From an uncultured Bacillota bacterium (GTDB lineage: Bacteria; Bacillota_I; Bacilli_A; RF39; UBA660): 53,819 nucleotides of DNA. The translations under genes were made by a program, and so were the position numbers. Location of the stretch: contig CAMUYN010000001.1 of assembly GCA_947165005.1 (NCBI GenBank), positions 67,963-121,781 on the forward strand, read 5' to 3'. Under the pieces are notes generated by a model. The model ran no database searches. It worked only from the letters and a program-made list of their open reading frames with translations, and was not told where the DNA came from. Shown here one piece after another: positions 1-53,819 of the stretch. How positions within the stretch are numbered: the stretch's first letter is position 1; every line of letters begins with the position of its first letter.

Positions 1-1
1 T

Positions 2-328
2 AAAGTAAAAGGAACAATGCATTGTTATTCAGGAAGCTTAGAAATGGCTAAAGAATTCATAAAACTAGGTTTTAAAATAGGTATAGATGGACCAATTACA
101 TACAAAAATAATGTAAAAGGCGTATCTGTAGTAGAAGGAATACCTATAGAAAGTATATTACTAGAAACAGATAGTCCGTATTTATCACCAGAACCAAATA
201 GAGGACTCCAAAATAGTCCATTAAACTTAATATATATTGCAGAAAAGATAGCAGATATTAAGGGAATATCTACTGAAGAAGTAATTAGTAAAACTACTGA
301 AAATGCTAAGGAGTTATTTAATATATGA
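2..328 (+). CDS. tatD: TatD-family metal-dependent hydrolase/DNase, C-terminal part (5' end lies upstream of the window)
   Basis: The frame is open from the window edge. Translation ..GTMHCYSGSLEMAKEF...LLETDSPYLSPEP fits the TatD HC(F/Y)SG and ETD(S/A)PYL motifs. Stop overlaps the rsmA start (ATGA). Confidence 0.8.
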   Translation, partial: KVKGTMHCYSGSLEMAKEFIKLGFKIGIDGPITYKNNVKGVSVVEGIPIESILLETDSPYLSPEPNRGLQNSPLNLIYIAEKIADIKGISTEEVISKTTENAKELFNI

Positions 329-1134
329 ATCAAGAATTAGTAAAAGATTTTAAATTTAAGAAAAAATTTGGTCAAAATTTCTTAAAAGATGAGAATATAT
401 TAAGAAATATAGTAAGTAAATCTGAAATAGATAAAGATACTTTAGTATTAGAAATAGGTGTAGGAGCAGCTTATCTTACTTATTATGTTTCTGAGAAAGC
501 TAAAAATGTAATTGGTTATGAAATAGATGAATCTCTAAAGGATATCATTGATGACCAATTAAAAGAAAGAGATAATGTAGAAATAGTATTTAATGATTTC
601 TTAGAAGCTAATGTTAAAGATAAAATAAAAGAATATAATTATAAGAAATTATACGTAGTAGCAAATTTACCTTATTATATAACTACCCCAATTATTACTA
701 AGATTATTAATAATAAACTAGGAGTAGATAAAATAGTAATAATGGTACAAAAAGAAGTAGGAGATAGATTTAATGCTAAACCTAATTCTAAAGAATATAA
801 TTCTTTAACTATATTCTTAAACTATTACTTTGATATTAAGAAACTAATGGATGTATCAAGAAACTGTTTTGTGCCAAAACCAAATGTAGATAGTGCAATT
901 ATTGAATTTAAATCCAATAAAAAATATAATGTAAAGGATGAAGAATTATTTTTTAAAATTGTTAGAGATTCTTTTAAATATAAAAGAAAGAATCTTAGAA
1001 ATAACTTAAAAGAATATGATTTATCAAAGATAGAATCTGCATTAAATTGTATAAATAAGGATTTAACTGTACGTGCAGAAGCACTATCTATTGAAGATTT
1101 TGTATATATATCTAATTATTTAAAAGACAATTAA
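325..1134 (+). CDS. rsmA: 16S rRNA (adenine1518/1519-N6)-dimethyltransferase RsmA/KsgA
   Basis: 269 aa. N-terminal KKKFGQNFL motif, SAM-binding LEIGVGAAYLT, NLPYYITTPI motif. Followed by yabG as in Bacillus. Confidence 0.93.
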   Translation: MNQELVKDFKFKKKFGQNFLKDENILRNIVSKSEIDKDTLVLEIGVGAAYLTYYVSEKAKNVIGYEIDESLKDIIDDQLKERDNVEIVFNDFLEANVKDKIKEYNYKKLYVVANLPYYITTPIITKIINNKLGVDKIVIMVQKEVGDRFNAKPNSKEYNSLTIFLNYYFDIKKLMDVSRNCFVPKPNVDSAIIEFKSNKKYNVKDEELFFKIVRDSFKYKRKNLRNNLKEYDLSKIESALNCINKDLTVRAEALSIEDFVYISNYLKDN

Positions 1135-1178
1135 TGTCTTTTTTTTAATTCTTATCATATTATACTTTAGGTGATTTT

Positions 1179-1910
1179 ATGTTTAATATTGGAGATTATG
1201 TATCAAGAAATAAGTATAATAATGATTGTATATTTAAAATAATTGATATAAAAGATAATATTTATTATCTATCTGGGGTAAATATTCGATTACTAGTTAC
1301 TTCTGAATTATCCGATTTAAAAAAAGAAAACGCAGTTAGATCAGATGATAACTATGTTGAAGCAAAAGAATTTAAAGAAGATTTTTTCTATTTAACCCCA
1401 ACTATTTTGCATATTGATTCTTCAAATGACTATTTAGAAAGATGTTTAAAACTATATAGAAATAATAAACTAAATGCTTATGGAATAGTTTGCAATGAAA
1501 AAGAAATACCTAGTAATATAGATAAATATTTAAAAGATATTAATCCAGAAATAGTGGTTATTACAGGCCATGATTTTTATAATAAAAAAGATAATAGCTA
1601 CCAAAATAGTGATAATTTTATTAAATCGGTTAGAATTGCAAGAGATTATTCAGACAAAATAAGAATAATAGCTGGTGCTTGTCAATCTAATTTTGAAGGA
1701 CTAATAAAATCCGGTGCTAATTTTGCTTCTAGTCCTAAAAGAATAAATATTCATGCTCTAGACCCAGCTATTATTGCAACTAAACTAGCATTAACTGAGA
1801 GTACTAAAAAAATAGATCTAATTCATATATTAAATGAGACAAAATGTGGGCCAAAAGGCATAGGTGGAATAGAGTGTAATGGCAGTATGTTTGTTGGTTA
1901 TCCAAAATAA
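1179..1910 (+). CDS. yabG: Sporulation-specific protease YabG (peptidase U57)
   Basis: 243 aa. N-terminal GDYVSRNKYNNDCIFKIIDI and C-terminal GACQSNFE..HALDPA resemble YabG. Conserved position after rsmA. RBS ttaggtgat 5 nt before the ATG. Confidence 0.8.
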   Translation: MFNIGDYVSRNKYNNDCIFKIIDIKDNIYYLSGVNIRLLVTSELSDLKKENAVRSDDNYVEAKEFKEDFFYLTPTILHIDSSNDYLERCLKLYRNNKLNAYGIVCNEKEIPSNIDKYLKDINPEIVVITGHDFYNKKDNSYQNSDNFIKSVRIARDYSDKIRIIAGACQSNFEGLIKSGANFASSPKRINIHALDPAIIATKLALTESTKKIDLIHILNETKCGPKGIGGIECNGSMFVGYPK

Positions 1911-1930
1911 CAAAAAAATACTTTGAAAAT

Positions 1931-1959
1931 TTGACATTTATTATTGGTTGTGCTAGAAT
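1931..1959 (+). promoter_or_regulatory. Sigma-A-type promoter (TTGACA-17 nt-TAGAAT)
   Basis: ttgaca at 1931-1936 and tagaat at 1954-1959 with exact 17-nt spacing, upstream of ORF 1994. Confidence 0.55.
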
Positions 1960-1993
1960 ATGAAACATTCTTTTAAAAAGAAAGGGGATTTTT

Positions 1994-3145
1994 ATGAATC
2001 AAAATATAAAGAAAGCTCATGAAGAAGCTGAAGTAATAAAAAAACTTAATGAAGAAACAGAAAAAATCAATTTAAGTAAGGTTAAATCTTTAATTGATAA
2101 ATTAGAACATGCGTATAATATTAAAGATGTTAATGCTCTTAAAAGTTTAATTCCAAAATTTGAAGAATTAAGTAATATCTTAGGTAATGATACTTATGAA
2201 ATTATAATAAATCAAATTGCTTCAATTAAATTAAATATTGAGGAATTAGAAAATGGAGAAGATTTAACAAAAGTTAATGGTAGTGATAAGGATGAATCTA
2301 AAAAGATTTATGAAGCTCAACTAAGAAATTGTGAAGCAAAAAGAGATGTACATAAATATAAGGATACAATTCAAGCTGCAGCTGCTATGAAAAATAAAGA
2401 GTTCTTCTCAGAAGAAGATCATTTATATCAATTCTATAAAGCTAGAGAAAAAAGAATTGATAAGAGAAATGCTTTATTTACAGCAGCATCTATCGTTACA
2501 GTAGGAGCTTTAATAGGGACAGTAGCTTTTACTAATAAAGCTTGTAATAAAAAAAATAATAATGTAGTAAATAATACTAGTAGTTCAATTACTACTACTT
2601 TAACTGATAGTCAAGAAACTACTACAGATACTACTGTAAATGAAACTACAAGATCTTCAATTGATGAAGTATTTGAAACTACAACAGTAGAAACTACTGA
2701 AGTTCCTACTGATGAAACCACAAAATTTACTTTAGAAACTATAGATTTAGATGGATATACTTCACCAACTAGACCAACAAATCAAACAGGTAGTAATGGT
2801 GGATCAAGTAGAACAGAAAGACCAGATACTACATATCAAACAGTTGGAACAACACATGCTAGCGATGATGTAACTGTAGTTGTTACACCAATTCCAACAC
2901 CAAAACCAGTTGAGACAACTGTATCTACTGAAACTTCAGCAGTTACTACTAATGAATCTGGTGTAAAAGTTGATGAACAAGGTGAAACAATAGCTACAAC
3001 TTCATATCAAGAACCTGATGGAACAGATGAACTTCCTATCGAACCTGTTGATGAAACAATTGATATATTTGCTGATTGTGAATATACAGTTGAAGAAGTA
3101 GAAGTAGCTAAAAATAGAAAGGTACTTGTTTATAGATTATCCTAG
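1994..3145 (+). CDS. Hypothetical single-pass membrane protein with coiled-coil N-terminus and Thr/Glu/Val-rich extracellular region
   Basis: 383 aa. RBS aaagggga. One hydrophobic helix (FTAASIVTVGALIGTVAFT) followed by a low-complexity TT.ETT tract. No recognisable catalytic motif. Confidence 0.6.
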   Translation: MNQNIKKAHEEAEVIKKLNEETEKINLSKVKSLIDKLEHAYNIKDVNALKSLIPKFEELSNILGNDTYEIIINQIASIKLNIEELENGEDLTKVNGSDKDESKKIYEAQLRNCEAKRDVHKYKDTIQAAAAMKNKEFFSEEDHLYQFYKAREKRIDKRNALFTAASIVTVGALIGTVAFTNKACNKKNNNVVNNTSSSITTTLTDSQETTTDTTVNETTRSSIDEVFETTTVETTEVPTDETTKFTLETIDLDGYTSPTRPTNQTGSNGGSSRTERPDTTYQTVGTTHASDDVTVVVTPIPTPKPVETTVSTETSAVTTNESGVKVDEQGETIATTSYQEPDGTDELPIEPVDETIDIFADCEYTVEEVEVAKNRKVLVYRLS

Positions 3146-3173
3146 GATTATCTAATAAATTATGGTGGTAAAT

Positions 3174-4322
3174 ATGAGAAATATTATAGATTTTAAAAAG
3201 AAAAATAATGGTAAAAAAATAGTAGCTTTATTAACTGCTGGTAGTATATTAGCTTCATTTGCTGGATGTGGAAAGACTGAAAGTAAAGTAACAGAAGGAA
3301 GTACTACTTCAGAAACTTTAGTTGAAACAACAGTTACTCCAACTACAATTGAAACAAATATACCTACTATTGAAACTACATCAGCAGTTGAATATAGTGA
3401 AAATGTTGCTACTGAAGATTTTATAACTTATGCAAAAGCTGTTTCTAATGCAATGTATGAAGTAAATAAAGAATATTTTGATGAAAAACAAATTACCGTT
3501 GAGGATTTAGTACATGTTTATTATTTTATGAATGATAAATATTATAATGTTAATGGTGATTTATTAATGACTTATGAAGATTTTAATGAATCTACTATTA
3601 TATTGAGAGAATTATTCTTTCCTCAAAGAGAAAATGAATTATTACAACAATTAAGTAATGTAAATCATGGTGATAAGACATTTGAAGAATATATGGAAGA
3701 AGTAAATGCTTCTGTATTCTATGATTCTATAAATGCTCCTATATCTAACTTTATATATCCAACTCCAGAGAATAAAGAAGCAATAGATTTCTTCAATGAA
3801 GTTAGTAAAGAGAATGCAAGACGTTTAGGAGATATTCAACATGGTGTATTAGGTACACACGTAAAAGATTTCTTTATTGATTGTTATAATGCAGAAGCAG
3901 GAAATATAACTGTAGAAAATAGAATATTTAATGAAGATATAAATCTTGATAATTATTTACAAGATAATGGAACTAAATATGGTATTAAATATGCAATAAC
4001 ACTTGCAATGTTAGCAAACACAAATTTCGCAAATACATATTTAGATGGATGTACTATAACTATATATGATCCTTCAATAGGTCAAGATGTTGAAGTTTAT
4101 ATAGGCTTAAACTATGAGGATTCTCGTTTAGTTGAAGTTTATGAAGAAGGAAGATTAACTGAAACTGAAGATATTCTTCGCGCAGAAGCATTAAAGGATA
4201 GAAGATATCAAACACATCTTGAAGAAGAAAATTGTAATGTTTATGAAGGAATAATTAGAACAGTTTATGGAATTGAAAATGCTTATGCATTTAAAGGAAA
4301 TGTTAAAAAGAAAACATTATAA
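3174..4322 (+). CDS. Putative lipoprotein of unknown function
   Basis: Lipobox LASFAGCGK after a hydrophobic signal. ATG at 3174 preferred over 3162 because of RBS ggtggt. Thr-rich linker, then a globular domain. Confidence 0.6.
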   Translation: MRNIIDFKKKNNGKKIVALLTAGSILASFAGCGKTESKVTEGSTTSETLVETTVTPTTIETNIPTIETTSAVEYSENVATEDFITYAKAVSNAMYEVNKEYFDEKQITVEDLVHVYYFMNDKYYNVNGDLLMTYEDFNESTIILRELFFPQRENELLQQLSNVNHGDKTFEEYMEEVNASVFYDSINAPISNFIYPTPENKEAIDFFNEVSKENARRLGDIQHGVLGTHVKDFFIDCYNAEAGNITVENRIFNEDINLDNYLQDNGTKYGIKYAITLAMLANTNFANTYLDGCTITIYDPSIGQDVEVYIGLNYEDSRLVEVYEEGRLTETEDILRAEALKDRRYQTHLEEENCNVYEGIIRTVYGIENAYAFKGNVKKKTL

Positions 4323-4426
4323 AATAATATAAAAAGGGGTTTAAAAAAAGAATATATTTAATATTCTTTTTTTTTGTGCTACAATTATCTTTGAAAGACA
4401 TATAATAAAATATAATGGAGGTAATT

Positions 4427-5677
4427 ATGCATAAAATTATAATCAACGGTGGAAAAAAACTAGAGGGTGAAATTACAGTTAGTGGAGCTAAGAATAGTGC
4501 AGTAGCCTTAATACCAGCTGCAATACTTTGTGATGAAACTATTACTCTAGCTAATGTTCCCAATATATCAGATGTAGAAGCATTAGAGGATATTCTTAAA
4601 CATTTAAATGCTGGTATAGAAAGAAGAGATAATGGAGAATTGTATATTTCGTCCAATACTATAGAAAATAAGAAAATAGATAAGAAATTAGCAAAAAAAT
4701 TAAGAGCATCATATTACTTTATGGGTGCATTATTAGGAAAATACAAAAAGTGTGAAATGTGTTTTCCTGGTGGTTGCTCAATAGGAACAAGACCAATCGA
4801 TCTTCATTTAAAAGGTTTTGAAGCACTAGGTGCTACTATAAAGGAAAAAGGAGACAATTATATAATCCAAGCGGATGAACTAAAAGGAGCTAAAATATAT
4901 TTAGATTTTGCTTCAGTAGGGGCAACAATAAATATTATGTTTGCTGCAGTACGTGCTGAAGGAACAACAATAATTAATAATGCTGCTAAAGAACCAGAGA
5001 TAGTAAATGTTGCTACATATTTAAATAATATGGGTGCAAAAATAACAGGAGCTGGAACTAAAAAAATTAAAATTGAGGGAGTTAAATACTTACATTCATG
5101 TTTCCATGAAGTAATACCAGATAGAATAGAAGCAGGTACTTATGAAATAATTGGAGCAGCTTGCTCAACTAATTTAAAAGTAAATAATATAATACCTGAA
5201 CACTTGGAATCGTTAAACAACAAACTTAAAGAAATGGGTGTAGATATTACTGTTAATGATGATAGTGCAATAATAAAAGAGAGTACTAATTTAAAATCAG
5301 TTTGTGTTACAACAGCAGTATATCCTGGTTTTCCTACTGATTTACAACAGGTATTAGCTACTCTTATGACTCAAGGAACAGGCGAATCTGAAATACATGA
5401 AAATATTTTTGAAAACAGATTTCAAAATTTGTATGAATTAAAGAAAATGGGTGCTAAAGTAAAAGTTGATGGTGATAGAGCTTATATAAAAGGAAAGACA
5501 ACTTTAACAGGAACAGAAGTATATGCTACAGATTTAAGAGCAGGGGCAGGATTAGTAGTTGCAGGTTTAATTGCAGAAGGAACAACAGTAATAGATAATG
5601 CTGATCTTATATTAAGAGGATATGAGGGAATTGTAGATAAGTTACGTGCAGTTGGCGCTGATATTACACTTAAATAG
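4427..5677 (+). CDS. murA: UDP-N-acetylglucosamine 1-carboxyvinyltransferase
   Basis: Translation MHKIIINGGKKLEGEITVSGAKNSAVALIPAA..., catalytic-loop CSIGTRPIDLHLKG, C-terminal RGYE..VDKLRAVGADI. RBS ggaggt places the start at 4427 rather than 4415. Confidence 0.93.
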   Translation: MHKIIINGGKKLEGEITVSGAKNSAVALIPAAILCDETITLANVPNISDVEALEDILKHLNAGIERRDNGELYISSNTIENKKIDKKLAKKLRASYYFMGALLGKYKKCEMCFPGGCSIGTRPIDLHLKGFEALGATIKEKGDNYIIQADELKGAKIYLDFASVGATINIMFAAVRAEGTTIINNAAKEPEIVNVATYLNNMGAKITGAGTKKIKIEGVKYLHSCFHEVIPDRIEAGTYEIIGAACSTNLKVNNIIPEHLESLNNKLKEMGVDITVNDDSAIIKESTNLKSVCVTTAVYPGFPTDLQQVLATLMTQGTGESEIHENIFENRFQNLYELKKMGAKVKVDGDRAYIKGKTTLTGTEVYATDLRAGAGLVVAGLIAEGTTVIDNADLILRGYEGIVDKLRAVGADITLK

Positions 5678-5771
5678 AAAAATATCTTGCATTATTTTAT
5701 TAGTATGTTATAATATAATGGATTTCAAAAAAATTCTATAACATTTTTGTTATGGCGAAGGGAGAATAATT

Positions 5772-5984
5772 ATGGCAAAGGAAAAATTAAACATATATAA
5801 AGATTGTAAAGTTATATGTGCTTGTGGTGCTACTTTTGATACTAAATCTACAAAGGATGAAATCCACGTAGAAGTTTGTTCAGAATGTCATCCATTCTAT
5901 ACTGGAAAACAAGTAAGAACAAGTAAAAAAGGTAACGTTGAAAAATTCAATGCAAAATATGGATTAAATAAAGAAGAAAAATAA
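5772..5984 (+). CDS. rpmE: 50S ribosomal protein L31 (Zn-binding type A)
   Basis: 70 aa. CACG...[12 protein letters not shown] motif. Extended -10 promoter (tgttataat) upstream. Confidence 0.93.
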
Positions 5985-6029
5985 TTAGACTTATGTCTAA
6001 TTTTTTTGTATAATAAAATTGGTGATAAT

Positions 6030-6461
6030 ATGAAGGTAGCAATTACTAATGATCATAGAGGATATGAATTAAAAAAATATATAATTAAGCATATGAAAAA
6101 TATTGAATTTGTAGACTTAGGAGCAAATTCAAAGGAATTCTCTGATTATTCCACTAAAGGAATTGAACTTGGGGAATATGTAGTAAAAAATAAATGCTTT
6201 GGTGTAGCTATATGTGGATCTGGTATTGGTATATCTATAGCATGTAATAAAGTAAAAGGTGTTAGATGTGCTAAAGTAGATTTTATTAAAGAAGCAATTG
6301 TTTCTAGAAGAGATAATGATGCTAATATAGTAGCCATATCTGGTGAAAAAAGTTTTGAAAGAGCAGTTAGAATAGTAGAAGAGTTTATTAATAGTGATTT
6401 TTCTAATGTTGATAGGTATAAAAAAAGAATAAAACAAATTAATGAATATGAATCTAAGTAG
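6030..6461 (+). CDS. rpiB: Ribose-5-phosphate isomerase B (RpiB/LacAB family)
   Basis: MKVAITNDHRGYELK..., GVAICGSGIGISIACNKVKGVRCA motif. RBS ggtgat supports the ATG at 6030. Confidence 0.88.
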   Translation: MKVAITNDHRGYELKKYIIKHMKNIEFVDLGANSKEFSDYSTKGIELGEYVVKNKCFGVAICGSGIGISIACNKVKGVRCAKVDFIKEAIVSRRDNDANIVAISGEKSFERAVRIVEEFINSDFSNVDRYKKRIKQINEYESK

Positions 6462-6488
6462 TCACATATAATTTAATGGTGATGAAAA

Positions 6489-7418
6489 ATGAGAAAATTA
6501 CTTGTTTTTGTAGTATTTGTAGTTAGTATTCCAGTAATGGTTATTAACTTTTTTTATTCTTATAAAGATTTTGATATGGATACAGGTTTTATTAATAATG
6601 AAAAAGAAAATGATGTATTTATTAGAGTATTAAGAGGAAACGGCAATATTGAGACAATTAATATTGAAGATTATTTAATTGGTGTAGTTCCCTCTGAATC
6701 ACCTTTATCATTTGAGGATGAGGCTTTAAAAGCTCAAACTGTTGCAGCTAGAACTTATGCCCTTAAACAAATGCAGAATAATCAAGGAAATTCTTATGAT
6801 GTTACTGATGATACTTACAGTCAAGTATACTCTGACTTAGATACTTTAAAATATAGATGGGGAGAATATTTTGATCAGAATTATACTAGAATAAAAAACA
6901 TTGTAGATTCAACAAAAGGTCAATATATGTCTTATGATGGTGATATTATATATGCATTCTTTTTTTCTACAAGTAATGGTTTTACTGAAGATAATAAAGA
7001 TGTTTTTGGTGCAGACTTACCATATTTAAAAGTAGTTGATAGTTCTTTTGATGCTGAAGAAACAGATAGGTTTAGTGTGACAACTTCATTTACTAAGGAT
7101 GAATTTTATAACGATTTAGGAATACCATATAGTGATGAATTAATTATAACTGATGTAGTTAGAACAGCATCTAATAGAGTTTCTAATTTATGTATTAATG
7201 GATATTGTTTTAATGGGATATCTTTTCAATATAAATTGGGACTTAGATCTAATGATTATGAGATAATTGATAATGGGAATATAGAAATAACTACAAAAGG
7301 ATTTGGACATGGTGTTGGGCTTAGTCAATATGGAGCAAATGCACTTGCTAAAAGAAATAAGAATTATGAAGAAATATTAAAATATTATTATCAGGGAACA
7401 GAATTAAAAAAATTATAG
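6489..7418 (+). CDS. spoIID: Stage II sporulation protein D (SpoIID lytic transglycosylase family)
   Basis: 309 aa. N-terminal TM; EDYLIGVVPSE...EALKAQTVAARTYAL...FFSTSNG.TE...GHGVGLSQYGAN signature. Confidence 0.9.
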   Translation: MRKLLVFVVFVVSIPVMVINFFYSYKDFDMDTGFINNEKENDVFIRVLRGNGNIETINIEDYLIGVVPSESPLSFEDEALKAQTVAARTYALKQMQNNQGNSYDVTDDTYSQVYSDLDTLKYRWGEYFDQNYTRIKNIVDSTKGQYMSYDGDIIYAFFFSTSNGFTEDNKDVFGADLPYLKVVDSSFDAEETDRFSVTTSFTKDEFYNDLGIPYSDELIITDVVRTASNRVSNLCINGYCFNGISFQYKLGLRSNDYEIIDNGNIEITTKGFGHGVGLSQYGANALAKRNKNYEEILKYYYQGTELKKL

Positions 7419-7464
7419 TATATTTTTCAAATTATTAGGAAAGATATTTATAGAGGTGAATAAT

Positions 7465-8073
7465 TTGAAAAGGAAATTAAAAGGATATGTTCTTCCTATA
7501 TTAGTTGGATCTGTATTAGGTATATTATTAAATGTATATTTATCATTTAGAGGAACAGGAGTTTCATCTATACCAGAAGATTTTAATTATGTATCACAAG
7601 GTATTATTAATAATACTATGCCAGTACTTAGTTATGATGATGTATTAATAAGACCTTATCAAACTGATAAGATTAATGTTATCAAGAGGTTTTATGATGA
7701 AGAGAATAAAGAGTTAGGCATTATCTATTTTAAGGATACTTATATTCAAAGTTCTGGTATTTTGTATAACTCTGATGAAGAATATAATGTAATATCAATT
7801 TTAGATGGAGAAGTTATTAATATAAGACAAGATGATTTATTAGGAAATACTGTAGAAATAAAGCATACAGATAATCTTATTAGTTCATATCAAGGCTTAA
7901 AAAATGTATATGTTCATAAGGGAGATCAAATTAATCAAAATACTATTATAGGTAAAGCTGGAGAAATAAAACTAAATGAAACTTATCAAAATGCATTATT
8001 GTTTGAATTAATAAAAGATGGCCATTATATTAATCCGGATAAGTATTTTGACAAAAAGATTAGAGAATTATAA
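7465..8073 (+). CDS. Membrane-anchored degenerate LytM/M23-domain protein, SpoIIQ-like
   Basis: N-terminal TM. M23 fold signature GNTVEIKH..LISSYQGL...GDQINQNTIIGKAG, but the catalytic HxH region reads ALLFEL. Lies directly after spoIID as SpoIIQ does in clostridia. TTG 7465 fits RBS agaggtga better than GTG 7456. Confidence 0.6.
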   Translation: MKRKLKGYVLPILVGSVLGILLNVYLSFRGTGVSSIPEDFNYVSQGIINNTMPVLSYDDVLIRPYQTDKINVIKRFYDEENKELGIIYFKDTYIQSSGILYNSDEEYNVISILDGEVINIRQDDLLGNTVEIKHTDNLISSYQGLKNVYVHKGDQINQNTIIGKAGEIKLNETYQNALLFELIKDGHYINPDKYFDKKIREL

Positions 8074-8132
8074 AAAAGAATAAGTAAAACTTATTCTTTT
8101 TTTGTGATATAATGATTTTAGGTGATGTATTA

Positions 8133-9209
8133 ATGAATAATATTTGGATTGACAATTTAAAAATAGTTTTATTTGTATTTTTAATAGTAGTATTAATAGT
8201 ACCAATAATAATTAAAATTGCCCATCATGTTAATGCATTAGATATTCCTAATGAAAGAAAAGTACATAAAAATCCAATGCCTAGACTTGGTGGCCTTGCT
8301 ATATTCTTAGGATTTTTAATTGGATATATGGTTTTTTGTAAACCTACAGTTCAAATGAATTCAATATTAATAGGAAGTTTCTTTATAATATTGCTTGGTG
8401 TTTTTGACGATATAAAACCATTAACACCACTTATTAAGTTTGGTGGCCAATTATTAGCAGCGATTATAGTTGTATATTATGGTAATATAGTTATGCAAGA
8501 TATATCTGCGTTTGGTTTGTATATAAATTTTGGTATATTTGCACCAACTATTACTATATTATTTATAACATGTGTAATTAACTGTATGAATTTAATTGAT
8601 GGATTAGATGGTCTCGCTGGCGGTATAGCAACTATCTTCTTTATTACAATAACTATTATAAGTAATATACTAGGTATATATAATGGATTAGATTCTGCAT
8701 TAACTTTAATAATGATAGGAGCTACTCTTGGATTCTTATTATATAACTTTCATCCTGCAAAGATATTTATGGGTGATAGCGGTTCAATGTTTTTAGGTTA
8801 TATAATTTCAGTAATATCATTACTTGGATTTAAAAATGTAACATTAACATCATTTATAGTACCAATAATTATATTAGCAATTCCAATACTTGATACTTTA
8901 TTTGCAATAATTAGAAGATTATTAAAAGGACAATCGTTCGCTAAAGCAGATAAAGAGCATTTTCATCATCAAATACTTAGAATGGCTGGTAATCAAACTA
9001 AAACAGTATTAATAATATATTTAATTCAAATATTATTTTCTGTAGCATCAATTGTATATGTTTTAAGAAATCCAATGCTAGGTAAAATAGTATATATAAT
9101 ATTATTATTAATTATTGTTTGGATAGTGGCATCTACTAATATAATTTTTGATAGAAAAAAAATAAGTGAAGATTTTAGAAATAAATTTTTAAAAAAGAAA
9201 ACTAAATAG
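8133..9209 (+). CDS. Glycosyltransferase family 4 (WecA/TagO/MraY-like) undecaprenyl-phosphate sugar-1-phosphate transferase
   Basis: Polytopic membrane protein with NLIDGLDGLAGG and FMGDSGSMFLG motifs. RBS aggtga before the ATG at 8133. Confidence 0.85.
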   Translation: MNNIWIDNLKIVLFVFLIVVLIVPIIIKIAHHVNALDIPNERKVHKNPMPRLGGLAIFLGFLIGYMVFCKPTVQMNSILIGSFFIILLGVFDDIKPLTPLIKFGGQLLAAIIVVYYGNIVMQDISAFGLYINFGIFAPTITILFITCVINCMNLIDGLDGLAGGIATIFFITITIISNILGIYNGLDSALTLIMIGATLGFLLYNFHPAKIFMGDSGSMFLGYIISVISLLGFKNVTLTSFIVPIIILAIPILDTLFAIIRRLLKGQSFAKADKEHFHHQILRMAGNQTKTVLIIYLIQILFSVASIVYVLRNPMLGKIVYIILLLIIVWIVASTNIIFDRKKISEDFRNKFLKKKTK

Positions 9210-9313
9210 GTTTATGACTTAATGGACTTTAATGGCTATTTAAATATAACATATTATAAAGAAGGAAAAAAAGGTATTTTATTAGTACCTTTTTTATAGT
9301 ATTAAGGTGTATT

Positions 9314-10525
9314 ATGTTTAAAGATTATCACAAATATTTGAAGGCAAGTTTGAAAGTGTATCTTTTTGTATTAATTATTATATTTATACTTAAGATAGTT
9401 GGATTTGATTATTTTGGCATAGATGTAAATAATTCAACACTTATAAATATAGATAAATTTTTAGGAAAATATCATTTAAAAGAAGTATGGTATTTTATCA
9501 CATTGTTCTTACAATTATATTTTTATCTATGTTTAGTTTGTAAAAGAAAAGATTTATATCTATATACATTAATCGGTTCAATTATTAATCTAATTGTTCA
9601 GTATGCTTTAACTTATTTTCTTCAAGCGGATTGGTATTATCAAATATTTAGTATGTTATTAACATTAATATTACCAATGATTATTAATAAGAAGATTTGC
9701 TTTAAGAGACAAATATTATTTATTGTTTTAATTAATGCATATCAATTAATATCTTTATTTATAAGAAATGTTGGCATTAATTCAAATTATAGTAATTTCA
9801 TCGTAGATAGTATATTGAACTTAGATCAGTTGTTATTGCTTGGAATAACATTCAAAATCTATTTTATGAAAGGAGAGATACAATGTTTACAGGAAGTTGG
9901 TTCTTCTTCGCTAAAGAAGATAAGCTTAAAGAAATCGCTTCAAAAATTGCAAAAAAACTTTCAAGATAATTTAGAAGCATTTAAAAGCAAGAGTAAAGAA
10001 GAAAAATTAACCATTATTATTTTTTCTATTCTTAGTTTAATATGGAATTGTTTAACACTTGTAGTAGTATTTATTATTGCAATGATAAATGATTCAGTAA
10101 TTGAGTGTATTTTCATAATTAGTTCTTTTTGGTTATCAAAAAGATTGTTTGGTAAACCATTTCATTTTCATAGTATGATTATATGTTTTATAGTATCAAA
10201 TTTAACTTATTATGTTTTAAATAGAATAACTACACCGCTTGGTATTAGTATATTTATTCCAATATTGTTAGGAGTAGGTTTATCTTATATTACATCTAAA
10301 TTTGTTAAGAAAACATATAAACCTCTACATAGAGGTATGTCTAAAGAATTATTTGAAGAAACAATATTACAAGTTGTTGATAAAGATAGTGAGAAATATA
10401 ATATTTGTTATGATTTTTATATAGAAAAGAAAAGTGATTTAGCATTATCTTATAAATATAATTATTCAGTATCAGGTATTAGGAAAATTAAAGATAGAAT
10501 TAATGATAAAATAAAAAGACTTTAA
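9314..10525 (+). CDS. Polytopic membrane protein with C-terminal cytoplasmic HTH-like (sigma-70 region 4-like) tail
   Basis: 403 aa. Two blocks of TM helices separated by a basic linker. The last ~65 aa (SKELFEETILQVV...SDLALSYKYNYSVSGIRKIKDRINDKIKRL) resemble an HTH. Function unknown. Confidence 0.5.
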   Translation: MFKDYHKYLKASLKVYLFVLIIIFILKIVGFDYFGIDVNNSTLINIDKFLGKYHLKEVWYFITLFLQLYFYLCLVCKRKDLYLYTLIGSIINLIVQYALTYFLQADWYYQIFSMLLTLILPMIINKKICFKRQILFIVLINAYQLISLFIRNVGINSNYSNFIVDSILNLDQLLLLGITFKIYFMKGEIQCLQEVGSSSLKKISLKKSLQKLQKNFQDNLEAFKSKSKEEKLTIIIFSILSLIWNCLTLVVVFIIAMINDSVIECIFIISSFWLSKRLFGKPFHFHSMIICFIVSNLTYYVLNRITTPLGISIFIPILLGVGLSYITSKFVKKTYKPLHRGMSKELFEETILQVVDKDSEKYNICYDFYIEKKSDLALSYKYNYSVSGIRKIKDRINDKIKRL

Positions 10526-10616
10526 AAAGGTCTTTTTTTCTTTATTAGTGTTATTTTGTATTACTTTAAAAATGTATTATTTTCTATGACACTAAAAAAA
10601 GAGAGGATGATTTTTT

Positions 10617-11510
10617 ATGACATTTATTAATATTACTTTATTTATTACCATTATTTTAGAAATACTAATTATTTTTTATTATTTCTTTATTAGTGAGTTA
10701 AAACGTAATATCAAAATATTATTATTAACAAATTTAATTATTATTATAATTTCTATTCTTAGGTATATTGAAAATAATATGTTTGAAAACATTATGGATA
10801 TATATAGTTTTCTTGTTCTTATGACTTCATTATTATCCATTATTATATTGAAACTTGTATATTATATTCATATATTAAGTAATAAGAATAATAAATTATT
10901 AAAATGCATTGTTGAGTATGAAAACACAATTGATGAACAGGGAAAAAGAAATCATGAATATAATAATCAATTATTAGTTTTAAAAGGATATATTAATAAT
11001 AAAGATAGGTTAAAAGATTATTTAAATATAATTATTGATGATCAAAATAAAAACCAGAACTATAGAATAAGACAATTATCAAATTTTCCAAATGGTGGAT
11101 TAAAAGAATTACTTTATTATAAAATATGTGAAATAAAAGATAAGAAGATTAAATATTATTTATATTGTTCCACTGATATAAGTAAATATATGGAAAAGTT
11201 AAGTGTTCGTTTTTATAATAGTATTACAAAAATATTTGGGGTTTTAATAGATAATGCAATTGACGGAGCGTTAGAGGCAAAAGAAAAAGAGGTTATATTA
11301 GATTTTAATAAAGATGATAAATATATAGTTATTACAATTTCTAATACATATAATAATATAAATAAAAAATGCATTTCTTCAAAAGGTAAAGGTCATGGGT
11401 TTGGTTTAAAACTCGTAAAAGAAATAATTAATAAAAATAAAGGTTTAGAATTATTGACTGAATATAATGATAAATATTTTGTGCAAACTTTGTTAATTAA
11501 AATTGAGTGA
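10617..11510 (+). CDS. AgrC-like (HPK10, GHKL) sensor histidine kinase, orphan
   Basis: 297 aa. About 3 N-terminal TM helices; H-box RNHEYNNQL, N-box LIDNAIDGA, G-box GHGFGLKLV. No response regulator adjacent. Confidence 0.7.
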   Translation: MTFINITLFITIILEILIIFYYFFISELKRNIKILLLTNLIIIIISILRYIENNMFENIMDIYSFLVLMTSLLSIIILKLVYYIHILSNKNNKLLKCIVEYENTIDEQGKRNHEYNNQLLVLKGYINNKDRLKDYLNIIIDDQNKNQNYRIRQLSNFPNGGLKELLYYKICEIKDKKIKYYLYCSTDISKYMEKLSVRFYNSITKIFGVLIDNAIDGALEAKEKEVILDFNKDDKYIVITISNTYNNINKKCISSKGKGHGFGLKLVKEIINKNKGLELLTEYNDKYFVQTLLIKIE

Positions 11511-11601
11511 AAAATATGTCGAATTTTTTGGTACGAAAAAAATAAAAAAGTTATAAATAATGAGTTATTATTAGATAGACATCAAGAAGGAGGAATAAAA
11601 T

Positions 11602-11817
11602 ATGTCAAAAGGAATAATAAAGTGGTTTAATAATGAAAAAGGGTATGGTTTTATTAATGGGAAGGAAGATATATTTGTTCATTATACATCTATAAAAATA
11701 GATGGATATAGAACTTTATCTGAAGGAGAAGAGGTTGAATATAAGCTTATAAAAACAGATAAAGGTTTACAAGCAATTGACGTAAAACCGGTAAAAGAAC
11801 TTTCTCCAGTTATTTAA
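11602..11817 (+). CDS. Cold-shock protein (CspA family)
   Basis: 71 aa. GIIKWFNNEKGYGFI (RNP1) and DIFVHY (RNP2). RBS aaggagg. Confidence 0.92.
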   Translation: MSKGIIKWFNNEKGYGFINGKEDIFVHYTSIKIDGYRTLSEGEEVEYKLIKTDKGLQAIDVKPVKELSPVI

Positions 11818-11849
11818 ATATAGTATAATATATTAAAGGAGATGGTTAA

Positions 11850-12365
11850 ATGAAATATATAATTCATGGCGATAATACTGGATCTATTAAGGATTATATA
11901 GAATCTAAACTTGCTAGGTTAGATAAGTATTTTAATAATGCTGACATTACTGCAACTATTGTTACAAAAAAAGAAGGAAGAAAACAAAAAATCGAGGTAA
12001 CAATACCTACAAGTTCATTTACACTTAGAAATGAAGTGTTTGATGATGATTTATATGCTGCTATTGATAGTGTAGTAGATAAATTAGAAAGACAAATTAG
12101 AAAGAATAAAGATAAAATAAATAAAAGAAATAATAAAACTTTAATTGAGGATTTCGAAACTACTTTAGAAGATGAATTTTATGATGAAGAAAAAGTAGTA
12201 AAAAGAAAGAAAGTAGAGTTAAAACCAATTGATGAAGAAGAAGCAATTTTAGAAATGGAACTTCTTGGTCATACATTCTTTGTATATAGAGATGTTGATA
12301 CTGATAATATATGTGTACTATACAAAAGAAGAAATGGTAACTACGGTATTATTGAAACTAAATAG
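11850..12365 (+). CDS. hpf: Ribosome hibernation promoting factor, long form
   Basis: 171 aa. YfiA/HPF N-domain (..KLARLDKYF....EVTI..) and C-terminal dimerisation domain (KPIDEEEAILEMELLGHTFFVY...VLYKRRNGNYGIIE). Confidence 0.9.
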   Translation: MKYIIHGDNTGSIKDYIESKLARLDKYFNNADITATIVTKKEGRKQKIEVTIPTSSFTLRNEVFDDDLYAAIDSVVDKLERQIRKNKDKINKRNNKTLIEDFETTLEDEFYDEEKVVKRKKVELKPIDEEEAILEMELLGHTFFVYRDVDTDNICVLYKRRNGNYGIIETK

Positions 12366-12387
12366 TCTAGATTTTCTAGACTTTTTT
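12365..12387 (+). terminator. Intrinsic terminator after hpf
   Basis: gtctaga-ttt-tctagac followed by tttttt. Confidence 0.7.
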
Positions 12388-12425
12388 CTTTGTTTAATAT
12401 ATAATAATTCTATAATGAGGTTAAT

Positions 12426-13589
12426 ATGAAAAGAATAAAAAAATTAGTATTTATTTTATTTTTTATTTTGTTATTTATACCTTTTTCAGTAAGTGCTGAT
12501 CCTAAAGCAACATGTTCTGATGTGCAAGATGCAGTTAATGATTTAGAAACATTAAATGATGCATATACACAATTAGATTGTGATAATGCTACTGATGATA
12601 AATTAATGACTAAATGTAATATTATTAAAGTAAATAAAACAAATGCATTAGAAAGGATATTTCAATATAATGAAGATAAGGTATGTCCTTCAATAGATTT
12701 ATCTGCTATTATCAGTGCTAATGAGGATAACTGTTCTAATGAATTTGGTTCAAAATTAAAAGAGTATTCTGATTTAGTAATGAATTTCTTTTATATAAGT
12801 GCTCCGTTTATATTAATAATATTTGGTAGTTTAGATTTCTTTAAAATATTAACTGGATCTAATCCTGAAGAAAATAAGAAACATAGAAATAATTTCTTTA
12901 AAAGATTAGCAGCATTTTTATTATTATATTTGACTCCTTTTATAGTTAGAAGTTTATTCTCTTTAACACCATATAGTTTAGATGGTAGCTATATTTGCTA
13001 TGAAGAAATAGATTTAATGCCTAAAATTACATCAGGAGAAGTAAGTGGCACATATGGTGGATATAATTACGGAAGCGGAGGAATGGCAATAGCAGAAGCT
13101 GCAAAAGAAAATGCGGAATTTGCGAAAAATCATGGTTTTACATATGGATGTATGTCGACAGTAAAAAATGCTTATACCACAAAAAATTCTGCAAAACAAG
13201 TTTGTTGTGCTACACTAGTAAGCGCATCTTTGTATAACGCAAAAATATATGATGAATCAGAATTAAAGCAAGATTTTATTCATAGTGCTCCAGGTATGAC
13301 TACATTTTTGCTAAGAAAAGGATGGTCTTTTATTCAAACTACAAATGACAAAGATTTATTACCTGGGGATGTACTTATATATGAATGTTATGATAAATGT
13401 AATACCGTAACACCTCCACCAGTAATTAACGGGAAAACAGTACATATTGGGCATGTTGCAGTATATGCAGGTGATGGTAAACAATATGACCATGGCACAT
13501 CAAATTGGATAAAAATGGGGGCAGTAAATTTTTGGACTAAGGGTAGTACAAAGCATTTATATGGTGCACTAAGATATAATGGAAGCTAG
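12426..13589 (+). CDS. Secreted/membrane protein with C-terminal NlpC/P60- or CHAP-like cysteine peptidase domain
   Basis: Signal peptide (..PFSVSA/DPK), Cys-rich segment, two-helix hydrophobic hairpin, then CCATLVSASLY...GDVLIYE...HIGHVAVYAGDGKQYDHG. Confidence 0.6.
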   Translation: MKRIKKLVFILFFILLFIPFSVSADPKATCSDVQDAVNDLETLNDAYTQLDCDNATDDKLMTKCNIIKVNKTNALERIFQYNEDKVCPSIDLSAIISANEDNCSNEFGSKLKEYSDLVMNFFYISAPFILIIFGSLDFFKILTGSNPEENKKHRNNFFKRLAAFLLLYLTPFIVRSLFSLTPYSLDGSYICYEEIDLMPKITSGEVSGTYGGYNYGSGGMAIAEAAKENAEFAKNHGFTYGCMSTVKNAYTTKNSAKQVCCATLVSASLYNAKIYDESELKQDFIHSAPGMTTFLLRKGWSFIQTTNDKDLLPGDVLIYECYDKCNTVTPPPVINGKTVHIGHVAVYAGDGKQYDHGTSNWIKMGAVNFWTKGSTKHLYGALRYNGS

Positions 13590-13600
13590 TGAGGTAAAAT

Positions 13601-14380
13601 ATGATAAAGAATAAAAAAACAATTTTCATATTATTAATTTCATTAATTATGTTTTATTTAATTATTAGTATTATTCTTTTTGTTCCAAAGGGTAAAAAAT
13701 ATAATCGTACTGTATTTCTTGGAAGCAGTACAAAAGTATATATTAAAGACAAAAAAATATCTATTTATAATGAAGATAAAAAAATAAGAAAGCAAAAAAC
13801 AAAAATTTATTTTAGAGATGAGTTTATAGATGGATATCTGGTTTCTGATGCTGATTCTTCTACAGGTGTTGAAAACAATTATTTTGCACATACAGATAAT
13901 GGAGACCTTCTTTCATTTAATAATTGTTTAATTGCTCATACTAAAGATATATCAATAAAAATAAAACCTAATAATAGGATTGATAGTAGTGATTTAGAAG
14001 ATGTATACAAATTTGCAAGTTCTAATAGCATTATTCTTTCATCTAATGTAGAACTTAGTTATCTTTATATTAATAATATAGATATAGATGATGATGGCAA
14101 TGATGAATATATATATTCAGTTGGTCTAATTGATGATGAAGATGAGTATAAGAGCTTTGTATTTATGAAAAGAGATAATAAATATATACTTGTTGCTAGA
14201 GAAGAAAGCGAGAATAGTGGTGTTAATAGCATTAGCTTAGTATTTAATAATTTGATTGATTTTAATAATGATGATGATTATGAATTTGTGGTTGGAAAAT
14301 TCATGAGTGAATATGGCCCTGATTATTATGAATTATATAATTTTGATGGTGATGAATTTACTAATATAGGGGGAGAATAA
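13601..14380 (+). CDS. Membrane-anchored protein with acidic Ca-binding-like (FG-GAP/VCBS-like) repeats
   Basis: N-terminal TM. DIDDDGNDEYIYSVG and DFNNDDDYEFVVGKF motifs. Starts 11 nt after the upstream stop. Confidence 0.5.
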   Translation: MIKNKKTIFILLISLIMFYLIISIILFVPKGKKYNRTVFLGSSTKVYIKDKKISIYNEDKKIRKQKTKIYFRDEFIDGYLVSDADSSTGVENNYFAHTDNGDLLSFNNCLIAHTKDISIKIKPNNRIDSSDLEDVYKFASSNSIILSSNVELSYLYINNIDIDDDGNDEYIYSVGLIDDEDEYKSFVFMKRDNKYILVAREESENSGVNSISLVFNNLIDFNNDDDYEFVVGKFMSEYGPDYYELYNFDGDEFTNIGGE

Positions 14381-14381
14381 T

Positions 14382-15251
14382 ATGTGCGATAGAAATTCTG
14401 TTCGAGTTATTTTCTTAATATTAAAAATATTTATCTTAGTAGTTATACCAGTTCTTTTATACTTTTTATATAAAAGGGGACATAAGTTATTTAATGTAGT
14501 TTGCTTTCTCAATATATTTTTTGTAGTTATATTAATTATTTTAAAATTAGCAGGTAATGGATGCGTTAATAATTCTAGTTTTTTATATTTAAAAAATAAT
14601 ACTCAGACTAAGGTAATTAGTGAAAATCCAGATACTTATTATGAAGCAGTTTATTCTAATGAACAATATACTAAAAGGGATAATGAAAAAACATACTATT
14701 ATAGTTTAAATTATAAACCACTTAAAAATGTTCTATTAACATGTGATACAAAAAGTTATATGAATAATTATGGAGATAGTATAACTGGTATTATTACATT
14801 AATAGCAGATTATTATGGTATTGATATTAATGAAATGGATGCAATTACATATTTAGATGATAACAAAATGATTGATTGCGATAATGGATTTGATTTTGAT
14901 ACAGTTTTTAATAAACTAGGTGATAGATATTCTTATAGAAAAATAGGTATATCTGGTTCAGAAATAGATGAATATTTATCTGATGGAAAAAGTATATTAG
15001 TAGAAACAACAAATAAATATGATGAAGATAATAATTTTGGATGTGAAAAAGATTATATAGTTATATATAATAAAAATAATGATAATTTTTATAGTATTAT
15101 TAATCCGAATGATCATTATGAATCTTATTTTTGCCCAAGTAATACTATTGGTTATGGTAGTATAATTGATGGAGATCAAAATAGTAAAGTATATTCATTT
15201 GATGAAATCAATAGTAAGGCTTTAAGATATTTTGTAATTGAGGTGAAATAA
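14382..15251 (+). CDS. Membrane-anchored hypothetical protein
   Basis: Two N-terminal TM helices and a globular C-domain with no clear motif. Starts 1 nt after the upstream stop. Confidence 0.5.
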   Translation: MCDRNSVRVIFLILKIFILVVIPVLLYFLYKRGHKLFNVVCFLNIFFVVILIILKLAGNGCVNNSSFLYLKNNTQTKVISENPDTYYEAVYSNEQYTKRDNEKTYYYSLNYKPLKNVLLTCDTKSYMNNYGDSITGIITLIADYYGIDINEMDAITYLDDNKMIDCDNGFDFDTVFNKLGDRYSYRKIGISGSEIDEYLSDGKSILVETTNKYDEDNNFGCEKDYIVIYNKNNDNFYSIINPNDHYESYFCPSNTIGYGSIIDGDQNSKVYSFDEINSKALRYFVIEVK

Positions 15252-15898
15252 TGAAAAGATATAAGTTTATTTTACTAATACTATTTATATTATTGTTTTC
15301 TGGGTGTTCTGGGAATTATAATTTAACTTTTAATAAAGACTTAACTGTTAATGAAGAATTAAAAATATCTATTGATAATGAAAGAGATAATTATGAAAGA
15401 ACACACAAATTATTTGAGAAGGCAGAAATTGATCCGGATAAATATCAGATAGTTATTGATAAGAGTAAGGTTAACATTAATTATAAAGAAAAGTATTCTA
15501 ATTTTTCGGATTATTACTTAAATAGTAAATTATATAAAGTAATATTTGATAATGTTGATTTTAAAAGGGATAATACTGGAATTAGTATTAATGCGGAAAA
15601 CAATTTCAAATTAGATGATAAGGATAATCAAAATATTATTAATTCTTATGATATAAGTAAATTAAATATTAATATAACTACACCATTTACTGTTAATAAC
15701 AGTAATGCAGATACTATAAAGAATAATACTTATACATGGGTTATTAGAAAAAGTGATACTTATAAGAATATTAGTTTTGATTATTCTTATAAAAACGATA
15801 ATGTATCTAATATATTATTAATTGTTTTGATGGGATTAATTTTTGTGGGTATTATCATTTACTTAATAATATATTTTATTAAGAATCAAAGAGTATAA
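15251..15898 (+). CDS. Lipoprotein with C-terminal TM anchor, unknown function
   Basis: Lipobox LLFSGCSG, C-terminal helix ILLIVLMGLIFVGIIIYLIIYF. ATG overlaps the upstream stop (TAATG). Confidence 0.55.
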   Translation: MKRYKFILLILFILLFSGCSGNYNLTFNKDLTVNEELKISIDNERDNYERTHKLFEKAEIDPDKYQIVIDKSKVNINYKEKYSNFSDYYLNSKLYKVIFDNVDFKRDNTGISINAENNFKLDDKDNQNIINSYDISKLNINITTPFTVNNSNADTIKNNTYTWVIRKSDTYKNISFDYSYKNDNVSNILLIVLMGLIFVGIIIYLIIYFIKNQRV

Positions 15899-15925
15899 CA
15901 TTGATTTAATATCAATGTTTTTTTA
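15898..15925 (+). terminator. Intrinsic terminator
   Basis: acattgat-ttaat-atcaatgt followed by ttttttt. Confidence 0.7.
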
Positions 15926-15974
15926 TTGTTTTAAGGCTTGTAATTTGGTATAATTATTATTGGAGCGTGATAAG

Positions 15975-18470
15975 ATGAGCATATTTAAAAGATTATTTGA
16001 TTATCAATATAAAGAAATGAAAAAATTTACTGCGTTAGCAGATCAAATAGAATCTAAAAAAGAAGAATATGAAAAATTAAGTGATACAGAACTACAAGAA
16101 AAAACTGAAGAATTTAAGAAGGCATTAGAGAAAGGTAAAACACTAGATGATATATTAGTAGATGCTTATGCTACTGCAAGAGAAGCTGCTAAAAGAGTTA
16201 TTGGAGAATATCCTTTTTACGTACAGTTATTAGGCGCTATAGCCATTCATTATGGAAATATAGCAGAGATGAAAACTGGTGAAGGTAAAACATTAACATC
16301 TGTTATGCCAGCATATTTAAATGCATTAACTGGTAAGGGTGTTCATATTGTTACAGTTAACGAATATCTAGCATCAAGAGATGCTAACTGGATGGGTCAA
16401 ATATTTAAATTCTTAGGTTTAACAGTTGGTATTAATGGAAGAGATTTATCTCCAGAGGAAAAGAAAGAAGCGTATAATTCAGATATTTTATATTCTACTA
16501 ACAATGAAATTGGTTTTGACTACTTAAGAGATAACATGGTAGTTAGAAAAGAAGAAAGAGTACAAAGAGGATTAAACTTTGCTATTGTCGATGAAGTAGA
16601 CTCAGTACTTATTGATGAAGCTAGAACACCACTTATTATTTCTGGTGGATCTATGCATACATCTAATCAATATATAGATGCACAAAGATTTGTAGAAAAA
16701 TTAAAAGAAAATGAAGATTTCAATATAGATGAAAAAACTCAAAGTATTAGTTTAACTGATGAGGGAAGTAAAAAATGCGAATCATTTTATCATATTGATA
16801 ATATGTATGATGTTAAATATTCTGCATTAGTACATCATGTTAATCAAGCATTAAGAGCTAACTTTATAATGCACAATGAAGTAGATTACATTGTACAAAA
16901 CGGTGAAGTAGTAATAGTAGACCAATTTACTGGACGTTTAATGCATGGAAGACAATTTTCTGAAGGACTTCATCAAGCATTAGAAGCAAAAGAAAGAGTT
17001 CAAATTAATGAAGAAACAAAGACTCTTGCTACTATTACATTCCAAAATTTATTTAGAATGTATAATAAACTTGCTGGTATGACTGGTACTGCTAAAACTG
17101 AAGAGGAAGAATTTAGAGATATTTATAACATGTATGTTATAGAAATACCTACTAATAAACCAGTAATAAGAGAAGATATGGCAGATTTAATATATGCTAC
17201 TAAGAAAGATAAATATGCTGCTATTATTAATGAAATTAAAGAGAGACATGCAACAGGACAACCAATACTAGTTGGTACAATTGCAGTTGAAACTTCTGAA
17301 TTAATTAGTAATATGCTTACTAAGGAACATATTAAACACGAAGTATTAAATGCTAAGAACCATGAAAGAGAAGCAGAAATAATAGCAAAAGCCGGAGAAA
17401 AAGGTTCAGTAACAATAGCGACTAACATGGCTGGACGTGGAACAGATATTAAACTAGGGGAAGGTGTTAAAGAACTTGGTGGATTATGTGTTATAGGTAC
17501 TGAAAGACATGAATCAAGACGTATAGATAATCAGTTGAGAGGTCGTTCTGGAAGACAAGGCGATCCAGGATATTCCCAATTCTTTGTATCATTTGAAGAT
17601 GATTTAATGGTTAGATTTGGTACTGATAGATTTAAAGAATTAATGCAATCTGCAGGGCTTGGAACAACTGTTACTTTAAGAAGTAAGACAATGACTAGAA
17701 ATGTTGAATCAGCTCAAAAAAAGGTTGAAGGAAACAACTATGATATAAGAAAAAACTTATTACAATATGATGATGTAATGGGTAAACAAAGAGAAATAAT
17801 GTATGCAAGAAGAAATGAAATTCTTGATAGGGAATCTATTCATGATACTATTATAAAATTAATAAAAGAACATATTGATGAAATAGTAACAGGACATACA
17901 ATATATCAAAAAGATTTAACAGAACAAGACTGTTCAGAAATCTGTGAATATATGAATGAAAATCTATTATCTAAGTCATTTATAAAAGTATCAGAAATAA
18001 TAAATGAACCAGTAGAAAAAGTAATTAAATATATAACAGATGTAGTTATAACTGAATATAATAATAAAATAAGTGAATTACCAGAAGAAATAATTAATGA
18101 TTTCGAAAAAGTAATAGCACTTAGAGTTATAGATACTCACTGGATGGAACATATAAATACTATGGATCATCTAAAAGAAGGAATTGGTCTTAGAAGTTAT
18201 GCTCAAGCGGATCCTTTAGTAGCGTATACTAAAGAAGGATTTGATTTATTTGATCAAATGCTATCGGTTATTAATAAAGAAACAACTATTTATTTATTAA
18301 AAGCAGAAATTAAACAAAACTTAGAAAGAAAGCAAGTTGAAAAGCCAACTGGGGACAATAGTTCTGATAAAACCTCTACTAGAACTCCAAGAAAAGTCAA
18401 AAAAGTTGGTAGAAATGACCCATGTCCATGTGGCTCAGGACGCAAATATAAACAATGTTGTGGTAAATAA
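15975..18470 (+). CDS. secA: Preprotein translocase ATPase SecA with C-terminal SEC-C zinc motif
   Basis: MKTGEGKTL Walker A, DEVDSVLIDEARTPLIISG, TNMAGRGTDI. Ends GRNDPCPCGSGRKYKQCCGK*. RBS ggagcg supports the ATG at 15975. Confidence 0.95.
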   Translation: MSIFKRLFDYQYKEMKKFTALADQIESKKEEYEKLSDTELQEKTEEFKKALEKGKTLDDILVDAYATAREAAKRVIGEYPFYVQLLGAIAIHYGNIAEMKTGEGKTLTSVMPAYLNALTGKGVHIVTVNEYLASRDANWMGQIFKFLGLTVGINGRDLSPEEKKEAYNSDILYSTNNEIGFDYLRDNMVVRKEERVQRGLNFAIVDEVDSVLIDEARTPLIISGGSMHTSNQYIDAQRFVEKLKENEDFNIDEKTQSISLTDEGSKKCESFYHIDNMYDVKYSALVHHVNQALRANFIMHNEVDYIVQNGEVVIVDQFTGRLMHGRQFSEGLHQALEAKERVQINEETKTLATITFQNLFRMYNKLAGMTGTAKTEEEEFRDIYNMYVIEIPTNKPVIREDMADLIYATKKDKYAAIINEIKERHATGQPILVGTIAVETSELISNMLTKEHIKHEVLNAKNHEREAEIIAKAGEKGSVTIATNMAGRGTDIKLGEGVKELGGLCVIGTERHESRRIDNQLRGRSGRQGDPGYSQFFVSFEDDLMVRFGTDRFKELMQSAGLGTTVTLRSKTMTRNVESAQKKVEGNNYDIRKNLLQYDDVMGKQREIMYARRNEILDRESIHDTIIKLIKEHIDEIVTGHTIYQKDLTEQDCSEICEYMNENLLSKSFIKVSEIINEPVEKVIKYITDVVITEYNNKISELPEEIINDFEKVIALRVIDTHWMEHINTMDHLKEGIGLRSYAQADPLVAYTKEGFDLFDQMLSVINKETTIYLLKAEIKQNLERKQVEKPTGDNSSDKTSTRTPRKVKKVGRNDPCPCGSGRKYKQCCGK

Positions 18471-18471
18471 G

Positions 18472-18509
18472 CCCGCAAACCCGCATAAAATAAGGGATTG
18501 CGGGTTTTT
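18472..18509 (+). terminator. secA intrinsic terminator
   Basis: cccgcaa(18472-18478)/ttgcggg(18498-18504), or alternatively aaacccgc/gcgggttt, followed by ttttt. Confidence 0.8.
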
Positions 18510-18553
18510 CTATGATTACAATATTTAGGTAAAAACTGACGTGTTCACTGTCC

Positions 18554-18612
18554 TAGATAAGTTTTAGATAAGTTATCAAAATCTCACAAACCCTTATAAA
18601 ATAAGGCTAAAA
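18554..18612 (+). repeat. Module A, left (truncated) copy: tandem 11-mers plus terminator remnant
   Basis: tagataagtt-t-tagataagtt (18554-18574), then atctcacaaacccttataaaataagg, which matches agctcgcaaacccgcataaaataagg of the full copy at 21971. Confidence 0.8.
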
Positions 18613-18647
18613 CATATGTTGAGACATTAATTTCAAATTAAATACAA

Positions 18648-18668
18648 AACTTATCTAAAAATTATCTA
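18648..18668 (-). repeat. Module A 11-mer pair in inverted orientation
   Basis: aacttatctaaaaattatcta equals the reverse complement of 21801-21822 apart from a 1-nt deletion. Confidence 0.8.
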
Positions 18669-18749
18669 AATTGTAATTTATTACCTAAAAGTAGTAATAT
18701 CAAAATTAATGACAAAGATTTATGGTATAATTTATATAGAAGAAAAGCG

Positions 18750-20657
18750 GTGATATTCTTGGAAAAAAGCATTCTTTTAAAAGATAATAAAGAACTAATG
18801 AAGTATTGGGACTATGAGAAAAATAAAGATTTAAATTTAGATAAGCTAACACTTGGAAGCAGTAAAATTGCATGGTGGAAATGTGATAAAGGCCATTCGT
18901 ATGATGCAAAAATAAAAAGGAAAAATTATGAAAAAATAATATGCCCCATTTGTTCTAATCATAGAGTACTAAAAGGATATAATGATTTAGCGACAACTAA
19001 TCCTGAATTATTAAAGGAATGGGACTTTACCAAAAATACTATTTCGCCATATGAGATAACAGCTGGTGCGGAAAAAATGATATGGTGGATTTGTCCTAAA
19101 GAGCATTCATACCAATCATATGCTTTTAACCGTAAAAGAGGAGTTGGATGTCCAATTTGTGATGGTAAGAAAGTATTAATTGGATATAATGATTTAGCAA
19201 CAACAAATCCTAAAATTGTAAAAGAATGGGACTATGAAAAAAATGGAAATCTTAAACCAACGGACATTACAGAAGGAAGCGCTATAAATGTTTGGTGGAA
19301 ATGTGATAAAGGCCATTCGTATGATGCAAGAGTGAAAGATAGAAAACGAGGATTAAATTGTCCATTCTGTTCAAATAAAAAAGTATTAGTCGGTTTTAAT
19401 GATTTATATACATATTGTATTAATAATCATCTTGAAGAAATAATAGAAGAATTTGATAATGATAAAAACAAATTTTCAATGAAAGACGTTACAGCAGGTA
19501 GTGATAAAGAAACATGGTGGAAATGTCCAAGGGGGCATTCATATCAGTCTAGTCCATCCAGAAGAGTTATGAGAGGATCTGGCTGTGGGATTTGTAGTCA
19601 TAATATTCTACTAAAAGGTGTAAATGATTTACTAACCACACACCCTGAAATAGCAAAAGAATGGGATTATAAAAAGAATAAAGTTGGTCCAGATGAAGTA
19701 ATGGCCGGAAGCAATATAGATAAATACTGGTTTATTTGTCCAAAAGGCCATAGTTACCATACCACTGTCTTAGGTAGAAAAAGAGGAACTAACTGTCCAC
19801 AGTGTAACATAGAAAAGCATACATCAATTCCAGAAAGATCAATTTATTATTACATGAAAAAATATTTTGTTGATGTAGTTGATAGTTATCATAGTAAAAA
19901 AATCGGAAGAAAAGAAATTGATATATTTTTGCCAGCATTTAACTTTGGGATAGAGTATGATGGTAGAGCTTGGCATAAAAATTATAAAAGAGATATAGAA
20001 AAAGATAACCTTTGTTTAAAAAATGATATTACGTTATTTAGAGTAAGGGAAATAGGCTGCTTCGAATATGATAGTAGTTCAATAAAAAAATATATAAATC
20101 CATATGATATAAAAGAATTAAATGAAGCAATTAAATCTATTTTTGATTATATAAATAAAAAATATAAACAAAACATTAGTGTAGATATAGATATTGAAAG
20201 AGATAAAATCAAAATTCTTGAATTAATGAACTTATCCGAAAAAGAAAATTCAATTGCTAAGTATTGTCCAAGTATTAAAAAATATTGGGACTCAACTAAA
20301 AATGGATTGATTACTCCTGAACAAATTTCACACGGAAGTATGAAAAAAGTATTTCTAAAATGTGAAAAAGGCCATGAGTGGGATAAAATTGTAAGTAATA
20401 TTAGAAAAGAAATAAAATGTCCATTTTGTTTTGGAAGAAAAGTACTACCTGGATTTAACGATTTGGCAACTACTCATCCTGAAATATCAAAAGAATGGAA
20501 TTATGAAAAGAATGGAGATCTTAAACCAACAGACATTAAAGCAGGAAGTAATAAAAATGTATGGTGGAAGTGTGAAAGAGGTCATGAATGGCAAGCTGTT
20601 ATAAATATAAGAACTAACGGATATAGAAAATGTTCAATTTGTTCAAAAATAAATTAA
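18750..20657 (+). CDS. Seven-fold zinc-ribbon repeat protein with embedded PD-(D/E)xK (Vsr/DUF559-like) nuclease core
   Basis: Seven modules W(W/F).C..GH.(Y/W)...(8-10 aa)...CP.C preceded by (L)KEWDYEKN. Between modules 5 and 6: EIDIFLPAFNFGIEYDGRAWH...D...LFRVRE. GTG start at 18750 is uncertain. Extended -10 tggtataat at 18723-18731. Confidence 0.7.
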   Translation: MIFLEKSILLKDNKELMKYWDYEKNKDLNLDKLTLGSSKIAWWKCDKGHSYDAKIKRKNYEKIICPICSNHRVLKGYNDLATTNPELLKEWDFTKNTISPYEITAGAEKMIWWICPKEHSYQSYAFNRKRGVGCPICDGKKVLIGYNDLATTNPKIVKEWDYEKNGNLKPTDITEGSAINVWWKCDKGHSYDARVKDRKRGLNCPFCSNKKVLVGFNDLYTYCINNHLEEIIEEFDNDKNKFSMKDVTAGSDKETWWKCPRGHSYQSSPSRRVMRGSGCGICSHNILLKGVNDLLTTHPEIAKEWDYKKNKVGPDEVMAGSNIDKYWFICPKGHSYHTTVLGRKRGTNCPQCNIEKHTSIPERSIYYYMKKYFVDVVDSYHSKKIGRKEIDIFLPAFNFGIEYDGRAWHKNYKRDIEKDNLCLKNDITLFRVREIGCFEYDSSSIKKYINPYDIKELNEAIKSIFDYINKKYKQNISVDIDIERDKIKILELMNLSEKENSIAKYCPSIKKYWDSTKNGLITPEQISHGSMKKVFLKCEKGHEWDKIVSNIRKEIKCPFCFGRKVLPGFNDLATTHPEISKEWNYEKNGDLKPTDIKAGSNKNVWWKCERGHEWQAVINIRTNGYRKCSICSKIN

Positions 20658-20671
20658 AGCGAGGAAAAAAT

Positions 20672-21778
20672 ATGAATCAGAAAAAAATATTGAAAGCAAT
20701 AAAATGGATTCTAATTGTAGGATTAATTATTCTAATATTTTATGAAATGTTTATAAAGAGAATTATAAGTAAATCGATTACTTTTCTTGAGTTGTCTCAT
20801 TATGAAAATAGAAGTGACATATTAGCTTACATTAGTATAATAGTAACATCACTAATTAGTTATAATATTTATAATTTGTCTAAAAGAATTAATCAGCAAA
20901 ATTGCATGGAAAAAAATAGGCACAAATATGAATCTATTTGCGCAGTATATGATTATTTAAATGAAATAATTTTATATACAAAAAAAATTGTTTTTAATGA
21001 TAAAGAAGACTATCATAACTTAGATTATAATAAAGATTTTATGAAGCATGTATATAATATAAGCAATGAAGTGTTAGATGAAAATGATATTGAATTGATT
21101 AGGAAAATTGATCAGACTATTAGAAACTATTTAAACAGAAATAAGAATAGTAATACCGAAAAATTAGTTATAAAATGGGTTTATAAAAATTTGTTTGATA
21201 TGAATATGAAAATTGAAAAAATAGAAGAACTGAACAATATAGTAGATACTGATTTGTTATTAAATCCACAAGTAGTTCTTATATTATCAAAACTTAGAAA
21301 AGAACTTAATTATGATTATAATAAGATAATCAACTATGGTGAAATGATTTTGCAAATAAAAAATAAAAAGGGTCAAGTTATTATTTATAAAAAATATAAT
21401 AATGAATGCTATGTCGATAATGGCATTGGAGTATTAGAAATATATGAGCCGATTTTTTATTCAAATAACAAATTTTATCGAAATGGTGGAATGGTTTATA
21501 AAGGAAATGTAAAAAAATATTTACCACATGGTGATGGAATATATTATTATTACAAATCAGATGAGACAAAAAAGATTTATGTTAATAGTGATGATTTGAT
21601 TGATAAAACAGCGGTAAGAATAAAAAGAATACTTCAAAAAGAGGATATACCTGAAAGAACTAACTTAGTAGTAAAAGGGCAGTTTAAAAACGGAAAAATA
21701 GTAAAGGGATTAATTGAATTTGAGGAAAAAGATTTGGGCAAAATTGAAGTTGCTGAAAACGACTATAAGAAATTGTAA
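20672..21778 (+). CDS. N-terminally membrane-anchored hypothetical protein with possible MORN-like repeats at the C-terminus
   Basis: RBS gaggaa 5-7 nt before the ATG at 20672. TM helix ILKAIKWILIVGLIILIFY. C-terminal YKGNVKKYLPHGDGIYYY and VKGQFKNGKIVKG. Confidence 0.55.
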   Translation: MNQKKILKAIKWILIVGLIILIFYEMFIKRIISKSITFLELSHYENRSDILAYISIIVTSLISYNIYNLSKRINQQNCMEKNRHKYESICAVYDYLNEIILYTKKIVFNDKEDYHNLDYNKDFMKHVYNISNEVLDENDIELIRKIDQTIRNYLNRNKNSNTEKLVIKWVYKNLFDMNMKIEKIEELNNIVDTDLLLNPQVVLILSKLRKELNYDYNKIINYGEMILQIKNKKGQVIIYKKYNNECYVDNGIGVLEIYEPIFYSNNKFYRNGGMVYKGNVKKYLPHGDGIYYYYKSDETKKIYVNSDDLIDKTAVRIKRILQKEDIPERTNLVVKGQFKNGKIVKGLIEFEEKDLGKIEVAENDYKKL

Positions 21779-21830
21779 TTAATTAAAATTTAATTTATTT
21801 TAGATAAGTTTTTAGATAAGTTCTGCTAGG

Positions 21831-21920
21831 TTTGCCGAGTGCTACGGAGTGCTCCCAAGTGCAACCAAGTGCCGAATTAACGAGCCAAGTGCTCCCAAAA
21901 GCTCCCAAAATCCCCAATAC
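21831..21920 (+). repeat. Degenerate decamer tandem repeat (consensus GCTCCCAAGT, about 8 units)
   Basis: gctacggagt gctcccaagt gcaaccaagt gccgaattaa cgagccaagt gctcccaaaa gctcccaaaa tccccaatac. 42 of 80 nt are G+C in an otherwise AT-rich window. Confidence 0.8.
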
Positions 21921-21926
21921 AAAAGG

Positions 21927-21971
21927 CCATGTGGCAGTGGTAAAAAATATAAACAATGTTGTGGTAAATAA
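21927..21971 (+). pseudogene. Start-less copy of the secA SEC-C tail (PCGSGKKYKQCCGK*)
   Basis: ccatgtggcagtggtaaaaaatataaacaatgttgtggtaaataa versus secA 18426-18470. No ATG or credible RBS in frame back to the TAG at 21813. Confidence 0.85.
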
Positions 21972-22019
21972 GCTCGCAAACCCGCATAAAATAAGGGAAG
22001 ACGCGAGCTTTTCTTTTTT
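21971..22019 (+). terminator. Hairpin terminator, paralog of the secA terminator
   Basis: agctcgc(21971-21977)...gcgagct(22003-22009) then ttttctttttt. The loop aaacccgcataaaataaggg is identical to the secA terminator. Confidence 0.75.
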
Positions 22020-22053
22020 GTAAAAATGGTATAAATTGTAAAAATTACAGCAC

Positions 22054-22100
22054 TATCTACACTTTATCTACACTTAACAACTTTTGAAAAATCTGATAAA
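22054..22100 (+). repeat. Module B, left (truncated) copy
   Basis: Perfect tandem tatctacactt x2 (22054-22075). The next ~25 nt (acttttgaaaaatctgataaat) resemble 22727-22750 of the right copy. Confidence 0.7.
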
Positions 22101-22192
22101 TACCTAATAATATAAGGAAAAATCAGCACTTGTTTACTTCGAGAGTGGTATTGGTAAATAATATGATATAATTAATACAGGAGTTGATCCAA

Positions 22193-22696
22193 ATGAATTA
22201 CGTTATTAGAAAAAAAGAACGAAAAGATTGCGCTGATGTTGCACACGTTGTAACGGTTGCTTGGAACGAAACATATAGAGGAATAGTACCTGATGAATTT
22301 TTGGACAACTTATATACTAACGAAGAAGAAAGGGCCAAGAACTCTTTTAGCAATTTTAATGAAAAAGAAAATCATCAATTTGTTTTAGAAGTTGATGATA
22401 AAGTAGTAGGATTTATAAATGTTGGTTCAAGTGATGAAACAGATTATGAAAATTGTGGTGAAATTCATGCGGTATATATTATTAATGGATACAAAGGACA
22501 TGGGTATGGTAAAAAATTAATTGATGCAGGAATTCAAGAATTAAAGTCAATGAATTTTGACAAAATGGTTATTGGTTGTTTGGATGGAAATCCATCAAAT
22601 GAATTTTATAAACATCTTGGTGGAAAGTTTATAAAAACAAGAATTTTTGAAAAATTACAGTTGCCAGAAAATGTTTATTACTTTGAAAAAATATAA
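22193..22696 (+). CDS. GNAT-family N-acetyltransferase
   Basis: Motif A IHAVYIINGYKGHGYGKKLIDAG. RBS caggag supports the ATG at 22193. Extended -10 tgatataat upstream. Confidence 0.85.
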   Translation: MNYVIRKKERKDCADVAHVVTVAWNETYRGIVPDEFLDNLYTNEEERAKNSFSNFNEKENHQFVLEVDDKVVGFINVGSSDETDYENCGEIHAVYIINGYKGHGYGKKLIDAGIQELKSMNFDKMVIGCLDGNPSNEFYKHLGGKFIKTRIFEKLQLPENVYYFEKI

Positions 22697-22699
22697 AAC

Positions 22700-22906
22700 T
22701 ATCTACGCTTTTATCTACGTTTTAGCAGAGTTTTGCAAAATATGATTTAATGTGAATTAACGGAAAACGGCGTGGTTTAAAGGGCTTTAGATGATATCTA
22801 AAATCTCAGAATTACTAAACATCGCATCCATGTGGCAGTGGTAAAAAGTATAAAAATTGTTGTGGAAGAAATAAGACTTGTAAAGCCCTTAAATTAAGGG
22901 CTTTTT
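22700..22906 (+). repeat. Module B, right (full) copy
   Basis: tatctacgctt-t-tatctacgttt, tagcagag, spacer containing gaattaacg (also present in module A), SEC-C tail copy, hairpin aaagccctt/aagggcttt. Confidence 0.8.
22828..22874 (+). pseudogene. Decayed copy of the secA SEC-C tail (PCGSGKKYKNCCG..), stop lost
   Basis: ccatgtggcagtggtaaaaagtataaaaattgttgtggaagaaataag. No start codon upstream in frame. Confidence 0.8.
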
Positions 22907-22931
22907 ATTATAACATTCACAAGACTATTTT

Positions 22932-23050
22932 TTACATACGTTATTACATACGTTGTGAGAACGTATATAAAACGTATGTACATTGCTTTTTGAAATCTAA
23001 AAACCAATATTTTCAGAGGTTACAGAATATATGTACCACTGCCACTGTGG
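22932..23050 (+). repeat. Module C, left (decayed) copy containing a 50-nt palindrome
   Basis: ttacatacgtt-a-ttacatacgtt gtgag aacgtatataa-aacgtatgtac (22932-22981) forms a near-perfect hairpin. taccactgccactgtgg (23034-23050) resembles an inverted SEC-C fragment. Confidence 0.7.
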
Positions 23051-23116
23051 TATGGGTAAGTATTGAAAAAAAATAAGAATAATGATAAAATAATTTAAAT
23101 AAAGGAATGAATAATA

Positions 23117-23650
23117 ATGAATATAATTTGTAAAATAACGGATAATGATATAGGAGAAAATTACATCGAAATTAATAATCCCAAAACAAGATTAGGTGCA
23201 AGAGGAATTGTTATTAGAGATGATGGAAAAATTGCAATATTTAATAAAACTAATAAAAACGAATATAAGCTTCCAGGCGGAGGAATCGAAAATGATGAAA
23301 CACCAGAAGAAGCATTTAAAAGAGAAGTTTTAGAAGAAACCGGTTGCATTGTTGAAATTATAGAAGAATTAGGTATTACCGAGGAGTATAAATGCCAATC
23401 TAATTTTAAACAAATTTCAAATGTGTTTTATGGAAAAGTAATAGAAGATACAAAACAATTACATATTACTCAAAAAGAAAAAGATGAGGGTGCTGAATTA
23501 TTATGGGAAACACCTCAAAAAGCATTGAAATTAATAACTGAATGTTATGATAAATTGGTAAAGTCTGATTATGAATCAGTTTATTCAACTAAATTTGTGG
23601 TTTTAAGAGATAGAATAATATTAGAATACTATATTAATAAATATCAATAA
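23117..23650 (+). CDS. NUDIX hydrolase
   Basis: Nudix box GGGIENDETPEEAFKREVLEETG. Confidence 0.88.
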   Translation: MNIICKITDNDIGENYIEINNPKTRLGARGIVIRDDGKIAIFNKTNKNEYKLPGGGIENDETPEEAFKREVLEETGCIVEIIEELGITEEYKCQSNFKQISNVFYGKVIEDTKQLHITQKEKDEGAELLWETPQKALKLITECYDKLVKSDYESVYSTKFVVLRDRIILEYYINKYQ

Positions 23651-23661
23651 TATATTTAATT

Positions 23662-23863
23662 TCACATACGTTATTACATACGTTCTGCTAGTAGTGCTGA
23701 GTGAATTTGAGTGCTACTAAGTGTAAAAATGTTCGAAATAATGGGATAAAATGCTCGGCAGTGTAGTAGAATATACCCAGAATAAAAGCCATGTAGCAGT
23801 GGCAAGAAATATAAGCAATGTTGTGGAAAATAAGTTAGCAGAACGTATAAAACAAGATAAAAT
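23662..23863 (+). repeat. Module C, right (full) copy
   Basis: tcacatacgtt-a-ttacatacgtt, ctgctag, AGTG-periodic tract, SEC-C tail copy. A 13-bp perfect inverted repeat atacgttctgcta(23678-23690)/tagcagaacgtat(23836-23848) encloses it. Confidence 0.8.
23789..23833 (+). pseudogene. Most diverged copy of the secA SEC-C tail (PCSSGKKYKQCCGK*)
   Basis: ccatgtagcagtggcaagaaatataagcaatgttgtggaaaataa. In-frame TAA two codons upstream. Confidence 0.8.
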
Positions 23864-23886
23864 AAATGCTTTAAATGAATTTTAAA

Positions 23887-23918
23887 GGAACAAATATAGA
23901 AAATTTGTTCCTTTTTTT
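23887..23918 (+). terminator. Intrinsic terminator closing the islet
   Basis: ggaacaaat(23887-23895)/atttgttcc(23903-23911) followed by ttttttt. Confidence 0.7.
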
Positions 23919-24104
23919 GCATAATTAAGAAGTGATTGTATTAAAACAAAAGGAGAGTATAACATGAAAATAATAGTTGGTGTGATATAGAAGAAGTCTT
24001 CAATGATATGGATGATAAATTAAGACATTTAAATTTTATAAAACAACCTATAAAATATATTAAAGAAAATAAAATAGGTACATTAGATATAATCAATACC
24101 ATAT

Positions 24105-24131
24105 AAAAAAACTCACTTAAGTGAGTTTTTT
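24105..24131. terminator. Bidirectional hairpin terminator (A-run/actcac-ttaa-gtgagt/T-run)
   Basis: aaaaaactcacttaagtgagtttttt. Overlaps the stop of the minus-strand CaCA gene. Confidence 0.7.
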
Positions 24132-25083
24132 ATATTATGAATATTAAGAAATAATATATAACGAATGCTAGTAGCATTAAGAATCCTTCGAATCTTGATA
24201 TTTGTTTTTTTGTTTTAGATACTATGAATAGGAATAATGCAGAACCAACTAACATTATTAAATCAATATATGAAAAACTTTGTGGAGTAATAGTACCAAA
24301 TATTGCAACAGGTATTCCTAATACAATACAGATATTAAATATATTACTTCCGATTATATTCCCTACTAATATGTCTTGTTCATCCTTTTTAGATGATACT
24401 ATAGTAGTCACTAGTTCTGGTAAAGAAGTACCAAATGCTATTATAGTAAGAGATATTATTCTTTCACTTAATCCAAGTGTTTTTGCAATAGCAGCTGCAT
24501 TATCTACAACAAAATCACTACCAATAATTATCCCTGCTAATCCTAAACCAACGAATATAAATGATTTTATAAAACCAAATTTTGGTTTTTCTTCTTGATT
24601 TTGTTCTTTATTTTGTTTAGCTAAAGCTATTAGATAGTAAACAAATACTGAGAAGAATAATAGAATTACAATTGCATCAGATCTAGTTATTTGATTTAAT
24701 AAACCATTTCCTAGTTTAACATCTAACATAATAACTGTAAGTAATGAAGAAATTAAAAGTGCAATTGGCAATTCTTTTTTTACAGTATTATCTTTTATTT
24801 TTATTGGCTTGATCATAGCACCAATTCCAATTATTAATAAAATGTTTAAAATACAACTACCAATAACATTTCCAAGTACCATGTCAGTGCTTCCAGAAGC
24901 TAAAGCTTGCATCGATACAGCAAATTCTGGAGCAGAAGTACCAAATGCTACAATTGTTAATCCTATTAACATTTTTGGTACTTTGAAGTTTTGTGCTGTT
25001 GATGAAGCACCATCAACAAATATATCTGCACCTTTTATTAATAAAACGAAACCAAATACTAACAATACAATATTTACTATCAT
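24130..25083 (-). CDS. CaCA-family Na+/Ca2+ (cation/Ca2+) exchanger, YrbG-like
   Basis: 317 aa, about 10 TM helices. Two alpha-repeats GTSAPEFAVS and GTSLPELVTT. Confidence 0.88.
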   Translation of the reverse strand: MIVNIVLLVFGFVLLIKGADIFVDGASSTAQNFKVPKMLIGLTIVAFGTSAPEFAVSMQALASGSTDMVLGNVIGSCILNILLIIGIGAMIKPIKIKDNTVKKELPIALLISSLLTVIMLDVKLGNGLLNQITRSDAIVILLFFSVFVYYLIALAKQNKEQNQEEKPKFGFIKSFIFVGLGLAGIIIGSDFVVDNAAAIAKTLGLSERIISLTIIAFGTSLPELVTTIVSSKKDEQDILVGNIIGSNIFNICIVLGIPVAIFGTITPQSFSYIDLIMLVGSALFLFIVSKTKKQISRFEGFLMLLAFVIYYFLIFII

Positions 25084-25225
25084 ATAATCACTCCTAGTAT
25101 ATTATTATTCTATCATAAAAATAGTAATTATAATTATTTTTTCGTTTTTATATGTAAAGTAAATAATTAGTCAGTATTTTTATAAATAATCCATGATATA
25201 ATATAATAAAGAATAGGGTATTAAT

Positions 25226-26800
25226 ATGGAAGATAAGAGCGGATTAAAAGATTTTATCGAACTTGTTAAAAGAGTACTTGCTAGACATGGATATAAGGTA
25301 TCTATTGAAGAATCAAATATGCTAGATAGTTATATGGATTCTCCTAAAAGCATTAGTGAAATCAAGGATGAATTAAATGATTTTGTTAAAGAAAAATTAG
25401 ATACATTGGTTATAAATCAGGGTGAAGGGGACTTTAGACAAAACTTTAATTATCATACACACACTTTTAGATCTGGTCATTCACAATTTGTTAGTGACGA
25501 AGAGATGCTTGAAGCAGCTAAAAATATGGGTATAACTATGTTAGGTTTTACAGAGCATATTCCAAATCCACCATTAATTTTGCCTGATGAGAATAAAAGA
25601 ATGCTTTTCTCTGAAAAAGAGGAATATGTAAGATCAATAAATGAATTAAAGTCATCACATCCAGAAATGAAAATTTTAGTTGGGTATGAAGCTGAATTTG
25701 ATCCGATGAAAGAAGGTTTTCTTGGCGAATTAAGGGAAGAAGTTGACTATATGATTTTAGGCCAACATTTTGTTATTAATGGTTTAGGAAGAATAAACCC
25801 TGAAACCCCAGAATATCCTTTAATATATGCAAAAATGGTTTGTATGGGAATAGAAAGCGGTTTATTTGATATAGTAGCTCATCCTGACTTTTTTATGAGA
25901 TATAGGGATAAAATTAAGAGCAAAGAAGATAAAAAGAAATTTGAAGAAAATGCAATTATAGCAAGTAGAATGATTTGTGAAGCAGCAAGAGATATGGGTA
26001 TTCCTATTGAAATAAATTTGTCTCAAGCATCAAGTAATAGAGTTTTATCAGATGGATGTTATCATTATCCTCATCCTTTATTTTGGAGAGAAGCTGCAAA
26101 GATAGAAGGATTAAAAGTTATTAGAGGTGTAGATGCCCATAAGCCAAAAGCATTTAAAAGAGCAGGAACTGCTGAAGAACTTGTAATAGATATAGAAAGA
26201 ATGGTAAAGGATAAAATTATATATGAGAATTATGATCCTGTAGAAGCAAGAAAAAATAATAAAAAACTTCAAGAAGCATATAAAAAACATCAAGAATCAG
26301 CATTGCCTTTTGAAACAAATATGGAAGATTATGTTATATCACAAATAGAAAGTAATATAGACAAGGATTTAAGACCAGAAGAATCTGCGGTTGAAGTGGA
26401 TAATTATCTAGTTTCATCAATTGAAAATTGTGAATTTCAGGCAGGAGAAAAGAGACATGCCCTTAATGAAGAAATATTAGGAATTACTGAAAAAGGAGAT
26501 CTATCTAATCCTGAGGTCAAAAGGAAACTTGATAGAAAGAGAAAAACTAGAAATGAAGAAATAGAAATGGTTTTATCTAATCAGAAATCTATGCTAAATA
26601 AATTAAGAAAAATGGGTCTTAAAATGGCAAAAAACGGATTAATAATGAAACAAGAAAATGCTAATTATGATATTGAAAGAATAAAGACATATAAACTTGG
26701 ATCATCAAGTGAAGGGTTTGTTAGTATTATATTAATTTCTATTGTAACAATTATTGCAGGATTACTTATTATTGCAATATTATATTCACTTTATAAATAG
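25226..26800 (+). CDS. PHP-domain (HisJ-like) phosphoesterase with long charged C-terminal extension and C-terminal TM anchor
   Basis: NYHTHTFRSGHS and GFTEH, AHPD motifs of the PHP fold in aa ~75-330. Then a Lys/Glu-rich region and a terminal helix FVSIILISIVTIIAGLLIIAILY. Confidence 0.7.
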   Translation: MEDKSGLKDFIELVKRVLARHGYKVSIEESNMLDSYMDSPKSISEIKDELNDFVKEKLDTLVINQGEGDFRQNFNYHTHTFRSGHSQFVSDEEMLEAAKNMGITMLGFTEHIPNPPLILPDENKRMLFSEKEEYVRSINELKSSHPEMKILVGYEAEFDPMKEGFLGELREEVDYMILGQHFVINGLGRINPETPEYPLIYAKMVCMGIESGLFDIVAHPDFFMRYRDKIKSKEDKKKFEENAIIASRMICEAARDMGIPIEINLSQASSNRVLSDGCYHYPHPLFWREAAKIEGLKVIRGVDAHKPKAFKRAGTAEELVIDIERMVKDKIIYENYDPVEARKNNKKLQEAYKKHQESALPFETNMEDYVISQIESNIDKDLRPEESAVEVDNYLVSSIENCEFQAGEKRHALNEEILGITEKGDLSNPEVKRKLDRKRKTRNEEIEMVLSNQKSMLNKLRKMGLKMAKNGLIMKQENANYDIERIKTYKLGSSSEGFVSIILISIVTIIAGLLIIAILYSLYK

Positions 26801-26825
26801 AAAACTCACTTATGTGAGTTATTTT
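26801..26825 (+). terminator. Hairpin terminator, near-identical to 24105-24131
   Basis: aaaactcacttatgtgagttatttt. Confidence 0.6.
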
Positions 26826-26875
26826 GTATTAAAATGTATTATTAAAAAATAGTATATTGTATTAGGGTGATAAAG

Positions 26876-27031
26876 ATGAAAGATATGCTAATACTATATA
26901 GAAATTATTTGTTTGCTCTCAGTGAAAGAGAAGAATATGGTGATAAATATGGTGATACTGAAGAACTAATTGAAATGTATGAAATGAAATTAAAAAACAT
27001 AATAGATAAGGAAAATAAAGATATATATTGA
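26876..27031 (+). CDS. Possible small acidic protein (51 aa)
   Basis: RBS gggtga 5 nt before the ATG. MKDMLILYRNYLFALSEREEYGDKYGDTEELIEMYEMKLKNIIDKENKDIY. Below the ORF-track cutoff; no homology inferable. Confidence 0.3.
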   Translation: MKDMLILYRNYLFALSEREEYGDKYGDTEELIEMYEMKLKNIIDKENKDIY

Positions 27032-27171
27032 TATTAATTTTAAAGAGATGACATAAATTTCAGATTATTAAAATACTAATGCTTTATGTCCAACGTGATG
27101 TATGTTATAATGGATATAAGTTTAGATTTATAAATGTTTGTGGAGCTATTTAAGCACATTAGATAGATTGA

Positions 27172-27539
27172 ACTATAAGTAAGACTGATAATGATTGTTT
27201 TATAGTTAGAAATGGTATTTATGGTGGATTATTAGATAATCAATTATATCATAAAGAATTCAAATTATTCCTGCCGGTAGAAGATAGATTTGCAAGAATA
27301 TATAAGGAAGAATTTGAAGGAAGTAAATCATTTAAATTATGCGGGCATCTAGTGATTCTGGTGATGGACTTGGAACATTTTTTATTAATGAAAAATTCTA
27401 TGAAAAACTACAACCAGGTGCAAAAATAATAGTATTAGATGAATTAACATATTGTGAAGAATTCATTATGCCACTTGGTGGAGATTTAGAACACGAATAC
27501 CATATTGTTAACTGTAAAACTATTTCTAAGAAGAGGTAA
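27172..27539 (+). pseudogene. Possible frameshifted/5'-truncated gene remnant upstream of pnuC
   Basis: One frame is open 27172-~27425 without a start codon (..CFIVRNGIYGGLLDNQLYHKEFKLFLPVEDRFARIYKEEFEGSKSFKL). It overlaps the listed 66-aa ORF 27339-27539 in another frame; a 1-nt shift near 27335-27345 would fuse them. Confidence 0.35.
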
Positions 27540-27541
27540 AT

Positions 27542-28213
27542 ATGTTTAAAGGATGGAATTTATTTGAAAAATTATTTTTATTTCTAGGTACATTGGCAGC
27601 AGCTTTAGTTTCGTTTGTGTTTAAAGGAACATGGATTGATTTAGGATATGCATTATTATATTTCTGGACTGCTTTATTATTAGCAAAAGGAAAATATTCT
27701 TGTTATATTATAGGAATAATAAGTACTTTCTTTTATGCATATGTTTCATACAGTAATACTTATTATGGTGAAATGGTTATTGCACTTTGCTGCACTTTAC
27801 CATTAATGGTAGTAGGTTTAGTTAACTGGATTAGACATCAAGACAATGAAAAAATAGTTATAATAAAATGTATAACAAAAAAAGAAATAATATTAGTATT
27901 AATATCACAAGCAATTATGTTTTTTGGATATTACTATTTATTAAAAACATTTAATACTAGTAATTTATTAGTTAGCACAATTAGTGTGGTAGCTAGTATA
28001 ATTGCTACATATTTGACTGCTAGAAGAAGTGAATATGGGTTTATAGGATTTATAATAAATGATATTATTTTAATAGTATTATGGAGTATACCGGTATTTA
28101 ATGGAAATCTTAGTATTATTCCAGTATTAATATGTCCAGTATTATTATTAATTAATGATATATATGGTGTATATAATTGGAGAAGAATAAAGATTAAACA
28201 AAAGACTAGATAA
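27542..28213 (+). CDS. pnuC: Nicotinamide riboside transporter PnuC family
   Basis: 223 aa, about 7 TM helices. Size and W-rich motifs (LVNWIRHQ, NDIYGVYNW) fit PnuC. Confidence 0.6.
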   Translation: MFKGWNLFEKLFLFLGTLAAALVSFVFKGTWIDLGYALLYFWTALLLAKGKYSCYIIGIISTFFYAYVSYSNTYYGEMVIALCCTLPLMVVGLVNWIRHQDNEKIVIIKCITKKEIILVLISQAIMFFGYYYLLKTFNTSNLLVSTISVVASIIATYLTARRSEYGFIGFIINDIILIVLWSIPVFNGNLSIIPVLICPVLLLINDIYGVYNWRRIKIKQKTR

Positions 28214-28251
28214 ACTAGTCTTTTTTTTATATAATTAATTTAGGTGATTTT

Positions 28252-28836
28252 ATGAATCAATATTTTGATAACAACGAAAAACTTGACAGTGAAATAAAGG
28301 AATTCTTTGTGCAGATAAAAGATATAAATATGTATCTTTATACTGATAATGGAGTTTTTAATAAAAAGGGACTAGATTTTGGCACTAGAGTACTACTTGA
28401 AAACATTGATATTACTAATAAAAACTCATTTCTTGATGTAGGATGTGGTTGTGGACCAATCGGGTTCTTTTTGCTACTTAGTGGAAAAGAAAATGTGGAT
28501 ATGGTGGATGTTAATAATAGGGCAATAAATTTAACTAAAATGGGCCTTAAGAAAAATCATATAAAAGCTAATGTTTTTAATAGTGATATATATTCTAATG
28601 TAGATGGTAAATATGATATGATCATTACTAATCCACCGATACATGCTGGTAAATCTAAAATATATGAAATAATAAGGGAATCTATCAATCATTTAAATGA
28701 TAATGGAGAGATATGGCTAGTAATAAGAAAAGATCAAGGCGCTAAGTCATTAATTAGTGATAATAGTGACATTTTTAACTTTGAAATTATAGATAAAATT
28801 AAGGGGTTTTGGATCATAAAAGGTCAAATAAAGTGA
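28252..28836 (+). CDS. Class I SAM-dependent methyltransferase (RsmC/YbxB-like)
   Basis: LDVGCGCGPIG SAM motif and ITNPPIHAG (NPPxH). Lies immediately upstream of rpoB, like ybxB in B. subtilis. Confidence 0.8.
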   Translation: MNQYFDNNEKLDSEIKEFFVQIKDINMYLYTDNGVFNKKGLDFGTRVLLENIDITNKNSFLDVGCGCGPIGFFLLLSGKENVDMVDVNNRAINLTKMGLKKNHIKANVFNSDIYSNVDGKYDMIITNPPIHAGKSKIYEIIRESINHLNDNGEIWLVIRKDQGAKSLISDNSDIFNFEIIDKIKGFWIIKGQIK

Positions 28837-28882
28837 AAATTTACATAATTTTCATTTTTTTTACAAAAAAAATAAAAAAATG

Positions 28883-28911
28883 TTGACATTATTTTAATAT
28901 TTTGGTAGTAT
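28883..28911 (+). promoter_or_regulatory. Sigma-A-type promoter upstream of rpoB (TTGACA-17-TAGTAT)
   Basis: ttgaca 28883-28888, tagtat 28906-28911. Confidence 0.5.
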
Positions 28912-28989
28912 TTTAAATTGGTACTATGTCCTCTTTTTGGCTTTTTGAGGGCATGTTCTTTGAATATTATTGTTAGGGGTGAAGATATA

Positions 28990-31900
28990 GTGGCATATAA
29001 AACAAAAAAAGTATGTAAAGACCGTGAAAGAAGAGATTTTTCAAGAATTCCAAACTCATTAGAATTAAAGGATTTGCTTGAAATTCAAAAGAAATCTTAT
29101 GCATGGTTTATTGAAGAAGGAATCAAAGAAGTATTGGATGAAATCTTCCCAGTAGATAACTTCGCAGGAACTTTATCTTTAGAAATTACTGATTATTCTT
29201 TAGATGAACCAAGATTCACAATTAAAGAGTGTAAAGAAAGAAAGACCTCTTATGTGGCTCCTTTAAAGGTACAGGCTCGACTATTTAATAATGAGACTGG
29301 AGAAGTTAAGGAACAAGAATTATTCTTTGGTGATATGCCAATAATGACCGAAAGTGGAACTTTCGTTATTAATGGTGCAGAAAGAGTTATTGTTTCTCAA
29401 TTAGTTAGATCTCCATCTGTTTATTATGGAGTTGAGACAGATAAGAATGGTAGAAATGTATTTACATCTCAAATTATTCCTAATAGAGGGACTTGGTTAG
29501 AATATAAACTAAATAGTAAAGATGGTGTTGATGTTAAGATTGATAGAAACAGAAAAGTAACTGTTACTACATTCTTAAGAGCATTTGGTTTATCTAGTAA
29601 TGCTGATATAGCTGATTTATATGGTGAAGATGAATATTTATTAAATACAATGGAAAAAGATTCAACTTCTACAACAGATGAAGCATTAATAGAAATATAT
29701 GAAAAATTAAAACCAGGTGAACCAGCAACTCTAGATTCAGCAAAGAACCATTTAATTACAAGATTCTTTGATGCATTTAGATATGATCTATCTAAGGTTG
29801 GTAGATATAAATATAATAAGAAATTAAATGTTTTAGATAGAATATTTGGTTTAACACTTGCTGAAGATATTAAAGATAAATCTGGTAAGAAAGTATTATT
29901 CCCTAAAGGAACAGAAATAGATAGAGAAGTTTATAATAAATTAAAACCATTATTATTAGATGGATTAAACATAGTAGAAGTTAATATAAATGAAGAATTA
30001 GATACTTATAACAAAGTACAAGTTGTTAAAGTATATTCTCCTAATAATAAAGATAAGGTTATTAATATAATTGGTAATGATCCAAGTATAACTGAAAAGA
30101 GATTAACTATTTCTGATATATATGCATCTGTTTCATATTATCTAAACTTATTACAAGGAATAGGTCATATAGATGAAATAGACCATTTATCAAATCGTAG
30201 AGTTAAACAAGTTGGTGAATTAATTCAAAACCAATTCAGAATTGGTGTTACAAGAATGGAAAGAGTTATTCGCGAAAGAATGACTACTATTGAAGAAGCT
30301 GATGCTACTCCAAAAGCATTAATTAATATCAGACCAATTACTGCTGTTATTAAAGAATTCTTTGGAAGTTCACAACTTTCTCAATTCATGGATCAAATTA
30401 ACCCAATATCAGAATTAACTAACAAGAGAAGATTATCTAGTTTAGGACCAGGTGGATTATCAAGAGAAAGAGCTGCCATGGAAGTGCGTGACGTTAATGA
30501 CTCACACTACGGTAGAATCTGTCCTATCGAATCACCAGAAGGACCAAACATCGGATTAATTACATCACTTGCTAACTATGCAAAAGTAAATGAATATGGA
30601 TTTATAATGACTCCATATAGACAAGTTAAAAATGGTGTATTACAAGAACAAATAGATTATTTAACTGCTGATGAAGAATTAGATTATGTTATTTCACAAG
30701 CAACAGTTAAAATGGATGGTAATAAAATAGTTGATAAAGAAGTAGCTGCAAGATTTAAAGGTGAAAATATTATAGCTAAGACTGAAGAAGTTAACTATAT
30801 TGATGTTTCTGCTCAACAAATTATATCAGTTACTGCATCATGTATCCCATTCCTAGATCACGATGATGCTCACCGTGCATTAATGGGTGCAAACATGCAA
30901 CGTCAAGCATTACCATTATTAAAACCAGAAGCTCCATTTGTTGGTACTGGTGTTGAATACATGATTGCTAGAGATTCTGGAGCTACTATAGTTTGTAAGG
31001 CTGACGGTGTAGTTGAATACGCTGATGGTAAGAAAATTATAGTTAAAACTACTGGTGGTAAAAAAGATGTTTATACATTAATGAACTATGAAGGTTCAAA
31101 TAACTATACATGTTATCATCAAAAACCAATAGTTAAGGCTGGAGACAAAGTTAAGAAAGATATGATAATTGCTGATGGACCAAGTACAGATAAAGGTGAA
31201 TTAGCATTAGGTAAAAACATGACAGTAGCATTTACTACATTCGAAGGATATAACTATGAAGATGCTATTGTATTAAATGAAAGATTAGTAAAAGATGATG
31301 CATTTACATCAATCTATATAGAAAGTTTCTCTATTCAATGTAGAGATACTAAATTAGGACCAGAAGAAATTACTAGAGATATTCCTAATGTATCAGAAGA
31401 TGCAGTTAAGAATCTAGATGCTGATGGTATTATTAGAATAGGTACTGAAGTTAGAGAAAATGATATCTTAGTAGGTAAAGTTACTCCAAAGGGAGTTGTT
31501 GAACTTACTTCAGAAGAAAAATTATTACATGCTATCTTCGGTGAAAAAACAAGAGAAGTTCGTGACACATCTCTACGTGTTCCACATGGTGTTGATGGTA
31601 TCGTTCACGATATTAAAGTATATACTAAGAAGGATAATGAAGAATTACCTTCTGGTGTTAGTAAAGAAATAAGAGTTTATATAATTCAAAAGAGAAAGAT
31701 CCAAGTTGGAGATAAGATGGCTGGACGTCATGGTAACAAAGGATGTATTTCATTAGTATTACCTGAAGAAGATATGCCTTATTTACCAGATGGAAGACCA
31801 GTTGATATCTTATTAAACCCACAAGGTGTTCCTTCTCGTATGAACTTAGGACAAGTTCTAGAATTACACTTAGGTATGGCTGCTAAGAATCTTGGAGTTT

Positions 31901-32598
31901 ATTGTTCTACACCAGTATTTGATGGTGCAACAATAGAAGATATCCAAGATATGATGAAAGAAGCTAAGATGAGTCCAGATGGTAAAACTACTCTATATGA
32001 TGGTAGAACTGGTGAACCATTTGATAATAAAGTTGCAGTTGGAGTTATGTATATGATTAAACTTGACCACATGGTTGATGATAAATTACATGCTAGATCA
32101 ACTGGACCATACTCATTAGTTACTCAACAACCTCTTGGAGGTAAAGCTCAATTTGGTGGACAAAGATTTGGAGAAATGGAAGTTTGGGCATTATATGCAT
32201 ATGGTGCTTCAAATGTACTTCAAGAAATCTTAACTGTTAAATCAGATGATGTTGTAGGAAGAGTTAAAGTATATGAAGACATAGTTAAAGGAAATCCAAT
32301 ACATCAAGCTGGAATACCAGAAAGCTTTAGAGTATTAGTTAAAGAATTCCAAGCTTTAGGTTTAGATATATCAATGCTTGATGAATCAGGTAAATATATT
32401 GGTATTACTGAACTAGAAAAGGAAGAAAATAAAGAAGAGAATAATACTTCTTTCGATAATATAGATATAGGTATTAAAAAGCCAGAAGAAGATCAAAAAG
32501 TAAATACAACTTTAGTTACTGAAGAAGAATTAGAAACAGAGGAAACTGAAGAAGAATTTGAAGAAGACTTTGATGATATGGAAGGGGATGAAGAATAA
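28990..32598 (+). CDS. rpoB: DNA-directed RNA polymerase subunit beta
   Basis: GTG at 28990 after RBS aggggtgaag (the ORF-track start 28918 gives a non-homologous extension). [16 protein letters not shown].., GRHGNKG, long acidic C-terminal tail. Confidence 0.95.
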
Positions 32599-35500
32599 TG
32601 GATGCAAATAGATTTGAAGGTATAAGAATTTCCATTGCTTCTCCTGAAAAAATAAGATCATGGTCTTATGGTGAAGTTAAAAAGCCAGAAACAATAAACT
32701 ATAGAACATTAAAACCTGAAAGAGACGGTCTTTTCTGTGAAAAGATATTCGGACCTTCTAAAGATTATGAATGTTCTTGTGGAAAATACAAAAGATTAAG
32801 ATATAAAGATATTATTTGTGATAGATGTGGTGTAGAAGTTACTTCTTCTAAAGTTAGAAGAGAAAGAATGGGACACATTGAACTAGCTACACCTGTCTCA
32901 CATATTTGGTTCTTTAAAGGAGTTCCTTCTAGAATGGGATTAGTTCTAGATATGTCTCCAAGAGACCTAGAAGAAGTTTTATACTTCGTAAGTTATGTTG
33001 TTATTAATCCAGGAAATGCACCACTAGAAAAGAAACAAACTTTATCTGATAAAGAATATAGAGTTTATTATGAAAAATATGGTGATGGATTTGAAGCTGG
33101 AATGGGTGCTGAAGCTATTAAGAAACTTCTTATGGAAGTTGATATAAAAGCCGAAATAGCTAAGATTCAACAAGAATTAGAAGGTGCTCAAGAACAAAAG
33201 AGAGTTAGATTATTAAAGAGACTTGAAATATTAGATGCATTTGATAAATCAGGAAATAGACCTGAATGGATGATACTAGATTGTATTCCAGTTATTCCAC
33301 CAGAACTAAGACCTATGATTCAATTAGATGGTGGTAGATTTGCTACATCTGATTTAAATGATCTATATAGAAGAGTTATTAATAGAAATAATCGTTTAAA
33401 GAAATTATTAGAATTAGGTGCTCCTTCTATTATCGTTCAAAACGAAAAGAGAATGCTACAAGAAGCAGTTGATGCTTTATTCGATAATGGTAGAAGAGGT
33501 AGAAACGTTACTGGACCAAGTAATAGAGCCTTAAAATCATTAAGTTCTATGCTTAAAGGTAAACAAGGTAGATTTAGACAAAACTTACTTGGTAAACGTG
33601 TTGACTATTCAGGACGTTCAGTTATCGTTGTAGGACCAAATCTTAAGATGTATCAATGTGGTATTCCTAAAGAAATGGCACTAGAATTATTTAAACCACA
33701 TGTAATTAGAGGTTTAATTGAAAAAGAAATATGTCACAATATAAAAGCTGCTAAGCGAATGATAGAAAACCAAGATGATAGAGTTTGGGATATAGTTGAA
33801 GAAGTAATTAAAGGACATCCTGTATTATTAAACAGAGCTCCTACATTACATAGACTAGGTATTCAAGCATTTGAACCTAAACTAATCGATGGTAAAGCTA
33901 TTAGATTACATCCATTATCATGTCCAGCGTTTAACGCAGACTTCGATGGAGACCAAATGGCTGTACACGTTCCTCTATCTAATGAAGCTCAAGCAGAAGC
34001 TAAGATATTAATGTTAGGATCAGGAAATATCTTAAAACCATCTTCAGGAGAACCAGTTGTTACTCCATCACAAGATATGGTTTTAGGTAATTACTACTTA
34101 ACTATGGAAAAACTTTCTGATGAAGAAGGTAGAGTATTTAAAAACCCAAATGAAGCTTTAATGGCTTATGAAAGAAGAGAAATTGATCTTCATACAAGAA
34201 TTGTTGTTCCTGTAAATTCATTTAGACATAAAGTATTCTTAGATACTCAAAAAGATAAATATTTAATAACTACTGTAGGTAAGATTAAATTTAATGAAAT
34301 CTTCCCAGATACATTCCAATATATTAATGAAGGAAGTAAAGAAAATATTGAAGGAACTACTCCAGATAAATATTTTGTTAAGATGGGTGGAGATTATAAA
34401 CAAGCTATTAAAAACTTACCTATAAATGATGGTATTATTAAGAAGAGTATTAAAGCCATCATTGAACAAGTATTTAAAAGATATAAGACTACTGAAACTT
34501 CTATAATGCTTGATAGACTAAAAGATTTAGGATTCAAATATGCAACTAAATCTGGTATTACTATGTCAGCATTTGATATTATGACTAGTGAGCATAAACA
34601 AGAAATTATAGATGAAGGTAAAAAGAAAGTTGAACAAGTTACTAAACAATATTCAAGAGGTTTAATAACTGATGAAGAAAGATATAATAAAGTTGTAGAA
34701 ATCTGGAATAAGGCTACTGCAGATGTTCAAAGTGAGTTATCAGAAATTTCTAAACAAAATGGTGATAATCCAGTATTCATGATGATGAATTCTGGTGCCC
34801 GTGGATCTATGGGACAATTTGGACAAATGGCTGGTATGCGTGGATTAATTGCTAAACCAAATGGTAAAGCGGTTGAAATTCCAATTACTTCTAACTTTAA
34901 AGAAGGTATGGATGTTTCAGAATACTTCTTATCAGCACATGGTAACAGAAAAGGTATCGTTGATACTGCATTAAAGACTGCAAACTCTGGATACTTAACA
35001 AGAAGATTTGTTGATGTTGTTCAAGACGTTGTAGTTAAAGAAGAAGACTGTGGTACTATTCAAGGTGTTACAGTTAGAGCATTTATTAATGATAAAGATG
35101 GAAGTGTTATTGAAAGTTTAAGAAACAGAATTGTTGGTAGATATACTAATAAGAAAGTTATTAATCCAGAAACTAAAGATGTTATTATTGATAAAAATGA
35201 ATATATAACTGATAACATAGCAGACAAGATCATAAAAGCAGGTATTGAAGAAGTTGAAATAAGAACAACACTTACTTGTAAAACTCATGACGGTGTTTGT
35301 AGAAAATGTTATGGTAAAAACTTAGCAACTAATAATATAGTTGAAATAGGTGAAGCTGTAGGTATTATGGCTGCTCAATCTATCGGTGAACCAGGTACTC
35401 AGTTAACAATGAGAACATTCCACTCTGGTGGTGTTGCTTCAGAAGACGATATAACTCAAGGTCTTCCAAGAGTTGAAGAAGTATTCGAAGCAAGAACTCC

Positions 35501-36224
35501 AAAGATGAAATCTTCTGTTGCTGAAATTGGTGGAGAAGTTACAAACGTTGAAAACTTAAATGGTAAATTTAAAGTTACTATTAAGAATGATAAAGAAACT
35601 CATGAACAAACTACAAACTATGGTGTTAAGATTAAAGTTCAAGTTGGAGATAAAGTTAAACCAGGTGATATGCTTAATGAAGGTTCTATTTCTCCAAAAG
35701 AATTACTTGCTGTAACAGATCCAATAACTGTACAAGATTATATAATTCAAGAAGTTCAAAAAGTTTATGCATCACAAGGTGTTGATATCTCAGATAAACA
35801 CATCGAAATGATTGCTAGAAAAATGATTAATAGAATTAGAATAGTTGATAAAGGTGAAACTAATATGTTAGTTGGTAAAGTAATATCAATTAATGAATTT
35901 AGAGAAGTTAACCAACATGCCTTATTAGAAGGTAAGAAACCAGCTACTGGTAGACCTATCTTACTTGGTATAACTAAAGCCTCTCTAGAAACTGATTCAT
36001 TCTTATCTGCTGCATCATTCCAAGAAACTACAAGAGTTCTTACTGATGCTGCTATTAATGGTAAACTTGATGAATTAAAAGGTCTAAAAGAAAACGTTAT
36101 AATTGGTAAATTAATCCCAGCTGGTACTGGATTAAAACAATATTCAAAAGTAGAATATACTATGGATAAAGAATATTATGACGAAGAACCAATTGATGTA
36201 TTAGAAGAAGAATTATCTGAATAA
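32598..36224 (+). CDS. rpoC: DNA-directed RNA polymerase subunit beta'
   Basis: TAATG overlap with rpoB. Zn finger [15 protein letters not shown], catalytic [12 protein letters not shown]. Confidence 0.96.
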
Positions 36225-36235
36225 TTCTTCTTTTT
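36207..36235 (+). terminator. Intrinsic terminator overlapping the rpoC stop
   Basis: gaagaatta(36207-36215)/taattcttc(36222-36230) followed by ttttt. Confidence 0.65.
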
Positions 36236-36265
36236 ATTATGCTATAATTGTTTTAGGTGATATAT

Positions 36266-36826
36266 ATGAAAGAAATAGAAATATTAGTAGAGGTTCATAC
36301 TCCTATAGATGAATGTAAAAAAGAATTAGAAAAATATGAATATATTGATCAAAAAGAAGTAATAGATATATATTATTATGATCCACTTAGGGAAGATTTA
36401 AAACCTAATGAAAAAAATGAAATAAATCAATGCATGAGATTAAGAAAAAAAGCTGATAAAACTTATATAACTTATAAAGTAGATAAATTTGATGATAATA
36501 ATATATGGCTTTATTCTGATGAATATGAAACTGAAGTAAAAGACTTTAATAAAACAAAAGAAATAATTGATTTGTTAGGTCTAAAAGAATTATTAACTAT
36601 TTATAATAAAAAGAGTATTTATAAAACAGATAAATTTGAAATAGCTTTAGAAGAAGTAAATGATTTAGGAACATTCTTAGAAGTAGAATATTGTACTGAT
36701 GAGGATGTTGATGTGATATCAATAAAAAAGGAAATACAAGAATTTATTAACCATCTTAACATAGAGACATCAGAAGAATTACATATGGGTAAACCAGAGA
36801 TGATGCTAAATAAAATAAATGGTTAG
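36266..36826 (+). CDS. CYTH-domain protein (CyaB-like class IV adenylyl cyclase / triphosphatase)
   Basis: N-terminal EIEILVEV (ExExK-like) and alternating acidic strands ..YETEV.., LEVEY. RBS aggtga supports the ATG at 36266. Confidence 0.7.
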   Translation: MKEIEILVEVHTPIDECKKELEKYEYIDQKEVIDIYYYDPLREDLKPNEKNEINQCMRLRKKADKTYITYKVDKFDDNNIWLYSDEYETEVKDFNKTKEIIDLLGLKELLTIYNKKSIYKTDKFEIALEEVNDLGTFLEVEYCTDEDVDVISIKKEIQEFINHLNIETSEELHMGKPEMMLNKING

Positions 36827-36855
36827 TTGAATAATACTAATGTATATGTTATAAT
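36827..36855 (+). promoter_or_regulatory. Strong sigma-A promoter (TTGAAT-17-TATAAT with TGn extended -10)
   Basis: ttgaat 36827-36832, tgt-tataat with the -10 at 36850-36855. Confidence 0.6.
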
Positions 36856-36861
36856 GTATGT

Positions 36862-36971
36862 AATGAAGGAAACTTCATACAATAAAAAAGGATACGCTTG
36901 ATTGCAAGAATCAGACGTAATCCCTTATGGATGGCATCTGAAATCAACAGTTGTTGAAATCAGATGTTTTT
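36862..36971 (+). ncRNA. Candidate ~110-nt structured small RNA or leader of unknown class
   Basis: Lies between the promoter and a terminator. Hairpin gaag-gaaa-cttc (36865-36876). Stem ggatacg(36890-36896)/cgtaatcc(36916-36923) enclosing tgatt-gcaag-aatca. Terminator catctgaaatcaac-agtt-gttgaaatcagatg + ttttt (36935-36971). Confidence 0.4.
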
Positions 36972-36997
36972 ATTATCTAAATAGTAAGGTGATTACT

Positions 36998-37081
36998 ATG
37001 AAAAATAATAGTAATATTACTATAAATAGAGATAATTCTCTTTTAGTCATAACATCACCGCCTTTCATACTTATAGTATAA
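36998..37081 (+). CDS. Possible 27-aa peptide (MKNNSNITINRDNSLLVITSPPFILIV)
   Basis: RBS aaggtga 5 nt before the ATG. Hydrophobic C-terminus. Flanked by inverted 12-mers atcagatgtttt(36960-36971)/aaaacatctgat(37087-37098). Confidence 0.25.
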   Translation: MKNNSNITINRDNSLLVITSPPFILIV

Positions 37082-37215
37082 AAGGGAAAACATCTGATAT
37101 ATTCAAACGTATCCAATATAATTATAACAAACAAATGTATGTAAAACAACAATAATTTGTTTAATTATATAGACTTTTTTATGTTTTTAACTTATAATAA
37201 TTCTTAGGTGATTTT

Positions 37216-38547
37216 ATGGATGAATCTATTAATTTTATTAGAGAAACTATTCCTAAAAATTCATGTTTAGTAGTTGGAGTTTCTGGTGGACCAGACTCAA
37301 TGTGTTTATTAAATTTACTTTTAGAAATAAAAGAAGAAATGAGATATAACATTGTAGTAGCACACATTAATCATAATCTAAGAGAAGAATCTGATGAAGA
37401 ATATGAATATGTGGAGAAGTTTTCTTTAGATCATAATTTATTATTTGAAGGAATTAAACTAGGAGAATTTGATACTAACTCTATTGAAAATGAAGCTAGA
37501 GAAAAAAGATATAGTTTCTATGAAAAAGAATTAAAAAAACATAAATCTAAGTATTTATTACTTGCTCATCATGGAGATGATTTAGTAGAAACAATTCTTA
37601 TGAGACTAACAAGAGGATCTACTTTAGATGGTTATAGTGGTTTTAATAAAGTAAGTAAAAGAGATAATTATTCTATTATTAGACCATTAATTTTTTATAC
37701 AAAAGATGAAATAATGGAATATTTAGAAGAAAAACATATAGAATATAGAATAGATAAAACAAATTATGATAAGAAATATACTAGAAATAGATATAGATTA
37801 GATATATTACCAGTATTAAAAAAAGAAAATAAAAACATCCATAAAAAATATTTAACTTTTAGTGAAGAATTAGAGGAATCTAATAACTTTATAGATAAAT
37901 ATGTATCTAGTAGATATATAGATATAGTTAAAGAAAATATAATTGATTTAGATTTATTATTAAAAGAAGATAGATATATTATTAAAAAAATATTGAATAA
38001 GTATTTATTTAATATTTATAAATCTAATATTAATTTAATAGAATCTAAACATGTATTTGCAATACTTGATTTAATAGATAGTGATAAACCTAATACATTT
38101 ATTACTTTACCTAATAATATTATGATAGAGAAAAGTTATAATAAATTATATATAAAAGATACTGATAAATTAGATAATTATAAAATTGCTATTAAAGATA
38201 AAGTAGTACTTGGAGATTATATAATTAAAAAGATAGATAATACTAATTTAACTAATAATTTTGTATGTCATTTAAATAGTGAAGAAATAACTTTACCTTT
38301 ATATGTTAGAAATAGAAAAGATGGGGATTATATAGAAATACTTAATTTAAATGGTAAGAAAAAAGTTAAAGATTTATTTATTGATTCTAAAATAGATAAA
38401 TCATTAAGAGATAACTATCCTTTAGTAGTGGATAGTGATGATAATATAGTTTGGGTCCCAGGCTTAAAAAAATCTAAATATGATAGTTTAAAAAAGGGAA
38501 AATATGATATAATATTATGGTATACAAGGAGGGATACTAATGAGTAA
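37216..38547 (+). CDS. tilS: tRNA(Ile)-lysidine synthase
   Basis: PP-loop VGVSGGPDSMCLL. 443 aa. Followed by ftsH as in Firmicutes. Confidence 0.9.
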   Translation: MDESINFIRETIPKNSCLVVGVSGGPDSMCLLNLLLEIKEEMRYNIVVAHINHNLREESDEEYEYVEKFSLDHNLLFEGIKLGEFDTNSIENEAREKRYSFYEKELKKHKSKYLLLAHHGDDLVETILMRLTRGSTLDGYSGFNKVSKRDNYSIIRPLIFYTKDEIMEYLEEKHIEYRIDKTNYDKKYTRNRYRLDILPVLKKENKNIHKKYLTFSEELEESNNFIDKYVSSRYIDIVKENIIDLDLLLKEDRYIIKKILNKYLFNIYKSNINLIESKHVFAILDLIDSDKPNTFITLPNNIMIEKSYNKLYIKDTDKLDNYKIAIKDKVVLGDYIIKKIDNTNLTNNFVCHLNSEEITLPLYVRNRKDGDYIEILNLNGKKKVKDLFIDSKIDKSLRDNYPLVVDSDDNIVWVPGLKKSKYDSLKKGKYDIILWYTRRDTNE

Positions 38548-40444
38548 AAAAACAAGAAGAAATATTACACCTTATATAGCATTAGTTTTAGTACTAGTAG
38601 TTATATATTTTGTTAGTACTATGATGAGTTCTAAAGTTCATAATATGAGCTATTCTACATTTATGAAAAATTTAAAGAAAGATAAAGTAGAAACAGTAGA
38701 ACTTTCACCTAATACTAAGGGTTCAATATATGAGATTACAGGAAGAATGAAAGGATATAGTAATAAAGAAAGTTACTATACTACAGCACCATTAACTGAT
38801 GATACAGTTAAGACTTTAAATGAATACAGAACTAAAAATAATTTTAAAATTAAAATTAATTCTGATCCACAAAGTAGTATATTCTTTACTTTCTTAATTA
38901 ATGTAGTACCTTATTTATTAATTGGTGGAGCTTTATTATTCTTCTTAAATAAACAATTAAGTGCTAATTCAAAATCAATGGATTTTGGAAAGAGTAGAGC
39001 TAAACTACAATCAGATAAGAATAAAGTAACATTTGATAATGTTGCAGGTTTAACTGAAGAAAAAGAAGAATTACAAGAATTAATAGATTTCTTAAAAGAT
39101 CCTAAGAAATTTACTAAGATGGGTGCTAGAATACCTAAAGGAGTATTACTTGTAGGTAATCCAGGTACTGGTAAAACATTACTTGCTAAAGCAGTAGCAG
39201 GTGAAGCAAATGTACCATTCTATTTTATAAGTGGTTCTGATTTCGTTGAATTATTCGTAGGTATTGGAGCATCAAGAGTTAGAGATATGTTTAGACAAGC
39301 TAAACAAACTGCTCCATGCTTAATATTTATTGATGAAATAGATGCTGTTGGTAGACAAAGAGGTACAGGTTTAGGCGGTGGACATGATGAAAGAGAACAA
39401 ACATTAAATCAATTACTTACAGAAATGGATGGATTTGGTTCTAATGAAGGTATCATCATAATCGCTGCTACAAATAGACCAGATGTACTTGATCCAGCAT
39501 TACTTAGACCAGGAAGATTTGATAGACAAATTACTGTAGGTCTACCAGATAAAACTGAAAGAGAAGATATATTAAAAGTACATGCTAAGAATAAGAAATT
39601 TGATGATAATGTTAAATTATCTTATATAGCTAAAAGAACAGTAGGTTTCTCTGGAGCAGATCTAGAAAACTTACTTAATGAAGCTGCATTATTAACAGTT
39701 AGAAGAGATAAAGAAGCTATTGGTATGTCTGAAATAGATGAAGCATACGATAGAGTTATTATGGGACCTGCTAAAAAGACTAGACAATATACTGAACATG
39801 AAAAGAGAGTAGTTGCTTATCATGAAGCAGGACACGCTGTTGTTGGTATTAAACTTGATGGTGCTGATGATGTTCAAAAGATAACAATTATTCCAAGAGG
39901 ACATGCAGGTGGTTATAACTTAATGCTTCCTAAAGAAGAAAAGTTCTTAGCTACTAAAAATGAATTGCTTGATAGAATAAGTGGATATCTTGGTGGTAGA
40001 GTAGCTGAAGAATTTATGTTTAAAGAAGTTACTACAGGAGCATCAAATGACTTTGAACATGCTACTAAAATAGCTAGAGCTATGGTTACTGAGTATGGTA
40101 TGAGTGAACTTGGGCCAATTCAATTAGAAGAACCATCATCTAGCATATTCTTAGGTAGAGATTATAATAAAGCACAAAATTTCTCATCTGAAATAGCTTA
40201 TAGAATAGATGAAGAAATAAGAAAGATAATTGATAAGCAATATAAATTATCTGAAAAGATTATTAAAGAAAACAAAGAATTATTAGATTTAATAGCTAAT
40301 GCTTTATTAGAACAAGAAACTTTAACTAAAGAAGAAATAGATTACTTAGTTAAACATAAAAGACTTCCTAAAGAAGGCGAAGACCTAGAAAAGAAGGAAG
40401 AAGTTAAAGAAAACAAAAAGATAGCTAAGAAAGAAGACAAGTAA
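38540..40444 (+). CDS. ftsH: ATP-dependent zinc metalloprotease FtsH
   Basis: Walker A GNPGTGKTLLAKA, SRH, HEAGHA zinc site. 8-nt overlap with tilS. Confidence 0.96.
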   Translation: MSKKTRRNITPYIALVLVLVVIYFVSTMMSSKVHNMSYSTFMKNLKKDKVETVELSPNTKGSIYEITGRMKGYSNKESYYTTAPLTDDTVKTLNEYRTKNNFKIKINSDPQSSIFFTFLINVVPYLLIGGALLFFLNKQLSANSKSMDFGKSRAKLQSDKNKVTFDNVAGLTEEKEELQELIDFLKDPKKFTKMGARIPKGVLLVGNPGTGKTLLAKAVAGEANVPFYFISGSDFVELFVGIGASRVRDMFRQAKQTAPCLIFIDEIDAVGRQRGTGLGGGHDEREQTLNQLLTEMDGFGSNEGIIIIAATNRPDVLDPALLRPGRFDRQITVGLPDKTEREDILKVHAKNKKFDDNVKLSYIAKRTVGFSGADLENLLNEAALLTVRRDKEAIGMSEIDEAYDRVIMGPAKKTRQYTEHEKRVVAYHEAGHAVVGIKLDGADDVQKITIIPRGHAGGYNLMLPKEEKFLATKNELLDRISGYLGGRVAEEFMFKEVTTGASNDFEHATKIARAMVTEYGMSELGPIQLEEPSSSIFLGRDYNKAQNFSSEIAYRIDEEIRKIIDKQYKLSEKIIKENKELLDLIANALLEQETLTKEEIDYLVKHKRLPKEGEDLEKKEEVKENKKIAKKEDK

Positions 40445-40466
40445 TTGTATAATACTTGTCTTTTTT
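40436..40466 (+). terminator. Intrinsic terminator after ftsH
   Basis: gacaagta(40436-40443)/tacttgtc(40453-40460) followed by tttttt. Confidence 0.7.
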
Positions 40467-40515
40467 ATTGACATTGATAAACAATATATTTTATATTTAT
40501 ATTAGGAGGTATGAT

Positions 40516-41034
40516 ATGTCAAAAGTAGAGTTTTCATATAATACTTATAGAATGGATGAAAATCCACCTTATAAAAAAGCACATAGTGGCTCAAAAATGA
40601 ATTTTAATATAAATGGGACATTAATTGGTGTTTATAATTTTGGTGGCAAAAATATTATGATTACAATAGTTGAACATTCTGATGGACTTGACTGTATGAA
40701 GGGTACGGTTGATGTTCGTGAAGTTGTTGGTGATAAGAATAGGGGTATATTCTATTCAAATAATGATATTTCACCTAGCTTAGTGGATCTTTCAAAATCA
40801 TTATCATTTTGCTTGTTGTCTGATTCTTCCATAATACATAAAGAATTATCTGAAGGAGTACCATTTGATGAAACAAAGGTATTTAAAAGGTATGAATTAA
40901 ATAAAATTGATTGTGAAGAAATTATTCCGGAAGGTGCAGATATAGTAGATGTAATTGGTGTAGAACCATATGTTTTTGAAGCACAAAAAATAGAGATGGC
41001 AAAACAAGATAAAAAGAGACCAAATACTTTGTAA
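40516..41034 (+). CDS. Hypothetical cytoplasmic protein (172 aa)
   Basis: RBS aggaggt 6 nt before the ATG at 40516 (the ORF-track start 40456 lies inside the terminator/promoter region). No recognisable motif. Confidence 0.55.
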   Translation: MSKVEFSYNTYRMDENPPYKKAHSGSKMNFNINGTLIGVYNFGGKNIMITIVEHSDGLDCMKGTVDVREVVGDKNRGIFYSNNDISPSLVDLSKSLSFCLLSDSSIIHKELSEGVPFDETKVFKRYELNKIDCEEIIPEGADIVDVIGVEPYVFEAQKIEMAKQDKKRPNTL

Positions 41035-41071
41035 TATAGAAGAATTATAAAATTTTATAATTCTTTTTTAT

Positions 41072-41100
41072 TTGACTTTTAATTAATCATATAATAGAAT
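41072..41100 (+). promoter_or_regulatory. Sigma-A-type promoter (TTGACT-17-TAGAAT) for the ABC-F leader
   Basis: ttgact 41072-41077, tagaat 41095-41100. Confidence 0.55.
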
Positions 41101-41124
41101 TATTACTGAAAGGGAGAGATGATT

Positions 41125-41172
41125 ATGTTATTAAATTACTATGAACGCACAATCATGTATGTTATAGCATAG
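41125..41172 (+). CDS. Candidate 15-aa leader peptide (MLLNYYERTIMYVIA)
   Basis: RBS gggag at 41112-41116, 8 nt before the ATG at 41125 (an in-frame ATG at 41119 is too close). Followed by overlapping alternative hairpins and a terminator. Confidence 0.45.
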   Translation: MLLNYYERTIMYVIA

Positions 41173-41269
41173 TCATACCTAAAAGATAATAAAATAATCT
41201 TGCAGGTATGACATTTTCGTCGTGCCTGCATCCGCCAAATGGATGTAAGTACGTCTATTTGGTTTTTTT
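41173..41269 (+). promoter_or_regulatory. Transcription attenuator (alternative stems plus intrinsic terminator) upstream of the ABC-F gene
   Basis: catacct(41174-41180)/aggtatg(41204-41210) competes with tgcagg(41201-41206)/cctgca(41225-41230), which competes with catcc/ggatg. Terminator ccaaatgga(41235-41243)/tctatttgg(41254-41262) + ttttttt. Confidence 0.55.
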
Positions 41270-41296
41270 ATATAAAATTAAAGGAGATGAAAGATT

Positions 41297-42904
41297 ATGT
41301 TAGAAATAAGCTTAAATAATATAAAAAAATCCTATGGATTTAAAAATATTCTAGATGGATTTGATCTAGAAGTAAAAACAGGAGATAAGATATCTCTTAT
41401 TGGAGAAAATGGTAGTGGAAAAACTACAATATTAAATATTATTAATAAAATAGAAAATATAGATAATGGTACCTTATCTATTAAAGTAGGTTCAACTATT
41501 GGTTATCTAACTCAACAACCTGAAACTATATATTCAAATATGATAGTTAAAGATATTATATATGATAATTTAAAAGAAATAGAGAAAGTTAAAAATACCT
41601 TAGAAAAGTATGAAGAAAAAATGAATAATGATCCTGATAATATTGATATAATTAATAAGTATCTCAAAACTCAAGAAAAATATATGAGTATTGGTGGATA
41701 TGAAATAGATACTTTAGTTGATAAAGTAACTCATGGATTAAATATAGATCATCATTTAGATAAAGAATTTAGATTGTTATCTGGTGGGGAACAAAAAAGA
41801 GTTGTTTTGGCATCTATATTTATAGTAAAGCCATCTATATTATTGTTAGATGAACCAACTAATCATTTAGATATAAACTCTATTGAATGGCTAGAGGAAT
41901 ATTTAAATAAATATAATGGAACAGTATTAGTTGTATCTCATGATAGATATTTCCTAGATAAAGTAACTAATAAAACAGTATTATTAGAGAATGGTAAATC
42001 TATTGTATTTCATGGTAATTATTCTAAATATTTAGAAGAAAACGAAGTAAGAATAGAAAGAGAATTTAAAGAATACAAAGATCAGCAAAAGATGATAAAT
42101 GCTATGAACAGAAAGATTAAACAATTAGAAGAATGGGGGAAACTTGCTTATCCAGGAGGTGAATCATTTTTTAAAAGAGCCGAAAGTATTAGAAAGAGAT
42201 TAGAGAAAATAGAATTAAAGGATAAGCCTTCTATTAAAAATGATTTGCCTTTGAATTTAGAATTTGATAATAGATCTGGTAAAGATGTATTAACTATTAA
42301 GGATTATTCTGCATCTATTAAAGATAATATACTAATAGATAATATTAATTTAACTATTAATTATGGAGATAAAGTATGTTTAATTGGTAATAATGGATGT
42401 GGTAAAACTACATTTATTAAAAGAATAATAGATAATAATAGTGATAAAATTAAAATTGGATCTAATGTTAAAATGGGTTATATTGAACAACAAATATCAT
42501 TCGATCAAGTTGAAACTATACTTAGTTATGCTAGAAACTATTATATTGGTGATGAATCACATTTAAGAAGTACATTAAGTAAATTTGGTTTCTACGGTGA
42601 AAATGTATTTAAAAAGGTTAATAGTTTATCTGGTGGAGAAAAGGTTAGATTAAAATTATTTGCTCTAATACAAAATAAGTGTAATTTTATAATTTTAGAT
42701 GAACCAACTAATCATTTGGATGTCTTTACTAAAGAAAATTTAGAAGAAGCATTAAGTGATTATAAAGGAACATTACTATTTATATCTCATGATAGATATT
42801 TTATTAATAAACTTGCAAATAAGATCTTATATGTAAGTAATAAAAAAATTACAGAATATATAGGAAATTATGATTATTTTATCAATCATAAGAAGGAAAA
42901 CTAA
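41297..42904 (+). CDS. ABC-F family ATPase (two ABC domains, no TM); candidate ribosome-protection/antibiotic-resistance type
   Basis: Walker A GENGSGKTT and GNNGCGKTT, signatures LSGGEQKR and LSGGEKVR, ~80-aa charged interdomain linker. 535 aa. Confidence 0.85.
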   Translation: MLEISLNNIKKSYGFKNILDGFDLEVKTGDKISLIGENGSGKTTILNIINKIENIDNGTLSIKVGSTIGYLTQQPETIYSNMIVKDIIYDNLKEIEKVKNTLEKYEEKMNNDPDNIDIINKYLKTQEKYMSIGGYEIDTLVDKVTHGLNIDHHLDKEFRLLSGGEQKRVVLASIFIVKPSILLLDEPTNHLDINSIEWLEEYLNKYNGTVLVVSHDRYFLDKVTNKTVLLENGKSIVFHGNYSKYLEENEVRIEREFKEYKDQQKMINAMNRKIKQLEEWGKLAYPGGESFFKRAESIRKRLEKIELKDKPSIKNDLPLNLEFDNRSGKDVLTIKDYSASIKDNILIDNINLTINYGDKVCLIGNNGCGKTTFIKRIIDNNSDKIKIGSNVKMGYIEQQISFDQVETILSYARNYYIGDESHLRSTLSKFGFYGENVFKKVNSLSGGEKVRLKLFALIQNKCNFIILDEPTNHLDVFTKENLEEALSDYKGTLLFISHDRYFINKLANKILYVSNKKITEYIGNYDYFINHKKEN

Positions 42905-42940
42905 ATAATTAGTTTTTCTTTTATTTTTTAAATAAATATA

Positions 42941-42969
42941 TTGACATTATAATGCTTAAATGATATAGT
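42941..42969 (+). promoter_or_regulatory. Sigma-A promoter of the str operon (TTGACA-17-TATAGT, TGn)
   Basis: ttgaca 42941-42946, tga-tatagt with the -10 at 42964-42969. Confidence 0.55.
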
Positions 42970-43067
42970 ATTTATGCTGATTAAAAAAAGGTTTTGCGTA
43001 TAAGCAAGACTTTAATTTATATCAAATTATGAAACACCGGGATGTGTGTTATGAAAGGAGTAATAGT

Positions 43068-43484
43068 ATGCCTACAATAAATCAAATTGTAAGAAAAGGA
43101 AGAGGAAGTAAGACTAGAAAGAGTAAATCTCCAGTTTTAAATGTTAGATTAAACAGTTTAACTAAGAGAACAAGAGAATTACCATCTCCACAAAAAAGAG
43201 GAGTATGTACTCGTGTTGGTGTTACTACACCTAAAAAACCTAACTCAGCATTAAGAAAATATGCTCGTGTTAAATTAAGTAATGGTAGAGAAATCAATGC
43301 TTATATCCCAGGAGAAGGTCACAACCTACAAGAACACAGTGTTGTACTAGTTCGTGGAGGAAGAGTTAAGGACTTAATCGGAGTTAGATATCACATTGTT
43401 AGAGGTACTCTAGATACTGCTGGAGTTACTGACAGAAAACAAGGTAGAAGTAAATACGGCGCTAAAAAGCCTAAAAAGAACTAA
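43068..43484 (+). CDS. rpsL: 30S ribosomal protein S12
   Basis: [36 protein letters not shown] gaaaggag. The ORF-track start 43029 is an upstream extension. Confidence 0.96.
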
Positions 43485-43502
43485 TAGGAAAGGAGAAAAT
43501 AA

Positions 43503-43970
43503 ATGAGAAAAAGACATGTATTTAGTAGAGATGTTTTAGCTGATCCTATATATAACACTAAAGTAGTTACAAAATTAATTAATAGAGTAATGTTAGATGG
43601 TAAAAGAGGAAAAGCTCAAACTATCGTTTATAAAGCATTTAATATGGTACAAGAAAAGACTAATGAAAATCCTAATGATGTTTTCACTAAGGCTATGGAA
43701 AATGTTACACCAGCAATCGAAGTTAAATCTAGAAGAGTTGGTGGAGCTAACGTTCAAGTACCAGTTGAAGTATCTGCTACTAGAGGTGAAGCTTTAGCTT
43801 TACGTTGGTTAGTAGGAGCAGCAAGAACTAGAGGCGGAAAATCAATGGCTGAAAAATTAGCTAATGAAATAGTAGATGCCGCTAATGAACAAGGTGCTGC
43901 ATTTAAGAAAAAAGAAGACGTTCAAAGAATGGCTGAAGCAAATAAAGCATTTGCTCACTATAGATGGTAA
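43503..43970 (+). CDS. rpsG: 30S ribosomal protein S7
   Basis: ..[31 protein letters not shown]... 155 aa. Confidence 0.96.
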
Positions 43971-43985
43971 GAAAGGGAATAAAAT

Positions 43986-46058
43986 ATGGGACGTGAATAT
44001 AGTTTAGAAAACACAAGAAACTTTGGTATCATGGCACACATTGATGCCGGAAAAACAACAACAACAGAAAGAATCTTATTCCATACACATAAAATCCACA
44101 AAATAGGTGAAACACATGATGGTGCTTCACAAATGGACTGGATGGCACAAGAACAAGAAAGAGGTATAACAATCACTTCTGCAGCTACTACAGCTTACTG
44201 GAAAGGATATAGATTAAACATAATCGATACTCCTGGACACGTAGACTTCACTGTTGAAGTTTCAAGATCATTAAGAGTACTTGATGGTGCTGTTGCATTA
44301 TTAGATGCTCAAGCTGGTGTTGAACCACAAACTGAAACAGTTTGGAGACAAGCTACAGAATTTAAAGTACCAAGAATCATCTTTGCTAATAAGATGGATA
44401 AGATTGGTGTAGATTTTAATTACACATTAAAGACTATCAAAGATAGATTAGATGTTAAATATGCTCCAATTGAATGGCCAATAGGTGAAGGCCCAGAATT
44501 TGAAGGTATCATAGATTTAATCACTATGAAAGCTTATATGTATGATGGTGAGCCTCAAGAAGAACCAAAAGAAGTAGAAATACCTGCTAATTTAAAAGAA
44601 ATAGCTGAAACAAAGCGTGCTGAATTAATTGATGCAGTTGCTGAATATGATGATGCAGCTATGGAAAAATACTTAGAAGGTGAAGAATTAACTATAGAAG
44701 AAATTAAAAAATGTATCAGAAATGGTGTATTGGCTGTTGATTTCTTCCCAGTTATGTTAGGAACTGCTTATGGTAATAAAGGTGTTAAACCATTACTAGA
44801 TGCAGTATTAGATTACTTACCAGCTCCAACAGATGTTGAATCAATCAAAGGAACTGATATGAATGGTGATCCAATTGAAAGACATCCTTCAGACAGTGAA
44901 CCATTTAGTGCATTAGCATTTAAGGTTATGACTGATCCATTCGTTGGTAAATTAACATTCTTTAGAGTTTACTCAGGACACTTAACTAGTGGTTCATATG
45001 TATTAAACTCAACTAAGGATGTTAGAGAAAGAGTTGGACGTATCTTATTAATGCACGCTAATAACAGAACTGAAATCTCTGAAGTATTTACTGGAGATAT
45101 CGCTGCTGCAGTTGGATTAAAAGATACAACTACTGGAAATACATTATGTGATGAAAAGAAACCATGTATTCTTGAATCAATGGAATTCCCAGAACCAGTT
45201 ATTGAATTAACGGTTGAACCAAAATCAAAAGCTGACCAAGAAAAAATGGGTATAGCATTACAAAAACTTGCTGAAGAAGATCCAACATTTAGAGCAAGTA
45301 CAAATGCTGAAACTGGTCAAACTATTATCGCTGGTATGGGTGAATTACACTTAGATATCATCGTTGATAGAATGAGAAGAGAATTTAACGTTGAATGTAA
45401 CGTAGGTGCTCCACAAGTTGCTTATAGAGAAACTATTACTCAAGCAGGAGATTGTGAAGGTAAATATATTAAACAATCTGGTGGTCGTGGACAATACGGA
45501 CATGTTGTTATTAATTTTGAACCAAATCCTGGTAAAGGATATGAATTTGTTGATGCAGTTGTTGGTGGAGTTGTTCCAAGAGAATATATTCCAGTAACTG
45601 ATAAAGGATTACAAGAAGCTATGGAAACTGGTATTTTAGCTGGATATCCATTAATCGACGTAAAAGCTACATTACATGATGGATCTTACCATGAAGTAGA
45701 CTCATCAGAAATGGCATTTAAGGTTGCTGCTTCACTTGCTTTAAAAGAAGCTAAGAACAAATGTAAACCTGTATTATTAGAACCTATAATGGATGTTTCT
45801 ATTGTTGTTCCAGAAGAATACTTAGGTAACGTTATGGGAGATATTACTGCTAGACGTGGAAAACCAATGGGTCAAGAATCTATGGGGAATGCTTTAAGAA
45901 TTAAAGCTATGGTTCCACTTTCAGAAATGTTTGGTTATGTTACTAACTTAAGAAGTAACACACAAGGTAGAGGAACTTACCAAATGCAATTTGATCATTA
46001 CGAAGAAGTTCCAAAGAATATAACTGAAGAAATAATAAAGAAAAACGCTAAAAACTAG
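43986..46058 (+). CDS. fusA: Elongation factor G
   Basis: [28 protein letters not shown]. 690 aa. Confidence 0.97.
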
Positions 46059-46124
46059 TGTAAATACTTGATATTTTTTCAAAAATAAGATAAAATAATT
46101 TTGACATTAAAAGGAGGAAATAAA

Positions 46125-47309
46125 ATGGCAAAAGAAAAATTTAATCGTTCAAAACCACATGTTAACATTGGTACTATTGGACACGTTGACCATGGTAAAA
46201 CAACTTTAACTGCTGCTATCTCTAAGAGACAATCAGAAAAAGGTTTAGGTCAATTTAAAGATTATGCACAAATTGATGGAACACCAGAAGAACAAGCAAG
46301 AGGAATCACTATCAATACTGCACACATCGAATATGAAACAGATAAGAGACACTATGCACACGTAGACTGCCCAGGACACGCTGACTATGTTAAAAACATG
46401 ATCACTGGTGCTGCTCAAATGGACGGAGCTATCCTAGTTATAGCTGCTACAGATGGTGCTATGGCTCAAACAAGAGAACACATCTTACTAGCTCACCAAG
46501 TTGGTGTACCTAGAATAGTTGTATTCATCAACAAATGTGATATGGTTGATGATCAAGAAATGTTAGACTTAATTGAAATGGATGTTAGAGAATTATTAAC
46601 TAAATATGGTTATGATGGAGATAACACACCATTCATTTATGGTTCTGCATTAAAAGCTCTTGAAGGAGATCCAAAATATGTTGAAAAGATTGACGAATTA
46701 ATGGATACAATCGATGAATATATTCCAACTCCAGAAAGAGACGTTGATAAACCATTCCTAATGAGTATCGAAGACGTATTCACAATCACAGGTCGTGGAA
46801 CAGTTGTTACTGGACGTGTTGAAAGAGGTAGATTAAATCTTAACGATGAAGTTGAAATAGTTGGTATTAAACCTACTACTAAGACTGTAGCTACTGGTAT
46901 CGAAATGTTCAGAAAACAATTAGACTACGCTGAAGCTGGAGATAACGCTGGAGTTTTACTTCGTGGTATCAACAGAGAAGACGTTGAAAGAGGACAAGTT
47001 CTTGCTAAACCAGGATCAGTTACTCCACATACTAAATTCGAATGTGCTGTTTACGTATTAAGTAAAGATGAAGGTGGTAGACATACTCCATTCTTCACTA
47101 ACTACAGACCACAATTCTATTTCAGAACTACAGACGTAACTGGTACAGTTACATTACCTGCAGGAACTGAAATGGTTATGCCTGGTGATAACGTTAACAT
47201 GACAGTAGAATTAATAGCTCCAATTGCCTTAGAAGAAGGTACTGAATTCTCAATCAGAGAAGGTGGAAGAACAGTTGGTGCTGGTAAAGTTACTAAAGTA
47301 TCTAAATAA
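46125..47309 (+). CDS. tuf: Elongation factor Tu
   Basis: [43 protein letters not shown] aaggagg before the ATG at 46125. Confidence 0.97.
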
Positions 47310-47322
47310 TTAGTAATAAATT

Positions 47323-47350
47323 AAAAGTGATTCATTGAATCACTTTTTTT
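47323..47350 (+). terminator. Intrinsic terminator after tuf
   Basis: agtgattc(47326-47333)/gaatcact(47337-47344) followed by a T-run. Confidence 0.8.
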
Positions 47351-47364
47351 ATAGATCTCGTAAT

Positions 47365-47465
47365 TTGACTTTTAACGATATGTATGCTAGAATATCCTCA
47401 TTAATTTGCAATGGGGGTTGTAAAATTAATATATGAGACTCATTGTACATAAATGAGTCTTTTTT
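47365..47465 (+). promoter_or_regulatory. Promoter (TTGACT-17-TAGAAT) followed by a short leader ending in a terminator-like hairpin
   Basis: ttgact 47365-47370, tagaat 47388-47393. Hairpin agactcatt(47436-47444)/aatgagtct(47452-47460) + ttttt directly abuts RBS ggggg of the next gene. Confidence 0.45.
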
Positions 47466-47476
47466 GGGGGTATATT

Positions 47477-49009
47477 ATGAAGGGTGAATTAATACTAACA
47501 GATTATGGTTTTGAACATCTTTTTGAAATATATGATGATTTTGATTTTGATTCAGTACCAAATAAAGACTTTGCTCTATCTATATATGTTAATAAAGATA
47601 AAACTATAGATAAACAATTAAAAAACAAACAAGGATTTATTAAATCTATAAAAAATTATAGAGAATGCAGAGAAGACTTTGGTCCTTTAGATGAGAAAGA
47701 AGAAAAAGAATTAAAATATATTGAAGATAATTTTGATAATATAATGGACAGTATCGAATATATTCAAATGAATTTTAATGATATTAATCCAATTGATTAT
47801 ATAAAGAAAAATCCAATTGTTTTAACTAAAAAAATAGTTTTAGATATTCAATTAGATATTACTGATTATGATAGATTAATTATATTGATGAAAGAATATA
47901 AGGATGTAATTGATAATATTTATTTAAGGTTAACTGATAACGAAGAATATGTTAGTTTAAATGATTGTTATAAGACTATGAATTTAATTAAGTCTCAAAC
48001 AGAGTTTATTAAAAGTTTAAATTTATCACCAATGGAAACAATTATGTTTACTTATGATTTAGTTAGAAATAGAGTATATAATCATGAAAATGAAGATGAA
48101 GCATATTCTAAATCTAGGGATTTAAAAGACGTATTATCTGGGGATAAAATTGTATGTGCTGGGTATGCTAATTTGTTCCATACTTATTTAGAGTATTTAG
48201 GGATAGATAGCCGTATTGTTAGATTAGAAAGATTAGATGAGAAAACTGGACATGCAAGAAATGTTATATATGTTAAAGATGATAAATATAAAATAGATGG
48301 TGTTTATTATTTTGACCCTACTTGGGATAGTAAGACTAAAGAAGATGATAATTCTTATTTGCTTACTTATAGATGCTTTGCTAAAACAAGAAGTGAAATG
48401 GATGCTATGAATAATTATGATTATGAGGATATATGGTTTCCAAAATATTCTCATTCTATGTTTAAAACAGTAAAAAATATTATAGATAAGGGTGATTATT
48501 CTAAATTAAAATACTTCCAAAACTCTATCAATTATATGGCTAGTATAACTGGAGAAGAACATTTAGTTAATCCAATAACTATTATGCCAATTTCTCCATT
48601 ATATGGGCAATTTGATACAGAAGATTTTTTAACTAAATTTAAAAGGATTTTTGATAAATTTAATAAGCCATTAAAAGCAGAGACAATGATAAGACTATTA
48701 AATAATGTTAGAAGACTTGAATTTTATATTGATTCAAATTGGTATCCATATTCTTATGGAGCAATAGGTAGAACACTAATTAATTCTAACTGGGAATTTA
48801 GAAATAAACATTTAACTAAAGAAATGAAATTGTATCAAGTATTATATGGTAAAGAATTTATAGAATCCGCAATAGAAAAAATGGATAAATCGAAAATATA
48901 TAAAGCATTCGTAGAAGAAGAAAAAATAGTTGATGATATTGAACACGTTAGAATATCTAAATTATTAAGATTAGTCTGTAATAAAAAAATAAAAGAAGAG
49001 ATTAAATAA
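47477..49009 (+). CDS. Transglutaminase-like cysteine peptidase superfamily protein
   Basis: Cys-His-Asp core GDKIVCAGYANLF...TGHARNVIYV...YYFDPTWD. RBS ggggg supports the ATG at 47477. Confidence 0.65.
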   Translation: MKGELILTDYGFEHLFEIYDDFDFDSVPNKDFALSIYVNKDKTIDKQLKNKQGFIKSIKNYRECREDFGPLDEKEEKELKYIEDNFDNIMDSIEYIQMNFNDINPIDYIKKNPIVLTKKIVLDIQLDITDYDRLIILMKEYKDVIDNIYLRLTDNEEYVSLNDCYKTMNLIKSQTEFIKSLNLSPMETIMFTYDLVRNRVYNHENEDEAYSKSRDLKDVLSGDKIVCAGYANLFHTYLEYLGIDSRIVRLERLDEKTGHARNVIYVKDDKYKIDGVYYFDPTWDSKTKEDDNSYLLTYRCFAKTRSEMDAMNNYDYEDIWFPKYSHSMFKTVKNIIDKGDYSKLKYFQNSINYMASITGEEHLVNPITIMPISPLYGQFDTEDFLTKFKRIFDKFNKPLKAETMIRLLNNVRRLEFYIDSNWYPYSYGAIGRTLINSNWEFRNKHLTKEMKLYQVLYGKEFIESAIEKMDKSKIYKAFVEEEKIVDDIEHVRISKLLRLVCNKKIKEEIK

Positions 49010-49023
49010 TCTCTTCTTTTTTT
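48993..49023. terminator. Bidirectional terminator between convergent genes
   Basis: aagaagagatt-aaat-aatctcttctt followed by a T-run. Confidence 0.65.
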
Positions 49024-50284
49024 ATAGAATTGGTGTATTTAACCAATCTAGGATTGGACTTAATTTATCATGGACATTTTTCTTTCCTTTATTTATTGTT
49101 AAAGTGAATTCTCCTAGATATTCCTCTATATGTGCATTAAATCCTAATTTAAATTTTGTAAGTCCAGTTAAATCATTAAAATGATCAAAGTCACCAGATA
49201 TACCATTTAAATTGAATTTATTATATCCTTCTTTATGATATTTTTCCATTATTTGATATATCATCAAATGTGTTGAACAATATTCTTTGAAATCTTTATC
49301 ATAACCAAATATTAAGAAAAATACTTCATTATTATATTTAATTACCGCTGTAGAACCAATTACTTTACCATGAGGATATTGCTTAAATAAATTTGTTGCT
49401 TTAACTATATTTTGTTTGTAATTATTTAATAAATTATCTGAATGTTCTTTTCTTTTTAAAATGTTATTTCTAGAATTAAAATTATTATTACTTAATAATT
49501 CTTCATTGATATCATTATTAATAGACTCTTCATGTTCATAAAGAGTTTTAGCTTTTTCAACAAACCCAGCAGTATTTAAATTTGCTAAATAGATTTCAAA
49601 CATATTTTCTTTACCGAATATTTCATACATATCTAAATAGTAATTAAATTTTCTAGTATGTTTTTTTTCAACAAATTCATAAAATGTTCTTATGCTTTCT
49701 GGATTTCCTTCGTGTATTTCAACACCTAAACTTATTGCTTTTCTAATTTTGTTTCTTATTTCTTTATTAAATTTATTAAATATGTTGTCATTAGGTTCAA
49801 ATATGGCTACTGCATTCCATCTTGGCTTAATTGTTTCAAAATTTAAATTAAATCCTTTGTGTTCATATCCTAAACCAATTAATGTATCATATATTTCAGT
49901 ATTATCAACACCTGGTATTATATTTCCTTTATTATCTCTTGATTTATATATTAATATTGGATCTAAAGTAATATACATGAAATTTCTTTTCTTTAAGAAA
50001 TCTATTAGTAATTTAGAAAAAGTTTTTAAAAGCTCAATATTTTTAAAATCAATTAAATAACCTCTTGGACAATATCCCCATTTAAAACCAAAAGCACCTC
50101 TTTTAACAAGTATTAGAGTAGCTGCTACTATATTACCTGAATCATCTTCTAAACCAAGGTAATAGTCATTAAATTGGTGTCTATTCATAAGCATACCATA
50201 TTCTTCAGTTTGATAGAAATTTTTATATGGAAAACTATGCTCAAAAGTTCTAAATTGTTCTGATTGTAGCTCAACTATTTTCAT
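49022..50284 (-). CDS. FemAB-family peptidoglycan interpeptide-bridge aminoacyltransferase
   Basis: 420 aa. N-terminal ..EQFRTFEHSFPYKNFYQTEEYGML.., central coiled-coil insertion, C-terminal FNLNGISGDF..GLTKFKLGF, typical of FemX/FemA/FemB. Confidence 0.8.
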   Translation of the reverse strand: MKIVELQSEQFRTFEHSFPYKNFYQTEEYGMLMNRHQFNDYYLGLEDDSGNIVAATLILVKRGAFGFKWGYCPRGYLIDFKNIELLKTFSKLLIDFLKKRNFMYITLDPILIYKSRDNKGNIIPGVDNTEIYDTLIGLGYEHKGFNLNFETIKPRWNAVAIFEPNDNIFNKFNKEIRNKIRKAISLGVEIHEGNPESIRTFYEFVEKKHTRKFNYYLDMYEIFGKENMFEIYLANLNTAGFVEKAKTLYEHEESINNDINEELLSNNNFNSRNNILKRKEHSDNLLNNYKQNIVKATNLFKQYPHGKVIGSTAVIKYNNEVFFLIFGYDKDFKEYCSTHLMIYQIMEKYHKEGYNKFNLNGISGDFDHFNDLTGLTKFKLGFNAHIEEYLGEFTLTINKGKKNVHDKLSPILDWLNTPIL

Positions 50285-50385
50285 GATATCACTCCATAAT
50301 AATTATAACATAATAATTTTAAAATATAATAATTAATTAAAAAAGTAGTAAAAAAATAGTATAATATATATGAGAGGATATAATT

Positions 50386-51618
50386 ATGAGTAAAATTAAA
50401 GATATTAAGGCAAGAGAGATATTAGATTCTAGAGGAAATCCCACTGTTGAAGTAGATGTAATTTTGGATAATGGAATATTAGGTAGAGCGAGTGTTCCTA
50501 GTGGAGCTTCTACCGGAGAAAGAGAAATGCTTGAACTAAGGGATAAAGATAATAGATATAATGGGCTTGGAGTAATACATGCAGTAGATAATGTTAATAA
50601 TATTATTAAACCTAATTTAATAGATTTTGATACTGATAAACAAAAAGAATTAGATTATAAATTAATAGAGTTAGATGGTACTAAAAACAAGTCTAAATTA
50701 GGTGCTAATGCAATACTTGGAGTATCCATGGCTTATTTAAAAGCAAGTGCTTTAGATTTAAATAAACCATTATATAAATATATAAGTGAAAGATTTGGAA
50801 ATGGGACTTTAAGTATGCCTTATCCAATGATGAATATAATGAATGGTGGTATGCATGCAGATAATCAATTAGATTTTCAGGAATTTATGATTATTCCACG
50901 AGCAGATACTATTAAAGAAAGAATAAGAATAGGTTCAGAAGTATTTCATAGTTTAAAGAAGGTATTAAAAGATAAAGGATTAGTTACATCTGTTGGAGAT
51001 GAAGGTGGGTTTGCTCCTAATTTAAATGGAAATGATGAAGCATTTGATTTAATTATAGAGGGTATAACAAAAGCAGGTTATAAACCAGGTATTGATGTAT
51101 TTCTTGCAATAGATGTAGCAGCATCTACATTTTATAAAAATGGTAAATACTTTTTTGATAATAAAGAATTATCCACAGGAGAATTAATAAATTATTATAA
51201 AGATCTTGTTAATAAATATCCAATTATATCTATTGAAGATCCAGTAGATGAAAATGATTTTGAGGGATTTAGCTTATTAACTAAAGAGATAGGAGATAAA
51301 ATTCAATTAGTTGGAGATGATTTATTTACTACAAATAAGGAATATCTAAGAAAAGGTATAGATATGAATGCTGGTAATGCCATACTTTTAAAAGTAAATC
51401 AAATAGGTACTATTACAGAAACATTAGAAACAATTGAATTAGCTAAGCAAAATCACTATAAAACAATAATTTCTCATAGAAGTGGAGAAACAGAGGATAC
51501 AACTATTTCAGATTTAGCAGTAGGTCTTGATTTAAAGCAAATTAAAACAGGATCTATGTCTAGGACGGATAGAATTTGTAAATATAATGAATTATTAAGA
51601 ATAGAAGAAGATTTATAA
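50386..51618 (+). CDS. eno: Enolase (phosphopyruvate hydratase)
   Basis: [60 protein letters not shown]. 410 aa; ends at LRIEEDL, so it lacks the usual ~20-aa tail. Confidence 0.93.
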
Positions 51619-51659
51619 TAAAATAATATTTCGTTCATATAATTAACTAAGGAGTTAAT

Positions 51660-52568
51660 ATGGACGGAATATTATTTTTAGTTTTAGCAGTATTAACAGC
51701 ATTTGTAAGTATTAAACTATCTTATTATGGAGATATATTAAGTAAACAAAAAAAGATATCCACAGCATTTGTAGGTGGTATTTTAATTGCGTCAATTACA
51801 TCACTTCCAGAATTTGTAACATCTATATCTGCAGTAATATTAGATAATCCTTCTTTATCATTTGGAGATATATTAGGATCTAATATGTTTAATATATTTT
51901 CTTTATCTATATATAATTTATTTTTCTTTAGAAAATTTATATTTTCTAATTCTAAGAATACATTTTTATATGAATGCATAATTCTATTGATTGAGTATAT
52001 ATTCATACTTCTAAATATAAGAATAATAACTACAATAGTATTATTTGTTCTTTATTTTTTATATGCATTTAAGGTATCTAAATTAGAAAATAAAGAACAA
52101 ATAATGGACAATAAGGAAAAATATCCATTAGTAAAATTTATATTTATAGGAATAATGCTTATAATATTAAGTATTCTTTTAACTTTTCAAGCAGACAAAT
52201 TAACTCATATTTATCCACAGATATCTAGTTCTACAATAGGGGCTATTCTACTTGGAATAACAACTTCTCTTCCTGAAGTAGTATCTACATTTGCTCTTAT
52301 TAAATATGGTAATTATGATATGGCCATAGCAAATATATTAGGAAGTAATATATTTAATTTTTTAGTACTTTCTATATCAGATTTATTTAATGATAAGAGC
52401 ATATATAATTTGGTTGATATTAATTCAAAGATGTTTTTATATGGTGGTATTTTAGTCACTACTATTTTATTAATTTCATTATTTAAGAAAAATAAGCTAT
52501 TATCATTTATATTATCTATTATTATGTCATTAAGTTATTTATTAATTTGGTATTTTCAATTTAATTAA
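51660..52568 (+). CDS. Sodium/calcium exchanger membrane-region protein (CaCA-like, short)
   Basis: 302 aa, polytopic. Alpha-repeat-like ITSLPEFVTS and TTSLPEVVST. Confidence 0.7.
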   Translation: MDGILFLVLAVLTAFVSIKLSYYGDILSKQKKISTAFVGGILIASITSLPEFVTSISAVILDNPSLSFGDILGSNMFNIFSLSIYNLFFFRKFIFSNSKNTFLYECIILLIEYIFILLNIRIITTIVLFVLYFLYAFKVSKLENKEQIMDNKEKYPLVKFIFIGIMLIILSILLTFQADKLTHIYPQISSSTIGAILLGITTSLPEVVSTFALIKYGNYDMAIANILGSNIFNFLVLSISDLFNDKSIYNLVDINSKMFLYGGILVTTILLISLFKKNKLLSFILSIIMSLSYLLIWYFQFN

Positions 52569-52604
52569 AATATGGTAAAATACTAATATTGACTGGAGGA
52601 AAAC

Positions 52605-52820
52605 ATGGAAGTAGTATTATTAGTTATATCAGTTTTATTAATTTCTGTAGTTTTATTACAAAGTGATAAATCAGAATCAGTTTCTAATGTTTTATTAGGA
52701 TCTTCTTCGGATTTATTTAAGAATAGAAAAGAAAGAGGATTTGAATTATTTTTAAGTAGATTTACTCTTGCTTTAGGAATATTATTCTTTGTAATATGTT
52801 TAATTATGTCAGTTTTATAA
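52605..52820 (+). CDS. secG: Preprotein translocase subunit SecG
   Basis: 71 aa, two TM helices, VLLQSDKS motif. Lies upstream of rnr as in Bacillus. Confidence 0.75.
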   Translation: MEVVLLVISVLLISVVLLQSDKSESVSNVLLGSSSDLFKNRKERGFELFLSRFTLALGILFFVICLIMSVL

Positions 52821-52847
52821 AAAAGAACTTTTAGTTCTTTTTTTTAT
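52821..52847 (+). terminator. Intrinsic terminator after secG
   Basis: agaact-ttt-agttct followed by ttttttttt. Confidence 0.6.
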
Positions 52848-52870
52848 GTTATAATGAAAGTGGTGGTATT

Positions 52871-53819
52871 ATGCGAGAAATGGTATTAGAAATATTAAAA
52901 AATAGTGAAAAAGCATTAGATACTATAGAAATAACTAATTCTTTAGGATTTAAAGAAGTAAATGAAATTACTTCTCTTTTGGATGTATTAAATTCTTTAG
53001 AAGAAGAAGGAATAATATATAAAACTAGAAAAGATAAATATATGTTGTTTGAAAATAGTCATTTATTAAAAGGAAAATTATCTGTTAACAAAAGAGGATA
53101 TGGATTTGTATCTGTTGATGGTATATTAGATGATTATTATATAGATGAAGCTAATTTAAATGGAGCTTTAAATAATGATTATGTAGTAATTGAAGAATTA
53201 AATAATACTGGTAAAAAGACTGAAGCAAGAGTAGTAAAAGTGCTAAGAAAAGGTAATGATCTAGTAGTAGGAGAATTCCAATATAGAAACAATAAACCAT
53301 ATTTTAAACTAGATGATAATAAATTAAAAATAGATGTAATAATAGATGAACAAGATTTAGAAAACCTAATACCAGGTCATAAACTAGTTGTTTCCTTAAC
53401 AAGAGAATTATCAAAGAATAAATATCTAGGTAAGGTAGAACGTGTTATTGGTCATAAGAATGACCCGGGAGTAGATATTCTATCTATCGCATATAAATAT
53501 CAAATAAATGATGCATTTAATGATGATATTATAGAAGAAGTTAATAATATGCCTTCAGAAGTAAGACCAAAAGATAAAGAAGGTAGAAAAGATTTAACTA
53601 ATGAAGTAATATTTACTATAGATGGTGATGATACTAAAGATATAGATGATGCTATTAGTATTGAAAAGAAGGGTAATAATTATGTGCTTGGAGTACATAT
53701 AGCAGATGTATCTTATTATGTAACTGAAGATACATTAACATTTAAAGAAGCATATGATAGAGGTACATCAGTATATTTATGTGATACTGTTATACCTATG
53801 CTTCCACATAAATTAAGTA
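52871..53819 (+). CDS. rnr: Ribonuclease R, N-terminal part (continues past the window end)
   Basis: Open frame from ATG 52871 (RBS ggtggt) to the window edge. MREMVLEILKNS... winged-helix, KGKLSVNKRGYGFV cold-shock-like domain, then the RNB start ..FTIDGDDTKDIDDAIS. Not in the ORF track because no stop lies in the window. Confidence 0.85.
   Translation, partial: MREMVLEILKNSEKALDTIEITNSLGFKEVNEITSLLDVLNSLEEEGIIYKTRKDKYMLFENSHLLKGKLSVNKRGYGFVSVDGILDDYYIDEANLNGALNNDYVVIEELNNTGKKTEARVVKVLRKGNDLVVGEFQYRNNKPYFKLDDNKLKIDVIIDEQDLENLIPGHKLVVSLTRELSKNKYLGKVERVIGHKNDPGVDILSIAYKYQINDAFNDDIIEEVNNMPSEVRPKDKEGRKDLTNEVIFTIDGDDTKDIDDAISIEKKGNNYVLGVHIADVSYYVTEDTLTFKEAYDRGTSVYLCDTVIPMLPHKLS

Follow-up and report, generated by a model that had tools for sequence, protein, structure and literature searches.

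Serial integration of non-autonomous cassettes as the probable origin of a secA tail-repeat array in an uncultured Bacillota bacterium

The core of attP in lambda and Tn916 is flanked by arm-type sites that are bound by the N-terminal domain of the integrase, and IMEX elements, which are Xer-dependent, occur in tandem arrays without an integrase of their own. CIMEs contain no integration or transfer genes, keep both attL and attR and have been described as decay products of ICEs and IMEs; tandem accretion of ICEs and IMEs at gene 3' ends is known for ICESt1/3 at fda in Streptococcus thermophilus and for the tRNA-Lys islands of S. agalactiae (PMC5704250). In staphylococci, SCC-like cassettes are found in tandem with SCCmec at the rlmH 3' end; some of them are recombinase-less and are excised in trans by the recombinase of a neighbour, and their cargo includes anti-phage defence (PMC11470126). 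Other systems to be compared are the Prochlorococcus tycheposons and tRNA-flanked islands (bioRxiv 10.1101/2020.12.28.424599) and the ssrA islands of Dehalococcoides (PMC3146451). The SEC-C codons of secA were not found as an integration target in the literature searched.

We examined a window of 53,819 nt (the whole stretch of DNA that was analysed) in which the last 45 nt of the essential gene secA (18426–18470) have further copies at 21927, 22828 and 23789, all on the + strand. The features of the array are the following.

15975–18470, + strand: secA coding sequence; last 12 codons and stop (18426–18470) supplied by element 1
18426–21926, + strand: element 1, 3501 bp, integrase-less; a member of the TTAGATAAGTT ("class A") family of scaffolds
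18427–18433, + strand: CATGTGG, the core (crossover region) within the SEC-C codons for Pro-Cys-Gly; further + strand copies at 21928–21934 and 22829–22835, and one decayed to CATGTAG at 23790–23796
18469–18508, + strand: terminator hairpin (-20.5 kcal/mol, z = -4.4), then a U-run
18553–18574, + strand: left (P'-side) pair of tandem 11-mers, CTAGATAAGTT TTAGATAAGTT, at a distance of 127 nt from the core; putative arm-type integrase sites
18648–18669, - strand: inverted copies of the left 11-mer pair, 95% complementary
18723–18731, + strand: putative extended -10 promoter TGGTATAAT, read from sequence, part of the scaffold and pointing toward the cargo
18750–20657, + strand: cargo gene; its 635-aa product contains seven DUF4379 treble-clef zinc-finger repeats
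20672–21778, + strand: cargo gene for a 368-aa protein with a hydrophobic N-terminal segment
21800–21822, + strand: right (P-side) tandem 11-mer pair TTAGATAAGTT T TTAGATAAGTT, 127 nt ahead of the next core
21823–21926, + strand: right arm of element 1, CTGCTAG then AGTGCT-rich repeats with a period of ~10 nt
21927–22827, + strand: element 2, a 901-bp integrase-less cassette with tail (21927–21971), hairpin, 11-mers CTATCTACACT TTATCTACACT (22053–22074), GNAT gene and 11-mer pair (22699–22721)
22193–22696, + strand: GNAT acetyltransferase, cargo of element 2 (Pfam Acetyltransf_1, E = 2e-16)
22828–23788, + strand: element 3, a 961-bp integrase-less cassette with decayed tail (22828–22872), terminator (22882–22904), 11-mers TTACATACGTT A TTACATACGTT (22932–22954), NUDIX gene, 11-mer pair (23662–23684) and a CTGCTAG/AGTGCT right arm
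23117–23650, + strand: NUDIX hydrolase, cargo of element 3 (Pfam NUDIX, E = 2.5e-15)
23789–23914, + strand: most distal and most decayed tail (PCSSGKKYKQCCGK, then stop), with a decayed hairpin and a terminator at 23884–23914

The repeats of the tail are real and chance is excluded: a search allowing 3 mismatches found 2 copies versus 0 expected in 100 shuffles, and a scan allowing 8 mismatches found exactly four sites in the 53.8 kb and no copy on the minus strand. The 38-nt core of the tail is 82–100% identical among copies (repeat families D6/D7 and alignment), and downstream of each of the four tails come a stable hairpin and then a U-run (folding energies -20.5, -15.5, -12.3 and -12.2 kcal/mol, with z-scores from -2.9 to -5.0). 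An earlier note on this DNA had described the secA 3' end and its hairpin as recurring three times downstream in the same orientation, which the searches, shuffles and alignment confirm; the off-frame ORF peptides that it took as an echo of the repeats are indeed shared, as a by-product of the DNA repeat. The secA product itself contains the Pfam domains SecA_DEAD, SecA_PP_bind, P-loop_SecA, SecA_SW and SEC-C. For the most distal tail (64% identity over 72 nt, repeat family D6) there are two readings: an older secA end that was displaced, or the left end that remains of a deleted fourth element.

The same note placed the insertion exactly at the secA stop codon and considered each cassette to be closed by a tail copy. 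Both points need correction: the junction lies 37–43 nt upstream of the stop, in CATGTGG, and each cassette starts with the tail that it brought, so that the most distal tail is the oldest. Among 41 class A elements, only C(A/T)TGTGG is common to left and right junctions, the attL and attR of prophages have CATGTGGCAGTGGTAA in common, and within one element attL and attR are identical over just 7–16 nt, in a constant position. A 2106-bp element shows the polarity with which tails are replaced: its tail is identical from ATGTGGC on with either secA or the end of another element as left neighbour, and its hairpin, too, stays the same regardless of that neighbour. Element 1 matches the L055 element with 98.7% identity over 2277 nt from 18426 and with 96% over its final 192 nt, even though identity between the SecA C-termini of the window and L055 is only 57% and secA is diverged upstream. 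The secA tail at 18426–18470 came with element 1, and its hairpin, conserved in the class A left-end alignment, is now the secA terminator.

Element 1 has conserved left and right ends that are common to 40 other loci, and a 24-nt signature from its right arm matched 36 metagenome loci and 4 genome loci. Class A comprises at least 24 complete integrase-less elements with at least 14 different cargo sets and common end scaffolds of about 320 nt and 135 nt, including a conserved outward promoter (its columns are conserved in 14 distinct left ends) and the inverted 11-mer copies. The 635-aa cargo protein matched Pfam DUF4379 (E = 4e-114, 7 stretches), with a central region without known fold, and had no PADLOC match; it had been called a Zn-ribbon nuclease, of which the nuclease part was not confirmed (a sub-threshold REase_MTES_1575 match, E = 0.08). 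The 368-aa protein had no family match, and its slot is occupied by other genes in L055 and L106. Copies of the 2106-bp element reach 98.3–100% identity in hosts that have 36% identity over the C-terminal 300 aa of SecA, and identical elements occupy different array positions in such distant hosts, which shows recent horizontal spread. Regarding the smaller cassettes, Pfam agreed with the GNAT and NUDIX cargo named in the earlier note. The left end of element 2 is 84–92% identical to ends in L084, L089 and L025, and a homologue of its GNAT is found within a different scaffold in L010; the right arm of element 3 is 70–80% identical to class A right arms, and a promoter-like site with TG lies upstream of the NUDIX gene (23063–23091).

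The tandem 11-mer pairs flanking the cores had no place in the earlier anatomy. Each cassette in the window has a tandem 11-mer pair of its own flanking the core on either side, at a distance of about 127 nt (104 nt in one case). In a comparison of the ends of 76 cassettes, a k-mer of at least 12 nt was common to both ends in 49% of cases versus 6.5% in mismatched controls, and the matched k-mers were located at -111 to -160 from the core; left and right 11-mer subtypes agree in 20 out of 21 class A elements. This layout is that of the arm-type sites in a lambda/Tn916-type attP, and we infer that the 11-mers may be bound by the N-terminal Arm-DNA-binding domain of an integrase. The AAG, ACG and ACC arm variants of cassettes each have a prophage counterpart, and integrases with the same arm are 89–92% identical versus 59% or less for those with different arms, a link between integrase lineage and 11-mer type that is drawn from five integrases. 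Another integrase family has GTCCACA arms, yet its members are just 37–39% identical to each other, and arm recognition is therefore treated as putative.

As stated before from the sequence, there is no integrase in the window (tblastn, and Pfam for 27 of 40 ORFs with a length of 150 aa or more). The recombinase that the note proposed to look for was found in related genomes and prophages: tyrosine integrases (Phage_integrase and Arm-DNA-bind_4, with a catalytic domain of the R..HxxR..H..Y type) are encoded in full length ~260 nt past the secA tail in L002, L005, L027, L056, L058 and L074. Prophages at the same site have, at attL, a tail, a hairpin, a TTAGATA-type 11-mer pair and the integrase, and in one complete prophage (about 39 kb) this 11-mer pair recurs at attR, together with a AGTGCTCCC arm. 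Element 1 has its arm 11-mers in common with these integrase-bearing prophages, and in one prophage attL the left ones lie at equal distance from the stop. The missing integrase is thus explained in principle, since the cassettes are non-autonomous and the 11-mers of element 1 match prophages that have one. In the search for helpers, the arm types of element 2 and element 3 gave chance matches only. No circular form or free phage attP was recovered, and tandem cassettes yield the same junction as a circle.

Among 80 genome loci of related uncultured gut Bacilli, 25 had tail arrays, with 2–5 tails each, always on the + strand and mostly between secA and prfB; no tails were found scattered or inverted. 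Occupancy of the site is variable: it is empty in L054 (secA, 94 nt, prfB), L021 has a single cassette followed by prfB, other secA-prfB loci have gaps of 1.5–7.1 kb, and L009 corresponds to L008 with a 4.2-kb insertion. None of the three observations that the earlier note had named against its reading (modules scattered over many loci, invariant content downstream of secA, non-significant tail similarity) was made, and its proposal of serial site-specific integration at the secA 3' end, each element with a replacement tail, is upheld by the relatives.

We consider it probable that the secA SEC-C tail acts as attB and that the array represents serial integrations of non-autonomous cassettes moved in trans by phage-type integrases. 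In particular, tyrosine integrases in this clade of uncultured gut Bacilli with low GC would use the Pro-Cys-Gly codons of SEC-C as chromosomal attB, and the attP of each element would consist of a right arm, the core C(A/T)TGTGG, replacement codons for the final 12 of secA together with stop and terminator, and a left arm. Because attP carries these replacement codons, stop and terminator, secA would stay intact on integration and the previous tail would be displaced downstream. Repeated integration would have left three elements and then the oldest tail in the window, each element contributing one or two genes along with a tail, terminator and promoter of its own. All three are non-autonomous, keeping the complete attL/attR architecture without encoding a recombinase, and element 1 is a member of a widespread scaffold family with interchangeable cargo. 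Temperate phages that reside in the same cell or infect it may supply, in trans, the integrases for excision and integration, and the cassettes may travel from cell to cell linked to such phages or islands.

It is also conceivable, though unlikely, that the cassettes are inert decay products, i.e. internally deleted prophages or islands (classical CIMEs) that are immobile and spread vertically or as passengers. Decay does happen at the site, given the integrase remnants in 11 of 42 cassettes of other arm types, and some cassettes could be deletion remnants; the window lacks an integrase, and displaced tails do decay (the stop of the element 3 tail, at 22866–22872, was lost through a 2-nt insertion, and the distal tail has Gly to Ser at 23795). 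However, none of 23 complete TTAGATA-arm cassettes had a remnant of an integrase or phage gene, near-identical elements sit at various array positions in distant hosts, and independent deletions are disfavoured because they would not produce the uniform class A boundaries and promoter around so many cargo sets. Mobilisation by a host-encoded recombinase, as for the Xer-dependent IMEX, would agree with the absence of recombinases from cassettes and window and with the tandem IMEX arrays, but we regard it as highly unlikely: CATGTGG and its surroundings read unlike a dif site, the element-specific 11-mers match prophages that encode their own integrases, and a single host enzyme would leave the diversification of arm sequences unexplained.

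Copying of the secA 3' end by homologous recombination or slippage, or a REP/MITE-like lookalike repeat, has very little probability in our view. The 38–45 nt of tail similarity could support occasional homologous exchange, mosaic tails (GGCAGTGGTCGC vs GGCTCAGGACGC) suggest some conversion between tails, and the simple core model does not explain the secA duplicate (about 180 nt) that comes after one cassette type; against this, the attL/attR identity is short and fixed in position, tails are confined to co-oriented arrays downstream of secA, and the same junctions are seen around integrases and complete prophages. An integron-like array, which the earlier note took as also fitting, would mean that an IntI-type integrase had captured promoterless attC cassettes at an attI beside secA; this reading draws on the short co-oriented cassettes with one or two genes and no recombinases and on GNAT and NUDIX being common integron cargo. 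It is scarcely credible, as no IntI was found in the window or beside any of about 120 related arrays, the repeat unit is a direct copy of coding sequence and terminator rather than an imperfect attC palindrome, each cassette has its own promoter, and the integrases found are of the arm-binding phage type.

The proposed serial integration of trans-mobilised cassettes shares with integron cassettes the small co-oriented arrays, the varied accessory cargo and an integrase encoded elsewhere; unlike integrons, the arrays lack IntI, attI and attC, a terminator is present in each cassette, and a duplex core with flanking arm repeats takes the place of the folded single-stranded attC. The short core with direct and inverted ~11-bp repeats on both sides at about 100–160 nt is lambda/Tn916-like, as is the Arm-DNA-bind_4 domain of the integrases at the secA site (arm binding being putative here), but here the part of attP carried by the element doubles as a functional gene end with its terminator. 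As in tycheposons and ssrA islands, successive same-site integrations by tyrosine recombinases push older elements inward and leave partial target-gene copies between cargo modules; those systems use tRNA or tmRNA targets and are defined elements with their own integrase and often replication genes, whereas here a protein-coding tail requires in-frame replacement and the cassettes are minimal and integrase-less. Tandem cassettes at the 3' end of a housekeeping gene, bounded by repeats of the gene end, are also found in SCC, which differs in its large serine recombinases (Ccr) and short sites without arms from the tyrosine integrases with an arm-binding domain and lambda-type attP arms seen here; mobilisation in trans is experimental for SCC and inferred for the secA cassettes. 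Finally, the absence of integration and transfer genes, the retained attL/attR and the integrase-bearing relatives at the same site are CIME-like, although the uniform att scaffold that includes a promoter and is combined with at least 14 cargo sets and no gene remnants, the copies 98–100% identical across distant hosts and the matching integrases on temperate phages set these cassettes apart. The secA cassettes are most likely a variant of CIME accretion and of recombinase-less SCC-like cassettes.

We found that the last 45 nt of secA (18426-18470, encoding PCGSGRKYKQCCGK*), here called the tail, recur downstream at 21927, 22828 and 23789, all on the + strand, with 82-100% identity over a 38-nt core of the copies. 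The repeat, first noticed from the sequence alone, is real and significant: a search at 3 mismatches recovered 2 tail copies against 0 expected (100 shuffles), and a scan of the 53.8 kb at 8 mismatches returned exactly the four tail sites, with zero on the minus strand. All four tails lead into a stable hairpin and a U-run (-20.5, -15.5, -12.3 and -12.2 kcal/mol). In the displaced tail at 22828 a 2-nt insertion has abolished the stop, the tail at 23789 carries a Gly to Ser change, and several displaced tails of relatives are frameshifted, a decay that is expected once selection on them is lifted. Peptides shared by off-frame ORFs, which had been read as an echo of the repeats, are by-products of the DNA repeat. 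The tails delimit three elements, and tandem 11-mer pairs, a feature absent from the earlier note, bracket each of them at set distances from the core C(A/T)TGTGG, which lies in the SEC-C Pro-Cys-Gly codons.

Elements and 11-mer repeats 3' of secA in the window
18426-21926, + strand: element 1
21927-22827, + strand: element 2
22828-23788, + strand: element 3
18553-18574 (left pair), 18648-18669 (inverted copies) and 21800-21822 (right pair): 11-mer TTAGATAAGTT of element 1, +127/-127 nt from the core
22053-22074 (left pair) and 22699-22721 (right pair): 11-mer (C/T)TATCTAC(A/G) of element 2, +126/-129 nt from the core
22932-22954 (left pair) and 23662-23684 (right pair): 11-mer TTACATACGTT of element 3, +104/-127 nt from the core

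The 11-mers are cassette-specific, the exact 11-mer of element 1 having no other occurrence in the window, and cores and arm repeats are kept at both ends of all three elements. Between the tails lie four cargo genes, encoding a 635-aa protein with seven DUF4379 zinc-finger repeats, a 368-aa protein without a family match, a GNAT acetyltransferase and a NUDIX hydrolase. Family assignment upheld the last two identities; the label of nuclease formerly given to the DUF4379 protein was not confirmed, with only a sub-threshold match to REase_MTES_1575 (E = 0.08) and no solved-structure match. We detected no integrase in the window, as had been stated, either by tblastn with five integrases or by Pfam on 27 of the 40 ORFs of at least 150 aa. 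In the islet of cassettes, neither an Rfam family nor a tRNA reached the scanning threshold, and an exact-protein look-up of the window SecA returned no record.

Some further features of the window were also recorded. In element 3, 12 nt of the tail core recur in inverted orientation (GTGGCAGTGGTA; 23034-23052, - strand) as part of a small hairpin, some 206 nt away from the core; this may be a secondary core-type site or a chance match. The stretch that separates the last tail from the convergent Na/Ca-exchanger gene (23920-24125) holds an RBS with ATG, an 8-codon ORF (23965-23991) and a bidirectional terminator, possibly what is left of a fourth cassette that was deleted. Elsewhere (1179-1910, 6489-7418 and 9314-11510), the window encodes a YabG-type peptidase, a SpoIID-domain protein, and an AgrB-like protein adjoining a GHKL histidine kinase; such sporulation-associated and Agr-like genes are notable for a small-genome, Mollicutes-like gut lineage.

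A SecA scan with one genome per species yielded 80 related loci (L-numbers below), all from uncultured low-GC gut or rumen MAGs labelled Bacilli, Mollicutes or Erysipelotrichaceae (e.g. Clostridium sp. CAG:433 and Candidatus Aphodocola), the best SecA match having 92% identity. In 25 of the 80, 2-5 tail copies were found 3' of secA, co-oriented every time, and the number of cassettes ranged from 0 to 5. The gene prfB forms the conserved right flank of the array in relatives and is not in the window; the genes downstream of the window array (Na/Ca exchanger, PHP protein), considered as a conserved flank, adjoin the array in no relative. We identified an empty site at L054 (secA, 94 nt, prfB with its CTTTGAC frameshift site) and a singly occupied one at L021 (a 2.5-kb cassette, the tail, 68 nt, prfB), while the secA-prfB gap at other loci spans 1.5-7.1 kb and L009 has the L008 arrangement with a further 4.2 kb inserted at the tail. 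Thus, the comparison of secA-downstream regions revealed both empty and differently filled sites, and their content is hypervariable among relatives rather than invariant. Many MAG contigs stop within about 100 nt of the secA stop (L004, L006, L007, L034, L046, L061 and others), which fits assembly breaks at a repeated, strain-variable locus. One cassette type (L008:13044-13232, L009:17267-17444, L011:14167-14345) has a 139-aa gene and, after it, a second copy of the ~180 nt that end secA, compared with the usual 45, which may reflect another crossover point or imprecise capture.

The source of each tail was read from near-identical elements in different hosts. The window and L055, whose SecA C-termini share only 57% identity, match from CCATGTGGCTCAGGACGC onwards at 98.7% over 2277 nt, a stretch comprising the tail, hairpin, 11-mers and DUF4379 gene. 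Likewise, a 2106-bp element present in six loci has the same tail from ATGTGGC on, its left neighbour being secA in L081, L091 and L097 and another element's right end in L051 and L114, and the sequence beyond its right end in L051 is unlike that of the other loci. Left and right junctions have only C(A/T)TGTGG in common. Since the left neighbour is irrelevant to the tail and only the core is common, each element supplies the proximal tail, and the displaced older tail goes distal; the copy at 23789 is the oldest tail of the window array. Integration takes place at a fixed short core in the SEC-C codons, the element replacing the gene end and its terminator, and elements accrete serially between secA and prfB. 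The junctions and the empty and occupied sites bear out in outline the proposal of the earlier note, namely serial site-specific integration with replacement tails, and none of the three outcomes that the note named as refuting it was observed. At L102, another ORF of an array contains a SEC-C-like motif (CPCGSNKKYKKCC; 1353-1397 in the orientation used here), and other SEC-C proteins could be secondary attachment sites.

Integrases were found in the elements of relatives. Full-length tyrosine integrases (Phage_integrase, Phage_int_SAM_3, Arm-DNA-bind_4) start about 260 nt past the secA tail in L002, L005, L027, L056, L058 and L074, a further one lies inside the L078 array, and fragments occur in L009, L010, L018, L032, L051 and L057. 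Two tyrosine-integrase families adjoin the tail in relatives. Arm-DNA-bind_4 was assigned by Pfam to the integrases of L074, L078, L002 (both) and L084, while the scan of the L117 integrase gave no match to that domain and its N-terminus aligns with the L084 integrase. Integrase-bearing elements share the same end layout with other 11-mers (e.g. TTTGTCCACA, TTTGTGCACA and TTTGTTTGCAA). In the first integrase family, represented by only 8 full-length sequences, GTCCACA arms occur with integrases 37-39% identical. The second element 3' of secA in L002 (16181-19544) encodes a DnaD/HTH_36 protein, an excisionase-type HTH_17 protein, a tyrosine integrase and a Mob_Pre relaxase, and is an integrative mobilizable element.

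We searched for further members of the scaffold family of element 1 (class A) with its 24-nt right-arm signature, which matched 4 further genome loci and 36 metagenome loci and had no exact match in IMG/VR. The 24 complete class A elements measure 0.9-3.8 kb and carry at least 14 cargo sets of 1-2 genes each, all on the + strand and never with an integrase; cargo includes a queuosine-salvage protein, a GH10 hydrolase, an S51 peptidase, MetRS, TyrRS and a class II aminoacyl-tRNA synthetase. Around this cargo, a left end of about 320 nt is conserved (tail, hairpin, direct 11-mer pair, CCTTATAAAATAAGG palindrome, inverted 11-mers and extended -10 promoter TGGTATAAT), as is a right end of about 135 nt (11-mer pair, CTGCTAG, AGTGCTCCC-type repeats and core). 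The two ends are matched: the 11-mer subtype (AAG or ACG) is the same left and right in 20 of 21 class A elements, and among 76 complete cassettes of all kinds 49% share a k-mer of at least 12 nt between their ends, located at -111 to -160 from the core, against 6.5% of mismatched controls. Copies of the 2106-bp member from hosts with 36% identity in the SecA C-terminal 300 aa agree with one another at 98.3-100%, so these integrase-less cassettes have spread horizontally in recent times; a single cassette can land in such divergent hosts because the SEC-C motif is conserved in protein sequence. The palindrome CCTTATAAA(A)TAAGG, located between direct and inverted 11-mers (18591-18606 in the window), recurs in most left ends of otherwise different element classes, and may be an accessory-factor binding site.

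The end architecture and 11-mers of these cassettes are common to integrase-bearing prophages. The 9.2-kb element of L084 is bounded by TTAGAACCATT pairs and has a 374-aa integrase (minus strand) by its left end, with homologues at 53-58% identity on IMG/VR contigs. Two such contigs were informative in their gene order.

Order of features on two IMG/VR contigs
IMGVR_UViG_3300022753_002054: secA, one integrase-less cassette, tail and hairpin, TTAGATAAGTT twice, integrase, phage genes
IMGVR_UViG_3300028833_003330, attL (left element end): secA tail, hairpin, TTAGATACCTT twice, integrase
IMGVR_UViG_3300028833_003330, attR (right element end): TTAGATACCTT twice, AGTGCTCCC-type arm, core, displaced tail

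In the first contig, the distance from the 11-mer pair to the stop is that of window element 1, and its phage genes comprise CI-like and Cro-like regulators, Erf, exonuclease, SSB, NinB and replisome organizer (PHROGs), followed by putative HNH endonuclease, terminase, portal and protease ORFs read from size, order and sequence; the second is a complete prophage of ~39 kb. Each of the AAG, ACG and ACC arm variants of the integrase-less cassettes has a prophage counterpart. Integrases (n=5) were 89-92% identical when the arm was the same and at most 59% when it differed. Tandem TTAGATAAGTT occurred in IMG/VR in two prophage contigs and four unrelated chance matches, and a search there for a helper for element 3 arms (TTACATACGTT) or element 2 arms (TATCTACRYT) gave chance matches only, with neither tails nor integrases. 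Finally, integrase remnants were present in none of the 23 complete cassettes of the TTAGATA arm type (that of element 1), compared with 11 of 42 other cassettes.

Taken together, these results suggest a mechanism in which the 11-mers would be arm-type sites for the N-terminal domain of the integrase, phage-type integrases would excise and integrate the cassettes in trans, and the cassettes would travel between cells linked to such phages or islands. The near identity of copies from distantly related hosts speaks indirectly for mobilisation by a helper. We hold the overall explanation, from serial integration at the SEC-C core to this mechanism, to be probable; the trans-mobilisation step taken alone stands at an even chance or somewhat below it. 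More tentatively, and leaning somewhat against it, we put forward that TTAGATA-arm elements may be dedicated minimal "attP-plus-promoter-plus-cargo" cassettes that live as parasites on the integrases, and perhaps also on the particles, of those temperate phages that target the secA SEC-C codons, a lambda-type counterpart of integron cassettes that would move single accessory genes between distant gut Bacilli. If so, the near-invariant SEC-C motif would offer such cassettes the same target site across hosts. Among the cargo already known are aminoacyl-tRNA synthetase paralogues, queuosine salvage, glycoside hydrolase, GNAT, NUDIX and zinc-finger proteins.

These findings place an integration hotspot of a large uncultured gut-bacterial group in the codons for the zinc-binding SEC-C motif of an essential gene. 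In the human-gut MAG UMGS532, an island at the secA tail (L074:12709-21289) encodes, in order, an integrase, an HTH protein, PAP2, a glyoxalase, PadR, a 640-aa EF-G-like ribosomal protection protein (tet(M) type), a streptomycin adenylyltransferase (ant(6) type) and an IS110 transposase; the site therefore already hosts clinically relevant antibiotic-resistance cargo in a human-gut genome. Related arrays (L003:12782-14652; L016:14099-18060; L009:13593-16416; L078:12645-13946) carry defence-type cargo, namely AbiLi/AbiLii, a type III restriction-modification pair, a type IIG/I methyltransferase with specificity subunit, and a PD-T4-6-like kinase. Full-length aminoacyl-tRNA synthetase paralogues were found in L084 (11012-12646, in our orientation), L086 (2213-3400), L101 (557-1861) and L098 (4443-6799); they include MetRS, TyrRS, a class II enzyme and, from sequence, AsnRS adjoining AsnA, and may confer resistance to natural synthetase inhibitors. 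The integrase-less scaffold would amount to a compact natural integration-and-expression vector (replacement gene end, terminator, arm sites, promoter and cargo slot), and could become a genetic tool for organisms that now have none. If moved in trans by phage integrases, it would also constitute a new gene-flow route between phages and hosts.

Several known types of repeat or element were weighed against this interpretation. A dispersed REP/MITE-like repeat was rejected, as the window has only four co-oriented copies and the ~120 related loci only co-oriented arrays; the modules lie 3' of secA or of other cassettes rather than scattered at unrelated loci. Homologous duplication was rejected too. 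The integron-like array, offered earlier as an alternative, resembles the window array in function and differs from it in each defining feature: the window has no IntI or attI and the relatives have phage-type arm-binding integrases, the boundaries are direct secA-tail copies with a terminator instead of attC, and promoters lie inside the cassettes. SCC or pseudo-SCC elements target rlmH/orfX and use Ccr recombinases, whereas here the target is secA and the recombinases found are tyrosine integrases. With regard to IMEX, the core CATGTGG lies in a coding motif and, judged by eye, is unlike dif.

The array is best placed with site-specific integration at gene 3' ends, given its four co-oriented tails and a proximal tail that travels with the element, and within the tyrosine-integrase attB class, the cognate integrases being found in the elements of relatives and not in the window. 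Repeats on either side of the core, matched between the arms of one element, recall attP of the lambda/Tn916 type. An open-literature search of limited scope brought up no account of secA serving as an attachment site, which does not by itself prove novelty. Among known systems, CIMEs and the tandem accretion seen at the 3' ends of genes (PMC5704250) come closest, followed by recombinase-less SCC-like cassettes excised by Ccr recombinases beside SCCmec (PMC11470126); tycheposons and ssrA islands, whose modules are separated by partial copies of the target gene, are also close (10.1101/2020.12.28.424599; PMC3146451). Like CIMEs, the window elements are without a recombinase (in 18426-23918 or the whole window) and keep attL and attR features. 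As to an origin by decay of an ICE or IME, the observations point both ways: the uniform scaffold and the lack of gene remnants in the 23 cassettes of the TTAGATA arm type argue against simple decay, and the end architecture is homologous to that of prophage ends. What sets the secA cassettes apart from the CIME, SCC and tycheposon systems is a target that is a protein-coding zinc-finger tail and undergoes in-frame replacement, a uniform, promoter-bearing att scaffold whose cargo is interchangeable, and integrases of phage type as the presumed helpers.

Follow-up and report, generated by a model that had tools for sequence, protein, structure and literature searches.

Downstream of secA, the 53.8-kb stretch of DNA analyzed here (the window) carries a two-gene unit bordered by tandem copies of a short word, TAGATAAGTT, and the question that this locus raises is what these words are for and how the unit between them came to lie at the end of an essential gene. 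The window contains six exact copies of the word, clustered beyond chance; all but one border the unit, at 18554 and 18565 (plus strand), 18648 (minus strand), and 21801 and 21813 (plus strand); an additional border copy at 18659 (minus strand) carries one mismatch. When one mismatch is allowed, the single 10-mer is not enriched in the window (22 matches vs. 16.7 expected). The tandem pairs that a preliminary description of this DNA had placed at the ends of the unit (18554-18574 and 21801-21822, with an inverted copy at 18648-18668) are real. The reading that it drew from them, a 3.2-kb unit (18648-21822) with terminal inverted repeats, is not supported; of 55 distinct left arms only 10 have the inverted copy, and the true period is 3,501 bp. 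The boundaries of the element are repeats of the secA tail, missed in that description, rather than the 11-mers.

Repeats of the secA Tail

The 3′ tail of secA occurs in four direct-orientation copies running downstream from secA. The first (18426-18470; this and all further features are on the plus strand unless stated) is the coding end of the gene, PCGSGRKYKQCCGK plus stop, and would provide copy 1 of the core, the attL core; Pfam places a SEC-C motif at SecA residues 818-836. The second (21927-21971), RPCGSGKKYKQCCGK plus stop, is detached from secA and would be both the attR core of the first interval, named Module A, and the attL core of Module B; a 40-aa ORF at 21849-21971 also has the SEC-C motif. 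These two copies form the direct repeat D10 (18426-18497 vs. 21927-21998, 89% identity), the second belonging to repeat D9 as well, and the tail-to-tail period of Module A is 3,501 bp (18426-18470 to 21927-21971). Further copies lie at 22828 and 23789, and since two more tails follow that at 21927, the window holds three tandem cassettes (A, B, and C). Homology of the tail at 18426 with the right-arm tail copies starts at CCATGTGG; the crossover is probably located there, near the 5′ end of the tail, the R/K codon association on which this placement is based being partial (23/45 vs. 7/50).

Between successive tails, both arms carry a tandem word that is specific to the interval. Module B (22054-22724) starts with a tandem TATCTACACTT pair (22054-22075, 11-bp period) and contains a gene for a GNAT acetyltransferase (22184-22696); its right pair, TATCTACG(C/T)TT (22700-22724), has a 12-bp period and is followed by the degenerate tail copy 3 (22828-22865). 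Module C (22934-23832) starts with ACATACGTTATTACATACGTT (22934-22954) and inverted copies at 22962-22981, contains a NUDIX gene (23117-23650), and ends with a 21-mer (23664-23684) identical to that at 22934-22954, then CTGCTAG... and tail copy 4 (23789-23832). The right arms of Modules A and C can be aligned. No integrase gene was detected in the 53.8-kb window by tblastn with both of the integrase families found at secA elsewhere, nor was an intI-like gene near secA in the window, a transposase in or near the Module A unit, or, by Pfam, a recombinase domain in its two cargo genes.

The Arms of Module A

The left (P′) arm opens with a terminator hairpin after secA (18471-18510), the loop of which contains ATAAAATAAGG. 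The hairpin is near-identical in the second module of locus L014, the arms of which are homologous to those of Module A while the cargo is different. The terminator-loop motif is found at +20..49 in 127 of 281 tails and is missing from the unoccupied sites of the closest relatives (L001 and L002); judged by these comparisons, the secA terminator hairpin is a part that travels with the downstream cassette, on its P′ side. Further along, upstream of the left pair, is a TTTAGGTAA box (18524-18532) that may represent a third arm site in degenerate form; it forms part of inverted repeat I2, has a mirrored copy, TTACCTAAA, at 18681-18689, and is kept as ACAATTTTTAGGTAA in five of seven cassette left arms (alignment A2). 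The left pair itself, TAGATAAGTT-T-TAGATAAGTT (18554-18574), has an 11-bp period, lies 110 nt after the tail motif, and is proposed to represent arm-type integrase sites.

Between this pair and its inverted counterpart lies a second copy of the post-stop/terminator-loop motif, CAAACCCTTATAAAATAAGG (18580-18606; repeat D12), which is also kept in the L014 module. It had been described as a remnant of the secA terminator, and the likeness is borne out, with 81-85% identity to the sequence after the secA stop; it is no one-off relic, as 36 of 281 tails have ATAAA(A/T)AAGG at +140..179, compared with a background of ~0.3% per 10 nt. The inverted pair, AACTTATCTA-A-AATTATCTA (18648-18668, minus strand; 11-bp period), is situated 73 nt beyond the left pair, to which it is 95% complementary (I3). 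Ten of the 55 distinct left arms in the TAGATAAGTT family have it, always at +73/+84, and no prophage does, a distribution by which it is a trait of one left-arm sub-lineage. Direct and inverted words covary in L014, where AACGTATCTA is accompanied by TAGATACGTT in an otherwise homologous left arm. As a single strand, 18512-18700 has a folding z of -5.4, and this hairpin-prone left end is confined to a sub-lineage. The idea that the 73-nt spacer between direct and inverted copies is the scar of a deleted integrase gene was dropped because the region beyond the integrase gene of prophages is free of inverted copies. An extended -10 element, TGgTATAAT (18723-18731), read from the sequence as the likely cassette promoter, is kept as ATGGTATAAT in the L014 module (alignment columns 321-335); a generic promoter scan gave no excess over shuffles in this AT-rich DNA. 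A search of Rfam (E-value mode, 18300-24200) returned weak chance matches only, and so the arms are explained by no known RNA.

The pair of the right (P) arm, TAGATAAGTT-TT-TAGATAAGTT (21801-21822), has a 12-bp period and is located 144 nt ahead of the next tail motif; these are again proposed arm-type sites, and all four direct-orientation copies of Module A are exact. The right end of a prophage (L089:12103) has the same layout. In the spacer that follows, CTGCTAGgtttgccgagtgct... (21823-21926), AGTGC recurs at 21838, 21848, 21858, 21868, and 21888, a 10-bp phasing that makes these repeats candidate sites for an accessory or bending (Xis-like) protein. The spacer shares homology with right-arm sequence from other cassettes and from the same prophage (alignment A3, mean column identity 71%).

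This geometry extends across metagenomes, where 101 of 160 TAGATAAGTT pairs were found at a fixed distance from a copy of the secA tail. Pairs preceded by a tail have 11-bp spacing in 49 of 49 cases and lie 109-114 nt from it; those followed by a tail have 12-bp spacing in 52 of 52 cases, at 134-162 nt. A TAGATAAGTT right arm with 11-bp spacing does occur in one case, L191; that L191 might be a circular cassette was ruled out, terminal overlap being absent.

Cargo Genes of Module A

The product of the first cargo gene (18750-20657), 635 aa in length, combines seven DUF4379 treble-clef zinc-ribbon units (Pfam DUF4379, E = 4e-114, seven stretches) with a central domain that has the invariant residues E..EIDI..GIEYDG..H..D..K; the protein may be considered endonuclease-like by motif only. 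Searches for the function of the cargo genes found no match in PADLOC, NCBIfam, or PDB sequences, a word-indexed homologue search with the central domain recovered just two proteins, and an AlphaFold model built from three sequences was too poor to test the fold (pLDDT 55.8) and yielded no Foldseek match at E ≤ 0.001. As the searches and the model were uninformative, it is the conserved E/D/H/K residues that carry the label of nuclease. The second gene (20672-21778) encodes a 368-aa protein with a hydrophobic N-terminal segment that matched no known family; it would be 382 aa in length if started at the ATG at 20630. An exact look-up of the 382-aa form gave no record, while public assemblies annotate the 368-aa form, which is found only in the same arrangement. 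The preliminary description had raised the question of whether the unit occurs elsewhere: the exact unit was found only in this arrangement and in the same strain, whereas its arms recur with many different cargoes.

Prophages and Integrases at secA

The same anatomy is found on a complete temperate phage. An IMG/VR contig (3300028833_003330) contains a ~37-kb prophage bounded by secA tails and equipped with TAGATACCTT pairs in the geometry of Module A, an 11-bp-spaced pair ~110 nt after the tail and a 12-bp-spaced pair ~144 nt before the next one; its right arm is homologous to that of Module A, and its genes encode a Tn1549-like tyrosine integrase, a CI repressor, tail proteins, a holin, and an endolysin. 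Two other prophages (L113 and L118) have the 21-mer TAGATAAGTT-T-TAGATAAGTT itself between the secA tail and the gene for a 387-aa integrase. The prophage left pair is located beyond the 3′ end of the integrase gene, outside any promoter.

A Pfam census of array ORFs returned Phage_integrase, Phage_int_SAM_3, and Arm-DNA-bind_4. Intact integrase genes begin ~240 nt after secA at five loci (L003, L005, L031, L042, and L066), where they are preceded by (+)(+)(+)(-)(-) copies of the word proper to each locus. Integrase genes in the arrays are frequently split or truncated, indicating that decay is common at the secA locus. Four integrase subgroups with ~50% mutual identity match four words (AAGTT, ACCTT, ACGTT, and TAGAACCATT), a correspondence based on just these four classes. 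The nearest solved structure to the prophage integrases is that of Tn1549 Int, and they carry ~60 extra N-terminal amino acids; the Arm-DNA-bind_4 score of this extension is just under the cutoff in two subgroups, the N-terminus of the AAGTT-type integrase has no Arm-DNA-bind match, and in a second integrase family (L063) Arm-DNA-bind_4 exceeds the Pfam cutoff. For the words of Modules B and C, IMG/VR gave chance matches only, none of them beside a secA tail and an integrase gene.

Distribution of the Cassettes

The species count was limited to the 45 related species in which the sequence continues for 3 kb or more beyond secA; of these, 26 have extra copies of the secA tail, up to five in number. 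The sites of the closest relatives, L001 and L002, are unoccupied. Because the tails are repeated, assemblies tend to break at this point; 34 of 80 end just after secA. An exact tandem 7-mer is common to both arms in 17 of 55 modules, compared to 4.8% of mismatched arm pairs. Complete TAGATAAGTT cassettes with varied cargo and no integrase number 25; their cargo is unrelated, co-oriented, and promoter-bearing (including GNAT, methyltransferase, toxin-antitoxin, and phosphotransferase genes), and both arms are kept. Literature searches found no relevant report of secA as an integration site of a phage or ICE.

A Proposed Mechanism and Its Alternatives

The origin that we regard as clearly the most probable for Module A is that of an integrated, recombinase-less mobile cassette at a phage-type attB within the secA tail, with the 11-mers as integrase arm sites. 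The direct repeat of the target core expected of attL and attR is present at both ends, and the arm-type words are separate from this core and fixed in both arms (+110 with 11-bp spacing; -144 with 12-bp spacing), in 101 of 101 tail-adjacent pairs and in the complete prophage. Of the two readings of the pairs offered in the preliminary description, that of recombinase arm sites is favored by the fixed offsets around a duplicated target core, the same layout on a tyrosine-integrase prophage, and the change of word with integrase subgroup; that of transposase ends is not, there being neither a transposase nor a short target duplication. The TAGATAAGTT words are thus most likely, as read from this anatomy, docking sites of a phage-type integrase. 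The owners of the attB would be a tyrosine-integrase family, comprising temperate phages and small islands, that targets the last ~45 bp of secA, and because incoming elements would bring a replacement tail, SecA would stay intact. The integrated Module A would measure 3,501 bp, with its left limit at the crossover in tail copy 1 and its right limit at tail copy 2. The P′ arm would consist of the 11-bp-spaced pair ~110 nt to the right of the core, and the P arm of the 12-bp-spaced pair ~144 nt to the left of the next core, with the N-terminal domain of the cognate integrase on the 11-mers and its catalytic domains on the core near CCATGTGG. With both arms kept and the integrase absent, excision, re-integration, or co-mobilization would proceed only through an integrase supplied in trans or in cis, for which prophages of the TAGATAAGTT type (L113 and L118, for example) are candidate sources. 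The array A-B-C would have arisen from repeated integration at the regenerated tail.

A more static view shares this origin and takes Module A to be the leftover of a decayed prophage or island, the 11-mers being idle inherited arm sites and the cassette fixed in place. The frequency of split and truncated integrase genes at the locus, the single arrangement in which the exact unit is known, and the absence of an integrase from the window are all consistent with it. However, the four direct copies are exact and the geometry is preserved in every tail-adjacent pair, different cargo lies between homologous arms in the window and in L014, and both arms are retained by the 25 cassettes with unrelated, co-oriented, promoter-bearing cargo, an outcome seldom expected of random deletion, which would have had to spare both arms while removing all phage genes; we thus hold a fixed fossil to be unlikely. 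Much less probable still is that the tails and arms act only as homology for RecA-dependent recombination or transformation and that the 11-mers are merely conserved. The 70-250 bp shared on either side of each cassette would suffice as such homology and the partial R/K codon association fits variable crossover points, but this leaves unexplained why both arms have the same word while neighboring cassettes differ, why the spacing is strictly 11 bp on one side and 12 bp on the other, why direct and inverted words covary, and why words and integrase subgroups match one to one.

Binding of a transcription factor, such as a phage repressor or a Xis/Cox-type protein, to tandem words that control cassette expression was also considered, given that the left and inverted pairs are directly upstream of the cassette promoter and that words precede the integrase gene in integrase-bearing islands. 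As a replacement for integrase binding this is at least as improbable as simple homologous exchange, for the right pair is downstream of the cargo genes, in prophages the left pair follows the 3′ end of the integrase gene and is not part of a promoter, and in the circular form the pairs would flank the core at typical arm-site distances; a dual role in arm-site function and autoregulation is possible and fits the mobile-cassette explanation. The transposon implied by the preliminary description, in which a transposase acting on two-site ends moves 18648-21822, has in its favor a 21/22 match between 18648-18668 and the reverse complement of 21801-21822. It is already contradicted by the data and hardly credible: a transposase is absent in and near the unit, the flanks of 18648 and 21822 are ~72-bp secA tail repeats in place of a short target duplication, the inverted copy is missing from 45 of 55 left arms and from every prophage, and the pairs keep fixed distances to secA tails.

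Relationship to Known Systems

With attL and attR kept and the genes for integration and transfer absent, the mobile cassette proposed for Module A is probably a CIME-like, cis-mobilizable element with intact arm-type sites in attL and attR, putatively moved in trans by a phage integrase, a mobilization for which the recurrence of the same arms around many cargoes is indirect support. CIMEs retain attL and attR but lack integration genes, as exemplified by elements related to ICESt1 and ICESt3 of Streptococcus thermophilus (PMC5704250). They also resemble the present arrays in standing in tandem at the 3′ end of a conserved gene, in the regeneration of the target at each integration, and in the coexistence of distant integrases with the same target (PMC5704250). 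The target here is secA, however, and among the donors are temperate phages, not ICEs or IMEs. The cassettes, which are many, co-oriented, and very small (0.4-3.5 kb), bring their own promoters; they look like a propagated cassette pool more than occasional decay products.

The heterobivalent integrase systems of Lambda, Tn916, and Tn1549 resemble the putative secA sites in their helically phased tandem direct repeats ~100-150 bp on either side of the core; the prophage integrases are closest to Tn1549 Int among solved structures and carry an N-terminal extension that may be an arm-binding domain, Arm-DNA-bind_4 being over the cutoff in the second family. The present sites differ in that the P and P′ pairs have the same orientation and at least four classes of site word share one core. 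Integrase elements that pile up at one gene end, with partial target copies, degenerated members, and niche or defense cargo, are also known in Prochlorococcus as tycheposons and tRNA-linked island arrays (bioRxiv 10.1101/2020.12.28.424599) and in Dehalococcoides as ssrA-linked islands (PMC3146451). Those elements usually have their own integrase and often replication genes and target a tRNA or tmRNA gene, whereas at secA a protein-coding tail is duplicated and most TAGATA-family units are cargo-only. Xer/dif modules (IMEX, pdif), with a 28-bp site of inverted 11-bp arms and a 6-bp spacer, were rejected as a model, the 10-mers here being head-to-tail with a gap of 1-2 nt.

Integron cassettes offer the likeness of arrays of small, co-oriented, mostly one- or two-gene cassettes. 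The secA arrays have no general attC hairpin and no adjacent intI, attI, or Pc; instead, a promoter and a complete two-armed att site are supplied by every cassette itself, and the putative recombinase is a phage-type integrase encoded elsewhere. Identity with integron cassettes was rejected on these grounds, the boundaries being secA tails with two-armed sites and not an attC with an intI/attI platform. More tentatively, and with considerable doubt, the secA-tail arrays could constitute an integron-like cassette system built on phage attachment sites, in which tiny promoter-bearing units, each with a full two-armed attP, hitch on the integrases of phages and islands. The arm word would set the class (at least four classes for the TAGATA family, and several others for the second family), and across gut Bacilli the units might be reshuffled and piled up, perhaps traveling in the company of helper prophages.

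In widespread, uncultured gut Bacilli with small genomes, the essential gene secA appears to offer a landing pad at its end, cassettes being stacked there in more than half of the related species examined. If moved in trans by phage integrases, they would provide these genomes with a cheap route for the exchange of accessory genes, among them those for acetyltransferases, methyltransferases, phosphotransferases, toxin-antitoxin pairs, and candidate defense functions. The series of arm words with their matching integrase subgroups would also offer a natural system in which to follow the evolution of arm-site specificity.

Tandem secA Tails Divide the Region into Modules

The secA gene (15960-18470; Pfam SecA domains and a SEC-C motif) ends in ...CPCGSGRKYKQCCGK, and this tail, together with the terminator that follows it, was found to recur, 89% identical and in direct orientation, at 21927-21998. 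Two more tail copies are present at 22828-22865 and 23789-23832, and all of these repeats had been missed in the preliminary description. Given the tail copies at 21927, 22828, and 23789, the region after secA is made up of three tandem modules, each running from a tail and terminator through a tandem word pair, one or more genes, the same word pair, and ~100-130 nt to the next tail. Module A has the word TAGATAAGTT and carries genes for a DUF4379 zinc-ribbon protein and a membrane protein; Module B has TATCTACAC/G and a GNAT acetyltransferase; and Module C has ACATACGTT and a NUDIX hydrolase, with inverted copies of its word directly 3' of the left pair. The architecture of modules B and C (21972-23832) is that of Module A; the stop codon is no longer present in the third tail copy (22828-22865). 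A search of IMG/VR for phages carrying the Module B or C words found none.

The first gene of Module A encodes a protein of 635 amino acids with seven DUF4379 units (Pfam) and a central domain containing invariant E, EIDI, GIEYDG, H, D, and K residues. This domain is one that we take to recall the Vsr/DUF559-type endonucleases, a reading that neither library nor structure comparison confirmed. The second protein of the module matches no known family.

The Left End of Module A

Six exact copies of TAGATAAGTT occur in the window, and five of them border the two-gene unit, at 18554, 18565, 21801, and 21813 on the forward strand and 18648 on the reverse strand, where a copy with one mismatch follows at 18659. 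The period of the pair is 11 bp on the left and 12 bp on the right, and the inverted arm, 73 nt from the left pair, is 95% complementary to it. The tandem pairs and the inverted copy were described correctly at the outset, when they were read as possible transposase ends or recombinase arm/core sites. The transposon interpretation is rejected here. In 10 of 55 distinct left arms of the TAGATA type, inverted copies were observed exactly +73 and +84 nt from the left pair; these 10 arms precede several different cargoes, and no inverted copies were found in the prophages. Of 281 tails, 127 have the motif ATAAA(A/T)AAGG immediately 3' of the stop codon, and in 36 it occurs a second time at +140 to +179, the background being ~0.3% per 10 nt. 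Together, the inverted copies and the recurrent motif identify the left end of Module A as a conserved arm variant and not the end of a transposon. The proposal that a remnant of the secA terminator is enclosed there holds insofar as 18580-18606 is similar to the sequence directly after the secA stop codon, but the recurrence at +140 to +179 in other tails speaks against an isolated remnant. As single-stranded DNA, the left end folds well (z = -5.4).

Arrays in Related Gut Bacilli and Metagenomes

With the C-terminal half of SecA as query, 80 loci were obtained from uncultured gut Bacilli related to 'Clostridium sp. CAG:433'. Among the 45 loci that extend at least 3 kb downstream of secA, 26 contain additional tail copies, between one and five per locus. 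For 34 of the 80 species the contig stops no more than 2.5 kb past the end of secA, in keeping with a site rich in repeats and variable between strains; assemblies are probably broken here by the tail copies and by differences among strains, and arrays are therefore under-counted. Nearly all array ORFs have the orientation of secA. An identical tandem 7-mer was found in both arms at fixed offsets in 17 of 55 modules, compared to 4.8% for mismatched left and right arms. Two module families exist in the lineage. Family 1, to whose geometry modules A, B, and C all conform, has words of the form TAGATA(AG/CC/CG)TT at +105 to +112 on the left (11-bp period) and -141 to -146 on the right (12-bp period); family 2, with TTTGTCCACA, TTGTGCACA, TTTGTTTGCA, and others, has them at +98 to +108 and -166 to -171, both with an 11-bp period.

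The closest relatives, L001 (90% SecA identity) and L002 (92%), lack an array and have ordinary genes directly after secA, and the distance from secA to the Na/Ca-exchanger gene, 1.4 kb in L002, is 5.7 kb in the window. The empty site of L002 (10920-10975) has a different SecA end (CWCGSGKKFKNCHGKQ) without the core sequence CCATGTGG...KYKQCCGK, and L002 may not be targeted well by these elements. In another assembly of the window's strain (L250, 1350-3799), secA is called as two genes of 667 and 108 amino acids, which probably reflects a sequencing frameshift rather than biology.

The preliminary description had proposed a database-wide search for the pairs. Pairs of TAGATAAGTT recur at no fewer than 120 metagenomic loci. 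All 49 listed pairs with a tail in the preceding 200 nt have the 21-nt form (11-bp period), 109-114 nt from the tail except for two at 99 and 102 nt, and all 52 with a tail in the following 250 nt have the 22-nt form (12-bp period), 50 of them at 134-162 nt and the others at 79 and 206 nt. The remaining listed pairs are at contig ends, beside degenerate tails, or in unrelated high-GC DNA. At least 25 metagenomic cassettes are complete, with 0.42-2.5 kb between pairs; the cargo among the matches listed includes GNAT, SAM-methyltransferase, ABC transporter, APH-type phosphotransferase, metallophosphoesterase, MazE, AAA_21, and DUF4379 proteins, and no integrase gene was found in the 25. Among these matches, DUF4379 proteins ~45% identical to that of Module A are encoded by cassettes in L148, L188, L195, and L203, and no relative of its second gene was found. 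Mini-cassettes with ~420-440 nt between TAGATAAGTT pairs (L222, 1724-2436; L239, 1114-1826; also L156, L197, L214, and L249) contain at most one ORF of 92-107 codons, and hence amount to little more than an attachment site, nearly devoid of cargo.

Temperate Phages and Their Integrases

The TAGATA family belongs to temperate phages. Among the matches to a scan of IMG/VR for TAGATAMSTT pairs are contigs in which the pair adjoins both a secA tail and, on the opposite strand, a divergent integrase gene. Contig 3300028833_003330 (40,114 bp) includes both ends of one element: at the left (L098), a secA tail, terminator, TAGATACCTT-T-TAGATACCTT, integrase, and CI-type repressor, and ~37 kb on (L089), TAGATACCTT-TT-TAGATACCTT, a spacer of ~120 nt, and CCATGTGG with the remaining tail. 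Its genes encode Erf, an exonuclease, a replisome organiser, tail proteins, a holin, an endolysin, and a type I restriction-modification moron, and its right arm can be aligned to the right arms of modules A and C and of other cassettes (mean column identity 71%). The complete restriction-modification system (R, M, and S) of this prophage lies, moron-like, beside the right attachment arm (L089, 5621-10704). In prophages L113 and L118, an exact TAGATAAGTT-T-TAGATAAGTT is located between the tail and the gene for a 387-amino acid integrase.

A Pfam census of 105 array ORFs recovered Phage_int_SAM_3 (nine), Arm-DNA-bind_4 (seven), and Phage_integrase (six). Using the intact integrase of L063 (416 amino acids; Arm-DNA-bind_4 above cutoff) as tblastn query, intact genes starting ~240 nt after secA were identified in L003, L005, L031, L042, and L066, together with many split copies inside arrays; none was found in the 53.8-kb window. 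These integrase genes are preceded by the element's own word as (+), (+)(+), then (-)(-), a direct-then-inverted layout common to the upstream regions of integrase genes and the left end of Module A. The family-2 integrase genes in the arrays of L035, L037, L061, L023, L080, L027, and L014 are very often truncated or split into two ORFs near residue 170, which points to repeated inactivation or possibly to programmed frameshifting.

The alternative reading of the words, as recombinase arm sites, gains support from these comparisons. The words AAGTT, ACCTT, and ACGTT correspond to integrase subgroups that share ~50% identity with one another, and a fourth subgroup (L147) adjoins TAGAACCATT-T-TAGAACCATT and a degenerate tail. 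As far as the promoter, the left arm of Module A is homologous to that of the second module of L014, which carries a glycoside hydrolase, unlike Module A, and the words covary: TAGATAAGTT with inverted AACTTATCTA in the window vs. TAGATACGTT with inverted AACGTATCTA in L014. This match of subgroup to word and the covariation argue for recognition sites. Among solved structures, Tn1549 Int is closest to the integrase profile, over residues 64-359, which leaves an extra ~60 residues at the N-terminus; these score just under the Pfam cutoff for Arm-DNA-bind_4 in two subgroups, with no Pfam hit to it in the AAGTT subgroup. The likeness to Tn1549 Int and the near-cutoff scores are at most suggestive of word recognition.

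Probable Crossover Point and Proposed Mobilization

Homology between right arms and secA begins sharply at (C)CATGTGG, and the terminator after the stop codon travels with the downstream cassette and is absent from empty sites. In addition, of the tails upstream of a TAGATAAGTT left arm, 23 of 45 have an Arg codon before KYK, vs. 7 of 50 for those downstream of a TAGATAAGTT right arm. From these three observations we infer that exchange occurs near the 5' end of the tail, in which case Module A would be the source of the present secA tail. In a circular Module A, the pairs would flank the core at approximately -144 and +110; pairs on both sides of the core are the arm-type site arrangement of the lambda-, Tn916-, and Tn1549-type systems, which the circle would thus resemble. 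With both arms intact and no recombinase, Module A fits the definition of a cis-mobilizable element (CIME), and the array of secA tails resembles the product of tandem accretion. The number of cassettes, their small size, own promoters, and varied cargo suggest that they may be propagated as units with phage integrases as helpers. Module A is likely to follow the logic of CIMEs and accretion, with secA as target and phage integrases as the likely engines. The pool of mini-cassettes at secA tails recalls integrons.

Between the right pair and the core of Module A, AGTGC occurs at 21838, 21848, 21858, 21868, and 21888, phased by one helical turn (10 bp), with only 32 copies in the whole window; the array provides candidate sites for an accessory or bending protein. 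Other elements have a phased word of their own at this position, such as AGGGC/AGCCCCCAAA in prophage L089 and ATACTATA in family 2.
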